A stretch of DNA of 64,000 bases from positions 105,586,001 to 105,650,000 of the forward strand of contig OX597820.1 in assembly GCA_951406725.2 (NCBI GenBank), written 5' to 3'. Position numbers and translations under genes: made by a program. Origin of the DNA: Octopus vulgaris. Its lineage: Eukaryota. Positions 1-64,000 of the stretch are shown one piece after another (within the stretch, counting starts at the first letter, position 1; each line of letters begins with the position of its first letter). The notes under the pieces were generated by a model. That model was given only the letters and a program-made list of their open reading frames with translations, had not been told where the DNA came from and made no database searches.

Positions 1-106
1 GTTTACTCATCCCCTCTTCTGGTGTGGAGGATTTCCTGCTCCTTTTGACAAGCCTATGGACCTGGTACCAACATGTTCTATTCATTTCTTGGTCTTCAAC
101 AACAGA

Positions 107-940
107 ATGGCACTTTGCAATTCATGTGAATTGACATTACAAGATGGAATTCGCCAATTTAATAATGACAGTGAGGCACTAGGTTTCTTTTGCAAACACA
201 ATGTTCTTCCCTGTACTGTAGATTGCCTTACATGTCATTTAGCTTGTACATTCCGTGAAAACAAGCACCTTCCCATGTCGAATGACTTTGCTGTTGATGA
301 CAAAGGCCCACTGATTGGATATTCTGTATCCCTGTGCTAGAGCACCTTTTTAGAGTGGAGCCAGGTACCACCATGTAAAGTTCTTTTGTTTGTGAACTAC
401 TTTCTCACAGACTGTTGGTCATGGAGGATTTCATATCTGACCTCAGTTGATTGGCCATCCTTCTGTTACGAGGTTTGTCAGCATTGGGTAGAGAATCCCT
501 AGGATTAAATCTGTGGACCAGGGGTCAAAGTGGAAATTGAGACGGTTATTGTAAGGAGAAAATATCATTGTAGAAGACTTATAAAAACTATCTGGCTTTT
601 CAGTGGGATAGAACGAGATGAAAGGCAAGATGCTGCCACACTGATCCCTCTATATGCTAAGGGTCCATAGTATATAGCGATTCTTGGGCTGCATATAATT
701 CTCTGGGAAATCTTGGGTATACCCACTTACAGGTCAACCACAGCGAAAATTTTGTAGATCCTACAAACACGGTGAACACTCAGATGATAGATTGTGAGGA
801 TTGGTGGTTTGCCCAGGCATTCGTGCCAATTTTTTTAAAGCAATGCCTCTCTAGATTCCTATTTATGGAAAGCGTTAAACCTGCTGCCAGGAGAATACAC
901 GTATTCTTATTGGCAGCAGCAAGTCTTTATCCTGGCCTGA
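107..940 (+). mobile_element. Degenerate Merlin (IS1595/ISXO2-like) DDE transposase remnant
   Basis: Broken frames give KVEI-ET-IVRRKYHCRRL, DAATLIPL, SIVYSDSWAAYNSL and HLQVNHSENFVDP, motifs typical of ISXO2/Merlin transposases. Many stops and frameshifts. Confidence 0.65.
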
Positions 941-1654
941 GATAATTTTTTCCTCCAAACACAACCCATCTCATTTCTTTATCATCTCTGTCGATGGACC
1001 ACTCAAAGAGGTATACATTATCATTTTCATAACAATTTCTGTTGTATTTCAAAATTTTCTTTAAATGGTGTAATCTACGTTTGTGAAGCTTTAAAATATT
1101 TGTATTGAAGACAATCTACAATTTTAACAGCCATAATGTTCAGCACATCATTGGTAATTGAAGGATAATACCTGCTTAATGATTTGACTGTTCACTTTTT
1201 CTAATGTCATGGGCAGTCAAACCTTCCTTCAGTGACATATCAAGCTGGATAATTTTATTTTTGTTAATCCTTTTAACACTGGACAAATTCAGAAAATTTT
1301 ATGTTAATTCAGAAATTGGGTTTTACTCTACAATTTAGGAAAGGAAAAAAAACTATGCTGTCTGAGGTGGAGACCCATTCCCATCCACACTTCACAAAAG
1401 ACAATTTTTTCACATCAAGTAACAAGAATCAAATACTTATACTGGTGGGTAGGAAAACTACATATAGGAGATACTGAAAATGTATTGCAAAAGTGGAATT
1501 TTTTTTTCTTTTTGGTGAATAATTTATATTACAGGAATGACTTTAGAAAATTTTATTTGGCAGTAAAAAAGGTTAATGCATACAAGGGGTATTCATTAGC
1601 CCTTTTGTTGTATTTATTTTGAGATGCACTGTTTCTTTCAGTTCAAATATAACT

Positions 1655-1760
1655 CAAGTATTTGACCAGTACTTATTCCATCCCCTCCCCACCCAAGAAT
1701 GAAGGACAAAGCTGACCTCGGTAGAATTTGAACTGAGAACGTAAAGATGGGCGAAATATT
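1655..1760 (-). mobile_element. Meta-domain tRNA-SINE fragment
   Basis: Reverse complement resembles the SINE at 62122-62352 (…ttctcagttcaaattctaccgaggtcagctttgtccttcatt…). Confidence 0.5.
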
Positions 1761-2616
1761 ACCAAACAGAGCTTGTCTGGTGTAGTAGGAAATTTACCAG
1801 CTTGCAGCCATCAGACCACTTTCTAATAACCCGACAATCCGAATATCTGCAACCGTATATTGCTGGCCAGGATCGCTTATGCCTGAAATGGAGGCTATAA
1901 TGCATTTCTGCCATATTTATCACTACACAAGAAAAATTGTATTTAAAAGATATTTCCGACACGAAGCACTATTAGATCTATTATTAATGCTTTGTGTCCA
2001 AAATAATTGAACCAGTGTCAGCGTAAATATCGTTTTTCTTTTTCAATTAACTTCGCTTTATCATATCTTTGAACAAACGAGATATAACGTTGTTTACCTG
2101 CTAAAAAGAGCCGTCATTTATCTTTCAAATCTCAAGTATATTACGTTATCTTTTAAACAGAACGTCTGTTAGTGTAGACCTGGATACTCAATGATTGAGG
2201 GAAAATACAAGATGGGATGGTAATTCATAAGTCTGCTCACTTGAAGCAGATTTGAGGCAAAGCAACAACCGCTTAGAGGATTAATGAACTCTTCATGTTT
2301 AGATAAAATGTTTACCAAATATATTCTCGGTTACATCTCATTAGCATGGAACAGCTTGCATTACAGATCTTTGAAGTATTAGAAACAGTAGCTTGAGTTA
2401 TCTCCCTTCAACTACTTTCATTCTTGAATGAACATGCATATGTATATACGCGTTCACACTCGGACGCACTTATGTACACGTACACACAGTTATCTGGTGC
2501 AGCAAATTTTCAGGAGGGAGGGTATTAAACAGTTGTTTACAAATATGTATTTCGAAACCTAAGATAACCCAAACTGCCGGTACACTATATTAACTAGTCA
2601 TCTCTGTTGACTATCT

Positions 2617-2960
2617 ACATGGTCTCAATAAGTATCCGAACTGTTGGCACTAATTAACCTTGAACTCTGCTATGCATGCGCACTAAGTTTTAACATTCTA
2701 GCTAACTTTCGCTGTCTACAGCAGTGCTTGGAAGGAAGGTGTGTAGCGTGTGATCATCGCATTGGCTATGACAGAAAGTTGAGCAAAGAATCTGCATCAA
2801 ATTTTGCCCAAAGCATGGCGATATCTGCTCAGAGGCCTACGCAAAGTTCTCATCGTTTTCGATACAATCAACATTTTGTGCAAATGATACCTGAATGTCT
2901 TTTTGGTCAGCTGAAAGCAGTTTTGGCACCAACTTGGCAGACACGCGTCTCATAATCAAA
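2617..2960. mobile_element. Mariner-like remnant interrupted by the Merlin element
   Basis: GAGCAAAGAATCTGCATCAAATTTTGC reads EQRICIKFC, a mariner N-terminal motif. TIR-like start acatggtctcaataagtatccg. Confidence 0.4.
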
Positions 2961-2972
2961 TCTTATGCTAAT

Positions 2973-3738
2973 AGTATGCAGTCTACCACGTTGTCAAACA
3001 GTATAGCCAGGGTTATCTACCTTACATGTTTAGTTAGTAAAGGAAGCCAATTTTTTCCATTATACGAACATTAACAAATTAAACTGCAAGTTGAGTCTCA
3101 GTGAGATTTTAGAACTAATATTTTTCTTTGTCATGGATATACCCATGACCATAGGAGTGACTCTAACAGGAAAATCTAAAAACACAAATGACTGGTACAA
3201 TATGTGCCGCGGGGTAGGGCAGATGGTTGGAACAAACGATAACCCCATTAAGATGGAAGAAACAAGATTTGCTGGTCGAGGAAAATACAATTGAGGAAGA
3301 ATGCTGAATAGCGACAACGCTTCTCTCTTCGAAAACAGTAATGCGGAACAACTACACAACTGGAACCATAGACGTAGAATTAATAGGCCGTAGGCTTTTG
3401 GTCGCAGACTGTCAATACTTCTGTGTGGAACAGTCTGATACTAATTATTGAAAAAGAATGTGAAAAATGTTCACTAATTCATTCAGATGAGTGGCCCGCT
3501 TATAATAATTTAAATGCCATAGGTTACCACCATCTGACAGTGAACCATCAATGACATTATGTGGATCCAGTGACTGGAGCACACGCTCAGGCCATTAAGT
3601 GATCATGGTTAGTTGCTAAAACTATGATTTTGAAAAAAAAAAAAAAAAATGATCTGAAATATCTCAAGTATTTTATCTCTGGAATATCTGAAAGATAAGG
3701 TAGATAACCCTGTTTGGCACCGTGGTGGATCGCATACT
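2973..3738 (+). mobile_element. Internally deleted Merlin DNA transposon with TIRs
   Basis: Imperfect TIRs gtatgcagtctaccacg…gggttatctacctta / taaggtagataaccc…cgtggtggatcgcatac. Translated remnants IKMEETRFAGRGKYN, IHSDEWPAYNNL and HLTVNH--YVDPVTGAHAQAI. Confidence 0.75.
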
Positions 3739-5593
3739 ATAATAGCATCCTAAATTTTCAGTGATAATGGACTAGAACTGAACCGTAACTAATCTGCACA
3801 TCCTCTGATAACTCACAGATTCGACGATTTCCCCTCACAGCTGCATTGTTTTCTCAGTTCTGCTGGTTGCGGGTCTATAGCGACATTTTTTCGGCCATCT
3901 TGGAAACGTCTGAATCATTCGTACACTTGTGAGCGGTTCATACACTCCTTTCCATTACACTTTTTGCAACTTTGCGTAGGCCTCTGAGCCGGTATCACCA
4001 TGACAACTTTCTCTGTCATGTCTAATGCGACGATCACACGCTACATACGTTCCTTCCAAGCACTGACTTTCTACAGAAACTTTCGATACTACTTATATAT
4101 ATATACATACATACGCAAATATGCTTCCTACTTCGAACTTCGTTTCCTCATAACTTTCAGAAAAATAGATATTTTTGGATAGAATTTTCTATAAATACCC
4201 TGTAGGTGGTATCGGAATTTAATATGAAAAAAAAAATGATGCCCATCAATAACAAATTTTCTCAAATTTTCAACATTGATGTAAATTCTTTAATATTAAT
4301 TTCCAGAAAAAAATGAATGTTATTTTCGTCGTCAGCATGCAAAACAACCCATTTGAAAATAATCCGGTGAAAATTTGCGACTCCCATGTATAAGCTGGGC
4401 CACGTACACAAGCAATACGGCAAACTATTAAAACCCATTTGAATATGTAGCTGCACTCCCGAATACGTCGCCTAAGATTCTCGCTGCTGCTAACTAACCT
4501 CGGTCAGCTTTACAAAACAACGAAATGCAACAAAATAAGTATTTCGCATGCATGGACTACACCCCAGTGACTTTCGCATGAATGCTTACAATTTTCTAAG
4601 GTTATTTGTTTTTTGCTTTTTGGCATAAACAATGTTTATGCATACACGCATGCACCCTACTATATGTATATTCAGCAATTTGTTTCTATGTCTGTATCAA
4701 CTCAGCTCTAATTCGCTGATACTGCGTCACTTCACCCTATACTGCATTTATTCCGCCTGCTGCATTGAACTCGCTTCTTAGCTGACCTTGACCAAAGCTG
4801 TTAACACCGATCTTGGCATTATCACATAAAAGGAAGAGAAACCATGCGCCCTCGCGTCCAGCCACTTCTTCCACTTTCACTGGTCACGTTGTTCATAGAA
4901 TAAGTTTACCTGGTTCAAAACACCCTGATATCTTCTTTCAGTTTTTCGTCCTTATTTGCTCACAACAGTTACATACCACAGCACCAGACACACCTGTACT
5001 CTGCACGTCCTTTAAGGCACCTTCACAAGTTAGCTCACTTTTCGCTCGAAATCTTTCTTGTATTACTGGTCGAGAACAGCTTCCTCACCATTTTGGGCCA
5101 AGACCATTATTTCAGTCACGAAATATCCGCTGTTACCTTTTCCCTTTTATTTGTTTCAGCTCGATAGCTAGGGATATGCTGGTGTATAGCCATTGACCTA
5201 GTTTAGTTATGGAATTGTCATGATTACGGAATGCTAAGTTGAATTTTTCCTCTTTTACTCGACTTCTGTTGCAGAGCTAACACGTCTCTTTTCTTTCCTT
5301 GGCTGCGTCAGAGGCCAACACTCGCCTCTCTTACTTACCAGCTATATCAGAGTCAGTGCCTCTCCTCTCTCTTTCGTCGTGTCATTAATGGCATCGTGTG
5401 AGCCTTATTGCTATCAACTTCCTTTCACATTAACTAAGCCTTCTACAACTATAATGACGATGCTTCACCGAACAGACCAGTATTTGTAATCTACTTTCAA
5501 CTCAAAGAAATTGAGAATATAATCGGTAACGATCCAATAAAAGTTAAGCTAAGTATGACCTGTTTCGCCTGTCATTTATTTTATGGACTTTTG

Positions 5594-6240
5594 GGATCTT
5601 TTCCTTTTGAAGGCCAGATTTCAACACAATTTCTAGTTAACTAAACACTTTAAAACTTCGTATACTGGTAGAATGTTTCAAAAGAAAACATTATTTTCAC
5701 TTGGCTTTCTTGATAAATTTGTAATTCGTTTGTTTAACGTAGTTTAATTTTTCGAATTTTAACCAATGAATCGCCTCTAGTTGAGCTGAAATCATTTGCT
5801 ACGTCTAAAAACTGAGACAACATCCTGTAACTAACCTTAACCCTAATTTTCCGTACGTATACGGAAAGCGTGTGTATAAAAATTATAGAATTATTTTGTA
5901 TGATAACTGTTTAAATTATTTTCCATTGCTTTAGTTTTTTTTTTACACGCGTAACAATTAAATTAATTTAACTATTAAGAAAAAAAATTAGGGTTAGGGT
6001 TAGTTACAGGATGTTGTCTCAGTTTTTAGACGCAGCAAATGATTTCAGCTCAAATAGAGGCGATTCATTGGTTAAAATTCGAAATATTAAACTACGTTAA
6101 ACAAACGAATTACAAATTTATCAAGAAAGCCAAGTGAAAATAATGTTTTCTTTTGAAACATTCTGCCAGTATACGAAGTTTTAAAGTGCTTAGTTAACTA
6201 GAAATTGTGTTGAAATCTGGCCTTCAAAAGGAAAAGATCC
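5594..6240. mobile_element. Foldback MITE with ~250-bp inverted arms ending internally in telomere-like repeats
   Basis: 5594-~5847 is the near-perfect reverse complement of ~5987-6240 (ggatcttttccttttgaaggcc… / …ggccttcaaaaggaaaagatcc). CCCTAA/TTAGGG units lie at the inner ends. Confidence 0.85.
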
Positions 6241-6306
6241 TAGCACAAATAATACTTATGACTTCAATTCAGCCATACACACTCGCGTGCACATACGTAC
6301 ATATAA

Positions 6307-6352
<46 letters not shown>

Positions 6353-6771
6353 CAAACCAGGAAGATCTATTACATATTAATAAAATGCAATGAGTTTCGA
6401 GTCGGTCAGCTTGTATAAGGAAGATAAACAACAAACGGAGTGGGAGTGAGTAACAGTCAGAGACGATAAACTGTTGTGAGAAATAACACACAAAAACAAT
6501 CAAAAAGACAGCTGTATGTATTATATATACATATAGTCTCTTTTGAAGTCTGAGTTGCTTTGTACTGATAAGACTTGGACTTAAAATCCCTAAGATTTTA
6601 ATCAAAATTGTTACTATGGTGACAACACAATCTACCTATCACTCTTAAAATATTTCTCTCCCAACAATAAATAACCTGTTATTATAGTGAAAGTCTGTAT
6701 GTTGAAAGACATACAGAAACATAAAAGATAACTGTATGTATTATATATACATGTAGTTATATTTTAGAAGT

Positions 6772-7129
6772 CCGACGACGAGGGTTTCAGTTGATCCGAT
6801 CAACGGAACAGCCTGCTCGTGTAATTAATGTGCAAGTGACTGAGCACTCCACAGATACATGTACCCTTAACGTAGTTCTCGGTGAGATTCAGTGTGACAC
6901 AGAGTGTGACAAGGCTAACCCTTTGAAATATAGGTACAACAGGAATAGGAAGAAAGAGTGAGAGAAAGTTGCGGTGAAGGTGTACAGCAGAGTTTTCCTC
7001 CATCCCTGCCGGAGTGTCGCGGAGCTTCAGGTGTTTTAGCCCAAACACTCACAACGCCCGGTCTGGGAATCGAAACCATGATTATACGTCCGCGAATCCG
7101 CTGCCCTAACCACTGGGTCACTGCGCTTC
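6772..7129 (-). mobile_element. tRNA-derived SINE, family A
   Basis: Reverse complement aligns with 18439-18820. Head has A-box (tgacccagtggttagg) and B-box (ggtttcgattccc). Confidence 0.85.
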
Positions 7130-7356
7130 TACGATACACATACATATAGACACACATACGGTGTTTCGTTATGAAACCATTACATGCTACAAAGTACAAT
7201 AAGCGTTTTTGTAAGTCAATACCGTGTACTGCTGTGTTGACAGCGCACTTAAATCATGTGTTAAGATCTTCTCTACAGATTTTCTATAGAAATTTTAGCC
7301 AGCTCTAATTCCGTACCTGAGACGTCAGGTGTAAAACAATGAGATTGAAGATGAAA

Positions 7357-7419
7357 AAATGGGTTATGGGCATATATGCCACGTTTCGGGAGGTTTTGCT
7401 TCTTCATCAGCACCCATTT
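7357..7419 (-). ncRNA. Degenerate hammerhead ribozyme motif
   Basis: Minus strand: AAATGGGTG-CTGATGA-AGAAGCAAAACCTCCC-GAAA-CGTGGCATATATGCCCA-TA-ACCCATTT. Both core boxes and a stem I pairing are present; stems II and III are imperfect. Confidence 0.45.
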
Positions 7420-7482
7420 ATCATCCGCGAAATCGTTGCTTAAACAACCACTACATATAACGTTACATATAGATAAAGATAG

Positions 7483-7640
7483 ATATGGCCGGTTTATGGG
7501 GCTACCCGGGGTTTCATGTCCACAAAGCGCTTAGCTTTACAGCATTTCTTCAGACTCTAAACCTGTTGGCTTATGGCCACTGTAAAGCAAAGCGTTTTAT
7601 GGACGTGAAATCCCGGGTAACCCGATAAACCGGCCATATC
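7483..7640. repeat. Inverted repeat next to the hammerhead-like motif
   Basis: atatggccggtttat…gctttacag at ~7483-7541 pairs with ctgtaaagc…ataaaccggccatat at ~7580-7639. Confidence 0.75.
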
Positions 7641-7881
7641 AGCCTTCACATAATCTAATGCTCTATAACTTAGTGTGCTTCTTTTCCGGATTTATGATTT
7701 ACTGATGATATGTGTGTGTGTTTTACTGTTTCCATGGCTTCATATCGCGTGATATATGTAAGCAAGTGTCATGCAAGCGTTGTCCTTTGTTTCTAACCTT
7801 CCATAAAAGCATGTCTGGGCATGGTGATATATTACCTTCTTTGGGACAGACGCGTGCGCGTATATATATACATAAAACTTC

Positions 7882-7935
<54 letters not shown>

Positions 7936-8121
7936 CACACACACACACACACAAGTACAAACATAGAAGGAGATAGTTATCTGTAACTTGATACAATAAA
8001 GTGTTCACAGAGGAACATCTATCACACGTTTCTAAAAAAATTTATATATGTATCTGTACGGTGAACAGTAATAATGGTAGAGGTTAAAATGGCACAATTG
8101 AAATAAGTTGGTAAAACTGGC

Positions 8122-8745
8122 ATTGTTGTTGGCATCCTTTTTGTCTCGGGAGACAATGGAGTTGCGCATAAAATAGTCTAGTCCGGCTTTTACATTTCAT
8201 GTCCTGATACATTTCCTGCTGTGGCTGTGTAGTCCTATCCTGGACAAACACTCCCTCTGGTAGGTACCGCAAATGTAGCGAAGACTGTTCCTGGCAGGTT
8301 GTAATGTCATAGTTTCTTGTTGACGTCTTTTCTTGTCTTTCCATTTCTCCTCTCTCTCTCTGTCACTCCTTTGTATTCCCTCTTTTACGGTACGTCGCCA
8401 GTCTCCACGGTTGCTGGCAATTGCTTCCCAACCGCTAATATTGATGTTGCAGGCCTTCATGTCCCTTTTGCAAACATCCTTGTAACGTAAGAACGGTCTG
8501 CCCACAGACCTAGTACCCCTAGCAAGCTCTCCGTAGAGTATGTCCTTGGGGATTCTGCCATCTTTCATACGGCTAACATGCCCATGCCATCTCATACGTC
8601 TTTGTGTGAGGAGTGCAAACATGCTTGGTATTCCTGCTTGCTTGAGGACACCTTTGTTGGGGATATGATTCTGCCATTGGATGCGGAGGATTTTCCGGAG
8701 GCAGCGCAGGTGAAAGATGTTTAGGCGACGCTCTTGGCATAAGCT
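8122..8745 (-). mobile_element. RTE/BovB-like LINE, 3' fragment (ORF2 C-terminus and 3' end)
   Basis: ORF 8197-8769: FHLRCLRKILRIQWQNHIPN…RMRWHGHVSRMKDGRIPKDILYGEL…GRPFLRYKD, with a terminal zinc-finger-like motif (C…CLSRIGLHSH). 3' stem-loop GTCTCCCGAGAC followed by (CAA)n. Confidence 0.9.
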
Positions 8746-9112
8746 TACTGAAATATACACTATTGGCAAAAGAAGTAGAATAAAGTTTTTACGTATGTAT
8801 GTATATGCTTATATGAAACTATGTATATAGTCACCATTTACACGCGCGCGCGCACCGGCTTATACAAACTTACAATCATTACTTGCACACTTCCAAACCC
8901 ATGTACATATATGTTTATTATATATACTAGTATAATAAGTGCACACTTGCTTAGTAAATATTGCTTTCATTATTTTATGACAGTCATAATCTCTCTTTTT
9001 TAAATGAACATCATGGTAGTCTAACAACTGAGGGAGAAGCAGTTTGTCAAGTTTTACCTTCCCCTCACATAGAGATTTCAATTCAGCAGCCCATCGGTAA
9101 GCTTTGCAGTGC

Positions 9113-9167
<55 letters not shown>

Positions 9168-9435
9168 TATTGCAAACAATGAATGAAATAAGCATGAAAT
9201 AAAAATATCGTATAAATAAAAGGGCATTACTACAGATGTATACGCCCCCGACTTTGTTACCTCATAACATCCAAAAAAATGGATACTTTTAACAAAATCT
9301 TCGACAAATACTGTTTAGATGTTGTGGATTCAGAGTATATAGGGATTTAGGGGAAAGAACTTTTGCGAGAGGTGGATCCCACAAAGAGTACACGTGTATG
9401 TATATGTGTGTGTGCATGCATACGTATAAATGCAT

Positions 9436-9780
<345 letters not shown>

Positions 9781-10067
9781 TAACGTAAAGAATGGAACTG
9801 GCAAAATACGGACTGCGAGCCAGTAAGCTTATTTTTTCACTGGTGCCATTTTCGTCTGCGCTATTTTACCTAAATTCTTATATGTACATATACACATATT
9901 CACATGCTCACACACACATATACATATATACCGGTATACACGCATACATATACATACATGCATATATATATATACGCATGCACATATACATGTATACATG
10001 CATACATACATATACATGCATATATACGTATGCATGCACACACACACATATACATATACTTTTTGTG

Positions 10068-10948
10068 GGATCCGGACAAAAGCTCCCTCGGACAAAAAAC
10101 CCAGAGTTAAAGTGTGACAGTGGACAAAAGCTCCACAGTTACACTTTTCGCTCATTTTTTCGTATTTTTTTTTTTACTCGTTGCAGTCAGCAGATGTATC
10201 GATCTCTGAGTCATTTTTAGGTGATTTTCAACCAGCATATGTAGTTAAGCTTAGAAGGTCTCTCCACGTGCTAGAAATATCAGCCAAATTTTAACAAAAG
10301 ATTTAATAATTTCACGTAAACAAAAGCGGAAATCGCGGTTGTAAAAAAACTTTTATTTTCCAAAATTCCAATTTTTAAGTAAACAAAATATATTCAATCG
10401 AAAATAAATAAGTAGAATAGAATAACAGAACACACGATTCTTTACTACTCAATGTATATATTGTCTGAATTCTAATAAACGGAAAGCATTTACTTCAAGA
10501 AATGCGTAGAAACATAAAAACGATAAGAAGTACGTTTGAATGATTAGCCTTCGACGCCATAATTCTGTTTAGACATTCAACGGCCGGAGAAAGTTCAAAA
10601 GGTCAGCTCATTCTCATTTATCTGTAAGTGCTGAGAGAAGAAAACAAAAGACTTTAAATTTAAATTTTAAAATGCTGATTTTACTGCGACTAAAAATTCT
10701 TCAAGGCAGTGCCCCAGCATGGTCGCAGTCCAATGACTGGAACAAGTAGAAATAAAAATTTTGGCGTAGATACATTCGACTAAAAACTCTTCAAGGTGGT
10801 GCCCCAGCATGGCCGCAGTCTAATGACTGAAACACAAAAGGTGAAAAAAAGAAACAAAAAGAAAAAAAACCCGAAAATATAACCGTGGGGCTTTTGTTCA
10901 TTTTCACACATTAACTATGGGGCTTCTGTCCGAGGGAGCTTTTGACTC
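10068..10948. mobile_element. Unclassified MITE-like element containing SINE tail fragments
   Basis: Terminal inverted motif caaaagctccctcggaca (~10077) / tgtccgagggagcttttg (~10927). Two SINE family B tails at ~10688-10835. Confidence 0.55.
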
Positions 10949-10949
10949 T

Positions 10950-11546
10950 TGCCGATGAGATGTACCTAGAGTTCAAGAGGAATGACGTCCTAGAAGAAAC
11001 TTTGGGGCTCGATGAGAGGCAACTAGCCAACCTGTTTCAAAGAACTTTCAGGCCGTGGTACCTATATAACTACCAGAACTCCCTGACCTGGCAGTGCGTT
11101 ACCTGTTCGCGACAAATTGTTTAGGCATGGAATGTCTGTGCCACCGGCATGTCCAAGGTGTCGGCAGGACGATGAAACCGTTCTGCACGCTCTTGTACAT
11201 TGCCAGGAGCTTTCGGGCTTGATAATTTACGTAGAACACGTGCTGAGTCCATGATCGAGATTGTACCACCACCCGGACTATCAAAGGAAGGTGAGGCATG
11301 TTTTTTTATGCATAGTCGCAGTATTGAAAGAGTGTACATGGAAAACTAGAACGAAAGGAGTCGCGACGGGAATTTTCACCTGCGGCACTGGTTTGCTATA
11401 TTCTTTCAGATATCGTCTGAAGAGCGAGATAGAGCTGGAGAGGAGACACTTGTCTCGAAGTATATTCGGGAAAAGATGGAAGGATGTGGCAAAGAAGTTG
11501 GATATGAATGACCCTACTTAATCTCATCCATGGTAAAAAAAAAAAG
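10950..11546 (+). mobile_element. L1/Tx1-like LINE 3' fragment with C-terminal zinc finger
   Basis: Frames give YQNSLTWQC…CPRCRQDDETVLHALVHC…FGKRW, followed by an A-run at ~11535. Confidence 0.75.
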
Positions 11547-12354
11547 GTATGGTGTAGCTGTTGGGATTCATGGCCAAGGGTAAACTTGAAAAATTTGTGA
11601 ATTTTAAAAATATAACATTCAGCATTATATATTTAAAACCACTTGGAAAAGCACTCATAAACGCACTATTTGTTTGTAATGTCCTGTATTATGCCACCTA
11701 TGTGTGACAATGATCGTAATAAAGAATCATCTCTTAGGTACCTCTCATTTTGTGAGTTTAATTTGTTATTATCTAATGTTCATTGTTATTGCACTGTTTG
11801 TTGCACTTGTTGAAATTCGAACTGCTGTTAATTTGTGAACTGTTATTTTCGCCATGCGGGTCAGAAAATTGTGGAATTTTTGATATTGTTGGAAACAACT
11901 GTGATTTGAACTCTTTGATTTTTTTACCCTTTGCATGGTTAAAAAACATTATTTGTGTTAAATAATTTTGGAAAAAATTATTTTTTGTCACTTTGTATAT
12001 TCTTTTTGAAGGAATTTATTTTTCTGTGTAATTTCATTGTGGAGTACAACTAACTGTCTCAGGAGGATTTCCCAGAAATGGAAAAGGTACCAAGAAAAGA
12101 AACCGATAATGTGAAACAAGTACTCAAGGAAAAAGCAAGTTTTTCGGCCGCCGTAGGCGGTAATATGTGACTGTAGCAGAATTATTCAAGTATAGGTATC
12201 TCATAATAAAAAAATGTAAACGATATAAAATTGCTTCCTCCGCAAGAAATTGTGCAGAATATAGCTGCGAGAACGGTGGTATATAAGACGTATAATATAA
12301 AGGAAAAAAAGATTGTAATATGTAAAAATGAAGTAACTGAAATGGAACAAAATT

Positions 12355-12850
12355 GTGTACGTTGGCCGTGGTAGAAGGAATGTCACGGCCGATGCACGGG
12401 GGCGCGGGAGGCGGAATGCTGTGTAGGCCAATTACGGCTACGGAGGTTGAAGAGGTACTGGCTGAGTGCACCCAGGACAAATCGCCGGGGCTGGATGGTC
12501 TGACCTATGAATTTTATTGTAGCATGCCGGACTTGTTCGGATACTTGTTGTCCTGCGTCTACACAATCTGGCAGCAGAATGGAAGGATTTCCAGCTCTGT
12601 GAGTCGGGGAGTGGTGACGCTGATCAGAACAGACCCGAGCGAGGGGGACCATATTAGTAATTTTAGGCCCATAACTCTACTTAATGTAGAGTTAAAAATT
12701 TTGGCCAAGGTGTTGGCAAAAAGGTTGGCGCGTGTCGCGGAGAAACTTGTTGGGAGGGCGCAAACATGCGCCATCTCAGGCAGGTCGATCCAGGACAATC
12801 TCCATCTCCTACGCTACACCTTAGATAGGGTTGGTAAATTATTCGGTAAA
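12355..12850 (+). mobile_element. L1/Tx1-like reverse transcriptase fragment
   Basis: ORF 12353-12904: KSPGLDGLTYEFY…NFRPITLLNVELKILAKVLAKRL…QTCAISGRSIQDN (RT domains 0-2). Truncated by the foldback element. Confidence 0.9.
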
Positions 12851-13610
12851 AGTTATAGAATTATTTTGTATGTTAATTGTTTAAATTATTTTCCATTGCT
12901 TTAGTTTTTTTTACACGCGTAACAATTAATAACAAAAAAAATTAGGGTTAGGGTTAGGGTGAGGGTGAGGGTTAGTTACAGGATGTTGTCTCAGTTTTAG
13001 ACGCAGCAAATGATTTTAGCTCAAAAGAGAGCATAGGATTGGTTAAATTTCACTTGGCTTTCTTGATAAATTTGTAATTCGTTTGTTTAACGTAGTTTAA
13101 TTTTTCGAATTTTAACCAATGAATCGCCTCTAGTTGAGCTGAAATCATTCGCTACGTCTAAAAACTGAGACAACATCCTGTAACTAACCCTAATCCTCCC
13201 CCTAACCCTAACCCTAATTTTCCGTATGTATACGGAAAGCGTGTGTATAAAAATTATAGAATTATTTTGTATGATAACTGTTTAAATTATTTTCCATTGC
13301 TTTAGTTTTTTTTACACGCGTAACAATTAAATTAATTTAACAATTAAGAAAAAAAAATTAGGGTTAGGGTTAGTTACAGGATGTTGTCTCAGTTTTTAGA
13401 CGCAGCAAATGATTTCAGCTCAAATAGAGGCGATTCATTGGTTAAAATTCGAAAAATTAAACTACGTTAAACAAACGAATTACAAATTTATCAAGAAAGC
13501 CAAGTGAAAATAATGTTTTCTTTTGACACATTCTACCAGTATACGAAGTTTTAAAGTGTTTAGTTAACTAGAAATTGTGTTGAAATCTGGCCTTCAAAAG
13601 GAAAAGATCC
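12850..13610. mobile_element. Second, rearranged copy of the telomere-repeat foldback MITE
   Basis: Same arm sequences as 5594-6240, with an extra partial arm and TTAGGG/TGAGGG units at ~12942-12972. Confidence 0.85.
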
Positions 13611-13878
13611 TAGCACAAATAATACTTATGACTTCAATTCAGCCATACACACTCGCGTGCACATACGTACATATAAATACACACACACACACACACACAC
13701 ACACACTTCAAACCAGGAAGATCTATAACATATTAATAAAATGCAACGAGTTTCGAGTCGGTCAGCTTGTATAAGGAAGATAAACAACAGAGTTGGAGTG
13801 AATAACAGTGCGAGACGATAACCTGTTGTGAGAAATAACACACAAACAATCAAAAAGACAGCTGTATGTATTATATAC
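13048..13878 (+). repeat. Local direct duplication of ~5695-6528
   Basis: The MITE arm plus its flank (tagcacaaataatacttatgacttcaattcagcc…(CA)n…caaaaagacagctgtatgtattatata) is repeated almost identically. Confidence 0.85.
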
Positions 13879-13905
13879 TAGCAGCATAGCCCGGCGTTGC
13901 CCGGG
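13878..13905 (-). mobile_element. Helitron-type 3' terminus (hairpin plus CTAG)
   Basis: Minus strand: CCCGG-GCAACG-CCGGG hairpin, 8 nt, then CTAG followed by T. 5' end not located. Confidence 0.6.
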
Positions 13906-15963
13906 TATGTAAGAAACTTTGTCGATAAGCAATGCCCTTTACCTTTTTACCCTTTTTTGTACTCATTGAACCATTATTTTGTAAAATGAAGCCTAAAAGG
14001 CATTAAGGCATTCAAGGCACCGTTCCCTTGCATGCATGAAGAAAATCTATGACAGTCAAAGTGCATTTTCTGGTTTTGCTTAGCACACCCAACCCAGTTC
14101 TGCGGGATCAGTGTCACGACGGGAACGCATGGGTTGGGAGTTTGACAGGCAGAGATGATAAGGTTGCACATGCCGCCCCCCGAACCCAAGTTGGGTTTGG
14201 ACCACAGCTAAGCCCTGCCTAATCCTAACTTAAGTCTAGCGAAAGGGGGGTCGGGAGCCTTTAGTAGGCAACGACTAATCCCGATCAAGTCCTTTCCCTC
14301 TAGGGAACGAAGGCGCATGTGTAGGTTGTAACGTCTTCTCTTCACTCCAATACTTCTGTGTATACGACGTTCCTAGCTGAAGCGGCAAAAATCGACTAAA
14401 TCGCCTGAAATCCGCGAACTATTTAACAAAAGTCAGTTTTGTAGGGTTCGCATGGTCGGTCTCAAAGTGATATGGTTTTGTCGATTTCTCCCAATACTTG
14501 TTAACTGCATTGACAAAAGGTCGTTAGTTTGACATTTAATGCAAACTTGATGTCCAACATCGGTGTAGGGAAAATCTATGTGAACTTTCAAAAATTATCC
14601 GGTAATTGGTCCATTTGGACCAAAGTAAAGCTTTTGATAGGGTAGACCACCAGTACTCAAGGCGGCTGGGCTAGGCCCGGACTTCCGTGGTTGGATCACT
14701 GCCGTGAAGTATATATTTAACCTCACAAATTTGCCGCCAATCCATTCAACTCTATCTTCAGTTCAGTCACAGTGCAGGTACGTATTGCGCAAGACTGTGA
14801 AAAACGCTTTGATTCTTCCTGCTTCTTTCATACAGGCTACAATCATTATGCAAGTTTGAGATTTAATTTTTACACACACACACACACACACATTTTTTCC
14901 GGCTGAGTCTTGCATCATTTATATTCCAAAACCTTAGTGGTAGACTTGCAAGTACTGAACAAAAGTTTCCCGAGCAAAACTGACTGTCATAACCTTTTTT
15001 GTTTACTCGTCGCAGTTGTTTAACTACGTAACGATTGAATAAAATGCGCAATATGTATGGATTAACTTCCTTTAATTCATTACTGCAATTATCAACTTGT
15101 CACATCTCTACATGTTACATCAAGCTTAAATATAGATTTGGATTTTTAAATCTCGTATTTAAAAAAAACCCCCAATTAAGTTTATTTGTGCATGCATAAT
15201 GTATAATGATGATTTTGGAAGACGCAAAAGCGTTGTCAACTCATTTTTAAGACTACGCAGTTTATAAGGCAAATTATTGCGTCGTAATGCTATCTTTGTA
15301 GTTAGTTATAACCGCATAAATGTTTTTGTTGTTTTGCTCCCGATGAAGATGATGAAAAGCATTCCAGCCGTAATAACGATTCCAGTTTTTTCAGCATAGT
15401 TTATTTAGGGTTGTATTATCAAATGCATCCGTTCTATGTTAAGACCGTAGGATTGATTTGTTTGATATGTCTAGCAAGTCGAGCAACAGTGTAGAGAAGG
15501 ACCTAATATAAATACAGATATACATGGTGTATATCAGCGGGATACCCATATACGAACAAATTGAATAACGAACAGCTTTTCTGAAGAAAATTAAATTCGT
15601 ATAACGAGCTGAAATTTGATCAACGAACCACGAGTAGACTACGCACTCGTATAAGTACTGGGGGTAGCATAAATGAATACGCTAAATGAATAAATTGTAT
15701 AGCGAACAATTTTTCTAAAGAAAATAATGCTCAGCCAACGATCCGAAATTTGAAAGACAAACGACGAATAGACTACACACGCATATAAGTGGTTGGGGGA
15801 GAGTGTCCGAACGGCTCGCTAATGTTCATTTACGCATCTTATGTAGCTTAGAAATATCCGTTTTTTAAGTCGAAAATAATGATATTTCTCATATAATTTT
15901 GCTGAGACGTAGAACCAACAGAAGCAAGTCATAGGGGAAACACATACACACGCGCGCGCGCAT

Positions 15964-16810
15964 GACAGGGTGCGGTGAATATATTGTCGCCTAAATAACG
16001 CAAAAATGAAAATAACACTGACATAAGATATATTTACTAAAATTACATAAAATTGTCTTGAAATACTAAAGAGTAAAGTTATTCAATAAAATCTGTTTTC
16101 AACCACGTCCTCCAGACGACTTCGGAATTTCCTGCAACTCTTCTGGACACGTCCTTTTTTAAGTTGGTGAATGCTACCATAATCCTTACCTTCAGTTCAT
16201 CTTTGGTGTTACAAGGAGTTTTGTTAGTCTCTCACTCACCTGCGCCCCACACAAAATAATCAAGGGGGTTGCAGTCTGGGGAGTTAGGTGGTCAGATGTT
16301 AGGGATGATGTGGTCGCAGAAATTGTCTGACAGCCATGACTGGGTTCTGCTGCTTGTGTGGTACGGTGCAGAGTCCTGTTGCCAGACATAGGGTCTTCCA
16401 GCAGCCACCCTCTTGACCCAGGGTAGGCCTCTATGTTGAGTCTGAGGCCGCGTGGGAAGATTAATGGAGGCATAACGGTGCCACCACAAGTGATCACTCC
16501 AAACACCATGATGTTGACTGGACGTTTGATTTTTATTACTCTTGGTACAAGTTTTGGGGATACAGCCAAAGGTTGTTCTGTGTGTCCACCATCATCTGTT
16601 CGTATTGGAGCTTCCGGCGCGAATACCAAGCAATACGTGTATAGTTTCCAAATTTCTGGCGGAGTAAATTGCGTCATGGTGTTGTTTTTCTCACAGACGA
16701 TGCCCAACTGACCCTACTATACTGTGTAGTCGACAAAATATAAAAAAATCAATGTGCATGCGCGAAATTAAAAATATAAAATGGTGATAATTTACCCATC
16801 GCACTTTGTA
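15964..16810 (-). mobile_element. Tc1/mariner-superfamily (DD37D/maT-like) transposon, internally deleted
   Basis: Remnants IMVFGVIT--G-VMPPLIFP-GLRLN, YVWQQDSAPYHTS and PPNSPDCNPLDY. Imperfect TIRs acagggtgcggtgaatatattgtc / gataatttacccatcgcactttgta. Confidence 0.75.
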
Positions 16811-17499
16811 TGTATATATATTTATGTTCTTCCTTTGGTTAACAAACAGGGAAGGATCATCTTCGAATATAAAGACCCTATTTTGCACACGCGCGCGCAC
16901 ACAAACATATGTATGCATTTATGTATAATGATTAAGATCCATGGATCTAGGTATAAGAAGTTAGTAAATTTTGAGCTGTCCATCGTAGGTATAAAAACAT
17001 CTTTCAGGAACAACAATAGTTTATTGACGTAGAAGGTTGTAGGTTTTTCCCATATCGAAGTTCGATAAACTGAAAAAAAATTATACTTCATGGTTAACAA
17101 CTAAGGTTGCTATGAATGCGAGTCCAAATTGAGGGAATGGAGCAGGTAAAAGCCAGGCTACATACGTTTCCTAGCAAGCAGAACGTTGGAAGTAATAATT
17201 ACTCAATAAGGGCTGATCTACTAGCTGCTCATCAGACCGAAGATACCTTAGTTAAATGAAGGTTACATTGTAGCCAAGGGATCCCAAGTTAACTCCCCGG
17301 AGATATAATTTGAAATGTGTGGAAGAAGCCGGAAGAACGAGCAAAAATGGTCGGTAATAGAAAAGGAGGAGGTCAAAAATATGGGAGTGGGTAATTATCT
17401 AAAGATGTTAAGAATAAAGAAAACGAGAGGGGGAGAGGAGGGAATTTAGTAGGAGGGATTGAAAGTGACTGAGTGGCAGGATGTGAATATTAAGCTGGG

Positions 17500-17900
17500 G
17501 TCATTTTAGCATGTCAACTTGGGTGCGACAATATATTTATTTACGTCCAGGTCTTGAGAATCACCTTTTCTATAGTGTCTAGATTCGATCTAGTATCCTT
17601 TCGATTCGCTTATAGTACATCTCGGTTTGTTCCACCGGTGTTGTTTGTATTGCCAACAGTTTTATCTACAACGGAGAAAGAAACCTGTTTTTGCAAGTTC
17701 TGATCGATCTTCGCGACCGCTGTTTCATCATTCATATATTAACTTTATATTATAAGACTAGAAAGTTAATTCCCAGTAGTTGGCCTTCCTCTTTCCGACC
17801 AACACAGCCACAGGGATGACATTTTAACTCTAGACCAATTAGGCTATGATTATTGCGCTTTCAGCACGAAGAGACAAGGTTTTATAGCCTACGACAGACA
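17500..17900 (+). mobile_element. Possible highly degraded PLE GIY-YIG remnant
   Basis: Weak, broken resemblance to Y-GE…L-DR--H…HFN motifs. Confidence 0.25.
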
Positions 17901-18438
17901 AAATCTTCCTTCGTCACCACGATCAAGGCAGTCAAGGACTACACTCGCCTCCATCTTCAACACGACTTCACCAACTTAAGTGATTACATGTCACATACGT
18001 AACTAATATTTTTAACCTCTGATGGAAAAACAAAACAAAACATGCTCACTTGGATCAGAAGTTATTCAAAATCATAATATTTGTAAACGTTTTAAAATAA
18101 ACATTTTTTATTCATAACAATATTCACCTTGTTTGTCATATTTCAACATGTTCACACATGTTTCAGCTGTCATATAGTGCAGTGTATTTGGAAACTCAAA
18201 CGAATCTTAGATTGGTTATTGCCAACATAGGCAACCTAATAGCCTTACCTAATATAAGAACATCTAGAAAAGAAAATAGGACGAACAGCCACGCAATAAT
18301 TCTAAATCACAGCATATTCACCATTGCTTACGCAGAATTTTTTAATGGAGGAATCGAAATTTTGCCTATCACTAATGTAATTCCTGTCATTGATAATGAT
18401 CGCAATTACATATTGATAAATAGTGTTTAATTAAACTT

Positions 18439-18820
18439 GGAGGCGCAATAGCCCAGTAGTTAGGGCAGCGGACTCACGGTCATAGGATCGCGGTTTCGAT
18501 TCCCAGACCGGGCGTTGTGAGTGTTTATTGAGCGAAAACACCTAAAGTTCCACGAGGCTCCGGCAGGGATTGTGGTGATCCCTGCTGTACTCTTTCACCA
18601 CAACTTTCTCTCACTCTTACTTCCTGTTTCTGTTGTACCTGTATTTCAAAGGGCTGGCCTTGTCACTCTCTGTGTCACGCTGAATATCCCCGAGAACTAC
18701 GTTAAGGGTACACGTGTCTGTGGAGTGCTCAGCCACTTACACGTTAATTTCACGAGCAGGCTGTCCCGTTGATTCGGATCAACCGGAACCCTCATCGTCG
18801 TAACCGACGGAGTGCTTCCC
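18439..18820 (+). mobile_element. tRNA-derived SINE, family A (full length)
   Basis: A-box tagcccagtagttagg and B-box ggtttcgattccc. Flanked by near-identical ttaattaaactt / ttatttaaactt (TSD). Confidence 0.9.
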
Positions 18821-18884
18821 CACCCCTTATTTAAACTTAAAAATGGCTTTTGTTTTTCTCTTCCCTTCGAAAATACTTAATCAT

Positions 18885-19530
18885 TTCCAAACGGTATCTA
18901 ATCACAGTGCTTTACATCCTGAGTTCAAATCCTAGCGACTTTATTTTTTCATCCTTCCGGAATCGATAAACATAAGTAATCTTCAACAAAATAAACGCGC
19001 GCGCGCTCACGCACACACTGGGATAGACTTGTGGGGGTGGGAGGAGCAGTAGATTTAAGTGACGGTGGAGAGGTAGAATCGTTAGAACATCGACAAAAGA
19101 AAAAAGAAAGAAAGAAGGCTCGTGTATTTGTTCCAATTCTTTACATTCTGAGTTCAAATCTTACGAGGTCAACTTTGCATTTCATACCCATCAGGGCCGA
19201 TAAAATAAAGTACCAGTCAAGTAATCGACTAAGCCCGCTTTCCCTAAAATCGCTAGAATATCATAAAGCAGTAAACTGGCAGAATTGTTAGCATGTCGGA
19301 CAAAACACTTAGAGGCATTTCTTCCGGCTCTACGTTTCGCCGAGACCAGCTTGCCTTTCGTCCCTTCGGCTGTCGATAAATGAAGGATCAAGTGCTGGGA
19401 TAGATGTTATCGACGAGTACACTTCCTCAAAACTTTTGATAAGTAGCTGTTGAGCATTGGGGTTGATGTAATCGACTTACATCCTTTCCCGAAACTGATG
19501 GCTTTGTACCAAAATTTGAAACCAATATTA
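18885..19530 (+). mobile_element. Cluster of degenerate Meta-domain SINE fragments
   Basis: Repeated ctgagttcaaatc…actttgc…ttcatcc…cgataaaataaagtaccagt motifs. Confidence 0.6.
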
Positions 19531-19929
19531 ATTATTACATTTTTGTTTTTCTTTTGAAATTTTGCAACCCTAAGAATTTTGTGCCCTGTGCAACTGCGCT
19601 TGTGGCGTTGCTCTTGCAAAGGCGTAGCACGTTTATGCGTGAAAAGACTATCAAACATTCTAAAAGCTGTTTTTTTTCCTTTTACCACAATTTAATCGCT
19701 TCTGGAATCTGAATTCTCTGTAGAGATTGTCTTGTCTCCCCTCAAACTTTCTTTTGGTCGTCTGCAATGCGCTTAAATAATAATTCTCTTACTCATCTTC
19801 ATTCTAAACGCTTCTCACAGTCTATAGACACACACGCGACATATATTTTCATCTTTGTTGAGTAATTTTGATTGAATTTTCCAGTTTGGTATATTTTATG
19901 AGCTTTCTGATTTATAATAGTTTGAATTA

Positions 19930-20151
19930 TACGAGGGGGGTACTGAAAAGTTCCTGGCTTTAAGAGTGTCGCGAAAGGTATTGTTGGAGGCTCAACTTTC
20001 CCAGTTCTTCTACAGGGCTTAGAAAAGGTGAAGGACCGCTGCAATAAGTGTGTGAATCTGAGAAGCGAATATGTTGAATAAAATCATAACTAATTGAACC
20101 TCCTATCTTTTCTTTTACCCAAAGTCAGGAACTTTTCAGCACGCACTCGTA
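19930..20151. mobile_element. Mariner-derived MITE
   Basis: TA-flanked TIRs tacgaggggggtactgaaaagttcctgg / tcaggaacttttcagcacgcactcgta. The internal remnant ends …EYVE*. Confidence 0.8.
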
Positions 20152-20339
20152 TTAACGAGAATGAATTTTAAGATAATTTAACACTCAGCATTAACTCTTG
20201 TTCCTCACAATGCATCAGTGTCATTACAGAATGGTTCAAAGAAGACTCAAACATCTCTACAGCCAAAAGTAATAACGTCATTTGGACATGTTGATTTCTG
20301 TTGACAGCGAATTCTGGTCATCATCAATAGCCAAAAGGG

Positions 20340-20755
20340 GATGCGGTGAGATGGCAGAATGTTACTGCGCCAGACAAAATGCTTAGCAGCATTTCTTCCG
20401 ACTATACGTTCTAAGTTCAAATTCCGCTAAGGTCGATTTTGCCTTTTATCCTTTCGGTGTCGATAAAATAAAGTATCAGTTAAGCATCTCCTCTAAAATT
20501 ATTGACCCTGTGTTAAAATTAGAAACAATTATCAACAGCCTAAAGGAGGGCGGCGAGCTGGCAGAATCGTTAAAGTGTTGGACAAAATGCTAAACGGTAT
20601 TTCTTCCGGCTCTTTGTATTTTGAGTTTAAATCCGATGAGATCAACTTTACCTTTCATCCTTTCGGTGTTTGTAAAACACCACGAAAGGACTGGGGTCAG
20701 TTACTATGGTATCGACCGGCCTCTTCTTCCATAATTGCTGGTTTCGTTCCAGATC
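20340..20755 (+). mobile_element. Two tandem Meta-domain SINE copies
   Basis: Heads gcggtgagatggcagaat… and ggcggcgagctggcagaatcgtt…, each followed by cctttcatcctttcgg-like Meta core. Confidence 0.75.
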
Positions 20756-21594
20756 ATTAATAGCCCAAAGAGGAATGAGTACCCCCACCTTTCTGTAGTA
20801 GTAGTAGTAGCAGCAGCAGCAGCTTCTCCCGCCATTATGCAATTCACTTCATTGAAGATCGACCATAATTTTCATCTTCCTAGTTTCAGTAATATTGATT
20901 CTGATCGAGTCACAGTTCCAGTGTAGTGAAGCTCAGGTTACCCAGTTCAAGACCACGGCCTACTATGCTGTGATGAAAGGCAAAGCTAGTTACGAAAAGT
21001 TAATTGTATCGCCATCAAAGGTGAATATGGCTTGACCAGTCATTCAGACAGTTGACCAATCATTCTGGCCAAATAGTCTGGTCGAACTTTCAAGAAAAAC
21101 TTCGTTGGGTTATAAGAAACTGGCGAATTGAAACCCAGGCAGAGCCATTCAGCAGTCCGCACGGAGCCATGTCGCTCTGCTCCATGAGGTGATCTCTCAC
21201 CGCTTTCTACTTTTCCCTTAACATGTTTTTGTCCTGTTCGGCAAACGGTACCGACCTTGGGTTGTAAGGCCGAATTATGCACTCGTTACTTACATGCAAT
21301 AGTTGTCACTCCTACTTATTTTCAGTAACTATGAACTACTTTCATATAATTTTCTTGCATAGTATCTTATACAGAAAACTTTCAACTATTTCATTGGGTA
21401 TCGTTTTAATGTTGTTCTAGTTATCCAACTGTTGAACATATGTAAATGCATATGTTCCGGGTTAATATAACTTGTATCAACGAAAACTAAGTATTAGTGA
21501 GATCATGACGAACACAACATGCAACCCACAAAATGTTGTTACTCGGCAATAACTATTTACTAGTAATACTACACACATTAAACCAACTATTTTG

Positions 21595-21770
21595 AGGGAT
21601 TAGTCAGCACCATCGACCTCAAGATTTAACTGGTTCTTTATTTTGTCGAAAGGATGGAGATCAAAGTTCATCTTGGCAGGTTTCGAATTCAGAACGTAAA
21701 ATGTCAGAATGAATACGACAAAGCATTTTGTCCGACGCTCTAACGATTCCGTCAATTCATCGCCCTCTCA
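21595..21770 (-). mobile_element. Meta-domain SINE, degenerate
   Basis: Reverse complement resembles 62122-62300. Confidence 0.6.
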
Positions 21771-22845
21771 TGGTTGAATAAAAAACCTGATTTTGTGACA
21801 AGCTATAAGAAATAATGAATTTTCTGTTTATTTCCATATGAAAAGGTAGATATTGAACCTGACTCCACACCTGAACGAATCTAATAGTTTAACTCTAAAG
21901 CGAGAACTAATTTAATTTCTTCTCATTTAATACGTTGTTCCAGATACTTCATATTTAAATGCAAAATATCAGACAGGCTCTTAAAATTCATTACTATTTA
22001 TTTGTCTTACTTGAAGATTTAAAGGTTTCTGAGGCTGTTAACTTCATTAAGTTTTATACCAATCATCATAAGCGGTGTGTAGAATCCGGTGACCAGAACT
22101 AAAATACGAAGACAATATACAGTCTGTGTGACACATATATCAGGCAGGTTTATTTTCATTGATTTACATCAAACAAAGGAATGCCTTTAATGAGAAAAAA
22201 GAAAAAAAAGCTTGGTTTATGTTACTATGTTCCCGATTTAAAAATTCAATATCATTCCTACCACTTGAATAAGTAATTAAACTTAGGAATGCGATGTTTG
22301 TGCGTTTGTTAAATTAGCAAAGGATCTAACTAAAATTAACACCTTATTATCGCATAAAGTAATTGCCAGTTTGTTTTTAAATATTTTTTAAAATCAGAAA
22401 ATGACTGTAAAACTCCAATTTATTCCTATATCTAGAGAACTCTTAAGTTGAGATCGCAAGCTGGGAGAATTATCTAGTAGCAGAGAACATTACGAATGAT
22501 TTAAGTATTAGTATTTCACTTACCGATGTTCAAAACAAAGTTAATAAAGAAAGCAATTATAAAAAATGTAATTCATTTGTTCATTTTTATTATTAAACGG
22601 TTTCTTCTCGTCAGCTGTAATTCGTCTCTTTATTCTACATATAAAGCATTTCTCTCTCTCACCAGTAAAACATTTTTTGATCAAAACTTCCTGACGATTA
22701 CTCCTGCGAAAAACAAACCTTTGTGACTACATTAGCCACCCCTCTTTTAATGATAAACTATTCCTCGATTATGGCTGTTACAGTACTATTCCTCATTCTG
22801 AAAGTTAACGAGCATTTGTAATATAGCTTTCTATTTCTTTTTCAG

Positions 22846-23794
22846 AAACCTGATGTTATCTCTAGGAAAGCACACGCAGCCATCGCTTTTTGGACACGAT
22901 CTTTTGGAGTTGAAAAAGCATTTACGGCAAACCGACTCCTGTTATTGGACAAGCAGTAAAAGCGATGAATCCAACATTAACGAAATGGCTCATTTTCATA
23001 GATTACTCGATGTTTTCCAGAGACAGCAACACCTGGAAATTAATCACATCGTGAAATCTCTTAGAACGAAAAGCCAGTGGTTAATCCGTTCTGAAAAACT
23101 CTGGGACATATTCAAAAGTGAAGTTGATCCAGTTGTACATCCGGTAGCCATTTCAGAATGTGAACCTTCAGAATCCAGTTGGCCCAAGAAGCTCGAATCC
23201 GATGCAACTTTGTCTGCGACGAAAGACTCTAAAGCACCAATATCAATCATGTACTTAAAAGAGAAAGATTTTTGGGGATACGATGTAAAAACTACCCCAA
23301 ATATTGGAAAACCCATATCACTGGGGCTTTCCGTATTAACTGATTGGCGCGATCCCCCCGAAATTTCGTTCCAGGCGATCTGGACATCTTCCGACAAAAC
23401 TCCAGATAACGAAAATTTGACTGAAACTGATGTTGAGAAGTGTAGTGTCAAAAGTATGGTCAAAATACATGAATCCCAAACGGAGGAACTCGACCAAAAT
23501 AATATTCACTCCAATAGAACAGAAATGGGTATTACTAATATTTTAGAAGTGGGAGGAAAGTTGAAACAGAATGAAGAAATTCAGTTAGAATCTCAGTGTG
23601 TGAACAAAAATGAAAACGACTACAACAAATTTGAATTTAGTGAACAGTTGCCAAATTGTTCAAATAAAGAAATTCTTGACATTGAAAACACAATAACACA
23701 TTGCATTTGCACTCAAACAAAACCTTCAATCGTTGAAAAATCGGTTGCTTTTCCGAGACGGCTGTTTTCACCGGGTTTGAACGCTCGAAGTTAA
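22846..23794 (+). CDS. Probable terminal coding exon of an unidentified host gene
   Basis: 313-codon stop-free frame in AT-rich DNA, directly preceded by a polypyrimidine tract and AG (tttctatttctttttcag|, AG at 22844-22845). No TE motifs recognised. ATTAAA/AATAAA signals lie downstream. Confidence 0.6.
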
Positions 23795-24559
23795 CTAAAG
23801 CGAAATTGTAATCGCAAAGAACTCCCCATAGTAAACCTAATCTAGTTTTTAACGCTCATCACAGACATTGTTATTTTCTATTTCAATAATGTTTCGTATC
23901 GAAATTAAACATAAAATTGTTTAGGCGACGGTTAACAATTAAATCTCATTGATAAGAAATGAATAAGTTTTGGTATCATTTCCGTTCAATGTTTTGGAAA
24001 TTTATTCTTTTTAAAAACGGTTTTAAATGTTTTGTCGAATCTAATTCAAATAAAGTCAATGCGTTTTTTTTTTTATTTTTAATTTACACACTCGGAGAAA
24101 AATTACGATCATTCAACATTGTTCAATATTTTAGAATATTAATCGTTATGGGTGTTCCGAGTTCATTTTCTAGTGGAAGTCCCTTCATAGTGTTATATAC
24201 GAAAATACTTGTTGAACGGTATTTTTTCTTTTAATGTAATGCATAGTTCAACTATAGGAATTTACTTTACGCTGTTAATGCAGGGTACGATCAGAAACAG
24301 TCCCATATTTTACACGGCCGTTGCTGAGCCCCAATAAAGTTAGATGGGTGAAAAGGACGTCTTCATATTATCTTCTTAGAAACCATCGTGGTTTAAATTG
24401 GTGTACAACGTGCTCTTACCGATAAAAGACTTATCAAGAGTGATGATTCTAAGAGGTTTTTACCGCACTTGCGTTTATATTTCTCTTTTCTATAAAAGTT
24501 CACCTATTTAAACTGCTAATGTTGATTTAATGACCAAAGAATTTCAGGAACTTTTTTCT

Positions 24560-25200
24560 TTACCATCACTAATGTGCTTTGGTCAACTCAATATATCTGT
24601 ATTAAAGCGAGGAAGTTTCCTGTTGTACCCTAAGATACACTATATAACTAAACATTTCAAGTACATCGAAGACAATAGGCCCATCCTTTGTTTAGCTTAC
24701 CAGAACAAATTATGTAATTTAATTGTTTCAATTTCGAATATTACTTCCACTTTGCGCACACGAATCAAAACCCATCCCAACATCTCTTCCTATTCACGTA
24801 CTCTCCTTGCTACTTTGTGTAGACATTTACTCACTGCAAAAACAATTTTGGTCATTGACCCCACTTAGCTGTACCGAGCTGACTTGTCCACCCACACTGT
24901 ATTCCTAACGGGACTACAGCCTTAATGAATTCTTCAACTTTTCCGTGTATCTACAACAACCTATGAAAATGTTTGGGTGTGTATCCCAGCATACACGAGT
25001 AAATTGTTAGACTTTGTCAGTTATCGACCAATCACTAATATTTACACAATGATATTTGAAAAAAATGGACGTCTCTTTACTACCACTTTTATTACATTGA
25101 GTCTCTTCGCCTTCTCGTTGACCAATAGTCAAGAGATTTGCTATCATCTTTCCCACAAACGAGTACTTGACATTAATAATTAGCACTTGACATTAATAAA
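24560..25200 (+). mobile_element. Degraded Penelope-like RT remnant
   Basis: LLYPKIH…RPI…TLLATL…YLQQ…PAY, in the order expected for the PLE RT motifs LPKIHK / RPIVS / LATLDV / YLQ. Confidence 0.45.
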
Positions 25201-25856
25201 TCCTTCACCACCGTATCTGGCATGAGGATCCGTTCTCAAAATATCGTGTCTACAAGATTCTTTCCTTTATTGCATTATATATTTTGTGAGACTACTCCAT
25301 AAACACATATATATATATATATGTGTTTATGTATGTATGTATGTATATATATAAATAAATACCGTAAATCTTCGAGTATAATCCGCATTTTTTCCCCAAA
25401 GTTTATAGGTCAAAATCCCTAGTGCGTACTATATACGAGGTTAAAAATGAAAAATATTTTCTATGCAATGTCCGAGTCTCTATTTGCTGTCCGGTAATTA
25501 TTATTCAGACGCATTTTCTGATGTCGGGCGCGAAAATACCTTAAGCTAAGCCTGAAAGCAATGAAGTTATAAAAGAATCATCCATAACTTGCAGTAAGCA
25601 ACATTTATTAAAATAAAAGTATTCAGAACACAGAATAACATGTAACAAAAACAATTTGCAAACATATTTACATTCCCATATAACAGTTAAGAACATCACC
25701 ATTATTGTATTACGCATGCGTGGAAGTGCTTTTTCAACTAGGTGTTGCTGGCTTAATTACGCACGAATTGTCCTTAATAGTTTAGCGCTAAATAGTTCAT
25801 CCTGCTGTTTGTATTGACAATTTGCATCATTACCGGGCAAACAATAGATACTCTGG

Positions 25857-27548
25857 TCGACACAGAACAGAGAGACATCGGTGGAGACCGTATCACGATG
25901 CATAGACGATATATGCCGGGCTTCGCTAAAGCCCCGTCAAAAGTTCATGATGCTACAGCAGTACTACCTGCCGAGCCTGTTTTACGGATTAACACAGGCG
26001 ATACCACCAAAAGTAGGACTTGATGAACTGGATATGGCAATAAGAGGTGGGGCGCGTAGGATGCTCCATCTCCCCGATTCAACGTCAAAAAGCTTTCTGT
26101 ATAGTGCAAGAAGGGACGGGGGCCTCAGCCTCTGTCAGTTAGCGCGCGCTATTCCAAAAAACGTGATTCGCAGGAATCAGCGTTTATTGAACTCAGATTA
26201 CGATGCCGTTCGAACGATAGCTCAGGCTGCCCGGCTCTCCACTAAGAACGCGGAGCTGGCCGCCCTATACGATGTTCCGTCTGTCCAAAATGACGGCGAC
26301 CTGTACGCCCCGGACCTCCGCCTCACCCACGCCAAGAGGTGGGAATCGCAACCGGTCCAGGGTGTCTGCGTTGCCGCCTTCAAATCGGACCAGATCGGTA
26401 ATAGCTGGATGACGCGACCGGGCGGGATATCTGAGGAATGCTACTTGGGGATACTCAAGATGCGGACCAATACGTTTCCCACCCGCGAATGCCTCACTCG
26501 GGGAGGCCGAGGCGATAGCACCTGTAGGAAGTGTAAAAGCGCGTCGGAGACGATCTCCCACATCAGTGGCCAGTGCTCACGCCTCAAAACGCAGAGGCTG
26601 GCCAGGCACAATCGATTATGCCGGCTGGTGGCTAGGGAAGCCGAGCGGTACGGCTGGATGACCGGCTGGGAACCGGTCTATCGAGTATCGGGGTCCAGGT
26701 TAATCCCCGATTTAGTATTCCGCAACTCGAGTGAAGTGGTCGTTATAGACGTGACCGTCAGGTACGAGCAAGACACGGCGCTGAGGGACGCCGCACGCGA
26801 GAAAGAAAGGAAGTACCGGCCGCTGATACCACTCCTCCAAAGGGAGCTGGGTCTACCGGTACGCGTGTTCGGTTGTCCGATAGGAGCCTGCGGCGCTTGG
26901 AGCGCCGAGGCCGAGGAGGCGCTGGCCGCGCTACGTATTATTGACAAGCGCTTTATGCGACTGCTAAGCAGAACTGCGATGCTCTGCACGTTTAACATGC
27001 TGAGGAGTTGATCCAGTGACGGGGATCAGGCGGCGAGGCCCATGCCCGGGCGCCGTTACTTGAGGTTAGGTTGATCTCCACATCAGCCTTTTCGAATTCG
27101 ATTTCCCGAGGCCTATCGCAAACTAAACCACGCGATTCTGTCGGTCACCCCGTCAGTTCCCCCCGCGGATCCCCCGAAGCAAGGCGAGTATTGAGCTTCA
27201 GGGTCCCGTTCACCGCAGGGCTGAGGGTGCGGGACGACTGGACCTGCCCTCTTGTACGTGAGCCAGCCCAATAACATAACCTCCCCGCAGTCGAAGCGCT
27301 TATACTCCTGCGGGGTCCCCACCGGAATATACGCCACTCCCAAGGTGATCCGGGAGTTTACCAGACAAGAAATGACCGAATAAGACATCCGCCGAAATGA
27401 TGTCCAAGGCCGCGATTAATATCACTGGCAATGGCACAGCGGGACGACCCTGGAGGGACAGCGTGCGCGTCGCTATGACGGAGTGCGTGTGGGACCACCC
27501 ACAGAAAATAACAGGGAAAGATTACGGATTTATTTCGGTAAGCGTCGG
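25857..27548 (+). mobile_element. 5'-truncated R2-like (restriction-like endonuclease) non-LTR retrotransposon
   Basis: GC-rich block. ORF 25881-27011 is followed by a ~540-nt 3' UTR ending at GG-TAGCCAAATGCC, the 28S R2 target sequence. Confidence 0.85.
25881..27011 (+). CDS. R2-like ORF C-terminal part: RT thumb, CCHC zinc knuckle, PD-(D/E)xK endonuclease
   Basis: LKPRQK, RDGGL, CRKCKSASETISHISGQC, RHN, PDLV, DVTV and KERKY in an uninterrupted 376-codon frame. Confidence 0.9.
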   Translation: METVSRCIDDICRASLKPRQKFMMLQQYYLPSLFYGLTQAIPPKVGLDELDMAIRGGARRMLHLPDSTSKSFLYSARRDGGLSLCQLARAIPKNVIRRNQRLLNSDYDAVRTIAQAARLSTKNAELAALYDVPSVQNDGDLYAPDLRLTHAKRWESQPVQGVCVAAFKSDQIGNSWMTRPGGISEECYLGILKMRTNTFPTRECLTRGGRGDSTCRKCKSASETISHISGQCSRLKTQRLARHNRLCRLVAREAERYGWMTGWEPVYRVSGSRLIPDLVFRNSSEVVVIDVTVRYEQDTALRDAAREKERKYRPLIPLLQRELGLPVRVFGCPIGACGAWSAEAEEALAALRIIDKRFMRLLSRTAMLCTFNMLRS

Positions 27549-30289
27549 TAGCCAAATGCCAGTATTAAATGTTTGAACAACTGTGGGTCTTTACTAGGTT
27601 TTTATAAGCGGGACTTAAACCTGTACATTAATCGCCAATAAAACATTTTATACATTACATGTCCATAAAATGCTTCGTAGATCTTATTCAGCTATGTTTA
27701 AACTTGAAGTTATATCATATGCTGAAGAGCATGGTAATAGGGTCGCCGGAAGAAAATTTGATGTTGACGAAAGCAATGTCAGGTTAAGGAGAAGAAATAA
27801 ATAGCCATTAATACAGTACATTTGAGGCTACAGGCAAAACTCATTGCTAAAAAGATAAAACTTAATGAGTCAGAATTTAAAGCATCACATGGCTAGGCAT
27901 AAAGTCGTTCACTAAAAGTGGAAGGTTTCGCGCTCCCGACCTGACTTTGATAAGCAAATGGATCGTGTATGCATGGAATGAACTTGATCCTCAGATTATT
28001 GTGAAAAGTTTTATCTAATGTTTTATATCGTCTGCACTGGATGGTACTCCAGTACCATCCAGTGTATGTTGTATGGAAAGATGAAACAAATGAAAGTGAA
28101 TCTTCTGATGTTGACTATGAATCTGACGATGATGGAGATTTGCACTACAATGATGCTGACATGTTTTCGGAGGAACAAATGGAACAGTTATTTGATGCTG
28201 AAAGTGATGTTGAATTTGAAGGATTTGAATAAATGTTTTTGCTTTTGCTTTAGTAACTGATAGTGATAAATATGTAATGGCAATTTACTTAATATTTATT
28301 TTTCACTGACGTTATTACTGTTATTTCTTTATTTTCTGCAAACAAAATGCACAAAAAAGCTACACGTTTGCTTTATGTTATATATACAATAATAATAAAG
28401 GACGTTACTGTATACATTTTTAACAAACCAAGGACGTTATATAGACCTCCTTAACTCAAGTTAGAGGAGGGGTGCGTATTATACACAAGGTTTAGGCTTT
28501 TCAGAGGTACAACCCCCTAAAAATCCCCGGCGGACTATACTTGAGGATTTACGGTATATATGCGTGTATGTGTCTATGTATGACGAGCCTTCGTTTTAAC
28601 TCGCATACATGTCATTATTGTTCGTTAATTTTCGTAAAAATTTATTTACTTTTGTTTTCAAGGCGTGTGGAAGCCGACATTAGCTTTGAAGTGAGAGAAG
28701 AAAGTGAGGAGAAAGTGAAAGATGTATGGACGTGTGTGCGAGTGAAGGGGTGTTATGTATACGTTCATACATAAATACATATGCATACACCTTTTTGTGT
28801 GTGTGTTCTCACGTATTTTTTTTTGCATGTTTAAGTGGCCCTCTCTCTCTCTCTCTTAAATATATACAGACATACATATAAAAAAGATGTATGCATATGT
28901 TTTTATATATGTACGTGTATATGCAAGATAATGGGTGTTTTTTTTTCTCTCTCTCTGACGTAGCTACATTTTACTTTCTGCTCTCACTTCAAAGCAAATG
29001 TCGCCTCTACACGTCATGAAAACAAAAGTAAATAGATAAAAATTTTTTTGCGGAAATTAACGAACAAAACTAGCTGATCCAAATGACAATTCTGCAAGTC
29101 AAAACGAAAAATGACACACGCGCGCGCGTGTGTATTATATAATACAACCTTTTCAAATACACTGTATCAGTGTTTAGCTACAGGTTGACTCTGAGCAAGC
29201 CTATTGTCAAAAGTGGGGTTCCAATCATTGAATTTTTATGGACTTAATCTGTAAAACAAACCACGTGCGTGTGTTTACAGGTGTGCACATATAGGTATAG
29301 GCAAAATGTGAGGTGAGTGTACATTGAACGTAAACAAACTTATCGAGTCTTTTTGACTTTTTCAAGAAGCGTCTCATTGTGTAATCATATACGTAGTCAC
29401 ACTTGTGCAATTCTACTCGGACAACTACAATATTTATTGTATTTAACAATGGTCTTGTAAATAAGACATTTTCCAGTCAGCGAGCTGGTGCTGATTGGAC
29501 AAACTGAAGGCACTGCAGACGTGACCATTACGTGTTTTTCCCACGGGCAGGAAAATCAAGACCACATTATAAAGTTGATTCATCCGTGAAATAATTTAAT
29601 CGTTTCTTCGATGGATGGGATGCTGTGAGTATATCATTGTACTCTAACAATTTTCTCTTTGTAATTGAAAGGATTCTGTGATAGAATCATAACACGATAA
29701 AAATCAACTGAGCTTTAAATTCTACTTCCTCCACCTATGGTGAAATGGTAGATTTATGAAGTGGTTAGTTATGGTTTTAAAATTGGTTTTGAAACTTAAT
29801 ACAAGAAAACGCTTGCACAAATTTAGTAAATAAGTTGAAATTTATTAAAATCAATGAATTTTAAAATATTCCTGAATTGTCTTCCTAAACTAATTTTAGT
29901 ACAGCGACATTTAAGAGAATCATTTGAAACGATTACATTTAAATTATATATACTTGTATATAAATTCAGAACGATTGAAGTTTATTTCCCATTCGCAAGA
30001 AAACTTGCGGGTTACAGTGTAAATGTGGTAGAAGTACTTAGTTTTTCCCCATTGCTCTTGTTCAGTATCTGGCTTTTCCCCTTTGCACGAGTTCAATATC
30101 TGGCAAGTATAGTGTCTTTTCTGCTTTACAAACACTCAGCCAATTAACACTGCCAGATTTACGCACGTTAAACTACAGCTTGATATTCAAAATTGGGCTA
30201 AGAAGAAACATACTTTCAATGTCCAAACACCATATTTAAGCAGCCTCAAAACTGATTTTCAAGTTTAAATCTGGTGCTACTCCTCACAT

Positions 30290-30650
30290 GAGATTAGTAG
30301 GATTTAGTGGGATGTCACAGTTAGTGCCTCCTTTGCTTCTCATATCCTGGATGCTGCAGTGATGGTAGATCCACAGCTTTTGCAGCCGAGCGGAACAAAA
30401 TCCTGAAATACCACAATTTGTTGGCCAACTACATTTTCCATCCTGTGGTGTTCGAGATTTTTGGTGGGGTCGGACCACTTATGAGATTCCTGTCTTCACT
30501 GGCAAATCATGAGGCTCATGAGGGCGCTTGGCTGCTCCAGCGCATCAGCCTCGCCTTCACTCGTGGCAAAGCTGTAAGCGTGCTAGCCTGTCGCAATAGT
30601 CATTTGAAAGGTTTCCCAGTCCCCCAACTTTTTAACCCAAGGTGGTGAAT
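30290..30650 (+). mobile_element. CRE-clade non-LTR retrotransposon 3' remnant (RLE domain)
   Basis: WDVTV…AE--K--KY…FHPVVFEIFGGVGP…WLLQRISLAFTRGKAVSVL matches the CRE-type endonuclease C-terminus pattern. Confidence 0.7.
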
Positions 30651-31597
30651 TATTTTGTTTTTTTCCCCCTTTTTTCTCTTTCTTATTTCTCTGTTTTTTT
30701 CTTTTTAATTTTTACAATTGTGTTCTCTGTTTTGTCCAATTTTCTAGTTTGATTTTGTAAAACAGTAAACATTGTGAAGATAATAAAAATTTTAATCATA
30801 TTATATTTACTATAAAATTAATAAATAAATTATAAGGTCATTTTTTAGTATGCAAATAATTAACTCCATGTTTGAAAATTCAAAAATAGGGAAAATTGAG
30901 TGTTAAAATATTTGAATTTTTGTCATTTAGCTTTTCTGAAAAGCCCTACTGCATGATTCAGTAGAGACAAAATAAAAAAAATAAAAATATTTTATTAAAT
31001 AATCTTGTTATTAAAATAATTTATTCAAAAATGGACTTTAAAAAGCCATACTATAAGAAATTAAGCAGAAAAATTCCTTTTTTTTATAAAAAATAATTTA
31101 GACTAATGAAAAGAAATATTAGAACTCTTTGTATCAATTTGTGTTGTCTTTTATCTTTTGTTGTGTATGCGCCTAAGTTTCATAAATGAGTAGTGTCCCT
31201 TTAAGATCACGCAGAAAATTTATAAAAAATTGAAGATTAAAATTAAATATCATTTTTTCTAATGGATAAAATTTTATGAAACCTTTACCAATATATTCCT
31301 TAACATTTCTCTTTCATGTTGATATCAGTAAAATAATTCTTAATCAAAATTAAAAGAATGGTGTGGATTCAAAGTGTAGATGTTGGGCATTACTACCCGT
31401 CAGTCAACCAGTTTTGTCTATACATTTTTTGTCTTAACTTTTGTTCTACTGCACCAGTTTTTAAGTATTTTATGTCTAAATGTCACATATCAGTAGTCAA
31501 ACATAATTCAAAAAACTAAATTTGAATTAGTGAGACTGCTTGGAAGATGCCGACTGCGACAAAAAGCTACATTAAGAATATTATTCAACTACTACTG

Positions 31598-32171
31598 TAA
31601 GCAACAAAGATACTCAGAGGTAATGCAGTACGATCGTTTCATGCAACTTCATTTAACTGAACAATGCAATCATTACATCAATTTAAAATGCAGAGCAATC
31701 CTCAGCTGCAAAAAGACATAAAATTTAATTAAATTAGAACAGAAGGACTCATTAGTATAATTATACCTAAAATCTCCAAGAAGTTAAGGAGATAGACAAA
31801 TAACATACTGTCTCCACTCCAGCATAGAAGTTACTAAATTATCAACAAGATATACATTGTTACAGACTCTGCCTATCACTGATTTTTTTCTTTTTATGGG
31901 GTCAGTTTTAATTTATAGACTAGTTTATCAAATCCTTTCATATTAAAATCAAAATAAGCAACAAGGATATCCAGAGGTAATGCAGTATGATCATTTAATA
32001 CAACTCCATTTAATTGAACAATGCAATCATTAAATTCTGTTTTTGTGCAGCTGAGGATTGCTCTGCATTTTAAATTGATGTAATGATTGCATTGTTCAAT
32101 TAAATGGAGTTGCATGAAACGATTGTACTGCATTACTTCTGGATATCCTTGTTGCTTATTTTGATTTTAAT
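31598..32171. repeat. Three copies of a ~120-bp unit, the last two forming a palindrome
   Basis: aagcaaca…gaggtaatgcagta…tgaacaatgcaatcatt at ~31600 and ~31956, with an inverted copy at ~32035-32171. Confidence 0.8.
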
Positions 32172-32310
32172 CACCTTACTTTGGAATTGTATGGATAATA
32201 TCATACTAAATTCTGGTGCCTCAACTTTACCATATTCATCTGAATCTAAATTTTTGCTGAACTCATCTATATACATACTCACACACACACGTGTGTGTGT
32301 GTGCATGTAT

Positions 32311-32372
<62 letters not shown>

Positions 32373-32451
32373 GTGTATATATATGTGTATATATATGTGT
32401 ATATATATATGTGTATATATATGTGTATATATATATATGTATATATATATG

Positions 32452-32483
<32 letters not shown>

Positions 32484-32486
32484 TGT

Positions 32487-34498
32487 ATCATCATCATCAT
32501 CATTTAGCGTCTGCTTTCCATGCTAGCATGGGTTGGACGGTTCAACTGGGGTCTGGGATGCCAGAAGGCTGCACCAGGCCCAGTCTGATCTGGCAGTGTT
32601 TCTACGGCTGGATGCCCTTCATAACACCAACCACTCCGTGAGTGTAGTGGGTGCTTTTTACGTGCCACCCGCACAGGTGCCAGACGGGGCTGGCAACGGC
32701 CACGATCGGATGGTGCTTTTTACGTGCCACCCGCACGGAGGCCAGTCGGGGCGGCACTGGCAATGGCCACGATCGGATGGTTCGCTTACGTGTCACCGGC
32801 ACTGGTATCACAGCTGCAATTTCCATTGTTGTTGATTGACTTCGATTTTGGTTCTGATTTCTGATATCTGATTTGATTTGATTTGATTTGATTTCCACTT
32901 GCCTCAACGGGTCTTCACAAGTGGAGTTTTGTGTCCCAAGAAGGAAAGGTATGCATAAGTCGACTGGCTACATCCCAAGTAGAGGCCACGGGTTATGGTC
33001 TCACTAGTCCTGCCGGGTCTTCTCATGCACAGCATACTTCCATAGGTCTCGGTCTCTAGTCATTTCCTTGGTGAGACCTAAAGTTCGAAGGTCGTGCTTC
33101 ACCACCTTGTTCCAGGTTTTCCTGGGTCTACCTCTTCCACAGGTTCCCTCAACTGCTAGGGTGTGGCACTTCTGCACACAACTATCTTCAGCCATTCTCG
33201 TCACTTGACCATACCAGCGCAAACGTCTCTCTTGCACACCACAACTGATGCTTCTTAGGTCCAACTTTTCTCTCAAGGTACTTACACTCTGTCGAGTATG
33301 AACACTGACATTACACATCCATCGGAGCATACTGGCTTCATTTCTTGCGAGCTTATGCATATCCTCAGCAGTCACAGCCCATGTTTCACTACCATGTAGC
33401 ATGGCCGTTCGTACACATGCATCATACAGTCTGCTTTTTACTCTAAGCGAGAGGCCTTTTGTCACCAGCAGGGGTAAGAGCTCTCTGAACTTTGCCCAGG
33501 CTATTCTTATTCTAGCCGTTACACTTTCAGCACACCTACCCCCGCTACTGACTTGGTCACCTAGGTAACGGAAGCTATCAACTACTAGTTTTTCTCCCTG
33601 GAATGTTGTAGAAGTTGGTCTCTGCACATTTTCAGTGTTTATTGCTCCTGAGCATCTGCCACATACAAAAACCATCTTCCTAGTTAGCCTTCCTTTGACA
33701 TTGCTGCACCTCTTATGTGTCCATAGCTTACACTTGGTGCATCTTATAGAGTTTCTACCTACACCTTTTCTACAGATTGAGCAGGGCCATGTACCTGAAG
33801 GCGTTTGTGATTGGTCTACCTTCCTACTTATTAGGACTTTGGTTTTGGCTAGGTTGATTCTAAGGCCCTTCGATTCTAATCCTTGCTTCCACACCTGAAA
33901 CTTCTCCAGTTCTGATAGTGACTCAGCAATTAGAGCAAGATCATCAGCATAGAGGAGCTCCCAGGGGCATCCTGTCTTAAATTCCTCTGTTATTGCCTGG
34001 AGGACTATGATAAATAGGAGGGGACTGAGGATTGAACCTTGGTGGACCCCTACCTCTACCCGGAATTCTTCACCGTACTTGTTGCCAACCCTCACCTTAC
34101 TAGCAGCGTCTCTGTACATGGCTCGCACAGCTCTCACTAACCATTCATCTATCCCTAGTTTCCTCATTGACCACCAGATAAGGGATCAGGGGACCTTGTC
34201 GAAGGCTTTCTCCATGTCAACAAAAGCCAGGTACAGGGGCTTATCTTTGGCTAGGTATTTCTCCTGCAGCTGTCTTACCAGGAATATAGCATCAGTAGTA
34301 CTTTTCCCTGGCACGAACCTAAACTGCATCTCATCTAAGCTAACTCTCTCTCCAATTAGTTGGGCTATAACCCTCTCTGTAACCTTCATTACCTGATCCA
34401 GCAGCTTCATACCCCTGTAGTTATTTGTATCTAGGGCGTCACCTTTACCTTTGTAGCAGTTGACTATTATGCTGCTATACCAGTCATTGGGAATGACT

Positions 34499-34501
<3 letters not shown>
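32487..34501 (-). mobile_element. RTE-clade LINE, 5'-truncated, (GAT)n tail
   Basis: ORFs 33004-34167 and 34186-34410: YLAFVDMEKAFD, GVHQGSILSPLLF, LLYADDL, FRYLG, RLRWYG, GRGRPRKTW. One frameshift; flanked by (TA)n on both sides. Confidence 0.95.
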
Positions 34502-34539
<38 letters not shown>

Positions 34540-34541
<2 letters not shown>

Positions 34542-35040
34542 TTGTTTATATGCTTGTACGTATGTTTAATTGTGCCTATTTATGTATTTATGTACATGTA
34601 TAGGTGTATATATTTGCTTATGTATATATATATATGTATATATGGATATATATTTATATATATATTAAATTGTACGTGTATCGTGTTTCATGCATATATT
34701 TATATTTTGAAAGTGCTTTATAATCTCTGATGAGGCCTATGGATATATATAAGTACCTCATTTTTAACTGCTTAAAACCTCAATATAATTGACATGTACA
34801 GGCACAAAAAATTACTTTTTTCCATAGGCTGAAACAGCTGTTAGTGATTTTATGATTTTAATAATTTATATTAATGTTTTTTAATAACTACTTGTATTCT
34901 TATCTTAAATGTATTGAATTTTATACTGTATATATGTATGTTATTACGGTTGTAGTTTTGATAATTAAATAAGTCAACATTCTAATATCCTAAAGCTGAT
35001 AAACCAACTAATGTGTTTCTCCATTTTCTTATTTGTAATA
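34540..35040 (+). mobile_element. Solo Penelope-like terminal repeat (pLTR) fragment
   Basis: Homologous to ~48925-49360 (shared hammerhead and …gtttctccattttcttatttgta). Confidence 0.7.
34721..34849 (+). ncRNA. Hammerhead ribozyme motif (type I, PLE-associated)
   Basis: CTGATGA (34727-33), stem II GGCCTATGGA/TCCATAGGCT, GAAA (34831-34), palindromic CAGCTG, GTT triplet. Confidence 0.7.
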
Positions 35041-35094
35041 TATATATATATACACACACATACATGCACACACACAAACACACACACACACACA

Positions 35095-35126
<32 letters not shown>

Positions 35127-35193
35127 TAAAGTTAGGGAATCTGAATGGGTTACTGGAACCTACATAACTGGATTTTTCTCAGACTGTTTTTTT

Positions 35194-35231
35194 CCTTCTG
35201 AAGATGGGCTTTTGCACCTGAAAGATAAAGG
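35194..35231 (+). ncRNA. Minimal hammerhead-like motif
   Basis: CCTT-CTGAAGA-TGGGCTTTTGCACCT-GAAA-GA-TA-AAGG. Stem I is CCTT/AAGG, stem II is a hairpin and stem III is minimal. Confidence 0.45.
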
Positions 35232-35417
35232 TTTTATTAAAGTTTCCACATTGTTAGAAGCTTTCCATTTTCTTTCCTTTTACCTTCTTTGATATATATG
35301 TATGTGTGTGTGTGTGTATAGGACAAGAGGAAAATAACATAAGCTCTAGAATTTTTCTACAATAAGAAATTTAATTTATTAAAATTATTTCTGTAGTTTC
35401 AAGGTGAATCATTATCT

Positions 35418-35523
<106 letters not shown>

Positions 35524-37117
35524 CAGAGAGAGAGAAAGCAAAGATGACAACCCAGAAATAGTAATTAAAATTCAATATGAATGTAGTGGAGAGGAAATCT
35601 GATGTTTGGTAGTATAGTGACATTTCTGAACATATTTTGGTCTTTTTAGGTCTCATCAGTGAAACATAACGTAACCACAACGAATAGATTTTAGAACAAC
35701 TAAAGTTTCTTTTTGTTAATGATTTTAGAATGACTGTAGCTTCTTTTCATTGATGTACTCCGAGTGGCATAATAATGTAGAAGAATAGCTGGGAGTAACG
35801 AATATCTAGAGCTGCCTATTGCATGAAATCTAAATAGTAATATGGACATAGATGCTAGAATGACAAGTGCAGTTTGATATGATTTAGTAACAAAGAATAA
35901 ATTCTCCTACTTTTTCTACCCCTCTTTATGTATCTTGTGTCCACATGAACACACGTGCAAGTCGATGTGTTGGTAGAAGCTCAACCACCATAGATTGTCT
36001 GATGAAATACTTTATAATATTTAATTTGAACCCACATATTTGAAATTAAAATTCGTTCATTGAAACTCCTGCATTCATTTCATTGGGAGCAATAGAACAG
36101 TAGCAGTAAAACAATTTCAAAGTTCTAAAGACATGTTTAGAACTAGAATTGGATGTGAACTTAGTGAACCGAAATTGAAATCATATCTCCATTTAACTTT
36201 TAATCAATTAAATTTCTGAGTTTTCTCCCTTACTATTTTTGAAAAGAAGTGTCATTACCGCTAATCACTTTCCTTGTTATTAAGGGTAATTCCAACAGTC
36301 TAAAAATCCTCCCCCACCCCTCATTAAAGATCTAAATGGAAAATATAAAGATACAAAACTTTCTTAGAGAAGTTCTTAAAAGGCCTTCGTTTAATCAATG
36401 CCAGCCAGTCATATTTATATTATATATTTCCGTTATTTCCTTCTCAAGTTTTCTGTATATTATTTTACTTCTTTTCTGTGCATTTACAATGTACCACTCT
36501 CCACACACACACACACACACACCACCACCACCACCACCACCATACTAACATCATCAACAAAATCCCAGTCTGCACTTCATATATTTTGTTTTAGTCATCA
36601 ACAGTTCCAACTTCCTTGATGTGATGTCGAAATAATACACAACATTTTCGTGGCAATTCATATTTGAAGCAATAAGGATCTCGGAATTATCCCATGATAA
36701 CACTACAGTCTTCTTTTATTTCATATTCAAAATCCACCGACTGATTTGGATGGTATATTGTAAAAAGATGCAAGTTTATTTTAGTTACTTTCTGATGCTT
36801 TGTTTTCCTGTAAAATAAGAAGGAAAATAATAGAAAACATTGAGTGTAAAGCAAAAATTTCATGGAAAGAATGAACAGTCAAGATAAACATTTCATTTTC
36901 ATCCCTTAAAATACAATATATTTCGCAAATTGTCTGCTTTTGAATGGTAGTAAATAACTAAAATCTGTTGAACAACGCATGGTGTTTGACTGTTAACCTT
37001 GAATATGTAAATTAAAACCTGTATGTACATTAAAAGTTGAATTACCTTTCATCCTTCAGTAAAATAAATACCAGCTGAATAATAGTGGAGGGTAATGTAA
37101 AGGGTCAGGCAAAGGCT

Positions 37118-37268
37118 TGGCAGTGTGGTTAAGAAGCTCACTTCGCAACGTGGTTTGAGTTCAGTCCTACTGTGCAGCACCTTGGGCAAATATCTTTTAC
37201 ACTAGGTCCAACCCAATCAATGCCTTGTAAGTGAATTTGGTAGACAGACACTATGTGGAAGCCTGTCA
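37118..37268 (+). mobile_element. tRNA-SINE family B, partial
   Basis: Head similar to 48492-48640 (caccttgggcaa…gccttgtaagtgaatttggtagac). Confidence 0.65.
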
Positions 37269-37303
37269 TTAACACCCTAACCTACACACACACACACACA
37301 TTA

Positions 37304-37340
<37 letters not shown>

Positions 37341-37457
37341 CAGAGTGCATAAGATACTTGAGGACAAATTTATGTTTATAAAAACACAGATATATAACCG
37401 ATAATAACTTTATTTATCAAAAGATGCCATATGGATAAAAATACATTTTCTCTGTAA

Positions 37458-37720
37458 TACAGTTCTATATTTAAGAGATGAGGAATTACATACATTATTT
37501 ACATTTGATGGATATTTGTCCTCATCTTGTTTGTTGTTAACACGTTTCAGCCTTCATCAGGTGCCTTGGGGAAATTTCGAACCTGGGTTCTCATTCCTAA
37601 AGTATTTTTCGATATTATTATTATTATTATTTATTATTCAGGTCACTGCCTGGAATCAAACTCGGAATCTTGGGGTTAGTAGCTCGCACTCTTAACCACT
37701 ACGCCATATGCACATGGGCA
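37458..37720 (-). mobile_element. Dispersed repeat with collapsed hammerhead core
   Basis: Segment atttaagagatgaggaatta… recurs at ~60416. Minus strand CTGATGA-AGGCT-GAAACGT at 37541-37560, with stem II missing. Confidence 0.45.
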
Positions 37721-38324
37721 ATTATGGAGTGAATTTAAGGGCTTATAAATCTAATCTTTTCCTATCCTTCCTTAATACCGGTTCCCATATGCTACTCATA
37801 TCTGCACTCGGTCTGCTTAGGAGGTTGTTGTGTCCTAGCATATGTGCTGTTTGATTTGCCTAGTAGTGGTTTTTACTCTTTATCTTATTAAACTTTTAAT
37901 ACTTTTTGGTGTTTTTACTCTTTATCTTATTAAACTTTTAATACTTTTTGATAGTTTATAAAAAATAAATAAATAAATATAAAAATATAAAAAAAATATA
38001 AAAAAAAATAAATGATTAAATAAAATAATAATTAAAAAAAATATATATTTATAATTTATAAGTTTAAATTATTAATTTAAATAATTAAAAAAAATTTTAA
38101 CTTTAATTTAAATATTTTAATTGGATTTTTATATTTTATATTTTTTATTTATTTTTTAATTAATTTTATTTCTATGTATTGGCTTATGATTTTCACTGTT
38201 TGATTTGCCTAGTAGTGGTTTTATCTCTAATTTAATATAATATATATTTATACTATAAAATTAGATTTAATCCTAAATCTAATTTTTCCCTGTAAGTTTG
38301 GATTTACTCCCTAATATCATTATT

Positions 38325-38370
<46 letters not shown>

Positions 38371-38372
<2 letters not shown>

Positions 38373-38829
38373 CATCATCATCATCATCATCATCGTCGTT
38401 TAACGTCCGTTCTCCATGCTAGCATGGGTTGGACGGTTCGACCGGGGTTCTGGGAAGCCAGAAGGCTGCACCAGGCTCCAGTCTAAATTTGGCAATGTTT
38501 CTACAGCTGGATGCCCTTCCTAACGCCAACCACTCCGTGAGTGTAGTGGGTGCTTTTTACGTGCCACCTGCACAGGTGCCAGGCGGGGCTGGCAACGGCC
38601 ACGGTCAGATTGGTGTATTTTATGTGCCACCGGCACGGAAGCCAGTCGAGGCGGTGCTGGCATCGGCCACGAGTCGGATAGTGCTTTTTACGTACCACCA
38701 GACCAGGGATCCTGGCTGGTTCAATTCGATTTCGATTTCGCTTGCCCCAACATGTCTTCACAAGCAAAGGGGGTTGGCAAGGGTGCCTGTCGTACGGTCG
38801 CATTGGAGTATTTTACGTGCCACGGCCAT
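38371..38829 (-). mobile_element. RTE LINE 3' UTR fragment
   Basis: Closely similar to 32487-32760. (CAT)n tail on the + strand; (TA)n flanks. Confidence 0.9.
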
Positions 38830-38872
38830 ATATGTATATATATATATATATATATATGTGTATATATATATA

Positions 38873-40556
38873 TGGTGGTTGTCTACTCCTTATGTAGAGT
38901 TTGGCCACCTCCTGTATCTACATCTTAACACCATCATGGCATTTGATGTGACTTTTTAAACCAGACAATGTTCTAAAAGACACCAACCTAGATTACACCT
39001 CCGATTTGGACCACCAAGAGCTACAGATAAGTTCTGTTCTTTGTGGATCTTAAAATGTCTCTTGAGGCCTCCGTTGGATTTGCAAACCTGACATACACTG
39101 TATTCAAAGGTGTGCACAGATATATAGGCAGAATAGTTGGTGGAGGTTCATTTTCCTTGTGTTCGCAGATGAGATTTGAGGCAATTGACAGGCATGGTCT
39201 GTCACAGACTGTGCACACAAAAAGGTTATTGTCATTCACTTTCTCGATCATTACATTCTTCCTTAGATCTCTTTTGAGTCTTACTTGCATTATCCTGGCC
39301 TCTTCAAATGCTTTCACTCCACTCCACACCTTTGTTCGCCATCCAACTCGATCTGAAGCAAGGGTTTCTATAACTTCTGGAATCATTCCAAGTGATTTCA
39401 TAGTAGTCCTTATGCCATCCTTAAACCTTTTTGTAGGTTTACACCGATAGCGTTTCCCCTGTGCAAACTCACCATAAAACATTGTTTAGGCATCCGTTCA
39501 TCTGCCATTCGAACATGGCCACACCATCTCAGTTGGTTCCTCAAAATCATAGCTTTAATTGATGTGATGCCTGCAGATGCAAGGACATCTGTGTTTGGAG
39601 TAAAAGAACTCCACTTAATTTTTAAAATGTGATTAAGGCATTTTTGGTGGAATTGTTCTAACAGTTTAAAATGCCTTTCATAACAAGTCCAAATTTCACA
39701 AGAATACAACAGGGATGGCAAGACAAATGATTTGTAAAGAGCCAGCTTTGTATTCTTATTTATGTATCACTGCACCAAATGTGTGGCTCCAAGCCACCAA
39801 ATGCTTTTGCTGCTCTTTGAATTTGCAGCTGTATTTCGGTATCAAGATTTCCACCATTTTGAATGGAGCTTCCAAGGTAGACAAACGAATAGACAACCTC
39901 AAGTAACTTACCCTTAACAATAATTTTAGGTGGGTTTCAAACAGCACCACAAGCAGGTTGATGCATAACAACTGTTTTTTTCAAGTTGAAGGTCAAGCCA
40001 AAATCATCACAAGCCGAGTCAAATGCAGACACAAGAGATTGCAGACCTGTTTCAGAGTGACTGATAAGATCGCAATCGTCAGCGTACAAATGTTCCCTAA
40101 TGAGTGAAGTAAAAACCTTGGTTTGGAATTGAATTTCAGTCTGGTCAGATTAAAAACATACCCTGTTGTTTGATATTTTATGTAAATACTTTCCTCAGAG
40201 TTTTGAAAAGCATGTGACAACACAACAGCAAAGTGTATTGCAAAGAGGGTGGGTGCATCAAGGTCTCCTTGCTCCACTCCATCTTCCACAACATAAGATT
40301 CAAAGAGCCTACCACCAAAATTAACTCAAGCTTTTATATCTTCATACAAAGCCCTGACCATGTTTACAAATTTTTCTGGCCAACCTTTTTCTACTTAGAA
40401 TTAGCCACAGAGCATTTCAATTAACAGTATCGAATACTTTGCTCAAATCAACAAAGCAATTGAACAGAATCTTGCCCTTTACCATTGCTTTGTTGATTTG
40501 AGCAAAGCATTCGATACTGTTAATCGAAATGCTCTGTGGCTAATTCTAAGTAGAAA
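38873..40556 (-). mobile_element. Degenerate RTE/BovB-like LINE with terminal fold-back
   Basis: GVEQGDLDAPTLFAI, PSLLYSCEIWT…FHQKCLNHILKIKW…QLRWCGHV and FYGE-AQGKR. The FVDLSKAFDTVNR region is duplicated in inverted orientation at ~40389-40556. Confidence 0.85.
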
Positions 40557-42052
40557 TAGGTAAATTCATTTACCTATATCCTGGCGTCTTCCAGCCTCTT
40601 GAATAGTCGTTGACTATCCGTTATCAGAGCTGCAACGGACAGAGTCAATGACTATTTTTATATATAAAAGTATAGCAGCATACATACACTTTGGTTTCTT
40701 ATATGTAAGTATATATACATCTAAATTTTGTACGACTCTATTATTCTTTCCATTCTTTCATTCTTTCTATCAGCCCCTTCGCACTTACTTCGTTCATTCC
40801 ACTCTTTGTTCATTCCACTCTTTGTTCATTCCACTCTTCAGTTTTATAAATATTCCAAAGTTGAGTAATGTTTTCATGCTTGGATTTGTAAACTATGATA
40901 AGGATAACACTGGTCAACAAAGAATTTGTCCCAAGGAAAAGAATACCTGTATCTCATATGTTTTTGCATGCAGAATTAAAAAATGTCAAATTATCTGTGT
41001 CACCCACAGTTTCTCTGTTGCACAATATCCCTCTCAGTTCCTATTACGTGGGCTAAATTTCAGCTAAGCTGTTGAACTGTGAAGCTAACGGTTTAAGAAA
41101 TAGTCCTAATTAAAATTTTTATGAATAGAATTAACCTAGTGAAATCAATAAATCCAGCTATCTGAGTCAATGAGTCCCAAAACTACATGAAATGAAAAGT
41201 ATGTGAAAATACTAACACAGAAAAAGCACAGAAAAGTATGTAATATACTAACACACAGTAAAAATTAAAACAAAACACACGAGTGAAAAGAATCTTGAGA
41301 TGTGAAGAATCAAGTGTAAAAAATCAACATAGACAACAGTGGCACAACAACAGTGAACCACAACACAGCATGCGGTTGTCATGGTAACAAGCTGCTAATG
41401 CCATGCTGTCTGTTGATTGGCTAAAATTACCGAAATTTCCCAACTTTAATTCCAAATAACATCAGACTCTTTAATTTACGAGATAGAGTAATTGGTTGAT
41501 CGTAATCAAAATCCAGAGTTGCATCGATATACTAAAATTGAAAGCAATCTGAGCAGAAGAAAAATTTTGCGAATGAGAAAGACAAGATGCCACTCTCGAG
41601 TCATTTATTTTCTGCTTCATTTTTTAAGTTTTTGATTTCAGGTTTCTTTCTCCAAGTGGTTTTACTGTACAATCACACACAATTCTGGATACTTCTTTGC
41701 TGCTTAGGATAAACTCTAAACGAGCAGAGCAGATTTCTGTTATCCCAAACAAACAAAAATACATACGTATAATGATGATGATGATGATGACAATACTTTC
41801 AAATTTTGGCACAAACCCAACGGGGCAGGGAGTAGGTTGACTACATCGAGGCCAGTGCCCAACTGGTATTTATTTTATCCTCTGTCATGGGCACCGGAAC
41901 TGCCATATCACATGATTTCATTCCACTGGAAATCATCAGTGGGAGGCGTCTGGTCACCATATACCAGTCAAATCGTGCTGTTATGATATATAAAATATCA
42001 GCATCTTTTCAGACACTGATGTCAGTAATAGCCAGAAGACTTATTAAAAATT

Positions 42053-42505
42053 ATGGCTGTGTGGTAAGAACCTTGCTTCCCAACCACATGGTTCCGGGTT
42101 CAGTACCAATATGTGGCACCTTGGGCAAGTGTCTTCTACTATAGCTTTTGGGCCGACCAACGCCTTGTGAGTGAATTTGGTAGACGGAAACTGAAAGAAT
42201 CCCTTTGTATATATAATGTGTGTGTTTGTGCATGTGTTTGTGAGTACGTGTGTGTGTGTGTGCCTGTGTGTACCTATGTGTGTGTCTCATTGAGTCTGTG
42301 TTTGTCCCCCATCACTGCTTGATAACCGGTGTTGGTGTGTTTACGTCTCTGTAACTTAGCGATTCAGCAAAAGAGACTGATAGAATAAGTTCTGGGACTT
42401 AAAAATAAATCTTGGGATTAATTTTTTGGACTAACACTCCTCAAGGCAGTGCTCCAGCATGGCCGCATTCAGATGACTAAAAAAAGTAAAAGAATACAAG
42501 AATAA
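42053..42505 (+). mobile_element. tRNA-SINE family B (full length)
   Basis: Aligns end to end with 48492-48906. Confidence 0.85.
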
Positions 42506-43162
42506 CAGAATATAGATAAAAAGTTAGTTAGTTAGGTAGGTAGGTAGGTAGATAGGTAGGTAGTTAGGAAGATAGATAAGACAGACAGACAGATAGATAG
42601 ACAGATAGACAGATAGATGGATTAGATAGATAAGTGGAATAGGATATATGTTATCAGCAAAATAGCATCTGAAGATCAAATAAACGTGAGTCAGCTATTA
42701 CAAGATAATGTTTGTGATAAGACACGAACACACACACACACACACACACACATACACACACACACACACGCAAGTAACGACTCAATGTTTGAACTGTGTT
42801 AAGCGTCGTTCGAATGCATTCTACAAAGTAGCTTAAATATGGCTCAGGCTATAAATGCATTATCAAGCGCAGCATAGAGTGGAACTAAACACAGAAACAA
42901 TTTATTTTTACTCTGTTTTCGTATTTCGATGCATTCATCTGACACAATGGTCTGTGAAAGGCTATTAAAACAATAGTAGCGAAAGACACAAAATATAAAC
43001 AATTTGTTTTCTGTGATTATTCCAACTACACACACATACACACAACACATTCACCCATTATTAGGTTACTATTTCACCATATTATGCTGTTGATGTATTA
43101 TATAAGATTTTTTCCACCTAATATGCACTGTGAATGGCGTGATGCACATATTGTTTTACTGG

Positions 43163-43254
<92 letters not shown>

Positions 43255-43259
43255 TTAAT

Positions 43260-44041
43260 GGCATTTTGTAACTTAATATAATGAACTCTTGACTTTGTAT
43301 ATGGATATGTGTATGTTTGCATATTATTATGATATTCTAATATATTGATTTGACGATCTGTAACATTATATATATGTATGTATATTGTTATATATTGTTA
43401 TGTATATACATATATATATAGGTGCATGTGTATATACGCTTATATGTATTTGTATATTATATATTATGTATATGTACTCATTCTTGTATGGGTGTACCTT
43501 CTCTGATATTCATATTTAGATTGTACTTTATTCTCTGAAGAGGCCTTGGGATATATTTGTGTCTCATTTGTAACCACATATTAACATATCACACCTGGCT
43601 AATATGAGCATAATGAGATACTCATATCTACATGGCTGAAACAGTTGTAAGATGTAGTTTATATTTATATTTATATTTATTTATATTTATTTATACATAT
43701 TGTACTTATTGTATCATATCTACATGGCTGAAACATTGATGTGCATTGTTTTGTTCTGTACTATTATGTTTGACCTTGATGTTCATATGTAGTTGGTTAA
43801 TAAATTATGTGAATGGGTATTATCTGGTAGTTGATTATTGATTAAGGTGTATTTCTCCATTTTCTTATTTTGTATTATTAATTTGTGGTAAAACATTTTA
43901 CCTCTGCCTATATAATACAATAAATGAATTAATTGCATCGCAATTCTTAACATTTATGTATTAACTCTGTTGGGTGCTTTACTGGCAGTATATTGGATAT
44001 ATGTTATCCCATGGTGGGTTGAACTCACAACCCCTATCTCA

Positions 44042-44042
<1 letters not shown>
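43260..44042 (+). mobile_element. Solo Penelope-like terminal repeat (diverged subfamily)
   Basis: ~43850-44040 aligns with ~49335-49526 (aatgaattaattgcat…cagtatattggata…aacccctatc). Contains a hammerhead. Confidence 0.7.
43532..43652 (+). ncRNA. Hammerhead ribozyme motif (type I, PLE-associated)
   Basis: TCT-CTGAAGA (43535-41), GGCC…GATAT / ATATC…GGCT stem II, GAAA-CAGTTG-TA-AGA. Confidence 0.7.
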
Positions 44043-44111
<69 letters not shown>

Positions 44112-44416
44112 GCACATACACGCATGCGCACACACACACGTATACGATAGTAGAAAGCACTTACTCAAGACTGGGTGCAATGACTGGAACGCGATACCAC
44201 ATTGTTGGTAAGCAACCTTCTCAAACACAGCCACGCCCTCAACAAGTATATCCAAACATGTATGTGTCCACGTGTGTGTGTGTGTACATACACATATATG
44301 CAGACACAGCACACTCACCCCTCCACAATGTGTGAAATCGAGCTTAGAAACATAGTTATTTCTTTTCCTATGCGCTAAGTCACGGTGTCGTGGTTTTTAG
44401 TCATTGGATTTTGTAA

Positions 44417-44832
44417 TCTGTATATATAAAAGCAGGATGTGTGTGTGTTTGTGTACATGAACGTAATTTATGCACGTCCACAAATTAGCACGCACGTCGC
44501 TCCAATTTTAGGAGGACATTCGTCATGATCCTAGCAGTATTTTCGTCAACTTATTTCCCCATGAGGCACCAGCGAATAGCAGTAAAAATAAATTTTCAAC
44601 CAAAACTTTTAACAATTTTCAAGTCGGAGAAATCACCATTGTTTGCAAACAGGAGTTAAGTCCCCTTCTAGCGACGAGTAAGTTTTTGTTAAGACTTTTG
44701 TTTTTTATCCATCGAGGTAAAAAGTGTTTTGTTGATATACGGGCAACACACACACACATGGACATTATTGCATACAAAACATGTATGCAATAGGTGTACG
44801 TACATACGTGTGTGTTTGTGTGTGTGTGTTGT

Positions 44833-44874
<42 letters not shown>

Positions 44875-45870
44875 TGGCTGCCTCCTCGTTATCGAGTATG
44901 GCCATTGCACGAAGCTTAATCAATGTTGTTATCGCGCAATGCCTGTGCAAGAAGATTTTTTTTAAAGTGAGGAAAGGCTGTGCACTGAGTCAATCCCACT
45001 CACTAAGCAACAGCAGCCATAATCCGAAAAGAAGAACAAGTCAACATCATCGGTAACCACTGAGCCGCAGGTCTTATATTGGAGTTATCCCAGTTACCTG
45101 AGTTACCTTCTCCTAGAAGGATGCCCTAACAAAGGCTAGGAGTCCTACACACCAAATGGTTTAACCGTGCGATCGGGTATTCAGTCCGATTATTTCTATG
45201 TCCCCGCGCATGATACAGATAAGTCATTTATTGGATGACCGTTGACTCTCAAGAGTTCCTCTGCCTATTGACGGGTTTTGTTTTTCATCTTGCTGGGTGT
45301 CCAATAAACATCCTCCTCACCAAGCAAGCTTGGTGGGGTTGCCGGTTTAGTCGCCGACAACCCGACCATGCAACAGGTTGTACTGGGTTACATGTTACCA
45401 GTAGCACTTGAAAGTGACCTGACATAATATATATATATATATACATACAAAATTTAGAGGATTGACCACTAAAAGTGGACAACCTGCATCCTAAAAATAG
45501 ACGTCAAAATCGACATTTTCCACGGAGAATGTGTTCTCAAGAAGAAATTCAGCAAAAAACCAAAGCGTAAAAATAAGCATGACAAATGAAAATATCCGAA
45601 ATAAAAAACGATTAACTATGTACTAATTAGTTTCACTTGTTAATAATTTATGTATATGAATACATAAACATCTGCAAGATCATCAGCATAGTCTGTCGTT
45701 TATGAAACACAATTTCTAGAACTAGATACAGGGCGCTCGACCGAAATCCAGCATTGCATAGAGTTCCACAAATTATATTTATGTGTATCTTTCAAATGCC
45801 TTCACTTTGGCGCGCTGAGATCGGAAATTACTCTGCAGTTAATAAACTACAGTAGTCAATAAACTAACCG

Positions 45871-45930
<60 letters not shown>

Positions 45931-46292
45931 CTATCTATTTTCCCCTTGTTAACAATTAACACGGAAAAAATAGATAGTTACCAGGGTAGCAAAAAATCAC
46001 ACAAGTAAAGAGGTTGTAACTCTTTTCTTTTAAAGGTAGAAACCTCGGGTTTACGTGAAATATAAATAAATAAATGGAGTTGAACAGGTGTAATTCAAAT
46101 AAAAATAAGAGTATTTGAATTGCACCTGCGTTAAACTCCATTTATATATATGTATATATATATATATATAAACCAATTTCAATGGATTTCGCCCAAATTT
46201 GACGTTGATGTTAGTTTTGTTTGAAAAAAAAACAACTTGATTAGCTTAATAATCCTAACTTAATCTCAGACAAAGCCGGGTGATACTGCTAG
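44417..46292 (+). mobile_element. Probable non-autonomous Helitron with nested insertions
   Basis: 5' TCTGTATATATAAAA plus a microsatellite head. 3' end …GCCGGGTGATACTGCTAG resembles the terminus at 13878-13905. Confidence 0.5.
44871..45425 (-). mobile_element. RTE-derived non-autonomous short element, copy 1
   Basis: Near-identical inverted copy at 58808-59358 and a 3'-end fragment at ~53415-53474. Non-coding; RTE-like 3' stem-loop CTCGATAACGAG. Confidence 0.75.
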
Positions 46293-47036
46293 AACAATAT
46301 ATAAAAATATACTTACGCCTGATTCTCCAGAAAATGCGGAATTAGCATATGACCATGATGACTCATTGCATGCCTCTGGAAATTTGATAGACTGATCCTG
46401 GCGTTTTCTGATACAGATTAAAGAAAAAGTCAAAGAAAAACAACAAGAATATTTCATAGCAATTAAGATTTATTATGAATAGGTACTTAGCCAATGGTTT
46501 TAGGATATAATGGAATAAATCTATAATGATGTTATACGTAATACCTAGATTTCAAACGTTGATTCATTTAAGTGTATGCACCATTGCAAACACATGTAAA
46601 GATTGGGATATCTAACTTTTGTTTATATTGCTTATATTTATTTGTTTCACCTGACAAGTTTTATTGATTCAATATCTACGACAGAAAGCTGGTATGTATG
46701 TCTCTTCTATTTTTTAATTATTATAAATCTTTCACAGAGAAGGGAACCGGTTTCCAACAAAGATACAAGGCTCCATCTTTGGGATGTAGTTAACACAGAC
46801 AAATTCACACTTGGAACTTGAGAAAGTCTTGCATATTTTTACTGTTTCACTCACAGATTGCACTTGTGATGTACGAATTAGCCGGTCGATTTCTCTTTCT
46901 GAAAATCCCAGTTTATGTATGTATGTATGTATGTATGTATGTATGTATATATGCATGTATGTATATATGCATGCATGCATGTATGTATGTATGTATATAA
47001 ATTTTCAGAATGAGATAAAAAACAAACCACGGCTGT

Positions 47037-47407
47037 AAACATTTATAAATAGGTCTTACAGCTGTTTCCGGGATATTCTATATATCCCTTCATCGGAGAC
47101 GGTGTGAGAAACTGGTTAAGCAATAGTTATTCTAGATAAGATATGAAATAGAGAGTGAAGTGGAGGAATGAAAATAGACATGAGATATGCAGGGATATTG
47201 TATCTGTAGATTTTAAATACTATTGGAACTTACTCACGAGGTACTGGAATCTTATATGTATACCATTCTGCCTAAATAATGGATCTACAGATGCAATATC
47301 CCTGCATATCTCATGTCTATTTTCATTCCTCCATTTCATATCTTATGCTTAACCATTTTCTCACACCCTCTCCGCAGAAACAGCTGTAAGACCTATTTAT
47401 AAATGTT
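47037..47407. repeat. Inverted-repeat element with hammerhead motif (PLE-like)
   Basis: Arms ~47037-47200 and ~47290-47407. Minus strand 47053-47100: GTCT-CCGATGA-AGGGATATATAGAATATCCCG-GAAA-CAGCTG-TA-AGAC. Confidence 0.7.
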
Positions 47408-47580
47408 CCAAAATATTTCAAAATTTTTTATATATACACATGCAAATATATGACCTGCGTTGGGCTCCTCATTCGTATAATCACCAAACCTGGAGCTTAA
47501 CTATAGTCAGTCCATAGCACTTACTCAGCATTACTTGACACCTTTGGGTCTTATTGACACCATTACCTCTCATAATCTCT

Positions 47581-47612
<32 letters not shown>

Positions 47613-47636
47613 GCTCTCTCTCCCTCCCTATATATA

Positions 47637-48191
47637 TACGAGGGTGAGTTAGAAAGTAATGCCATTTTGTTTAGCACAAGTATAATTACCAACACAGGAA
47701 CATGTATCATACATCAAAATCAAGCTGGTCCGCTGTGGATCACATCCCTACTTCTCAACATAGTCACCATTTCTCTCAATAGCAATGTTCCACCTTCGAA
47801 TGAAAGCATGTATCCCTTCCCTGTAAAATTCTGTTGACTGTTCTTTGAACCACTTCTTGTTCACTACAGTTTTCACTTCCTCATCACTGGAATAATGTTT
47901 GCCTCTCAAACCCTCTTTCATGGGGCCTAAGAGATGATAGTCCATGAGGAGGCAGTGAAAACTGTAGTGAAAAAGTGACTCAAAGAACAGTCAACAGAAT
48001 TTTACGGGGCAGGGATACATGCTCTCATTTGAAGGTGAAACATGGCTGTTGAGAGAAACGGTGACTATGTTGAGAAGTAGGGATGTGATCCACAGAGGAC
48101 CAGCTTGATTTTGATGTATGATACATGTTCCTGTGCTGGTAATTATACCTGTCCTAAACAAAATGGCGTTATTTTTTGACTCACCCTCGTG
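47637..48191. mobile_element. Palindromic mariner MITE made of two inverted 3' ends
   Basis: TIR cgagggtgagt at both ends. Both arms encode the mariner C-terminus …GIHA-I-RW--A-ERNGDYVEK* pointing outward. Confidence 0.85.
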
Positions 48192-48491
48192 TGTGTGTGT
48201 GTGTGTGTGTATATAAATATATATATATAATACAAATAAGAAAATGGAGGACAGCATGCGAGAGTATTTTCATTCACATGTATGAATGTATGCTTGTGTA
48301 TATGTGAATTGGGTACTAGTCGCGTAGACTGGACCCGGTTTGCGCACACACGCATCCACGCTAGCCAGTCATAGGTAGTTGATCCTACAGCGACTTGCGT
48401 ATGCAAATGAGCTGATTGGCGCAACACTGCAAAAACTAAGTTAATATGTATGTATAAGTATGTATATATGTACTTTTTTATATGTATATAT

Positions 48492-48906
48492 ATAGGCGCA
48501 GGAGTGGCTGTGTGGTAAGTAGCTTGTTTACCAACTACATGGTTCTGGGTTCAGTCCCACTGTGTGGCACCTTGGGTAAGTGTCTTCTACTATAGCCTCG
48601 GGCCGACCAAAGCCTTGTGAGTGGATTTGGTAGACGGAAACTGAAAAAAAGAAGCCCGTCGTATATATGTATATATATATGCGTGTGTGTGTTTGAGTGT
48701 CTGTGTTTGTCCCCCTAGCATTGCTTGACAACCGATGCTGGTGTGTTTATGTCCCCGTTACTTAGCCGTTCGGCAAAAGAGACCGATAGAATAAGTACTG
48801 GGCTTACAAAAGAATAAGTCCCGGGGTCGAGTTGCTCGATTAAAGGCGGTGCTCCAGCATGGCCACAGCCAAATGACTGAAACAAGTAAAAGAGTAAAAG
48901 AGTAAA
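48492..48906 (+). mobile_element. tRNA-SINE family B (full length)
   Basis: Head ggcgcaggagtggctgtgtggtaag…ggttcagtccc, internal microsatellite, and tail ctccagcatggcc…gactgaaacaagt(aaaagagt)n. Confidence 0.9.
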
Positions 48907-49024
48907 ATATATATATATATATATATTTGGATATCTGTTTATTGTTTATCTGTATATATTAAGTAATACTTGCAGCATGTTTAGTATATTAATATTATTA
49001 TTATATTTTTAAAGTTAATTATAA

Positions 49025-49161
49025 CCTCTGACAAGGCCTATGGTTCTTTTAACATATAAGTATTATATATATTTTTTAATGCCTACAACCCTAATATGTT
49101 GACATCTATAGGCAATGTAAATTGGATTCACTTTTGACCATAGGCTGAAACAGCTGTAAGA
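49025..49161 (+). ncRNA. Hammerhead ribozyme motif in the 5' pLTR (core variant CTGACAA)
   Basis: CTGACAA (49028-34), GGCCTATGGTT/GACCATAGGCT stem II, GAAA-CAGCTG-TA-AGA. G8 is replaced by A, so probably inactive. Confidence 0.65.
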
Positions 49162-49662
49162 AGTAGTTTATGGATTTCAATAATTTATAATATGACTTTT
49201 AAAATCTGTATTTGTATTATTATCTTATCTATTGATTTATATAATATTTTTGTATGCCTTTTGATGTTCTCATTTGTAAAATGAATAAATAATCTAACAT
49301 TATAATATCCGTAAGTTGATGAACAAACTAAATTTGTTTCTCCATTTTCTTATTTGTATTATAAATTTAAGGTAAAAATATTTCTTTACTTTCACCCGTT
49401 TAATACAATGAATGAATTAATTGCATTGCAATTAAAAACATTTATTTATTAAGAATTTGGGTAATTTACCAACAGTATATTGGATAATTGATATCCCATA
49501 GTAGGTTATACCCATAACCCCTATCTTACTTTGTACTATAAAGTTAATTATTTGAGGAATATCTATTGCTAATACGTATATATGTATGAATTATCTATGC
49601 AATATTTGAAGTATTGCTAGTATAAGTGAATACATTTAAGTATAGTATATTAATTCCTCAAA

Positions 49663-52600
49663 ATGAATACTGTTGGAAAAATGGAGAAAATATGGATTGA
49701 TTCATCACTGAAAGATATACCCATACCAACCAAGGACCATTACACCAAGGAACTAATATATAGGATTAATGAATTTATCCACAGGATTAGATGGAAAATC
49801 TACAACCATGAGAAAAATATCACAAAATTGAACTATGAAGATAAAAACGACCACAACTACACTAGAATAAGAAGTAATTATGAAGAAATAATTGAACTTA
49901 CTAGTAATTCTTTTAAATCAAGAAAAGCACCACCACCCAATAAATACTTGGATAACTTCGAGCAGGATTTATGGAGTACCATTAGGAATATTAAGTTCAA
50001 GAATCATCCACTAAGGAATAATCCATACCAAAGGAAATTGAAGGAAATTATCAGAACTCTTAAGAGTAAAGATAGTATCTTAACTCATTCGGATAAAACT
50101 AGTAATATATACAACATTGACACTCAGACTTACCATGAGTTATTACTCAGAGAAATTACAAAAAAATATAGGGTTGTACCTTTTGATACACTTAGAAAAT
50201 TGAATTTGGAAGCTAGAAATATTATGTATGATTATAATCTAGAAGATAAAACAGAGCCTTTTACTCCAATTAGACCACGAATAATGATTAAAGACCATAA
50301 AGATAATTTCCCTAATATTACTCAGGTTAGATTAATCTGTCCAAATAAATCGGACTTAGGTAAATTAAGTAAATTAATTCTGAATAAATACATACCTATT
50401 ATAAGAAATAAAATTAAGCTTAATTTATGGAAGAATACATAAGGTGCTTGGGAATGGTTTTCCAGTATTAAGGTTTATAACAGTATTAACCATAAATTAA
50501 TCCAATTTGATATCCAAAATTATTACTCATCAATTAACCCAATAATACTTAACAAAGTTTTAATTTTTGTAAGAAAATATACTAATATTAGCATGAAAGA
50601 AATTAAGGTAATTTTGATGGCAAGAAAAACAGTTATAGAATTCGATAATAAATTATGGGCTAGGAAGGATATGCCTGACTTATTTGACATTACAATGGGT
50701 TCGCCGGATTCAGCGGAAACGACTGATTTAGTAGGGATTTATTTATTAGATAATTTAAGTAGAGAATTCCCTGAATTAAATGGCGGCCTCTATAGAGACG
50801 ACGCTTTATTTTTAGTTAAGAACCTATCGAATAGAAGACTAGAAATACTCAAGAAACGATTGCATAAATTTTTTAAGAGTTTCGGCCTATCCATTACTAT
50901 TGAAAATGAGAATTATTCTATTAATTATCTCGATGTTAATTGTAACCTCAATACTGGACTCCATGAACCTTATGTGAAACAAAATTCTAGTAATCACCCT
51001 CCACAAATTAAAAAAGCACTACTACTAAACATAAGTAAAAGGATTTCTAACCTTTCCTTGAATGAAGAGATATTTAATAGACCCAGTGAAAAGTATAACT
51101 CAGCATTACATAGGGCAGGATATAATGTTAAAATAAAATATATCCCCAATAACAACCTTAATACTAAGAATAAATTAACAACTACAAATAAACATTGGTT
51201 AGACATGCATAACAATAATCCAAATAAAAAGAATAATCACAAATATAATATTAATATGAATAGAAATAATACTAATAATAGTGTAAACAGGATTAAAGAT
51301 CATATCATCATCATCATCATCATCATTTAACGTCCATTTTCCGTGCTAGCATGGGTTGGACGGTTTTACCGGGGTCTGGGAAGCCAGGAGGCTGCACCAG
51401 GCTCCAGTCTGATCTGGCAGTGTTTCTACAGCTGGATGCCCTTCCTAACGCCAACCACTCCGTGAGTGTAGTGGGTGCTTTTTACGTGCCACCAGCACAG
51501 GTGCCAGGGAAGGCTGCCAGCAGCCACGATCGGTTGGTGCTTTTTAGAAATAGTAAAGTTAATAAGAACTATGATAACAATAATAACTACAATAAAGCAT
51601 TTAGTCAAAATTATAATAATAACAATTTTACTGATTGTAGAAAGTACAGAAGAAATAATAAGAATAGGGAATTTATAAATAATATAGGTAAGTCGTGTAA
51701 TCAATATAACATTACTGATACACTGTGGTTAATAATTCCATATGCCATGCAAATTAAAACTAACGTAGTAAGAAATATTTTCAATTTAATAAACAAGCAT
51801 TTTGGAAAAGGAAAGAACAAATATTGTGACATAATTAATAATAAAACTATTAGAATAGGATACAGTCTTACTCATAATCTGGCCACCATCAATATCCTCA
51901 ATTAATAATAAAAAACTTGATTATTTCTATCTAAATAAAATAAATAATTTAGATAACACAAATGTGTCTTACTATAACTTAAGATATAATTATAACAATA
52001 TAAGTAATAGTAATCGAAATGGAAACTATAGTAATAGTAATACTATAACGAATAATAATAGAATGGATAATATTAATAGAATTAGTAATGATAACACCAT
52101 AGGTAATAATAATAATAACATAAAATATAACATAAATAAGAGCAATATTATCAATAATAACATGCCGATGGATATGGGAATAATAAGTGTTAATGATAAT
52201 AATATTAACAATAATAATATTGAAAATAATGCAGTAGAAATTAATCATAATAAAATAAAGCAACTACAACAAGCTAATAGGTGCAATTGTAGAATTAGAG
52301 AAAATTGTGTATTTAATAATGGCTGCATGAAAAGTACACAATATGATAATAGAGTCTATATTGGGACTACAATGAATAATTTGAAACAGAGACTTAATTA
52401 TCACAGAATATTTTAAAAAATAGAAATAGGAGTAACTCTACAGGGTTAAGTGCATATATATGGGAGCTTAAGAATAAAAAATTCAATTACAATTTGCAAT
52501 GGAAAATACTTATATCTGCACCAGCGTATAATAATAGGAATAGAAAATGCTCATTATGCATTAATGAGATTTTCTTTATAATTAGGACTAATTTACCGAT

Positions 52601-52685
52601 TATTAATAATCTTAAGGAATGGAATGTTTCATGTCTTCATAAATTGGGGTATACTTTCTCTAGATACAAACAATACTTAGTATAA
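49663..52685 (+). pseudogene. PLE reverse transcriptase / GIY-YIG endonuclease ORF (disrupted)
   Basis: SLKDIPIP…RIRWK, DKT, KDHKDNF…RLICPNKSDLGKLSK, FDIQNYYSSI, MGSPDSAE, YRDD, CNCRIRENC, VYIGTT…R--YH, CSLC…SCLHK. Premature TAA at 50440-42, an RTE insertion at 51304-51545 and later frameshifts. Confidence 0.9.
51304..51545 (-). mobile_element. RTE 3' UTR fragment inserted in the PLE ORF
   Basis: Matches 32487-32720; (CAT)n tail. Confidence 0.9.
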
Positions 52686-53472
52686 AATACCCTTTGAAAT
52701 AGATGCAAATAGTTATTATGAGCATTTTTACTTTATTATATTTAGGAGTAAGAAATTGTAATGGGTTATGGGCATATCATCTTTTGTATATGTATGTATA
52801 TGTGTGTAATATATGTATTTGTATATGAATATGTTTATATATTTATATATTTTTATATAAATGTTTATTTGTGTGTACATATTTGTACATTCTTTATATA
52901 CTTGTACTTGTTTGTAAATATATCTTTATATTTATGTATATCGATATATATTTACACTTGTTTTTTAGTATATAGTTATGCACAAAGTATGTGTCAATGT
53001 ACTAAACATATTGTGGTCACTATTGGATTTGTATATATGTAGATGCATATGTATATATATATGTGTTTATTTATTCATGTAGGTATATTTGTGTGCATGC
53101 ATGTGGTAGTTTTAAGTATTATTTTATGTTATCTTTCTTGTATATTAGATATTATGTACAGACTTCAGTACAGTTTTGTGTATGTGATGTTTGTACTGGT
53201 TTGTATGTATGTAGGGGTATATATGTGTATATATCTGTGTATGTATGTATGTATATATATATGTATATATATATATTAGGACTTAAACGACATGCAAAGG
53301 TACACGAAGCCTAGTTACAACTACAGCCGGCTATTACCAGTAAAGGTTTTAGTTGCCAATTCTGTACAAGACATTGTAGATCTTTAGCTGGGCTAAAAAG
53401 TCACATTCGATCACAGCACCAATAACAGTTAAGCTTCATGCAATGGCCATACTCGATAATGAGGAGGCAGCC

Positions 53473-53540
<68 letters not shown>

Positions 53541-53558
53541 TATATGTATATGTATATT

Positions 53559-53595
<37 letters not shown>

Positions 53596-53802
53596 TGACA
53601 TGTATGTGTATGCATGTAGTCTGGCTTATACTGGTATTGGTATTATGTTTTTACATATTTAAACTGTGATGTATAATTACTTGTGGGGTTATATATACAT
53701 GTGTATATATGTATATATTCCTTATATACTTGTATTTGTTTGTATATATATGAAGTTGTATAGGTGTTTTGGTATGCATTTACATCTATGTATATACTAT
53801 AT

Positions 53803-54662
53803 ATCATCATCATCATCATCATCATCATCGTTTAGCGTCCGCTTTCCATGCTAGCATGGGTTGGACGGTTCAACTGGGGTCTGGGAAGCCAGAAGGCTGC
53901 ACCAGGCCCAGTCTGATCTGGCAATGTTTCTACGACTGGATGCCCTTCCTAATGCCAACCACTCCGTGAGTGTAGTGGGTGCTTTTTATGTGCCACCAGC
54001 ACAGGTGCCAGATGGGGCTAGCAACGGCCACGATCGGATGGTGCTTTTTACGTGCCACCGGCATGGAGGCCTGTGGGGCAGCGCTGGCAACGGCCACGAT
54101 TGGATGGTTCGCTTACATGCCACTGGCACTGGTATCACAGCTGCAATTTCCATTGATGTTGATCGACTTCGATTTTGGTTCTGATTTCCACTTGCCTCAA
54201 CAGGTCTTCACAAGTGGAGTTTTGTGTCCCAAGAAGGAAAGGTATGCATAAGTTGACTGGCTACATCCCAGGTAGAGGCCATGGGTTATGGTCTCACTTG
54301 ATCTGCCGGGTCTTCTCACGCACAGCATGCTTCCATAGGTCTCAGTCTCTAGTCATTTCCTTGGTGAGACCTAAAGTTCGAAGGTCGTGCTTCACCACCT
54401 CGTCCCAGGTTTTTCTGGGTCTACCTCTTCCACAGGTTCCCTCAACCACTAGGGTGTGGTAGTTTTGCACACAACTATCTTCAGCCATTCTCGTCACATG
54501 ACCATACCAGCGCAAACGTCTCTCTTGCACACCACAACTGATGCTTCTTAGGTCCAACTTTTCTCTCAAGGTACTTACACTCTGTCGAGTATGAACACTG
54601 ACATTACACATCCATCGGAGCACACTGGCTTCATTTCTTGCGAGCTTACGCATATCCTCAGC
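53803..54662 (-). mobile_element. RTE LINE 3' fragment
   Basis: Near-identical to 32487-33370 (RLRWYGHV…GRGRPRKTW plus 3' UTR). TA-rich flanks. Confidence 0.92.
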
Positions 54663-54712
54663 ATATATATATATATATGTGTGTGTGTGTATACTATATA
54701 TATATATGTATA

Positions 54713-54791
<79 letters not shown>

Positions 54792-54904
54792 CATATATGT
54801 ATATGTATATACGTGTGTGATTGTGAAATATGTTTTAATTTCATTATATCAGAGATAAATTTTGATAAATCTGATAAAGTCAGTTTCTTGGATGCATTTT
54901 GACC

Positions 54905-56990
54905 ATAGTCCACGGGTCGTTGTTATGTTGTTAGTGTCTGTGGGGTAGGATGGGAACTAGTATCAGTGGAGTGAGTATTTTCCCTCCTTCTTCTTTTCCT
55001 TCTTGAGACCGTAGACCATTCAATTTCCGCCGCTTTTTCCACTTGTGCTCTTAGCTCCTCCGCATTCACCTTTTCTGTTTTCGCAGGAGGTGGAGGTGCG
55101 GTTACTTTTTCAGCTGGTGGGGCCACTGGTGCTATTAGATCGTCAAATATGATATTTGTAGTGAGGTACATGGTAAACTTTAACAGCTGCTCATTTTGCG
55201 CCATTATTATATTTTGACAATATTTTTTTGTTAGAAGGTTGACACATCTATTTCTTTATTCTAACTCATTTTGCGCTTTATAAAGTATTTATAAATCGTT
55301 TTTTGGCTATTTTTGTTTAGAGATGAATAAGTCGGAAATTCGTACAGTTTTGAAATATGAGTTCTTTCTTAGAAATACAGTATCACAGACAGTTCGGAAA
55401 ATTAATGGAGTATTTCATACTAATGTTATTACACAGCAGACAGTATCAATTTAGTTTTCAAAATTTCGTTCTGGTAACTTTGACCTCACAAATGCGCAAC
55501 GTGGTCGACCAGAAACAAAGGTGGATAATGACAAACTGAAAGCCACTGTCGAGTCAGATCCATCTCAAAGTGCCCGTGAATTGTCGTTGTTGTTAGGTGT
55601 TAGCAAGCAAACAATAGTAAAGTAAAAAAGTTGGATAAGTGGGTTCCACATAAACTCAATGAAAATCAGAAACAGCAACGTTTGGAAGCCTGCGTTATGC
55701 TACTTTCTCGTCACAAAATTGAATAATATTGAATCGAATTGTAACGTGTTGAGAAATGGATTCAATACAACAACCGTAAATGTTCGGTACAATGGTTGGA
55801 CAAAGACGAGTCACCAAAACACAGTCCAAAAAGCATAATTCATTAAAATAAGCTGATGGGGTGTGTTTGGTGGTCTGGCGCAGGTGTGATCCATTATGAT
55901 TTCATTAAACCTAGCTCATCAATCACGGCCGAAGTATACTGCAGACAACTGGACCAAATGATGCAGAAGCTTACAAAAACAAAAAAACATCCTAGATTAC
56001 TCAACAGATCAACTCCTATTTTATTGCAAGACAACGCCAGGCCACACATCGCAAAAATGACATTGGCGAAACTATGGGATTCGGAGTTGGCAGTTCTCCA
56101 TCATCCACCATACTCACCTAATCTTACCCCCACTGACTACCACTTCTTCCAGAATTTGGATAACTTTTTGATAGGAAAAAAATTTAATTCCGATGATGCT
56201 GTAAAACCCTAACCCTAACCTTAACCCTTCCAAGATTTTATTGACTCTAGATTGCCAGGCTTTTACAGATTTTGCAGGCTGGACAAGCTACCGCTGAAAT
56301 GGCAAAAGTGTATTGACAACATGGGTGCAAACTTTGATGAATAAAACTATTCCTGTATTTATAAAACATTAGCAAACTTTTTTCTTTTCTATAAATTTCA
56401 TACTTGACCTAATATTACAGGAGGCGGAGGACATTCTGCTCTTATGTGGCCTTTCTGGCCACACTTGAAGCAACGAGGCTTCCTGTCCTCCACTACAACT
56501 CTTAATCTTGCATCATTACCCACCGGGATGGTGTCCGCAATATTTCGGTGGAATTTCATTCACTCTTACCCTGGAAGCACGTCTTCCAAGGTAAGTTGGG
56601 AATAAAGCCACTTCAGGGAGGCCACGGAATGTTGCCTGGTCTTCTTTTCAGTTATAAACCGCACCTCTACCGTTGCATATTTCATTCTCCTGGCTAGATA
56701 CGTAATGTCGTGCCTATTGGGATTTAATCAACTTTCTACCTGTTCCTTTGAAACTACTTCTAATTTCTTTTATTTGATGTCAAAAGTTTAAAAAATAATC
56801 GTCTTTCTTTCTATACTACGTGTAACTTCGCTAGGAGGGGTCACTTTAACTTTTCATGCCCCTCCTTTTTCATTTGGTCTCTGTACTTCGCCAGCTCCCG
56901 CCTCTCGAAATTGACTTCTTCCTAGGAAACTCCAGCCACAGCTGCAAAATTTTTCAGATTTTTATCCATATTAATAGGTTCATAATTTAA
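54905..56990 (-). mobile_element. gag-like ORF1 remnant of a non-LTR element (probably L1/Tx1-like), split by mariner
   Basis: CCHC knuckle RKPRCFKCGQKGHIRAECP at ~56420-56480. It continues PPPVIAPVAPP… after the mariner is removed. Confidence 0.7.
55133..56414 (+). mobile_element. Full-length mariner transposon, mutated transposase
   Basis: TA at both ends, imperfect TIRs (ttagatcgtcaaatatgatattt / aaatttcatacttgacctaa), ~1.28 kb. Transposase from 55323: MNKSEIR…WVPH-L…QDNARPH…YSPNLTPTDYHFF. Confidence 0.9.
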
Positions 56991-57629
56991 AAAAAATTCT
57001 TTTTCATGCTTAGACAGTTCTTTTTCTATGTTTCTTACAAACCTTGGCACTTTGAAACACCATGTCCGAACTCAAGAAGTGAGAAATTTAGATTGCCAGG
57101 AACGCGGTTCAAGTTGATTCTTATACCCATAACCTCTACGAGATGCACGTGCATTTCGGTTTTCATGACATTTGTTTGCGACTGCCACTCACGGCATCAA
57201 CGCAGCTGCATTTTGGCGTCTCGTTTCAGGGGAAGTTGAAAGGTTACCTGCAATTTGGGTCTCAGTATAAACCAGCATCTCTTAGAATATTTACACTTAC
57301 ACCCGCGAAATAAATTTTCAGAATTTACTATATAAAAATGACATTTGAAAAAATCGCGTTTCTTTTGCGGTTCAGTGTACATACACACATACATACATAC
57401 ATACATACATACATACATACATACATACATACATACAGACAGTATATTATTTGCACCCAATTATTTAAGTTTCCCACTGCGAGGAAGATATCGTGCTTAG
57501 GTTAGTTAAGGTCGTTGCTATCATTAGGTTTGATTACACAATGGCTACACTTACGAGAATATTTGAGGGGAAAACGTTAAATGAATGTGAATGCTCCCCT
57601 CACCTGGAAAGGGTGGGAATATGGTATTT

Positions 57630-58400
57630 CAAAACCTAAGTTTCGTCCTTTGGATCGTCAGCAAATTAGTTCATTATAAAAATTAAAAACTTCATTAAAA
57701 ACGCGAAAAAGAATTTCATAGACATATTATGTTGTATCTAATTTAAGTTTTTGCTTTTATCTTTAGTATATGCGTTGTCATATTTGGTTGAGATGTATAA
57801 CTGTATTAATATCTGGTGGTCATGGTGCTTTGCTGATATACCCAAAAATTGAAGATATCTCAAAATGTAGAGGTGTGTGTTTTGCATGTGAAAATTTGGT
57901 ATGCAATTTTAGTATGCACACAGAAAGCTGATCTGGAAAATTGTAGTGTAGAAATCCCAGTGTAAGAGGTGTTTTCTAATTGGATAAAATAAATGCTACA
58001 GGTGCTTGAGGTGAATTCAACTTCGAGTACCACTGATTTTGACATTGCATACCTGATCTAACAGGCACCATTTTGCATTTTCTTTCAAGTATAATTTGGA
58101 ACACTCCATTAGGTGAGTCTACCTGAAATCATTTTCTTCACGTTGGGATCGCAGTTATAGCTAAACATAGGATACCTATTAAAGAACGTCAATATCTCTG
58201 GTTTCCAGGGAAATATTTATCTAGAAACTCCTCTTTTACACGTAAATTAATCCATTGCCAACTTTCGTTTTGTTGCTAAAAAAAAAAAAATAATGAAATA
58301 AAAAAACTACCCGAATTCATGCCAAATTGTAAAAGTATCATTTGGTTTCCTGTTTAATAATTAATTAGTGAATTGTTAAAAAGCTTTAAGAGACAGCTGC
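57630..58400 (-). mobile_element. Degraded PLE GIY-YIG remnant with weak hammerhead-like motif downstream
   Basis: ORF 57860-58045: FTSSTCSIYFIQ…YTGIST resembles GIY-YIG. Minus strand CTGACGA-TCCAAAGGAC-GAAAC-TTAG-GTT at ~57633-57661. Confidence 0.4.
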
Positions 58401-58478
58401 TTAATGTACTGACAATATACTGACTGGTTCATTTAATATGTTAGCTTCCGTTTACCTATATAGGCATATCGATTAACA

Positions 58479-58560
<82 letters not shown>

Positions 58561-58807
58561 GAGTGGCTTCTAGCCCTCAAACTCTATACTCCAATACTTA
58601 TGTATTCAAATATTCGTGATGGTGATCTTTTCTCTGTATGATGAACATCAAATTAACTCGAGTGCACTACGTCTTATAGAAGAAACAGGTGTATTACATT
58701 GATTACACAAGTACATTTATTTATCTTTGCACACACACACACACACATGTATGTATGTATGTATGTATGTATGTATGTATGTATGTATGTATGTATGTAT
58801 GTATGTA

Positions 58808-59358
58808 TGTCAGATCACTTTCGAGTGCTGGTAACATGTAACCCAGTACAACCTGTTGCACGGTCGGGTCGTTGGCGACTAAACCGGCAACCCCACCAAG
58901 CTTGCTTGGTGAGGAGGGTGTTTATTGGACACCCGGCAGGATGAAAAACAAAACCCGTCAAAGGGCGGAGGAACTCTTGAGAGTCAACGGCCATCCAATA
59001 AATGCCTTAAGGCTGTATCATGCGCGGAGACATAGAAATAATTGGACTGAATACCCGATCGCGCGGTTAAACCATTGGGAGTGAAGGACTCCTAGCCTTT
59101 GTTAGGGCATCCTTCTAGGAGAAGGTAACTCAGGTAACTGGGATAACTCCGACAAAAATCTGCGGCTCAGTGGTTACCGATGATGTTGAGTTGTTCTTCT
59201 TTTCAGATTATGGCTGCTGTTGCTTAGTGAGTGGGATTGACTCAGTGCACAGCCTTTCCTCACTTTAAAAAAAATCTTCTTGCACAGGCATTGCATGATA
59301 ACAACATTGATTAAGCTTCGTGCAATGGCCATACTCGATAACGCGGGGGCAGCCACCA
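58808..59358 (+). mobile_element. RTE-derived non-autonomous short element, copy 2
   Basis: Reverse complement of 44871-45425; flanked on both sides by (TATG)n. Confidence 0.8.
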
Positions 59359-59507
59359 TTTATGTATGTATGTATGTATGTATGTATGTATGTATGTATG
59401 TATGTATGTATGTATGTATGTATGTATGTATGTATGTATGTATGTATTATATGTAAACACGCATAAATGTATATAGATGTGTGTATATATATATGTATAT
59501 ACTATAT

Positions 59508-60076
59508 GTCAAAAACATTCAGAGTAAACCGTGTTCTACGTGAGCAATTCTACCAGTATTCGAAGTTTCAAACTGTTTAGTTAAAAAATAAATTAATTAC
59601 AGAATCTGTGATTGAGATGGAACAGATCCCGGATTTATGCCTGAATCAGAAACCATGTTAGAAATAGGTTTCATTTTAACAAGAATTAAATTGAAGCCAC
59701 ACAAGTATCTACCATTTATCCTTACACACAGCTTGTAGTATGAGCGATTAGTCAATCGTTAATATAAACGATATATAATCAATATAAACACATTGGCAGT
59801 CTGTGAATGAAACACGTTTGTTCTTAGGAACGGATTATTTGTACTGAATGTTGCTTTGTCACGTTATATGCAAGTTGATGACACATAGCAACAATGATGT
59901 ACTGAGTTCAAAATATCACACGGATATCCGTCTGTATGTTATATGTATGTCCGATTCCTGGATTCTTAACCAGGATTCGAAACCGAAACTAAATTTTACT
60001 ACGAGCTCCTTCCTATTACTCTCAGCATTTGTACCAAAAAACCTATGAGTCAACCGTCCCATTTATATGTGACAGT
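59508..60076 (+). repeat. Direct repeat, copy 1 (~570 bp)
   Basis: Near-identical to 61203-61771. Confidence 0.9.
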
Positions 60077-60452
60077 TGACTCTGTGATTGAGATGGAATA
60101 GATCCTAAATCCGATATGTTAAGGTAGGGAGTTTAGTTAGTTAGCTGATAGCATCGGCTCCAGCTCACGACTATTACTTTATTTTATCGACCACGAAAGG
60201 TGAAAGGCAAAGTTGTCATCAGCAGGATTTGAAACCAAAACATGAAGAGCTGGATCAAATACTGCAAAACATTCTTTTTCTTTTTCCAATGCACTAATGA
60301 TTCTGCCACCTCACTACCTTTATAATAATAATGGATTCAAATTTTAGTACAAGGCTAGCAATTTTGGAGGAGAGGGAAAGACAATTATATCTATCAAAGT
60401 GCTCAACTGGTACTTATTTAAGAGATGAGGAATTATGTACATTATTTACATT

Positions 60453-61200
60453 ATTTCGTATTTTAAGTTATTTCATGTTAAAGTTGTCGTATTTGGGTAA
60501 TTTCAACCAATCAACGACGTGTATTCGGTTGAATAAAGCTACTGCTGTTTACGATAGTAATCGAAGAGAAACAACTTCCGGGTCATCTCTACAAAATGTC
60601 ACCACTCTGTTCGAAGAATCAACACCATCGAAAAATCAACACCAAGAAGGAAGAATTGTTATTTACATATATTTATTCGTTGCCCGACATCGGTGTTCCA
60701 TCCACACATAAAGCGCGCCAGTGTTTAAAAGACTTATAGTGCAACGAATCCGCAGGTAGCTTTTTTGTTGTTGACGTATATGTTGTTTCAAAATGCCTTA
60801 TTTTACAATTGTGAAATGTATTGTTATTGTCATGATTTTATCTTACTATAATCAACAACAAACACATTTCGTCAATATAAAAGTCTTTATTAGATAAAAA
60901 AAAACATTATCAAAACAAATAGTAACTTATACACTGGGAATTACGGTAATTGTAGTAGCAGTGACAAGTTCGCTCGCTGGTTGCTATTTGATAGTGTAGA
61001 AGGGAGGGAAAGAGTAAGGAATGCACGGTGCTGACTAGAAGGGAAGAAAGGATAAAGGAGGCATCTTCTTCGCGCGCCATGCGAATAGAACAGACTTATG
61101 ACATTTAGTAGAGATGACCCGGAAGTTGTTTCTCTTCGATTACTATTGAAATTACTCAAATACGACAACTTTAACACAAAATAACTTAAAATACGAAATT
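60453..61200. mobile_element. Foldback/MITE-like element
   Basis: Arm atttcgtattttaagttattt…caacttccgggtcatctctac (~60453-60600) is inverted at ~61100-61200. Confidence 0.75.
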
Positions 61201-61202
61201 TT

Positions 61203-61771
61203 GTCAAAAACGTTCAGAGTAAACCGTGTTCTACGTGAGCAATTCTACCAGTATTCGAAGTTTCAAACTGTTTAGTTTTAAAAAATATAATTAGTGATTG
61301 AGATGGAACAGATCCCGGATTTATGCCTGAATCAGAAACCATGTTAGAAATAGGTTTCATTTTAACAAGAATTAAATTGAAGCCACACAATTTTCTACCA
61401 TTTATCCTTACACGCAGCTTGTAGTATGAGCGATTAGTCAATCGTTAATATAAACGATATATAGTCAATATAAACATATATAGTCATTGGCAGTCTGTGA
61501 ATGAAACACGTTTGTTCTTAGCAACGGATTATTTGTACTGAATGTTGCTTTGTCACGTTATATGCAAGTTGATGACACATAGCAACAATGATGTACTGAG
61601 TTCAAAATATCACACGGATATCCGTCTGTATGTTATATGTATGTCCGATTTCTGGATTCTTAACCAGGATTCGAAACCGAAACTAAATTTTACTACGAGC
61701 TCCTTCCTATTACTCTCAGCATTTGTACCAAAAAACCTATGAGTCAACCGTCCCATTTATATGTGACAGTT
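61203..61771 (+). repeat. Direct repeat, copy 2
   Basis: Near-identical to 59508-60076. Confidence 0.9.
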
Positions 61772-62121
61772 CTATTCTTTAACATTTGCGGTCACCAAAA
61801 GTTCGACCAAAAATCCTTTGTTTAGCCTGACCTAAACATGTATATACGGAATCCAAAATCGGTTTCTACCTCTTTCGCTTTTCCCCAGGCAAAAGGAGCG
61901 CTTCGCGTATGGCTTGTTTTCGCGGGACTATAGAACTTCCCTCTCTACTTGTCAACCCAGAGAAGTAAATTCTTTTACTTTTTCTCTCTCCTTCTTCCAT
62001 TCCTCTTCGAACAGTCAATCACAGATGAACTCAACAACCTACAGAATGGATAACGGAACTACAAATACTTTGTGTACAACAGCAACTCTTTGAAGTCGTA
62101 TCTTATATTACATTGTAACAA

Positions 62122-62354
62122 GGCGGCGAGCTGGCAGAATCGTTAGCACACCGGGAGAAATGCGTAGCCGTATTTCGTCTGCCGTTACATTCTGAGTTCA
62201 AATTCCACTAAGGTCGACTTTGCCTTTCATCCTTTCGGGGTCGATAAATTAAGTACCAGTTACGCACTTGTGTCGACACAATCGACTTAATCCGTTTGTC
62301 TGTCCTTGTTTGTCCCTTCTGTATTTAGCCCCTTGTGGGTAGTAAAGAAATATA
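62122..62354 (+). mobile_element. Meta-domain tRNA-SINE, full length
   Basis: tRNA-like head and Meta-like core ggtcgactttgcctttcatcctttcggggtcgataaattaagtaccagt. Perfect 15-bp TSD attacattgtaacaa at 62107-62121 and 62355-62369. Confidence 0.9.
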
Positions 62355-62544
62355 ATTACATTGTAACAATAAAATAAAGGCATATCTACTAATTAATTTT
62401 TCCTGTCATTTATATGGTATATAAAACATTACACACACACACACACGTATGTGTGTGTCTGTCTATGTACAGACAGACAGACAGACAGACAGATAGATAG
62501 ATAGATAGAACATATATATTACATACACACACGAACACACATTT

Positions 62545-62889
62545 TATGTAGGCAAGGGTTTGATATAACAAGTTTATTTCCCAATCATTTGGTTCCAAGT
62601 TCAATCCCAATGCGTGCGACTTTGGGCAAGTGCCTTCTACTATGACCCCGAGTTGACCAAATCCTTGTGAGTGGGTTTGATAGAAGGAAGCTTCTCGTCT
62701 GTACACCTGTTTCACTCTTTTGATTGCGGCCTTGCTAGGGCACCACCTTGAAAAGTTTTAATCGAACAAAGCGACCCTAGGACTTATTTTTTGAAACCTA
62801 GTACTAATTCTATCGCTCTCTATTGCAGAGTCACGAAGTTACGTGAATGTAAACACACCGTCACCGGTTGTCAAGCGGTGGTGGGGGAT

Positions 62890-62890
<1 letters not shown>
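62545..62890. mobile_element. Two degenerate SINE family B pieces in opposite orientation
   Basis: Head-like piece on + (~62545-62700) and tail-like piece on - (~62713-62890). Confidence 0.6.
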
Positions 62891-62939
<49 letters not shown>

Positions 62940-63241
62940 ACAACACACACACACACACACAACACACACACACACACGATAATAGAAAGCAGTTGCCATA
63001 TTCCCTTTCATATTAGCTAACTGATGAGCGTCAAGTTATATAATCGGAAGAGAGAGAGAGAGAAGAAGAAGAGAGATAATACGGGAGAAAGAGAGAGAGA
63101 GAAAGAGAGCGACTGAAAGGGTGTGTTGTCATGTATACGTACATACATCAATATATATGCATACATCTTTTTTGTATGTACATGTGCGCGCGCGCGTCTG
63201 TGTGAGAGAGAGAACGTGTGTGTTCTCATGTACGTGTAGGT

Positions 63242-63294
<53 letters not shown>

Positions 63295-63392
63295 GTCCAT
63301 TTCATATACACGTTCATACATTTTTCACTTTCTTCTCTCACTTTAAAACAAAAGTAAATAAATAAAATTCTTTTACGGAAATTAACTAACAA

Positions 63393-63886
<494 letters not shown>

Positions 63887-64000
63887 AAAACAGCTGATAA
63901 CAGTTCGTTGACACTTTGAGAGTTATAACGAAACAGCCGCTGCTTATCTATCTACCAAATAAACCATGTTTTTCACTCAATAACTCTTTTTTACAACTAA

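What the first reader, a model, noticed from the sequence alone, without database searches (positions are those of the whole stretch)
25850..27560. R2-like retrotransposon outside rDNA, ending in the 28S target sequence, nested in a pogo transposon
Seen: a GC-rich block with an uninterrupted 376-codon ORF (thumb, CCHC, RHN, PD…D…K endonuclease) and a long 3' UTR. It ends at GGTAGCCAAATGCC (27547-27560), then returns to AT-rich pogo sequence. Known: R2 inserts in 28S rDNA at …TTAAGG|TAGCCAAATGCCTCGTC. There is no rDNA in this window. The left flank CGGGCAAACAATAGATACTCTGG loosely resembles the upstream 28S target (…CGGGAGTAACTATGACTCTCTTAAGG). Inference, two options: (a) this pogo family carries a 28S-mimic site giving R2 an extra-rDNA landing pad that could itself be mobilised between intact TIRs, or (b) an R2 read-through transcript carried 12 nt of 28S to an ectopic site.
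Basis: partly seen in the sequence, partly recalled or inferred. Interest (0 to 1): 0.8.

Follow-up and report, generated by a model that had tools for sequence, protein, structure and literature searches.

The report
Stray R2 retrotransposon carrying 28S tail
A broken 3' piece of a known retrotransposon that normally inserts only in ribosomal RNA genes sits inside an older DNA transposon, likely copied from an RNA that ran 12 bases into the ribosomal gene and likely paired loosely with the new site: a real but minor off-target event.

Summary
Window 25853-27548 is the last 1.7 kb of an R2 element. Its full-length relative (4,750 bp) sits at the canonical 28S site in this genome's rDNA array and matches the published R2-1_OVu by eye. 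It is followed by 12 nt of 28S (27549-27560) inside a non-autonomous pogo-type element. All 29 empty pogo copies examined read TAATTAAATACC or a variant, never TAGCCAAATGCC. At least 83 empty sites exist against one filled one, and the composite has no second copy. The upstream '28S mimic' is at chance level once its ends are fixed. One part of option (a) survives: the 12 bp lost from the pogo match the 28S tail at 8 of 12 positions in register (0.2% of background sites), with no target duplication. Contigs from independent sequencing runs bridge the 3' junction, so it is not an assembly chimera. Other extra-array R2 3' ends here carry 10-45 nt 28S tails. Best reading: a one-off, off-target R2 insertion primed by a read-through 28S tail; the copy is dead. 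Extra-rDNA R2 copies and tail-guided off-targets are already in print. Interest is modest.

The parts
25360..25386 (+). TA target dinucleotide (25360-25361) and left 25-bp TIR of the pogo-type element
   Evidence: sequence; family TIR consensus, one substitution here
25362..25852 (+). left, non-coding part of the pogo-type element; ends ...ATAGATACT
   Evidence: 40 matches listed, 1,469 candidates in the genome; junction shown
25853..27548 (+). 5'-truncated R2 copy (nt 2886 to the end of the 4,750-bp element, with a ~170-bp 3' UTR deletion shared with the C33 copy); lacks the zinc fingers, Myb and the RT core
25854..27011 (+). retained reading frame: thumb/linker, CCHC knuckle, RHN, PD...D...K endonuclease; uninterrupted, but it starts at the truncation point
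27012..27548 (+). R2 3' UTR (537 nt) with the terminal motif GTGGGACCACCCAC...AGGGA shared by R2 lineages of this genome
27549..27560 (+). 12 nt of 28S rDNA (TAGCCAAATGCC) replacing the pogo's TAATTAAATACC in register; no target-site duplication
27561..28554 (+). right part of the pogo-type element: transposase remnants (BrkDBD-like HTH about 27676-27816, C-terminal piece about 27896-28012, acidic tail to 28232), DDE core missing
   Evidence: BrkDBD E 0.005, below cut-off; tblastn with a 457-aa BrkDBD/HTH_Tnp_Tc5/DDE_1 relative from this genome, E 5e-10 and 6e-6; acidic tail
28530..28556 (-). right 25-bp TIR and TA (28555-28556)

Best explanation
This is a dead, 5'-truncated copy of the genome's rDNA-resident R2 element lying inside an older non-autonomous pogo-type transposon, likely made by off-target target-primed reverse transcription (TPRT) of an R2 RNA that still carried at least 10-12 nt of downstream 28S rRNA. 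Shown: the source family sits at the canonical 28S site; the 12-mer is 28S-derived and absent from empty pogo copies; it replaces a 12-bp stretch that it matches at 8 of 12 positions in register; the left junction falls exactly at the register-equivalent R2 insertion point; there is no duplication and no 5' microhomology. Inferred steps: (1) R2 was co-transcribed from an inserted rDNA unit with a short 28S tail. (2) The tail paired imperfectly with the pogo bottom strand (8 Watson-Crick and 2 G-T pairs of 12). (3) Synthesis was primed near the far end of the tail, so the 28S letters were copied in. (4) Reverse transcription stopped after about 1.7 kb and the top strand was joined at the register position. 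The composite has not moved since.
For: The full-length R2 (4,750 bp, 1,276-codon ORF, RVT_1 E 5e-27) lies between CTCTTAAGG and TAGCCAAATGCC in the C20 rDNA array, next to 6 empty targets spaced about 18 kb apart. The nearest copy, on C33 inside rearranged rDNA, is 98.2% identical over 1,159 bp, groups with the window at 99/97 support, shares the 3' UTR deletion and continues into 28S for more than 800 nt. 0 of 29 empty pogo copies have the 28S 12-mer. Only 287 of 124,560 background positions reach 8/12 identity (0.23%) and 48 reach 10/12 pairing when G-T is allowed. The order of events fits: the R2 copy has 9 private changes in 1,159 bp (about 0.8%) and the pogo copy is 3.2% from its family consensus. 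Window against C33 gives 6 synonymous and 14 non-synonymous codon changes (neutral decay); window against the array copy gives 49 and 19. Genome-wide, among 35 loci with the R2 3' motif, 21 carry 10 nt or more of 28S and 7 of those 21 stop within 10-45 nt. A rough random-breakage model gives P about 0.002-0.006 for mean fragment lengths of 300-350 nt. Published passages agree: engineered R2 off-targets share little with the target except primer-complementary sequence just downstream of the nick (PMC11371274; PMC12222951 section 11), and a 3' 28S flank on the RNA raises R2Ol insertion (PMC6530143).
Against: There is no target-site duplication, poly(A) or 5' microhomology, so nothing at the junctions proves TPRT. 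In published off-targets the genomic sequence downstream of the nick is kept; here it is replaced by the RNA's letters, which needs priming at about +10 or repair towards the RNA (inferred, not shown). The upstream protein-recognition features reported for R2Tg are not met in register (1 of 7 at -25..-19, no T at -20). The 8/12 match is a single event, and 2.5% of sites reach it if the register may slip by 5 nt. The genome also holds internal R2 fragments with no 3' end (C17, C20:31.6 Mb, C27, C5:128.9 Mb, C13) and pieces with 28S on both sides (C9, C29), so capture without R2-type priming does occur. For the 2 other short-tailed copies whose empty site could be read (both SINE-like repeats), the junction likeness was only 1 and 3 nt. 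The breakage statistic rests on an assumed fragment length and on loci that may not be independent. The 5' junction was not bridged by any contig among those shown.
Confidence: 0.7

Rival explanations
1. Break-repair capture without the R2 endonuclease: a double-strand break in the pogo copy was patched with DNA or cDNA from an R2-inserted rDNA unit, with the 8/12 likeness used for strand invasion or end joining.
For: No duplication, a 12-bp loss and no upstream recognition match. Many internal R2 fragments and rearranged, dispersed rDNA units exist in this genome. The nearest relative lies in a rearranged rDNA unit.
Against: The piece ends 12 nt past the R2 3' end, and the left join sits exactly at the register-equivalent insertion point. 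Short tails are over-represented among extra-array 3' ends (7 of 21 within 10-45 nt). A DNA donor offers about 18 kb of rDNA unit plus 4.75 kb of R2 in which to break.
Confidence: 0.22
2. One reading: the pogo family carries a functional 28S-mimic landing pad that R2 uses repeatedly and that can move R2 between TIRs.
For: The family is abundant (1,469 candidates) and carries the 8/12 site. One of 83 empty copies already reads AAATGCC. The TIRs of the window copy are near-intact.
Against: 0 of 29 empty copies have the 12-mer. There are at least 83 empty sites and 1 filled site. The two 2-mismatch hits show no R2 end upstream by eye. The upstream likeness is at chance level. Sites scoring 9/12 occur in the DNA around one empty copy. 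The host lacks its DDE core and the R2 lacks its RT core.
Confidence: 0.05
3. Assembly chimera between a collapsed rDNA/R2 repeat and a pogo copy.
For: Both partners are repeats and share AAAT.CC at the 3' join. No listed contig spans the whole stretch or the 5' junction.
Against: The 3' junction is bridged in 3 of 4 runs by the tool's 31-nt rule (X1 27452-27628 with 0 differences; X3 27338-27628; X7 27452-27613) and by 28 nt in the fourth (X6). The runs come from 4 studies and 3 organism labels. The window copy has 9 private substitutions.
Confidence: 0.03

Closest known systems
R2-1_OVu (octopus R2 in Table S2 of PMC13188248)
   Same: The table row gives a 1,276-residue ORF and a 4,750-nt element. 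The displayed first ~400 residues and ~400 nt match the full-length C20 array copy found here (compared by eye). The window copy is 93.8% identical to that array copy over 1,159 coding bp.
   Different: The window copy is 5'-truncated, outside rDNA, and belongs to a sub-lineage with a ~170-bp 3' UTR deletion. In the passages seen, the paper does not discuss extra-rDNA copies of this element.
Non-rDNA R2 copies of Drosophila (PMC2718515)
   Same: Five species had R2 copies not in a 28S gene, often incomplete and 1-2% diverged from the rDNA copies (passage). The window copy is 1.8% from its nearest rDNA-linked relative.
   Different: The passage seen does not describe 28S tails, empty-site comparison or nesting in a DNA transposon.
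Off-target insertions of engineered A-clade R2 proteins (PRINT, PMC11371274; R2Tg, PMC12222951)
   Same: Off-target sites were chosen mainly by complementarity to the RNA's 3' 28S tail.
   Different: There the tail is 4-5 nt, the genomic letters are kept and (for R2Tg) -25..-19 matches the target. Here 12 bp are replaced by RNA letters and the upstream match is absent.
[quoted passage not shown]
   Same: They show that R2 can take up downstream 28S sequence and shift or lose its target (passages).
   Different: Those are heritable family-level changes. This is a single dead copy, and its family remains at the canonical site.
pogo-type (BrkDBD + HTH_Tnp_Tc5 + DDE_1) Tc1/mariner transposons
   Same: TA duplication, short TIRs and remnants matching a 457-aa transposase with these three Pfam domains.
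   Different: Internally deleted and non-autonomous. No finer subfamily placement was tested.

Membership tests
R2 non-LTR retrotransposon | Family inserts at the canonical 28S site ...TTAAGG|TAGCCAAATGCC | tested here: met
   Full-length relative at this site in the C20 array; the 98% identical C33 copy runs into 28S
R2 non-LTR retrotransposon | Single ORF with RT followed by CCHC and PD...D...K restriction-like endonuclease | tested here: met
   1,276-codon ORF with RVT_1 E 5e-27 in the array copy; C-terminal motifs in the window; PDB hits to R2 proteins
R2 non-LTR retrotransposon | N-terminal zinc finger(s) and Myb domain | tested here: inconclusive
   Absent from the truncated window copy. 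In the array copy, three finger motifs (CCHH, CCHC, CCHH) and a Myb-like stretch were read by eye; Pfam gave only a sub-threshold C2H2 hit. A three-finger layout suggests lineage A, but PMC13188248 reports that finger number does not define the lineage
R2 non-LTR retrotransposon | HDV-like ribozyme at the 5' end | tested here: inconclusive
   Rfam over the 5' 531 bp of the array copy found only LSU rRNA; no structure model was built
R2 non-LTR retrotransposon | Clusters with R2 rather than R4 or NeSL in an RT/RLE tree | not tested
   No tree with R4 or NeSL references was built. The homologue search gave 188 hits (best 39% identity); the 120 listed are mostly unnamed and the informative names are R2-type labels. 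Site occupancy and the published match settle membership directly
Autonomous, active R2 copy | Complete RT and 5' end | tested here: not met
   The window copy starts at nt 2886 of 4,750, just after the YLG motif
R2 target (28S mimic) in the pogo | Downstream TAGCCAAATGCC present in the empty site | tested here: not met
   0 of 29 copies; the consensus site matches 8 of 12
R2 target (28S mimic) in the pogo | Upstream recognition sequence (-25..-19, T at -20) | tested here: not met
   1 of 7 and no T at -20 in register; gapped likeness at chance level
pogo-type DNA transposon | TA duplication and terminal inverted repeats | tested here: met
pogo-type DNA transposon | Transposase with HTH_Tnp_Tc5 and DDE_1 | tested here: inconclusive
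   Only remnants remain in the window; they match a relative carrying both domains. No full-length member of this exact family was recovered

The most novel reading that the evidence does not exclude
The dispersed R2 copies of this genome are a fossil record of the natural R2 template 3' end. R2 RNA is used with ragged 28S tails of roughly 10-45 nt, and such tails steer R2 to loosely complementary sites outside rDNA and overwrite them, as at this locus. That would bear on how the R2 RNA 3' end is formed, which two papers call unclear or unknown, and on off-target risk for R2 gene-insertion tools.
Probability: 0.3. Interest if true: 0.6.

Novelty: new member of a known kind. Interest (0 to 1): 0.3.

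Why it matters
As a single locus it matters little: it is a dead fragment of a catalogued element, and extra-rDNA R2 copies are in print. Its value is that the empty site can be read from dozens of sister pogo copies, so the junction chemistry of a natural off-target R2 insertion is visible: 12 bp replaced in register by 28S letters, with no duplication. It is also one of at least seven short-tailed copies in this genome. If a full census confirms the pattern, it would give in vivo evidence on R2 RNA 3' ends and on tail-guided off-target choice, which is relevant to R2-based gene insertion tools.

Tried and rejected
Landing-pad reading: rejected. Early idea that many genomic copies share one 5' end at 25853: an artefact of the query; those copies continue upstream. 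Upstream 28S mimicry: at chance level with fixed ends. Tail likeness as a general rule: of 9 other tailed loci tested, an empty site could be read for only 2, with 1 and 3 nt of junction identity; a third joins another 28S-site element; six had no usable empty copy among the held loci. Copy number from contig depth: junction contigs were 0.7-2.8 times the unique-flank depth in the four runs, and the tool warns that depth is no copy number, so it was not used. Expression: no RNA holder listed; not evidence either way. Rfam on the rDNA-bearing loci failed internally; rDNA was mapped by blastn against the genome's own unit instead. The ribozyme search found nothing. Five probes elsewhere on contig C33 showed no rDNA or R2. 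Earlier findings of this scan: none in 3 look-ups. Literature: 'R2 retrotransposon + octopus + 28S' gave 0 papers; 'R2 element + 28S rDNA + cephalopod' gave 1 SINE paper; 'octopus + retrotransposon + rDNA + pogo' gave 2 unrelated papers. The octopus R2 nevertheless turned up in a supplement, so main-text searches under-report. Repbase/Dfam, subscription papers and bioRxiv supplements were not searched. This locus and its 28S tail were not seen described in what was read, which is not proof of absence.
Full report
1. What is in the window. The window is G000:C7:105586001-105650000 of a 2.8-Gb animal assembly. A 57% GC block (25853-27560) lies in 34% GC flanks. It holds an open frame of 387 codons stop to stop (25848-27011; 376 codons from GTG 25881) with the thumb/linker, CCHC, RHN and PD...D...K motifs, then a 537-nt 3' UTR and GGTAGCCAAATGCC at 27547-27560. 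All 5 PDB matches are R2 proteins, best E 3e-56. The window has no rDNA. The flanks form one element, 25362-28554, bounded by TA and by 25-bp TIRs with one substitution each from the family consensus. Its transposase remnants match a 457-aa BrkDBD/HTH_Tnp_Tc5/DDE_1 protein found elsewhere in the genome, with the DDE core missing.

2. It is an R2. The genome has an rDNA array on C20 with 6 empty targets about 18 kb apart. The next unit carries a 4,750-bp element between CTCTTAAGG and TAGCCAAATGCC, with a 1,276-codon ORF (RVT_1 E 5e-27; three finger motifs and a Myb-like stretch read by eye). Its lengths and the displayed start of its sequence match the published R2-1_OVu (supplement rows of PMC13188248; compared by eye). 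The window copy corresponds to nt 2886 to the end. Its nearest relative is on C33, inside rearranged rDNA: 98.2% over 1,159 bp, sister in a 9-row tree at 99/97, with the same ~170-bp 3' UTR deletion and more than 800 nt of 28S behind it. No tree against R4 or NeSL was built; occupancy of the canonical site answers that question directly.

3. The empty site. All 29 other pogo copies fetched with the left flank are empty. They read ...ATAGATACT|TAATTAAATACC|AGTATT or a close variant, and none has TAGCCAAATGCC. A pattern search finds 83 empty sites within one mismatch (44 exact); one of them reads AAATGCC. A search for the filled junction with up to 2 mismatches returns the window and two hits without an R2 end. 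So the 12-mer came with the R2, and the composite exists once in this assembly. The insertion replaced exactly 12 bp, with no duplication and no 5' microhomology. The lost 12-mer matches the 28S 12-mer at 8 of 12 positions, all four differences being transitions, and an RNA tail could form 8 Watson-Crick and 2 G-T pairs with it. Background: 0.23% of 124,560 positions reach 8/12, 0.04% reach 10/12 pairing, and 2.5% reach 8/12 if the register may slip by 5 nt. The left join falls at position 0 of the same register. Upstream there is no real mimic: 1 of 7 at -25..-19, and fixed-end alignments are matched by 13-98% of random sites.

4. It is not an assembly chimera. Four public runs (contigs of short reads; 4 studies, 3 organism labels; 4 of the 24 listed) were laid on 24900-29000. 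The 3' junction is bridged with 31 nt or more on both sides in X1, X3 and X7, and with 28 nt on the pogo side in X6. One run may be the assembly's own source. No 5'-junction bridge was among the 32 pieces shown, of more than 23,000; long reads were not available.

5. Age and fate. The R2 copy has 9 private changes in 1,159 bp; the pogo copy is 3.2% from its consensus (median of 29 other copies 3.9%), so the R2 is likely the younger by about three- to four-fold. Differences from the C33 copy are 6 synonymous and 14 non-synonymous, against 49 and 19 from the array copy, as expected if both are decaying copies of a lineage that was under selection. It lacks the RT core, so it cannot move itself, and there is no sign that the pogo moved it.

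6. Genome context. A 3'-end motif search gave 34 matches; 33 were examined (C26:6999303 was not), plus 2 more, so 35 loci in all. Their 28S tails: 9 longer than 800 nt (the array and dispersed rDNA units), 5 of about 90-230 nt, 7 of 10-45 nt (window 12; C1:50.0 Mb 12-16; C1:194.1 Mb 10; C29 11-19; C14:24.4 Mb 22; C9 35; C22:41.73 Mb 45), 2 of 4-6 nt judged by eye, and 12 with none. Under an exponential random-breakage model, 7 of 21 ends within 10-45 nt has P about 0.002-0.006 for mean lengths of 300-350 nt, and less for longer means. The model is rough, the loci include other R2 lineages and non-coding derivatives, and some may not be independent. Against a pure TPRT reading, internal R2 fragments without a 3' end are also scattered in the genome, two short-tailed pieces carry upstream 28S as well (C9, 138 nt; C29, 42 nt), and the two other readable empty sites show only 1-3 nt of junction identity.

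7. Mechanism. Most likely (0.7): off-target TPRT of a read-through R2 RNA whose 28S tail paired with the pogo site, primed near the far end of the tail, and stopped after 1.7 kb. The source, the tail origin, the register and the order of events are shown; the pairing, nicking and priming steps are inferred. Main rival (0.22): capture of an rDNA/R2 piece at a break, using the same likeness. Landing pad 0.05; artefact 0.03.

8. What is known. What I saw of each paper: passages of PMC2718515 (non-rDNA R2 copies in five Drosophila species, 1-2% diverged); passages of PMC11371274 (off-targets share primer-complementary sequence downstream of the nick); passages and section 11 of PMC12222951 (three off-target features); passages of PMC6530143 (3' 28S flank raises insertion); passages of PMC5035012 (28S-like sequence in fish R2 3' UTRs; non-specific families); passages of PMC13580325, PMC6895275, PMC12203849, PMC3414825 and PMC10946416; passages of PMC8789037 and bioRxiv 10.1101/2025.04.30.651568 (R2 RNA 3'-end formation unclear or unknown); passages and supplement rows of PMC13188248 (the first supplement search left 4 of 16 files unread, the second covered all 16). 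Searches for octopus or cephalopod R2 in main texts found nothing relevant.

9. Verdict. A real, new instance of a known kind: a dead extra-rDNA copy of a catalogued R2, with an unusually readable junction. The exciting option, a mobile landing pad, is not supported. Interest 0.3. The genome-wide tail pattern (probability 0.3, interest 0.6 if true) is the part worth following.

Noticed in passing
L169:6925-8692 (G000:C1:149.69 Mb), L168 about 3.1-1.3 kb from its start on the minus strand (C1:41.39 Mb), L160 (C9:109.88 Mb); older copies in L170, L175: A 1.76-1.80 kb non-coding element (longest stop-to-stop frame 113-172 codons, 96-98% identical among three copies) sits exactly at the R2 site of 28S and shares only the 3' motif and short UTR pieces with R2; likely an R2-dependent non-autonomous element, resembling the Drosophila SIDEs.
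   Followed up: partly
G000:C18:79.795-79.843 Mb (L170-L173): A cluster of tandem copies of a second R2 lineage (about 55-60% protein identity to the first in the C-terminal half), interleaved with the non-coding element and 28S pieces.
   Followed up: partly
G000:C11:54.66 Mb, C14:30.22 Mb, C2:103.40 Mb, C3:181.41 Mb, C33:0.22-0.25 Mb: Dispersed, internally deleted rDNA units that carry R2 at the canonical site; C5:100.92 Mb has a full-length R2 starting at its first base with no upstream 28S but more than 3 kb of rDNA downstream.
   Followed up: partly
L062:8920-9090 and the matching part of the C20 unit: The spacer downstream of 28S contains scrambled pieces of the 28S R2-target region (by eye), and several R2-type 3' ends join directly to it (L144, L149, L156).
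   Followed up: no
L094:5150-5281 (G000:C17:56.33 Mb): A 290-bp internal R2 fragment, 98.6% identical to the window copy, follows degenerate CCCTAA repeats ending in CTCTTAA, the sequence just upstream of the R2 nick in 28S.
   Followed up: no
window 22802-23794 (+): A 330-codon open frame with no Pfam match at E up to 1, 1.6 kb upstream of the pogo; possibly a long coding exon.
   Followed up: no
window 33004-34545 (-) and 49654-51330 (+): Two other reverse-transcriptase-like remnants: an RTE-like frame on the minus strand and a Penelope-like pair of frames split by one stop on the plus strand (family labels recalled from motifs, not tested).
   Followed up: no
window 31598-32171: Nested inverted repeats of 94-124 nt at 92-93% complementarity.
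   Followed up: no
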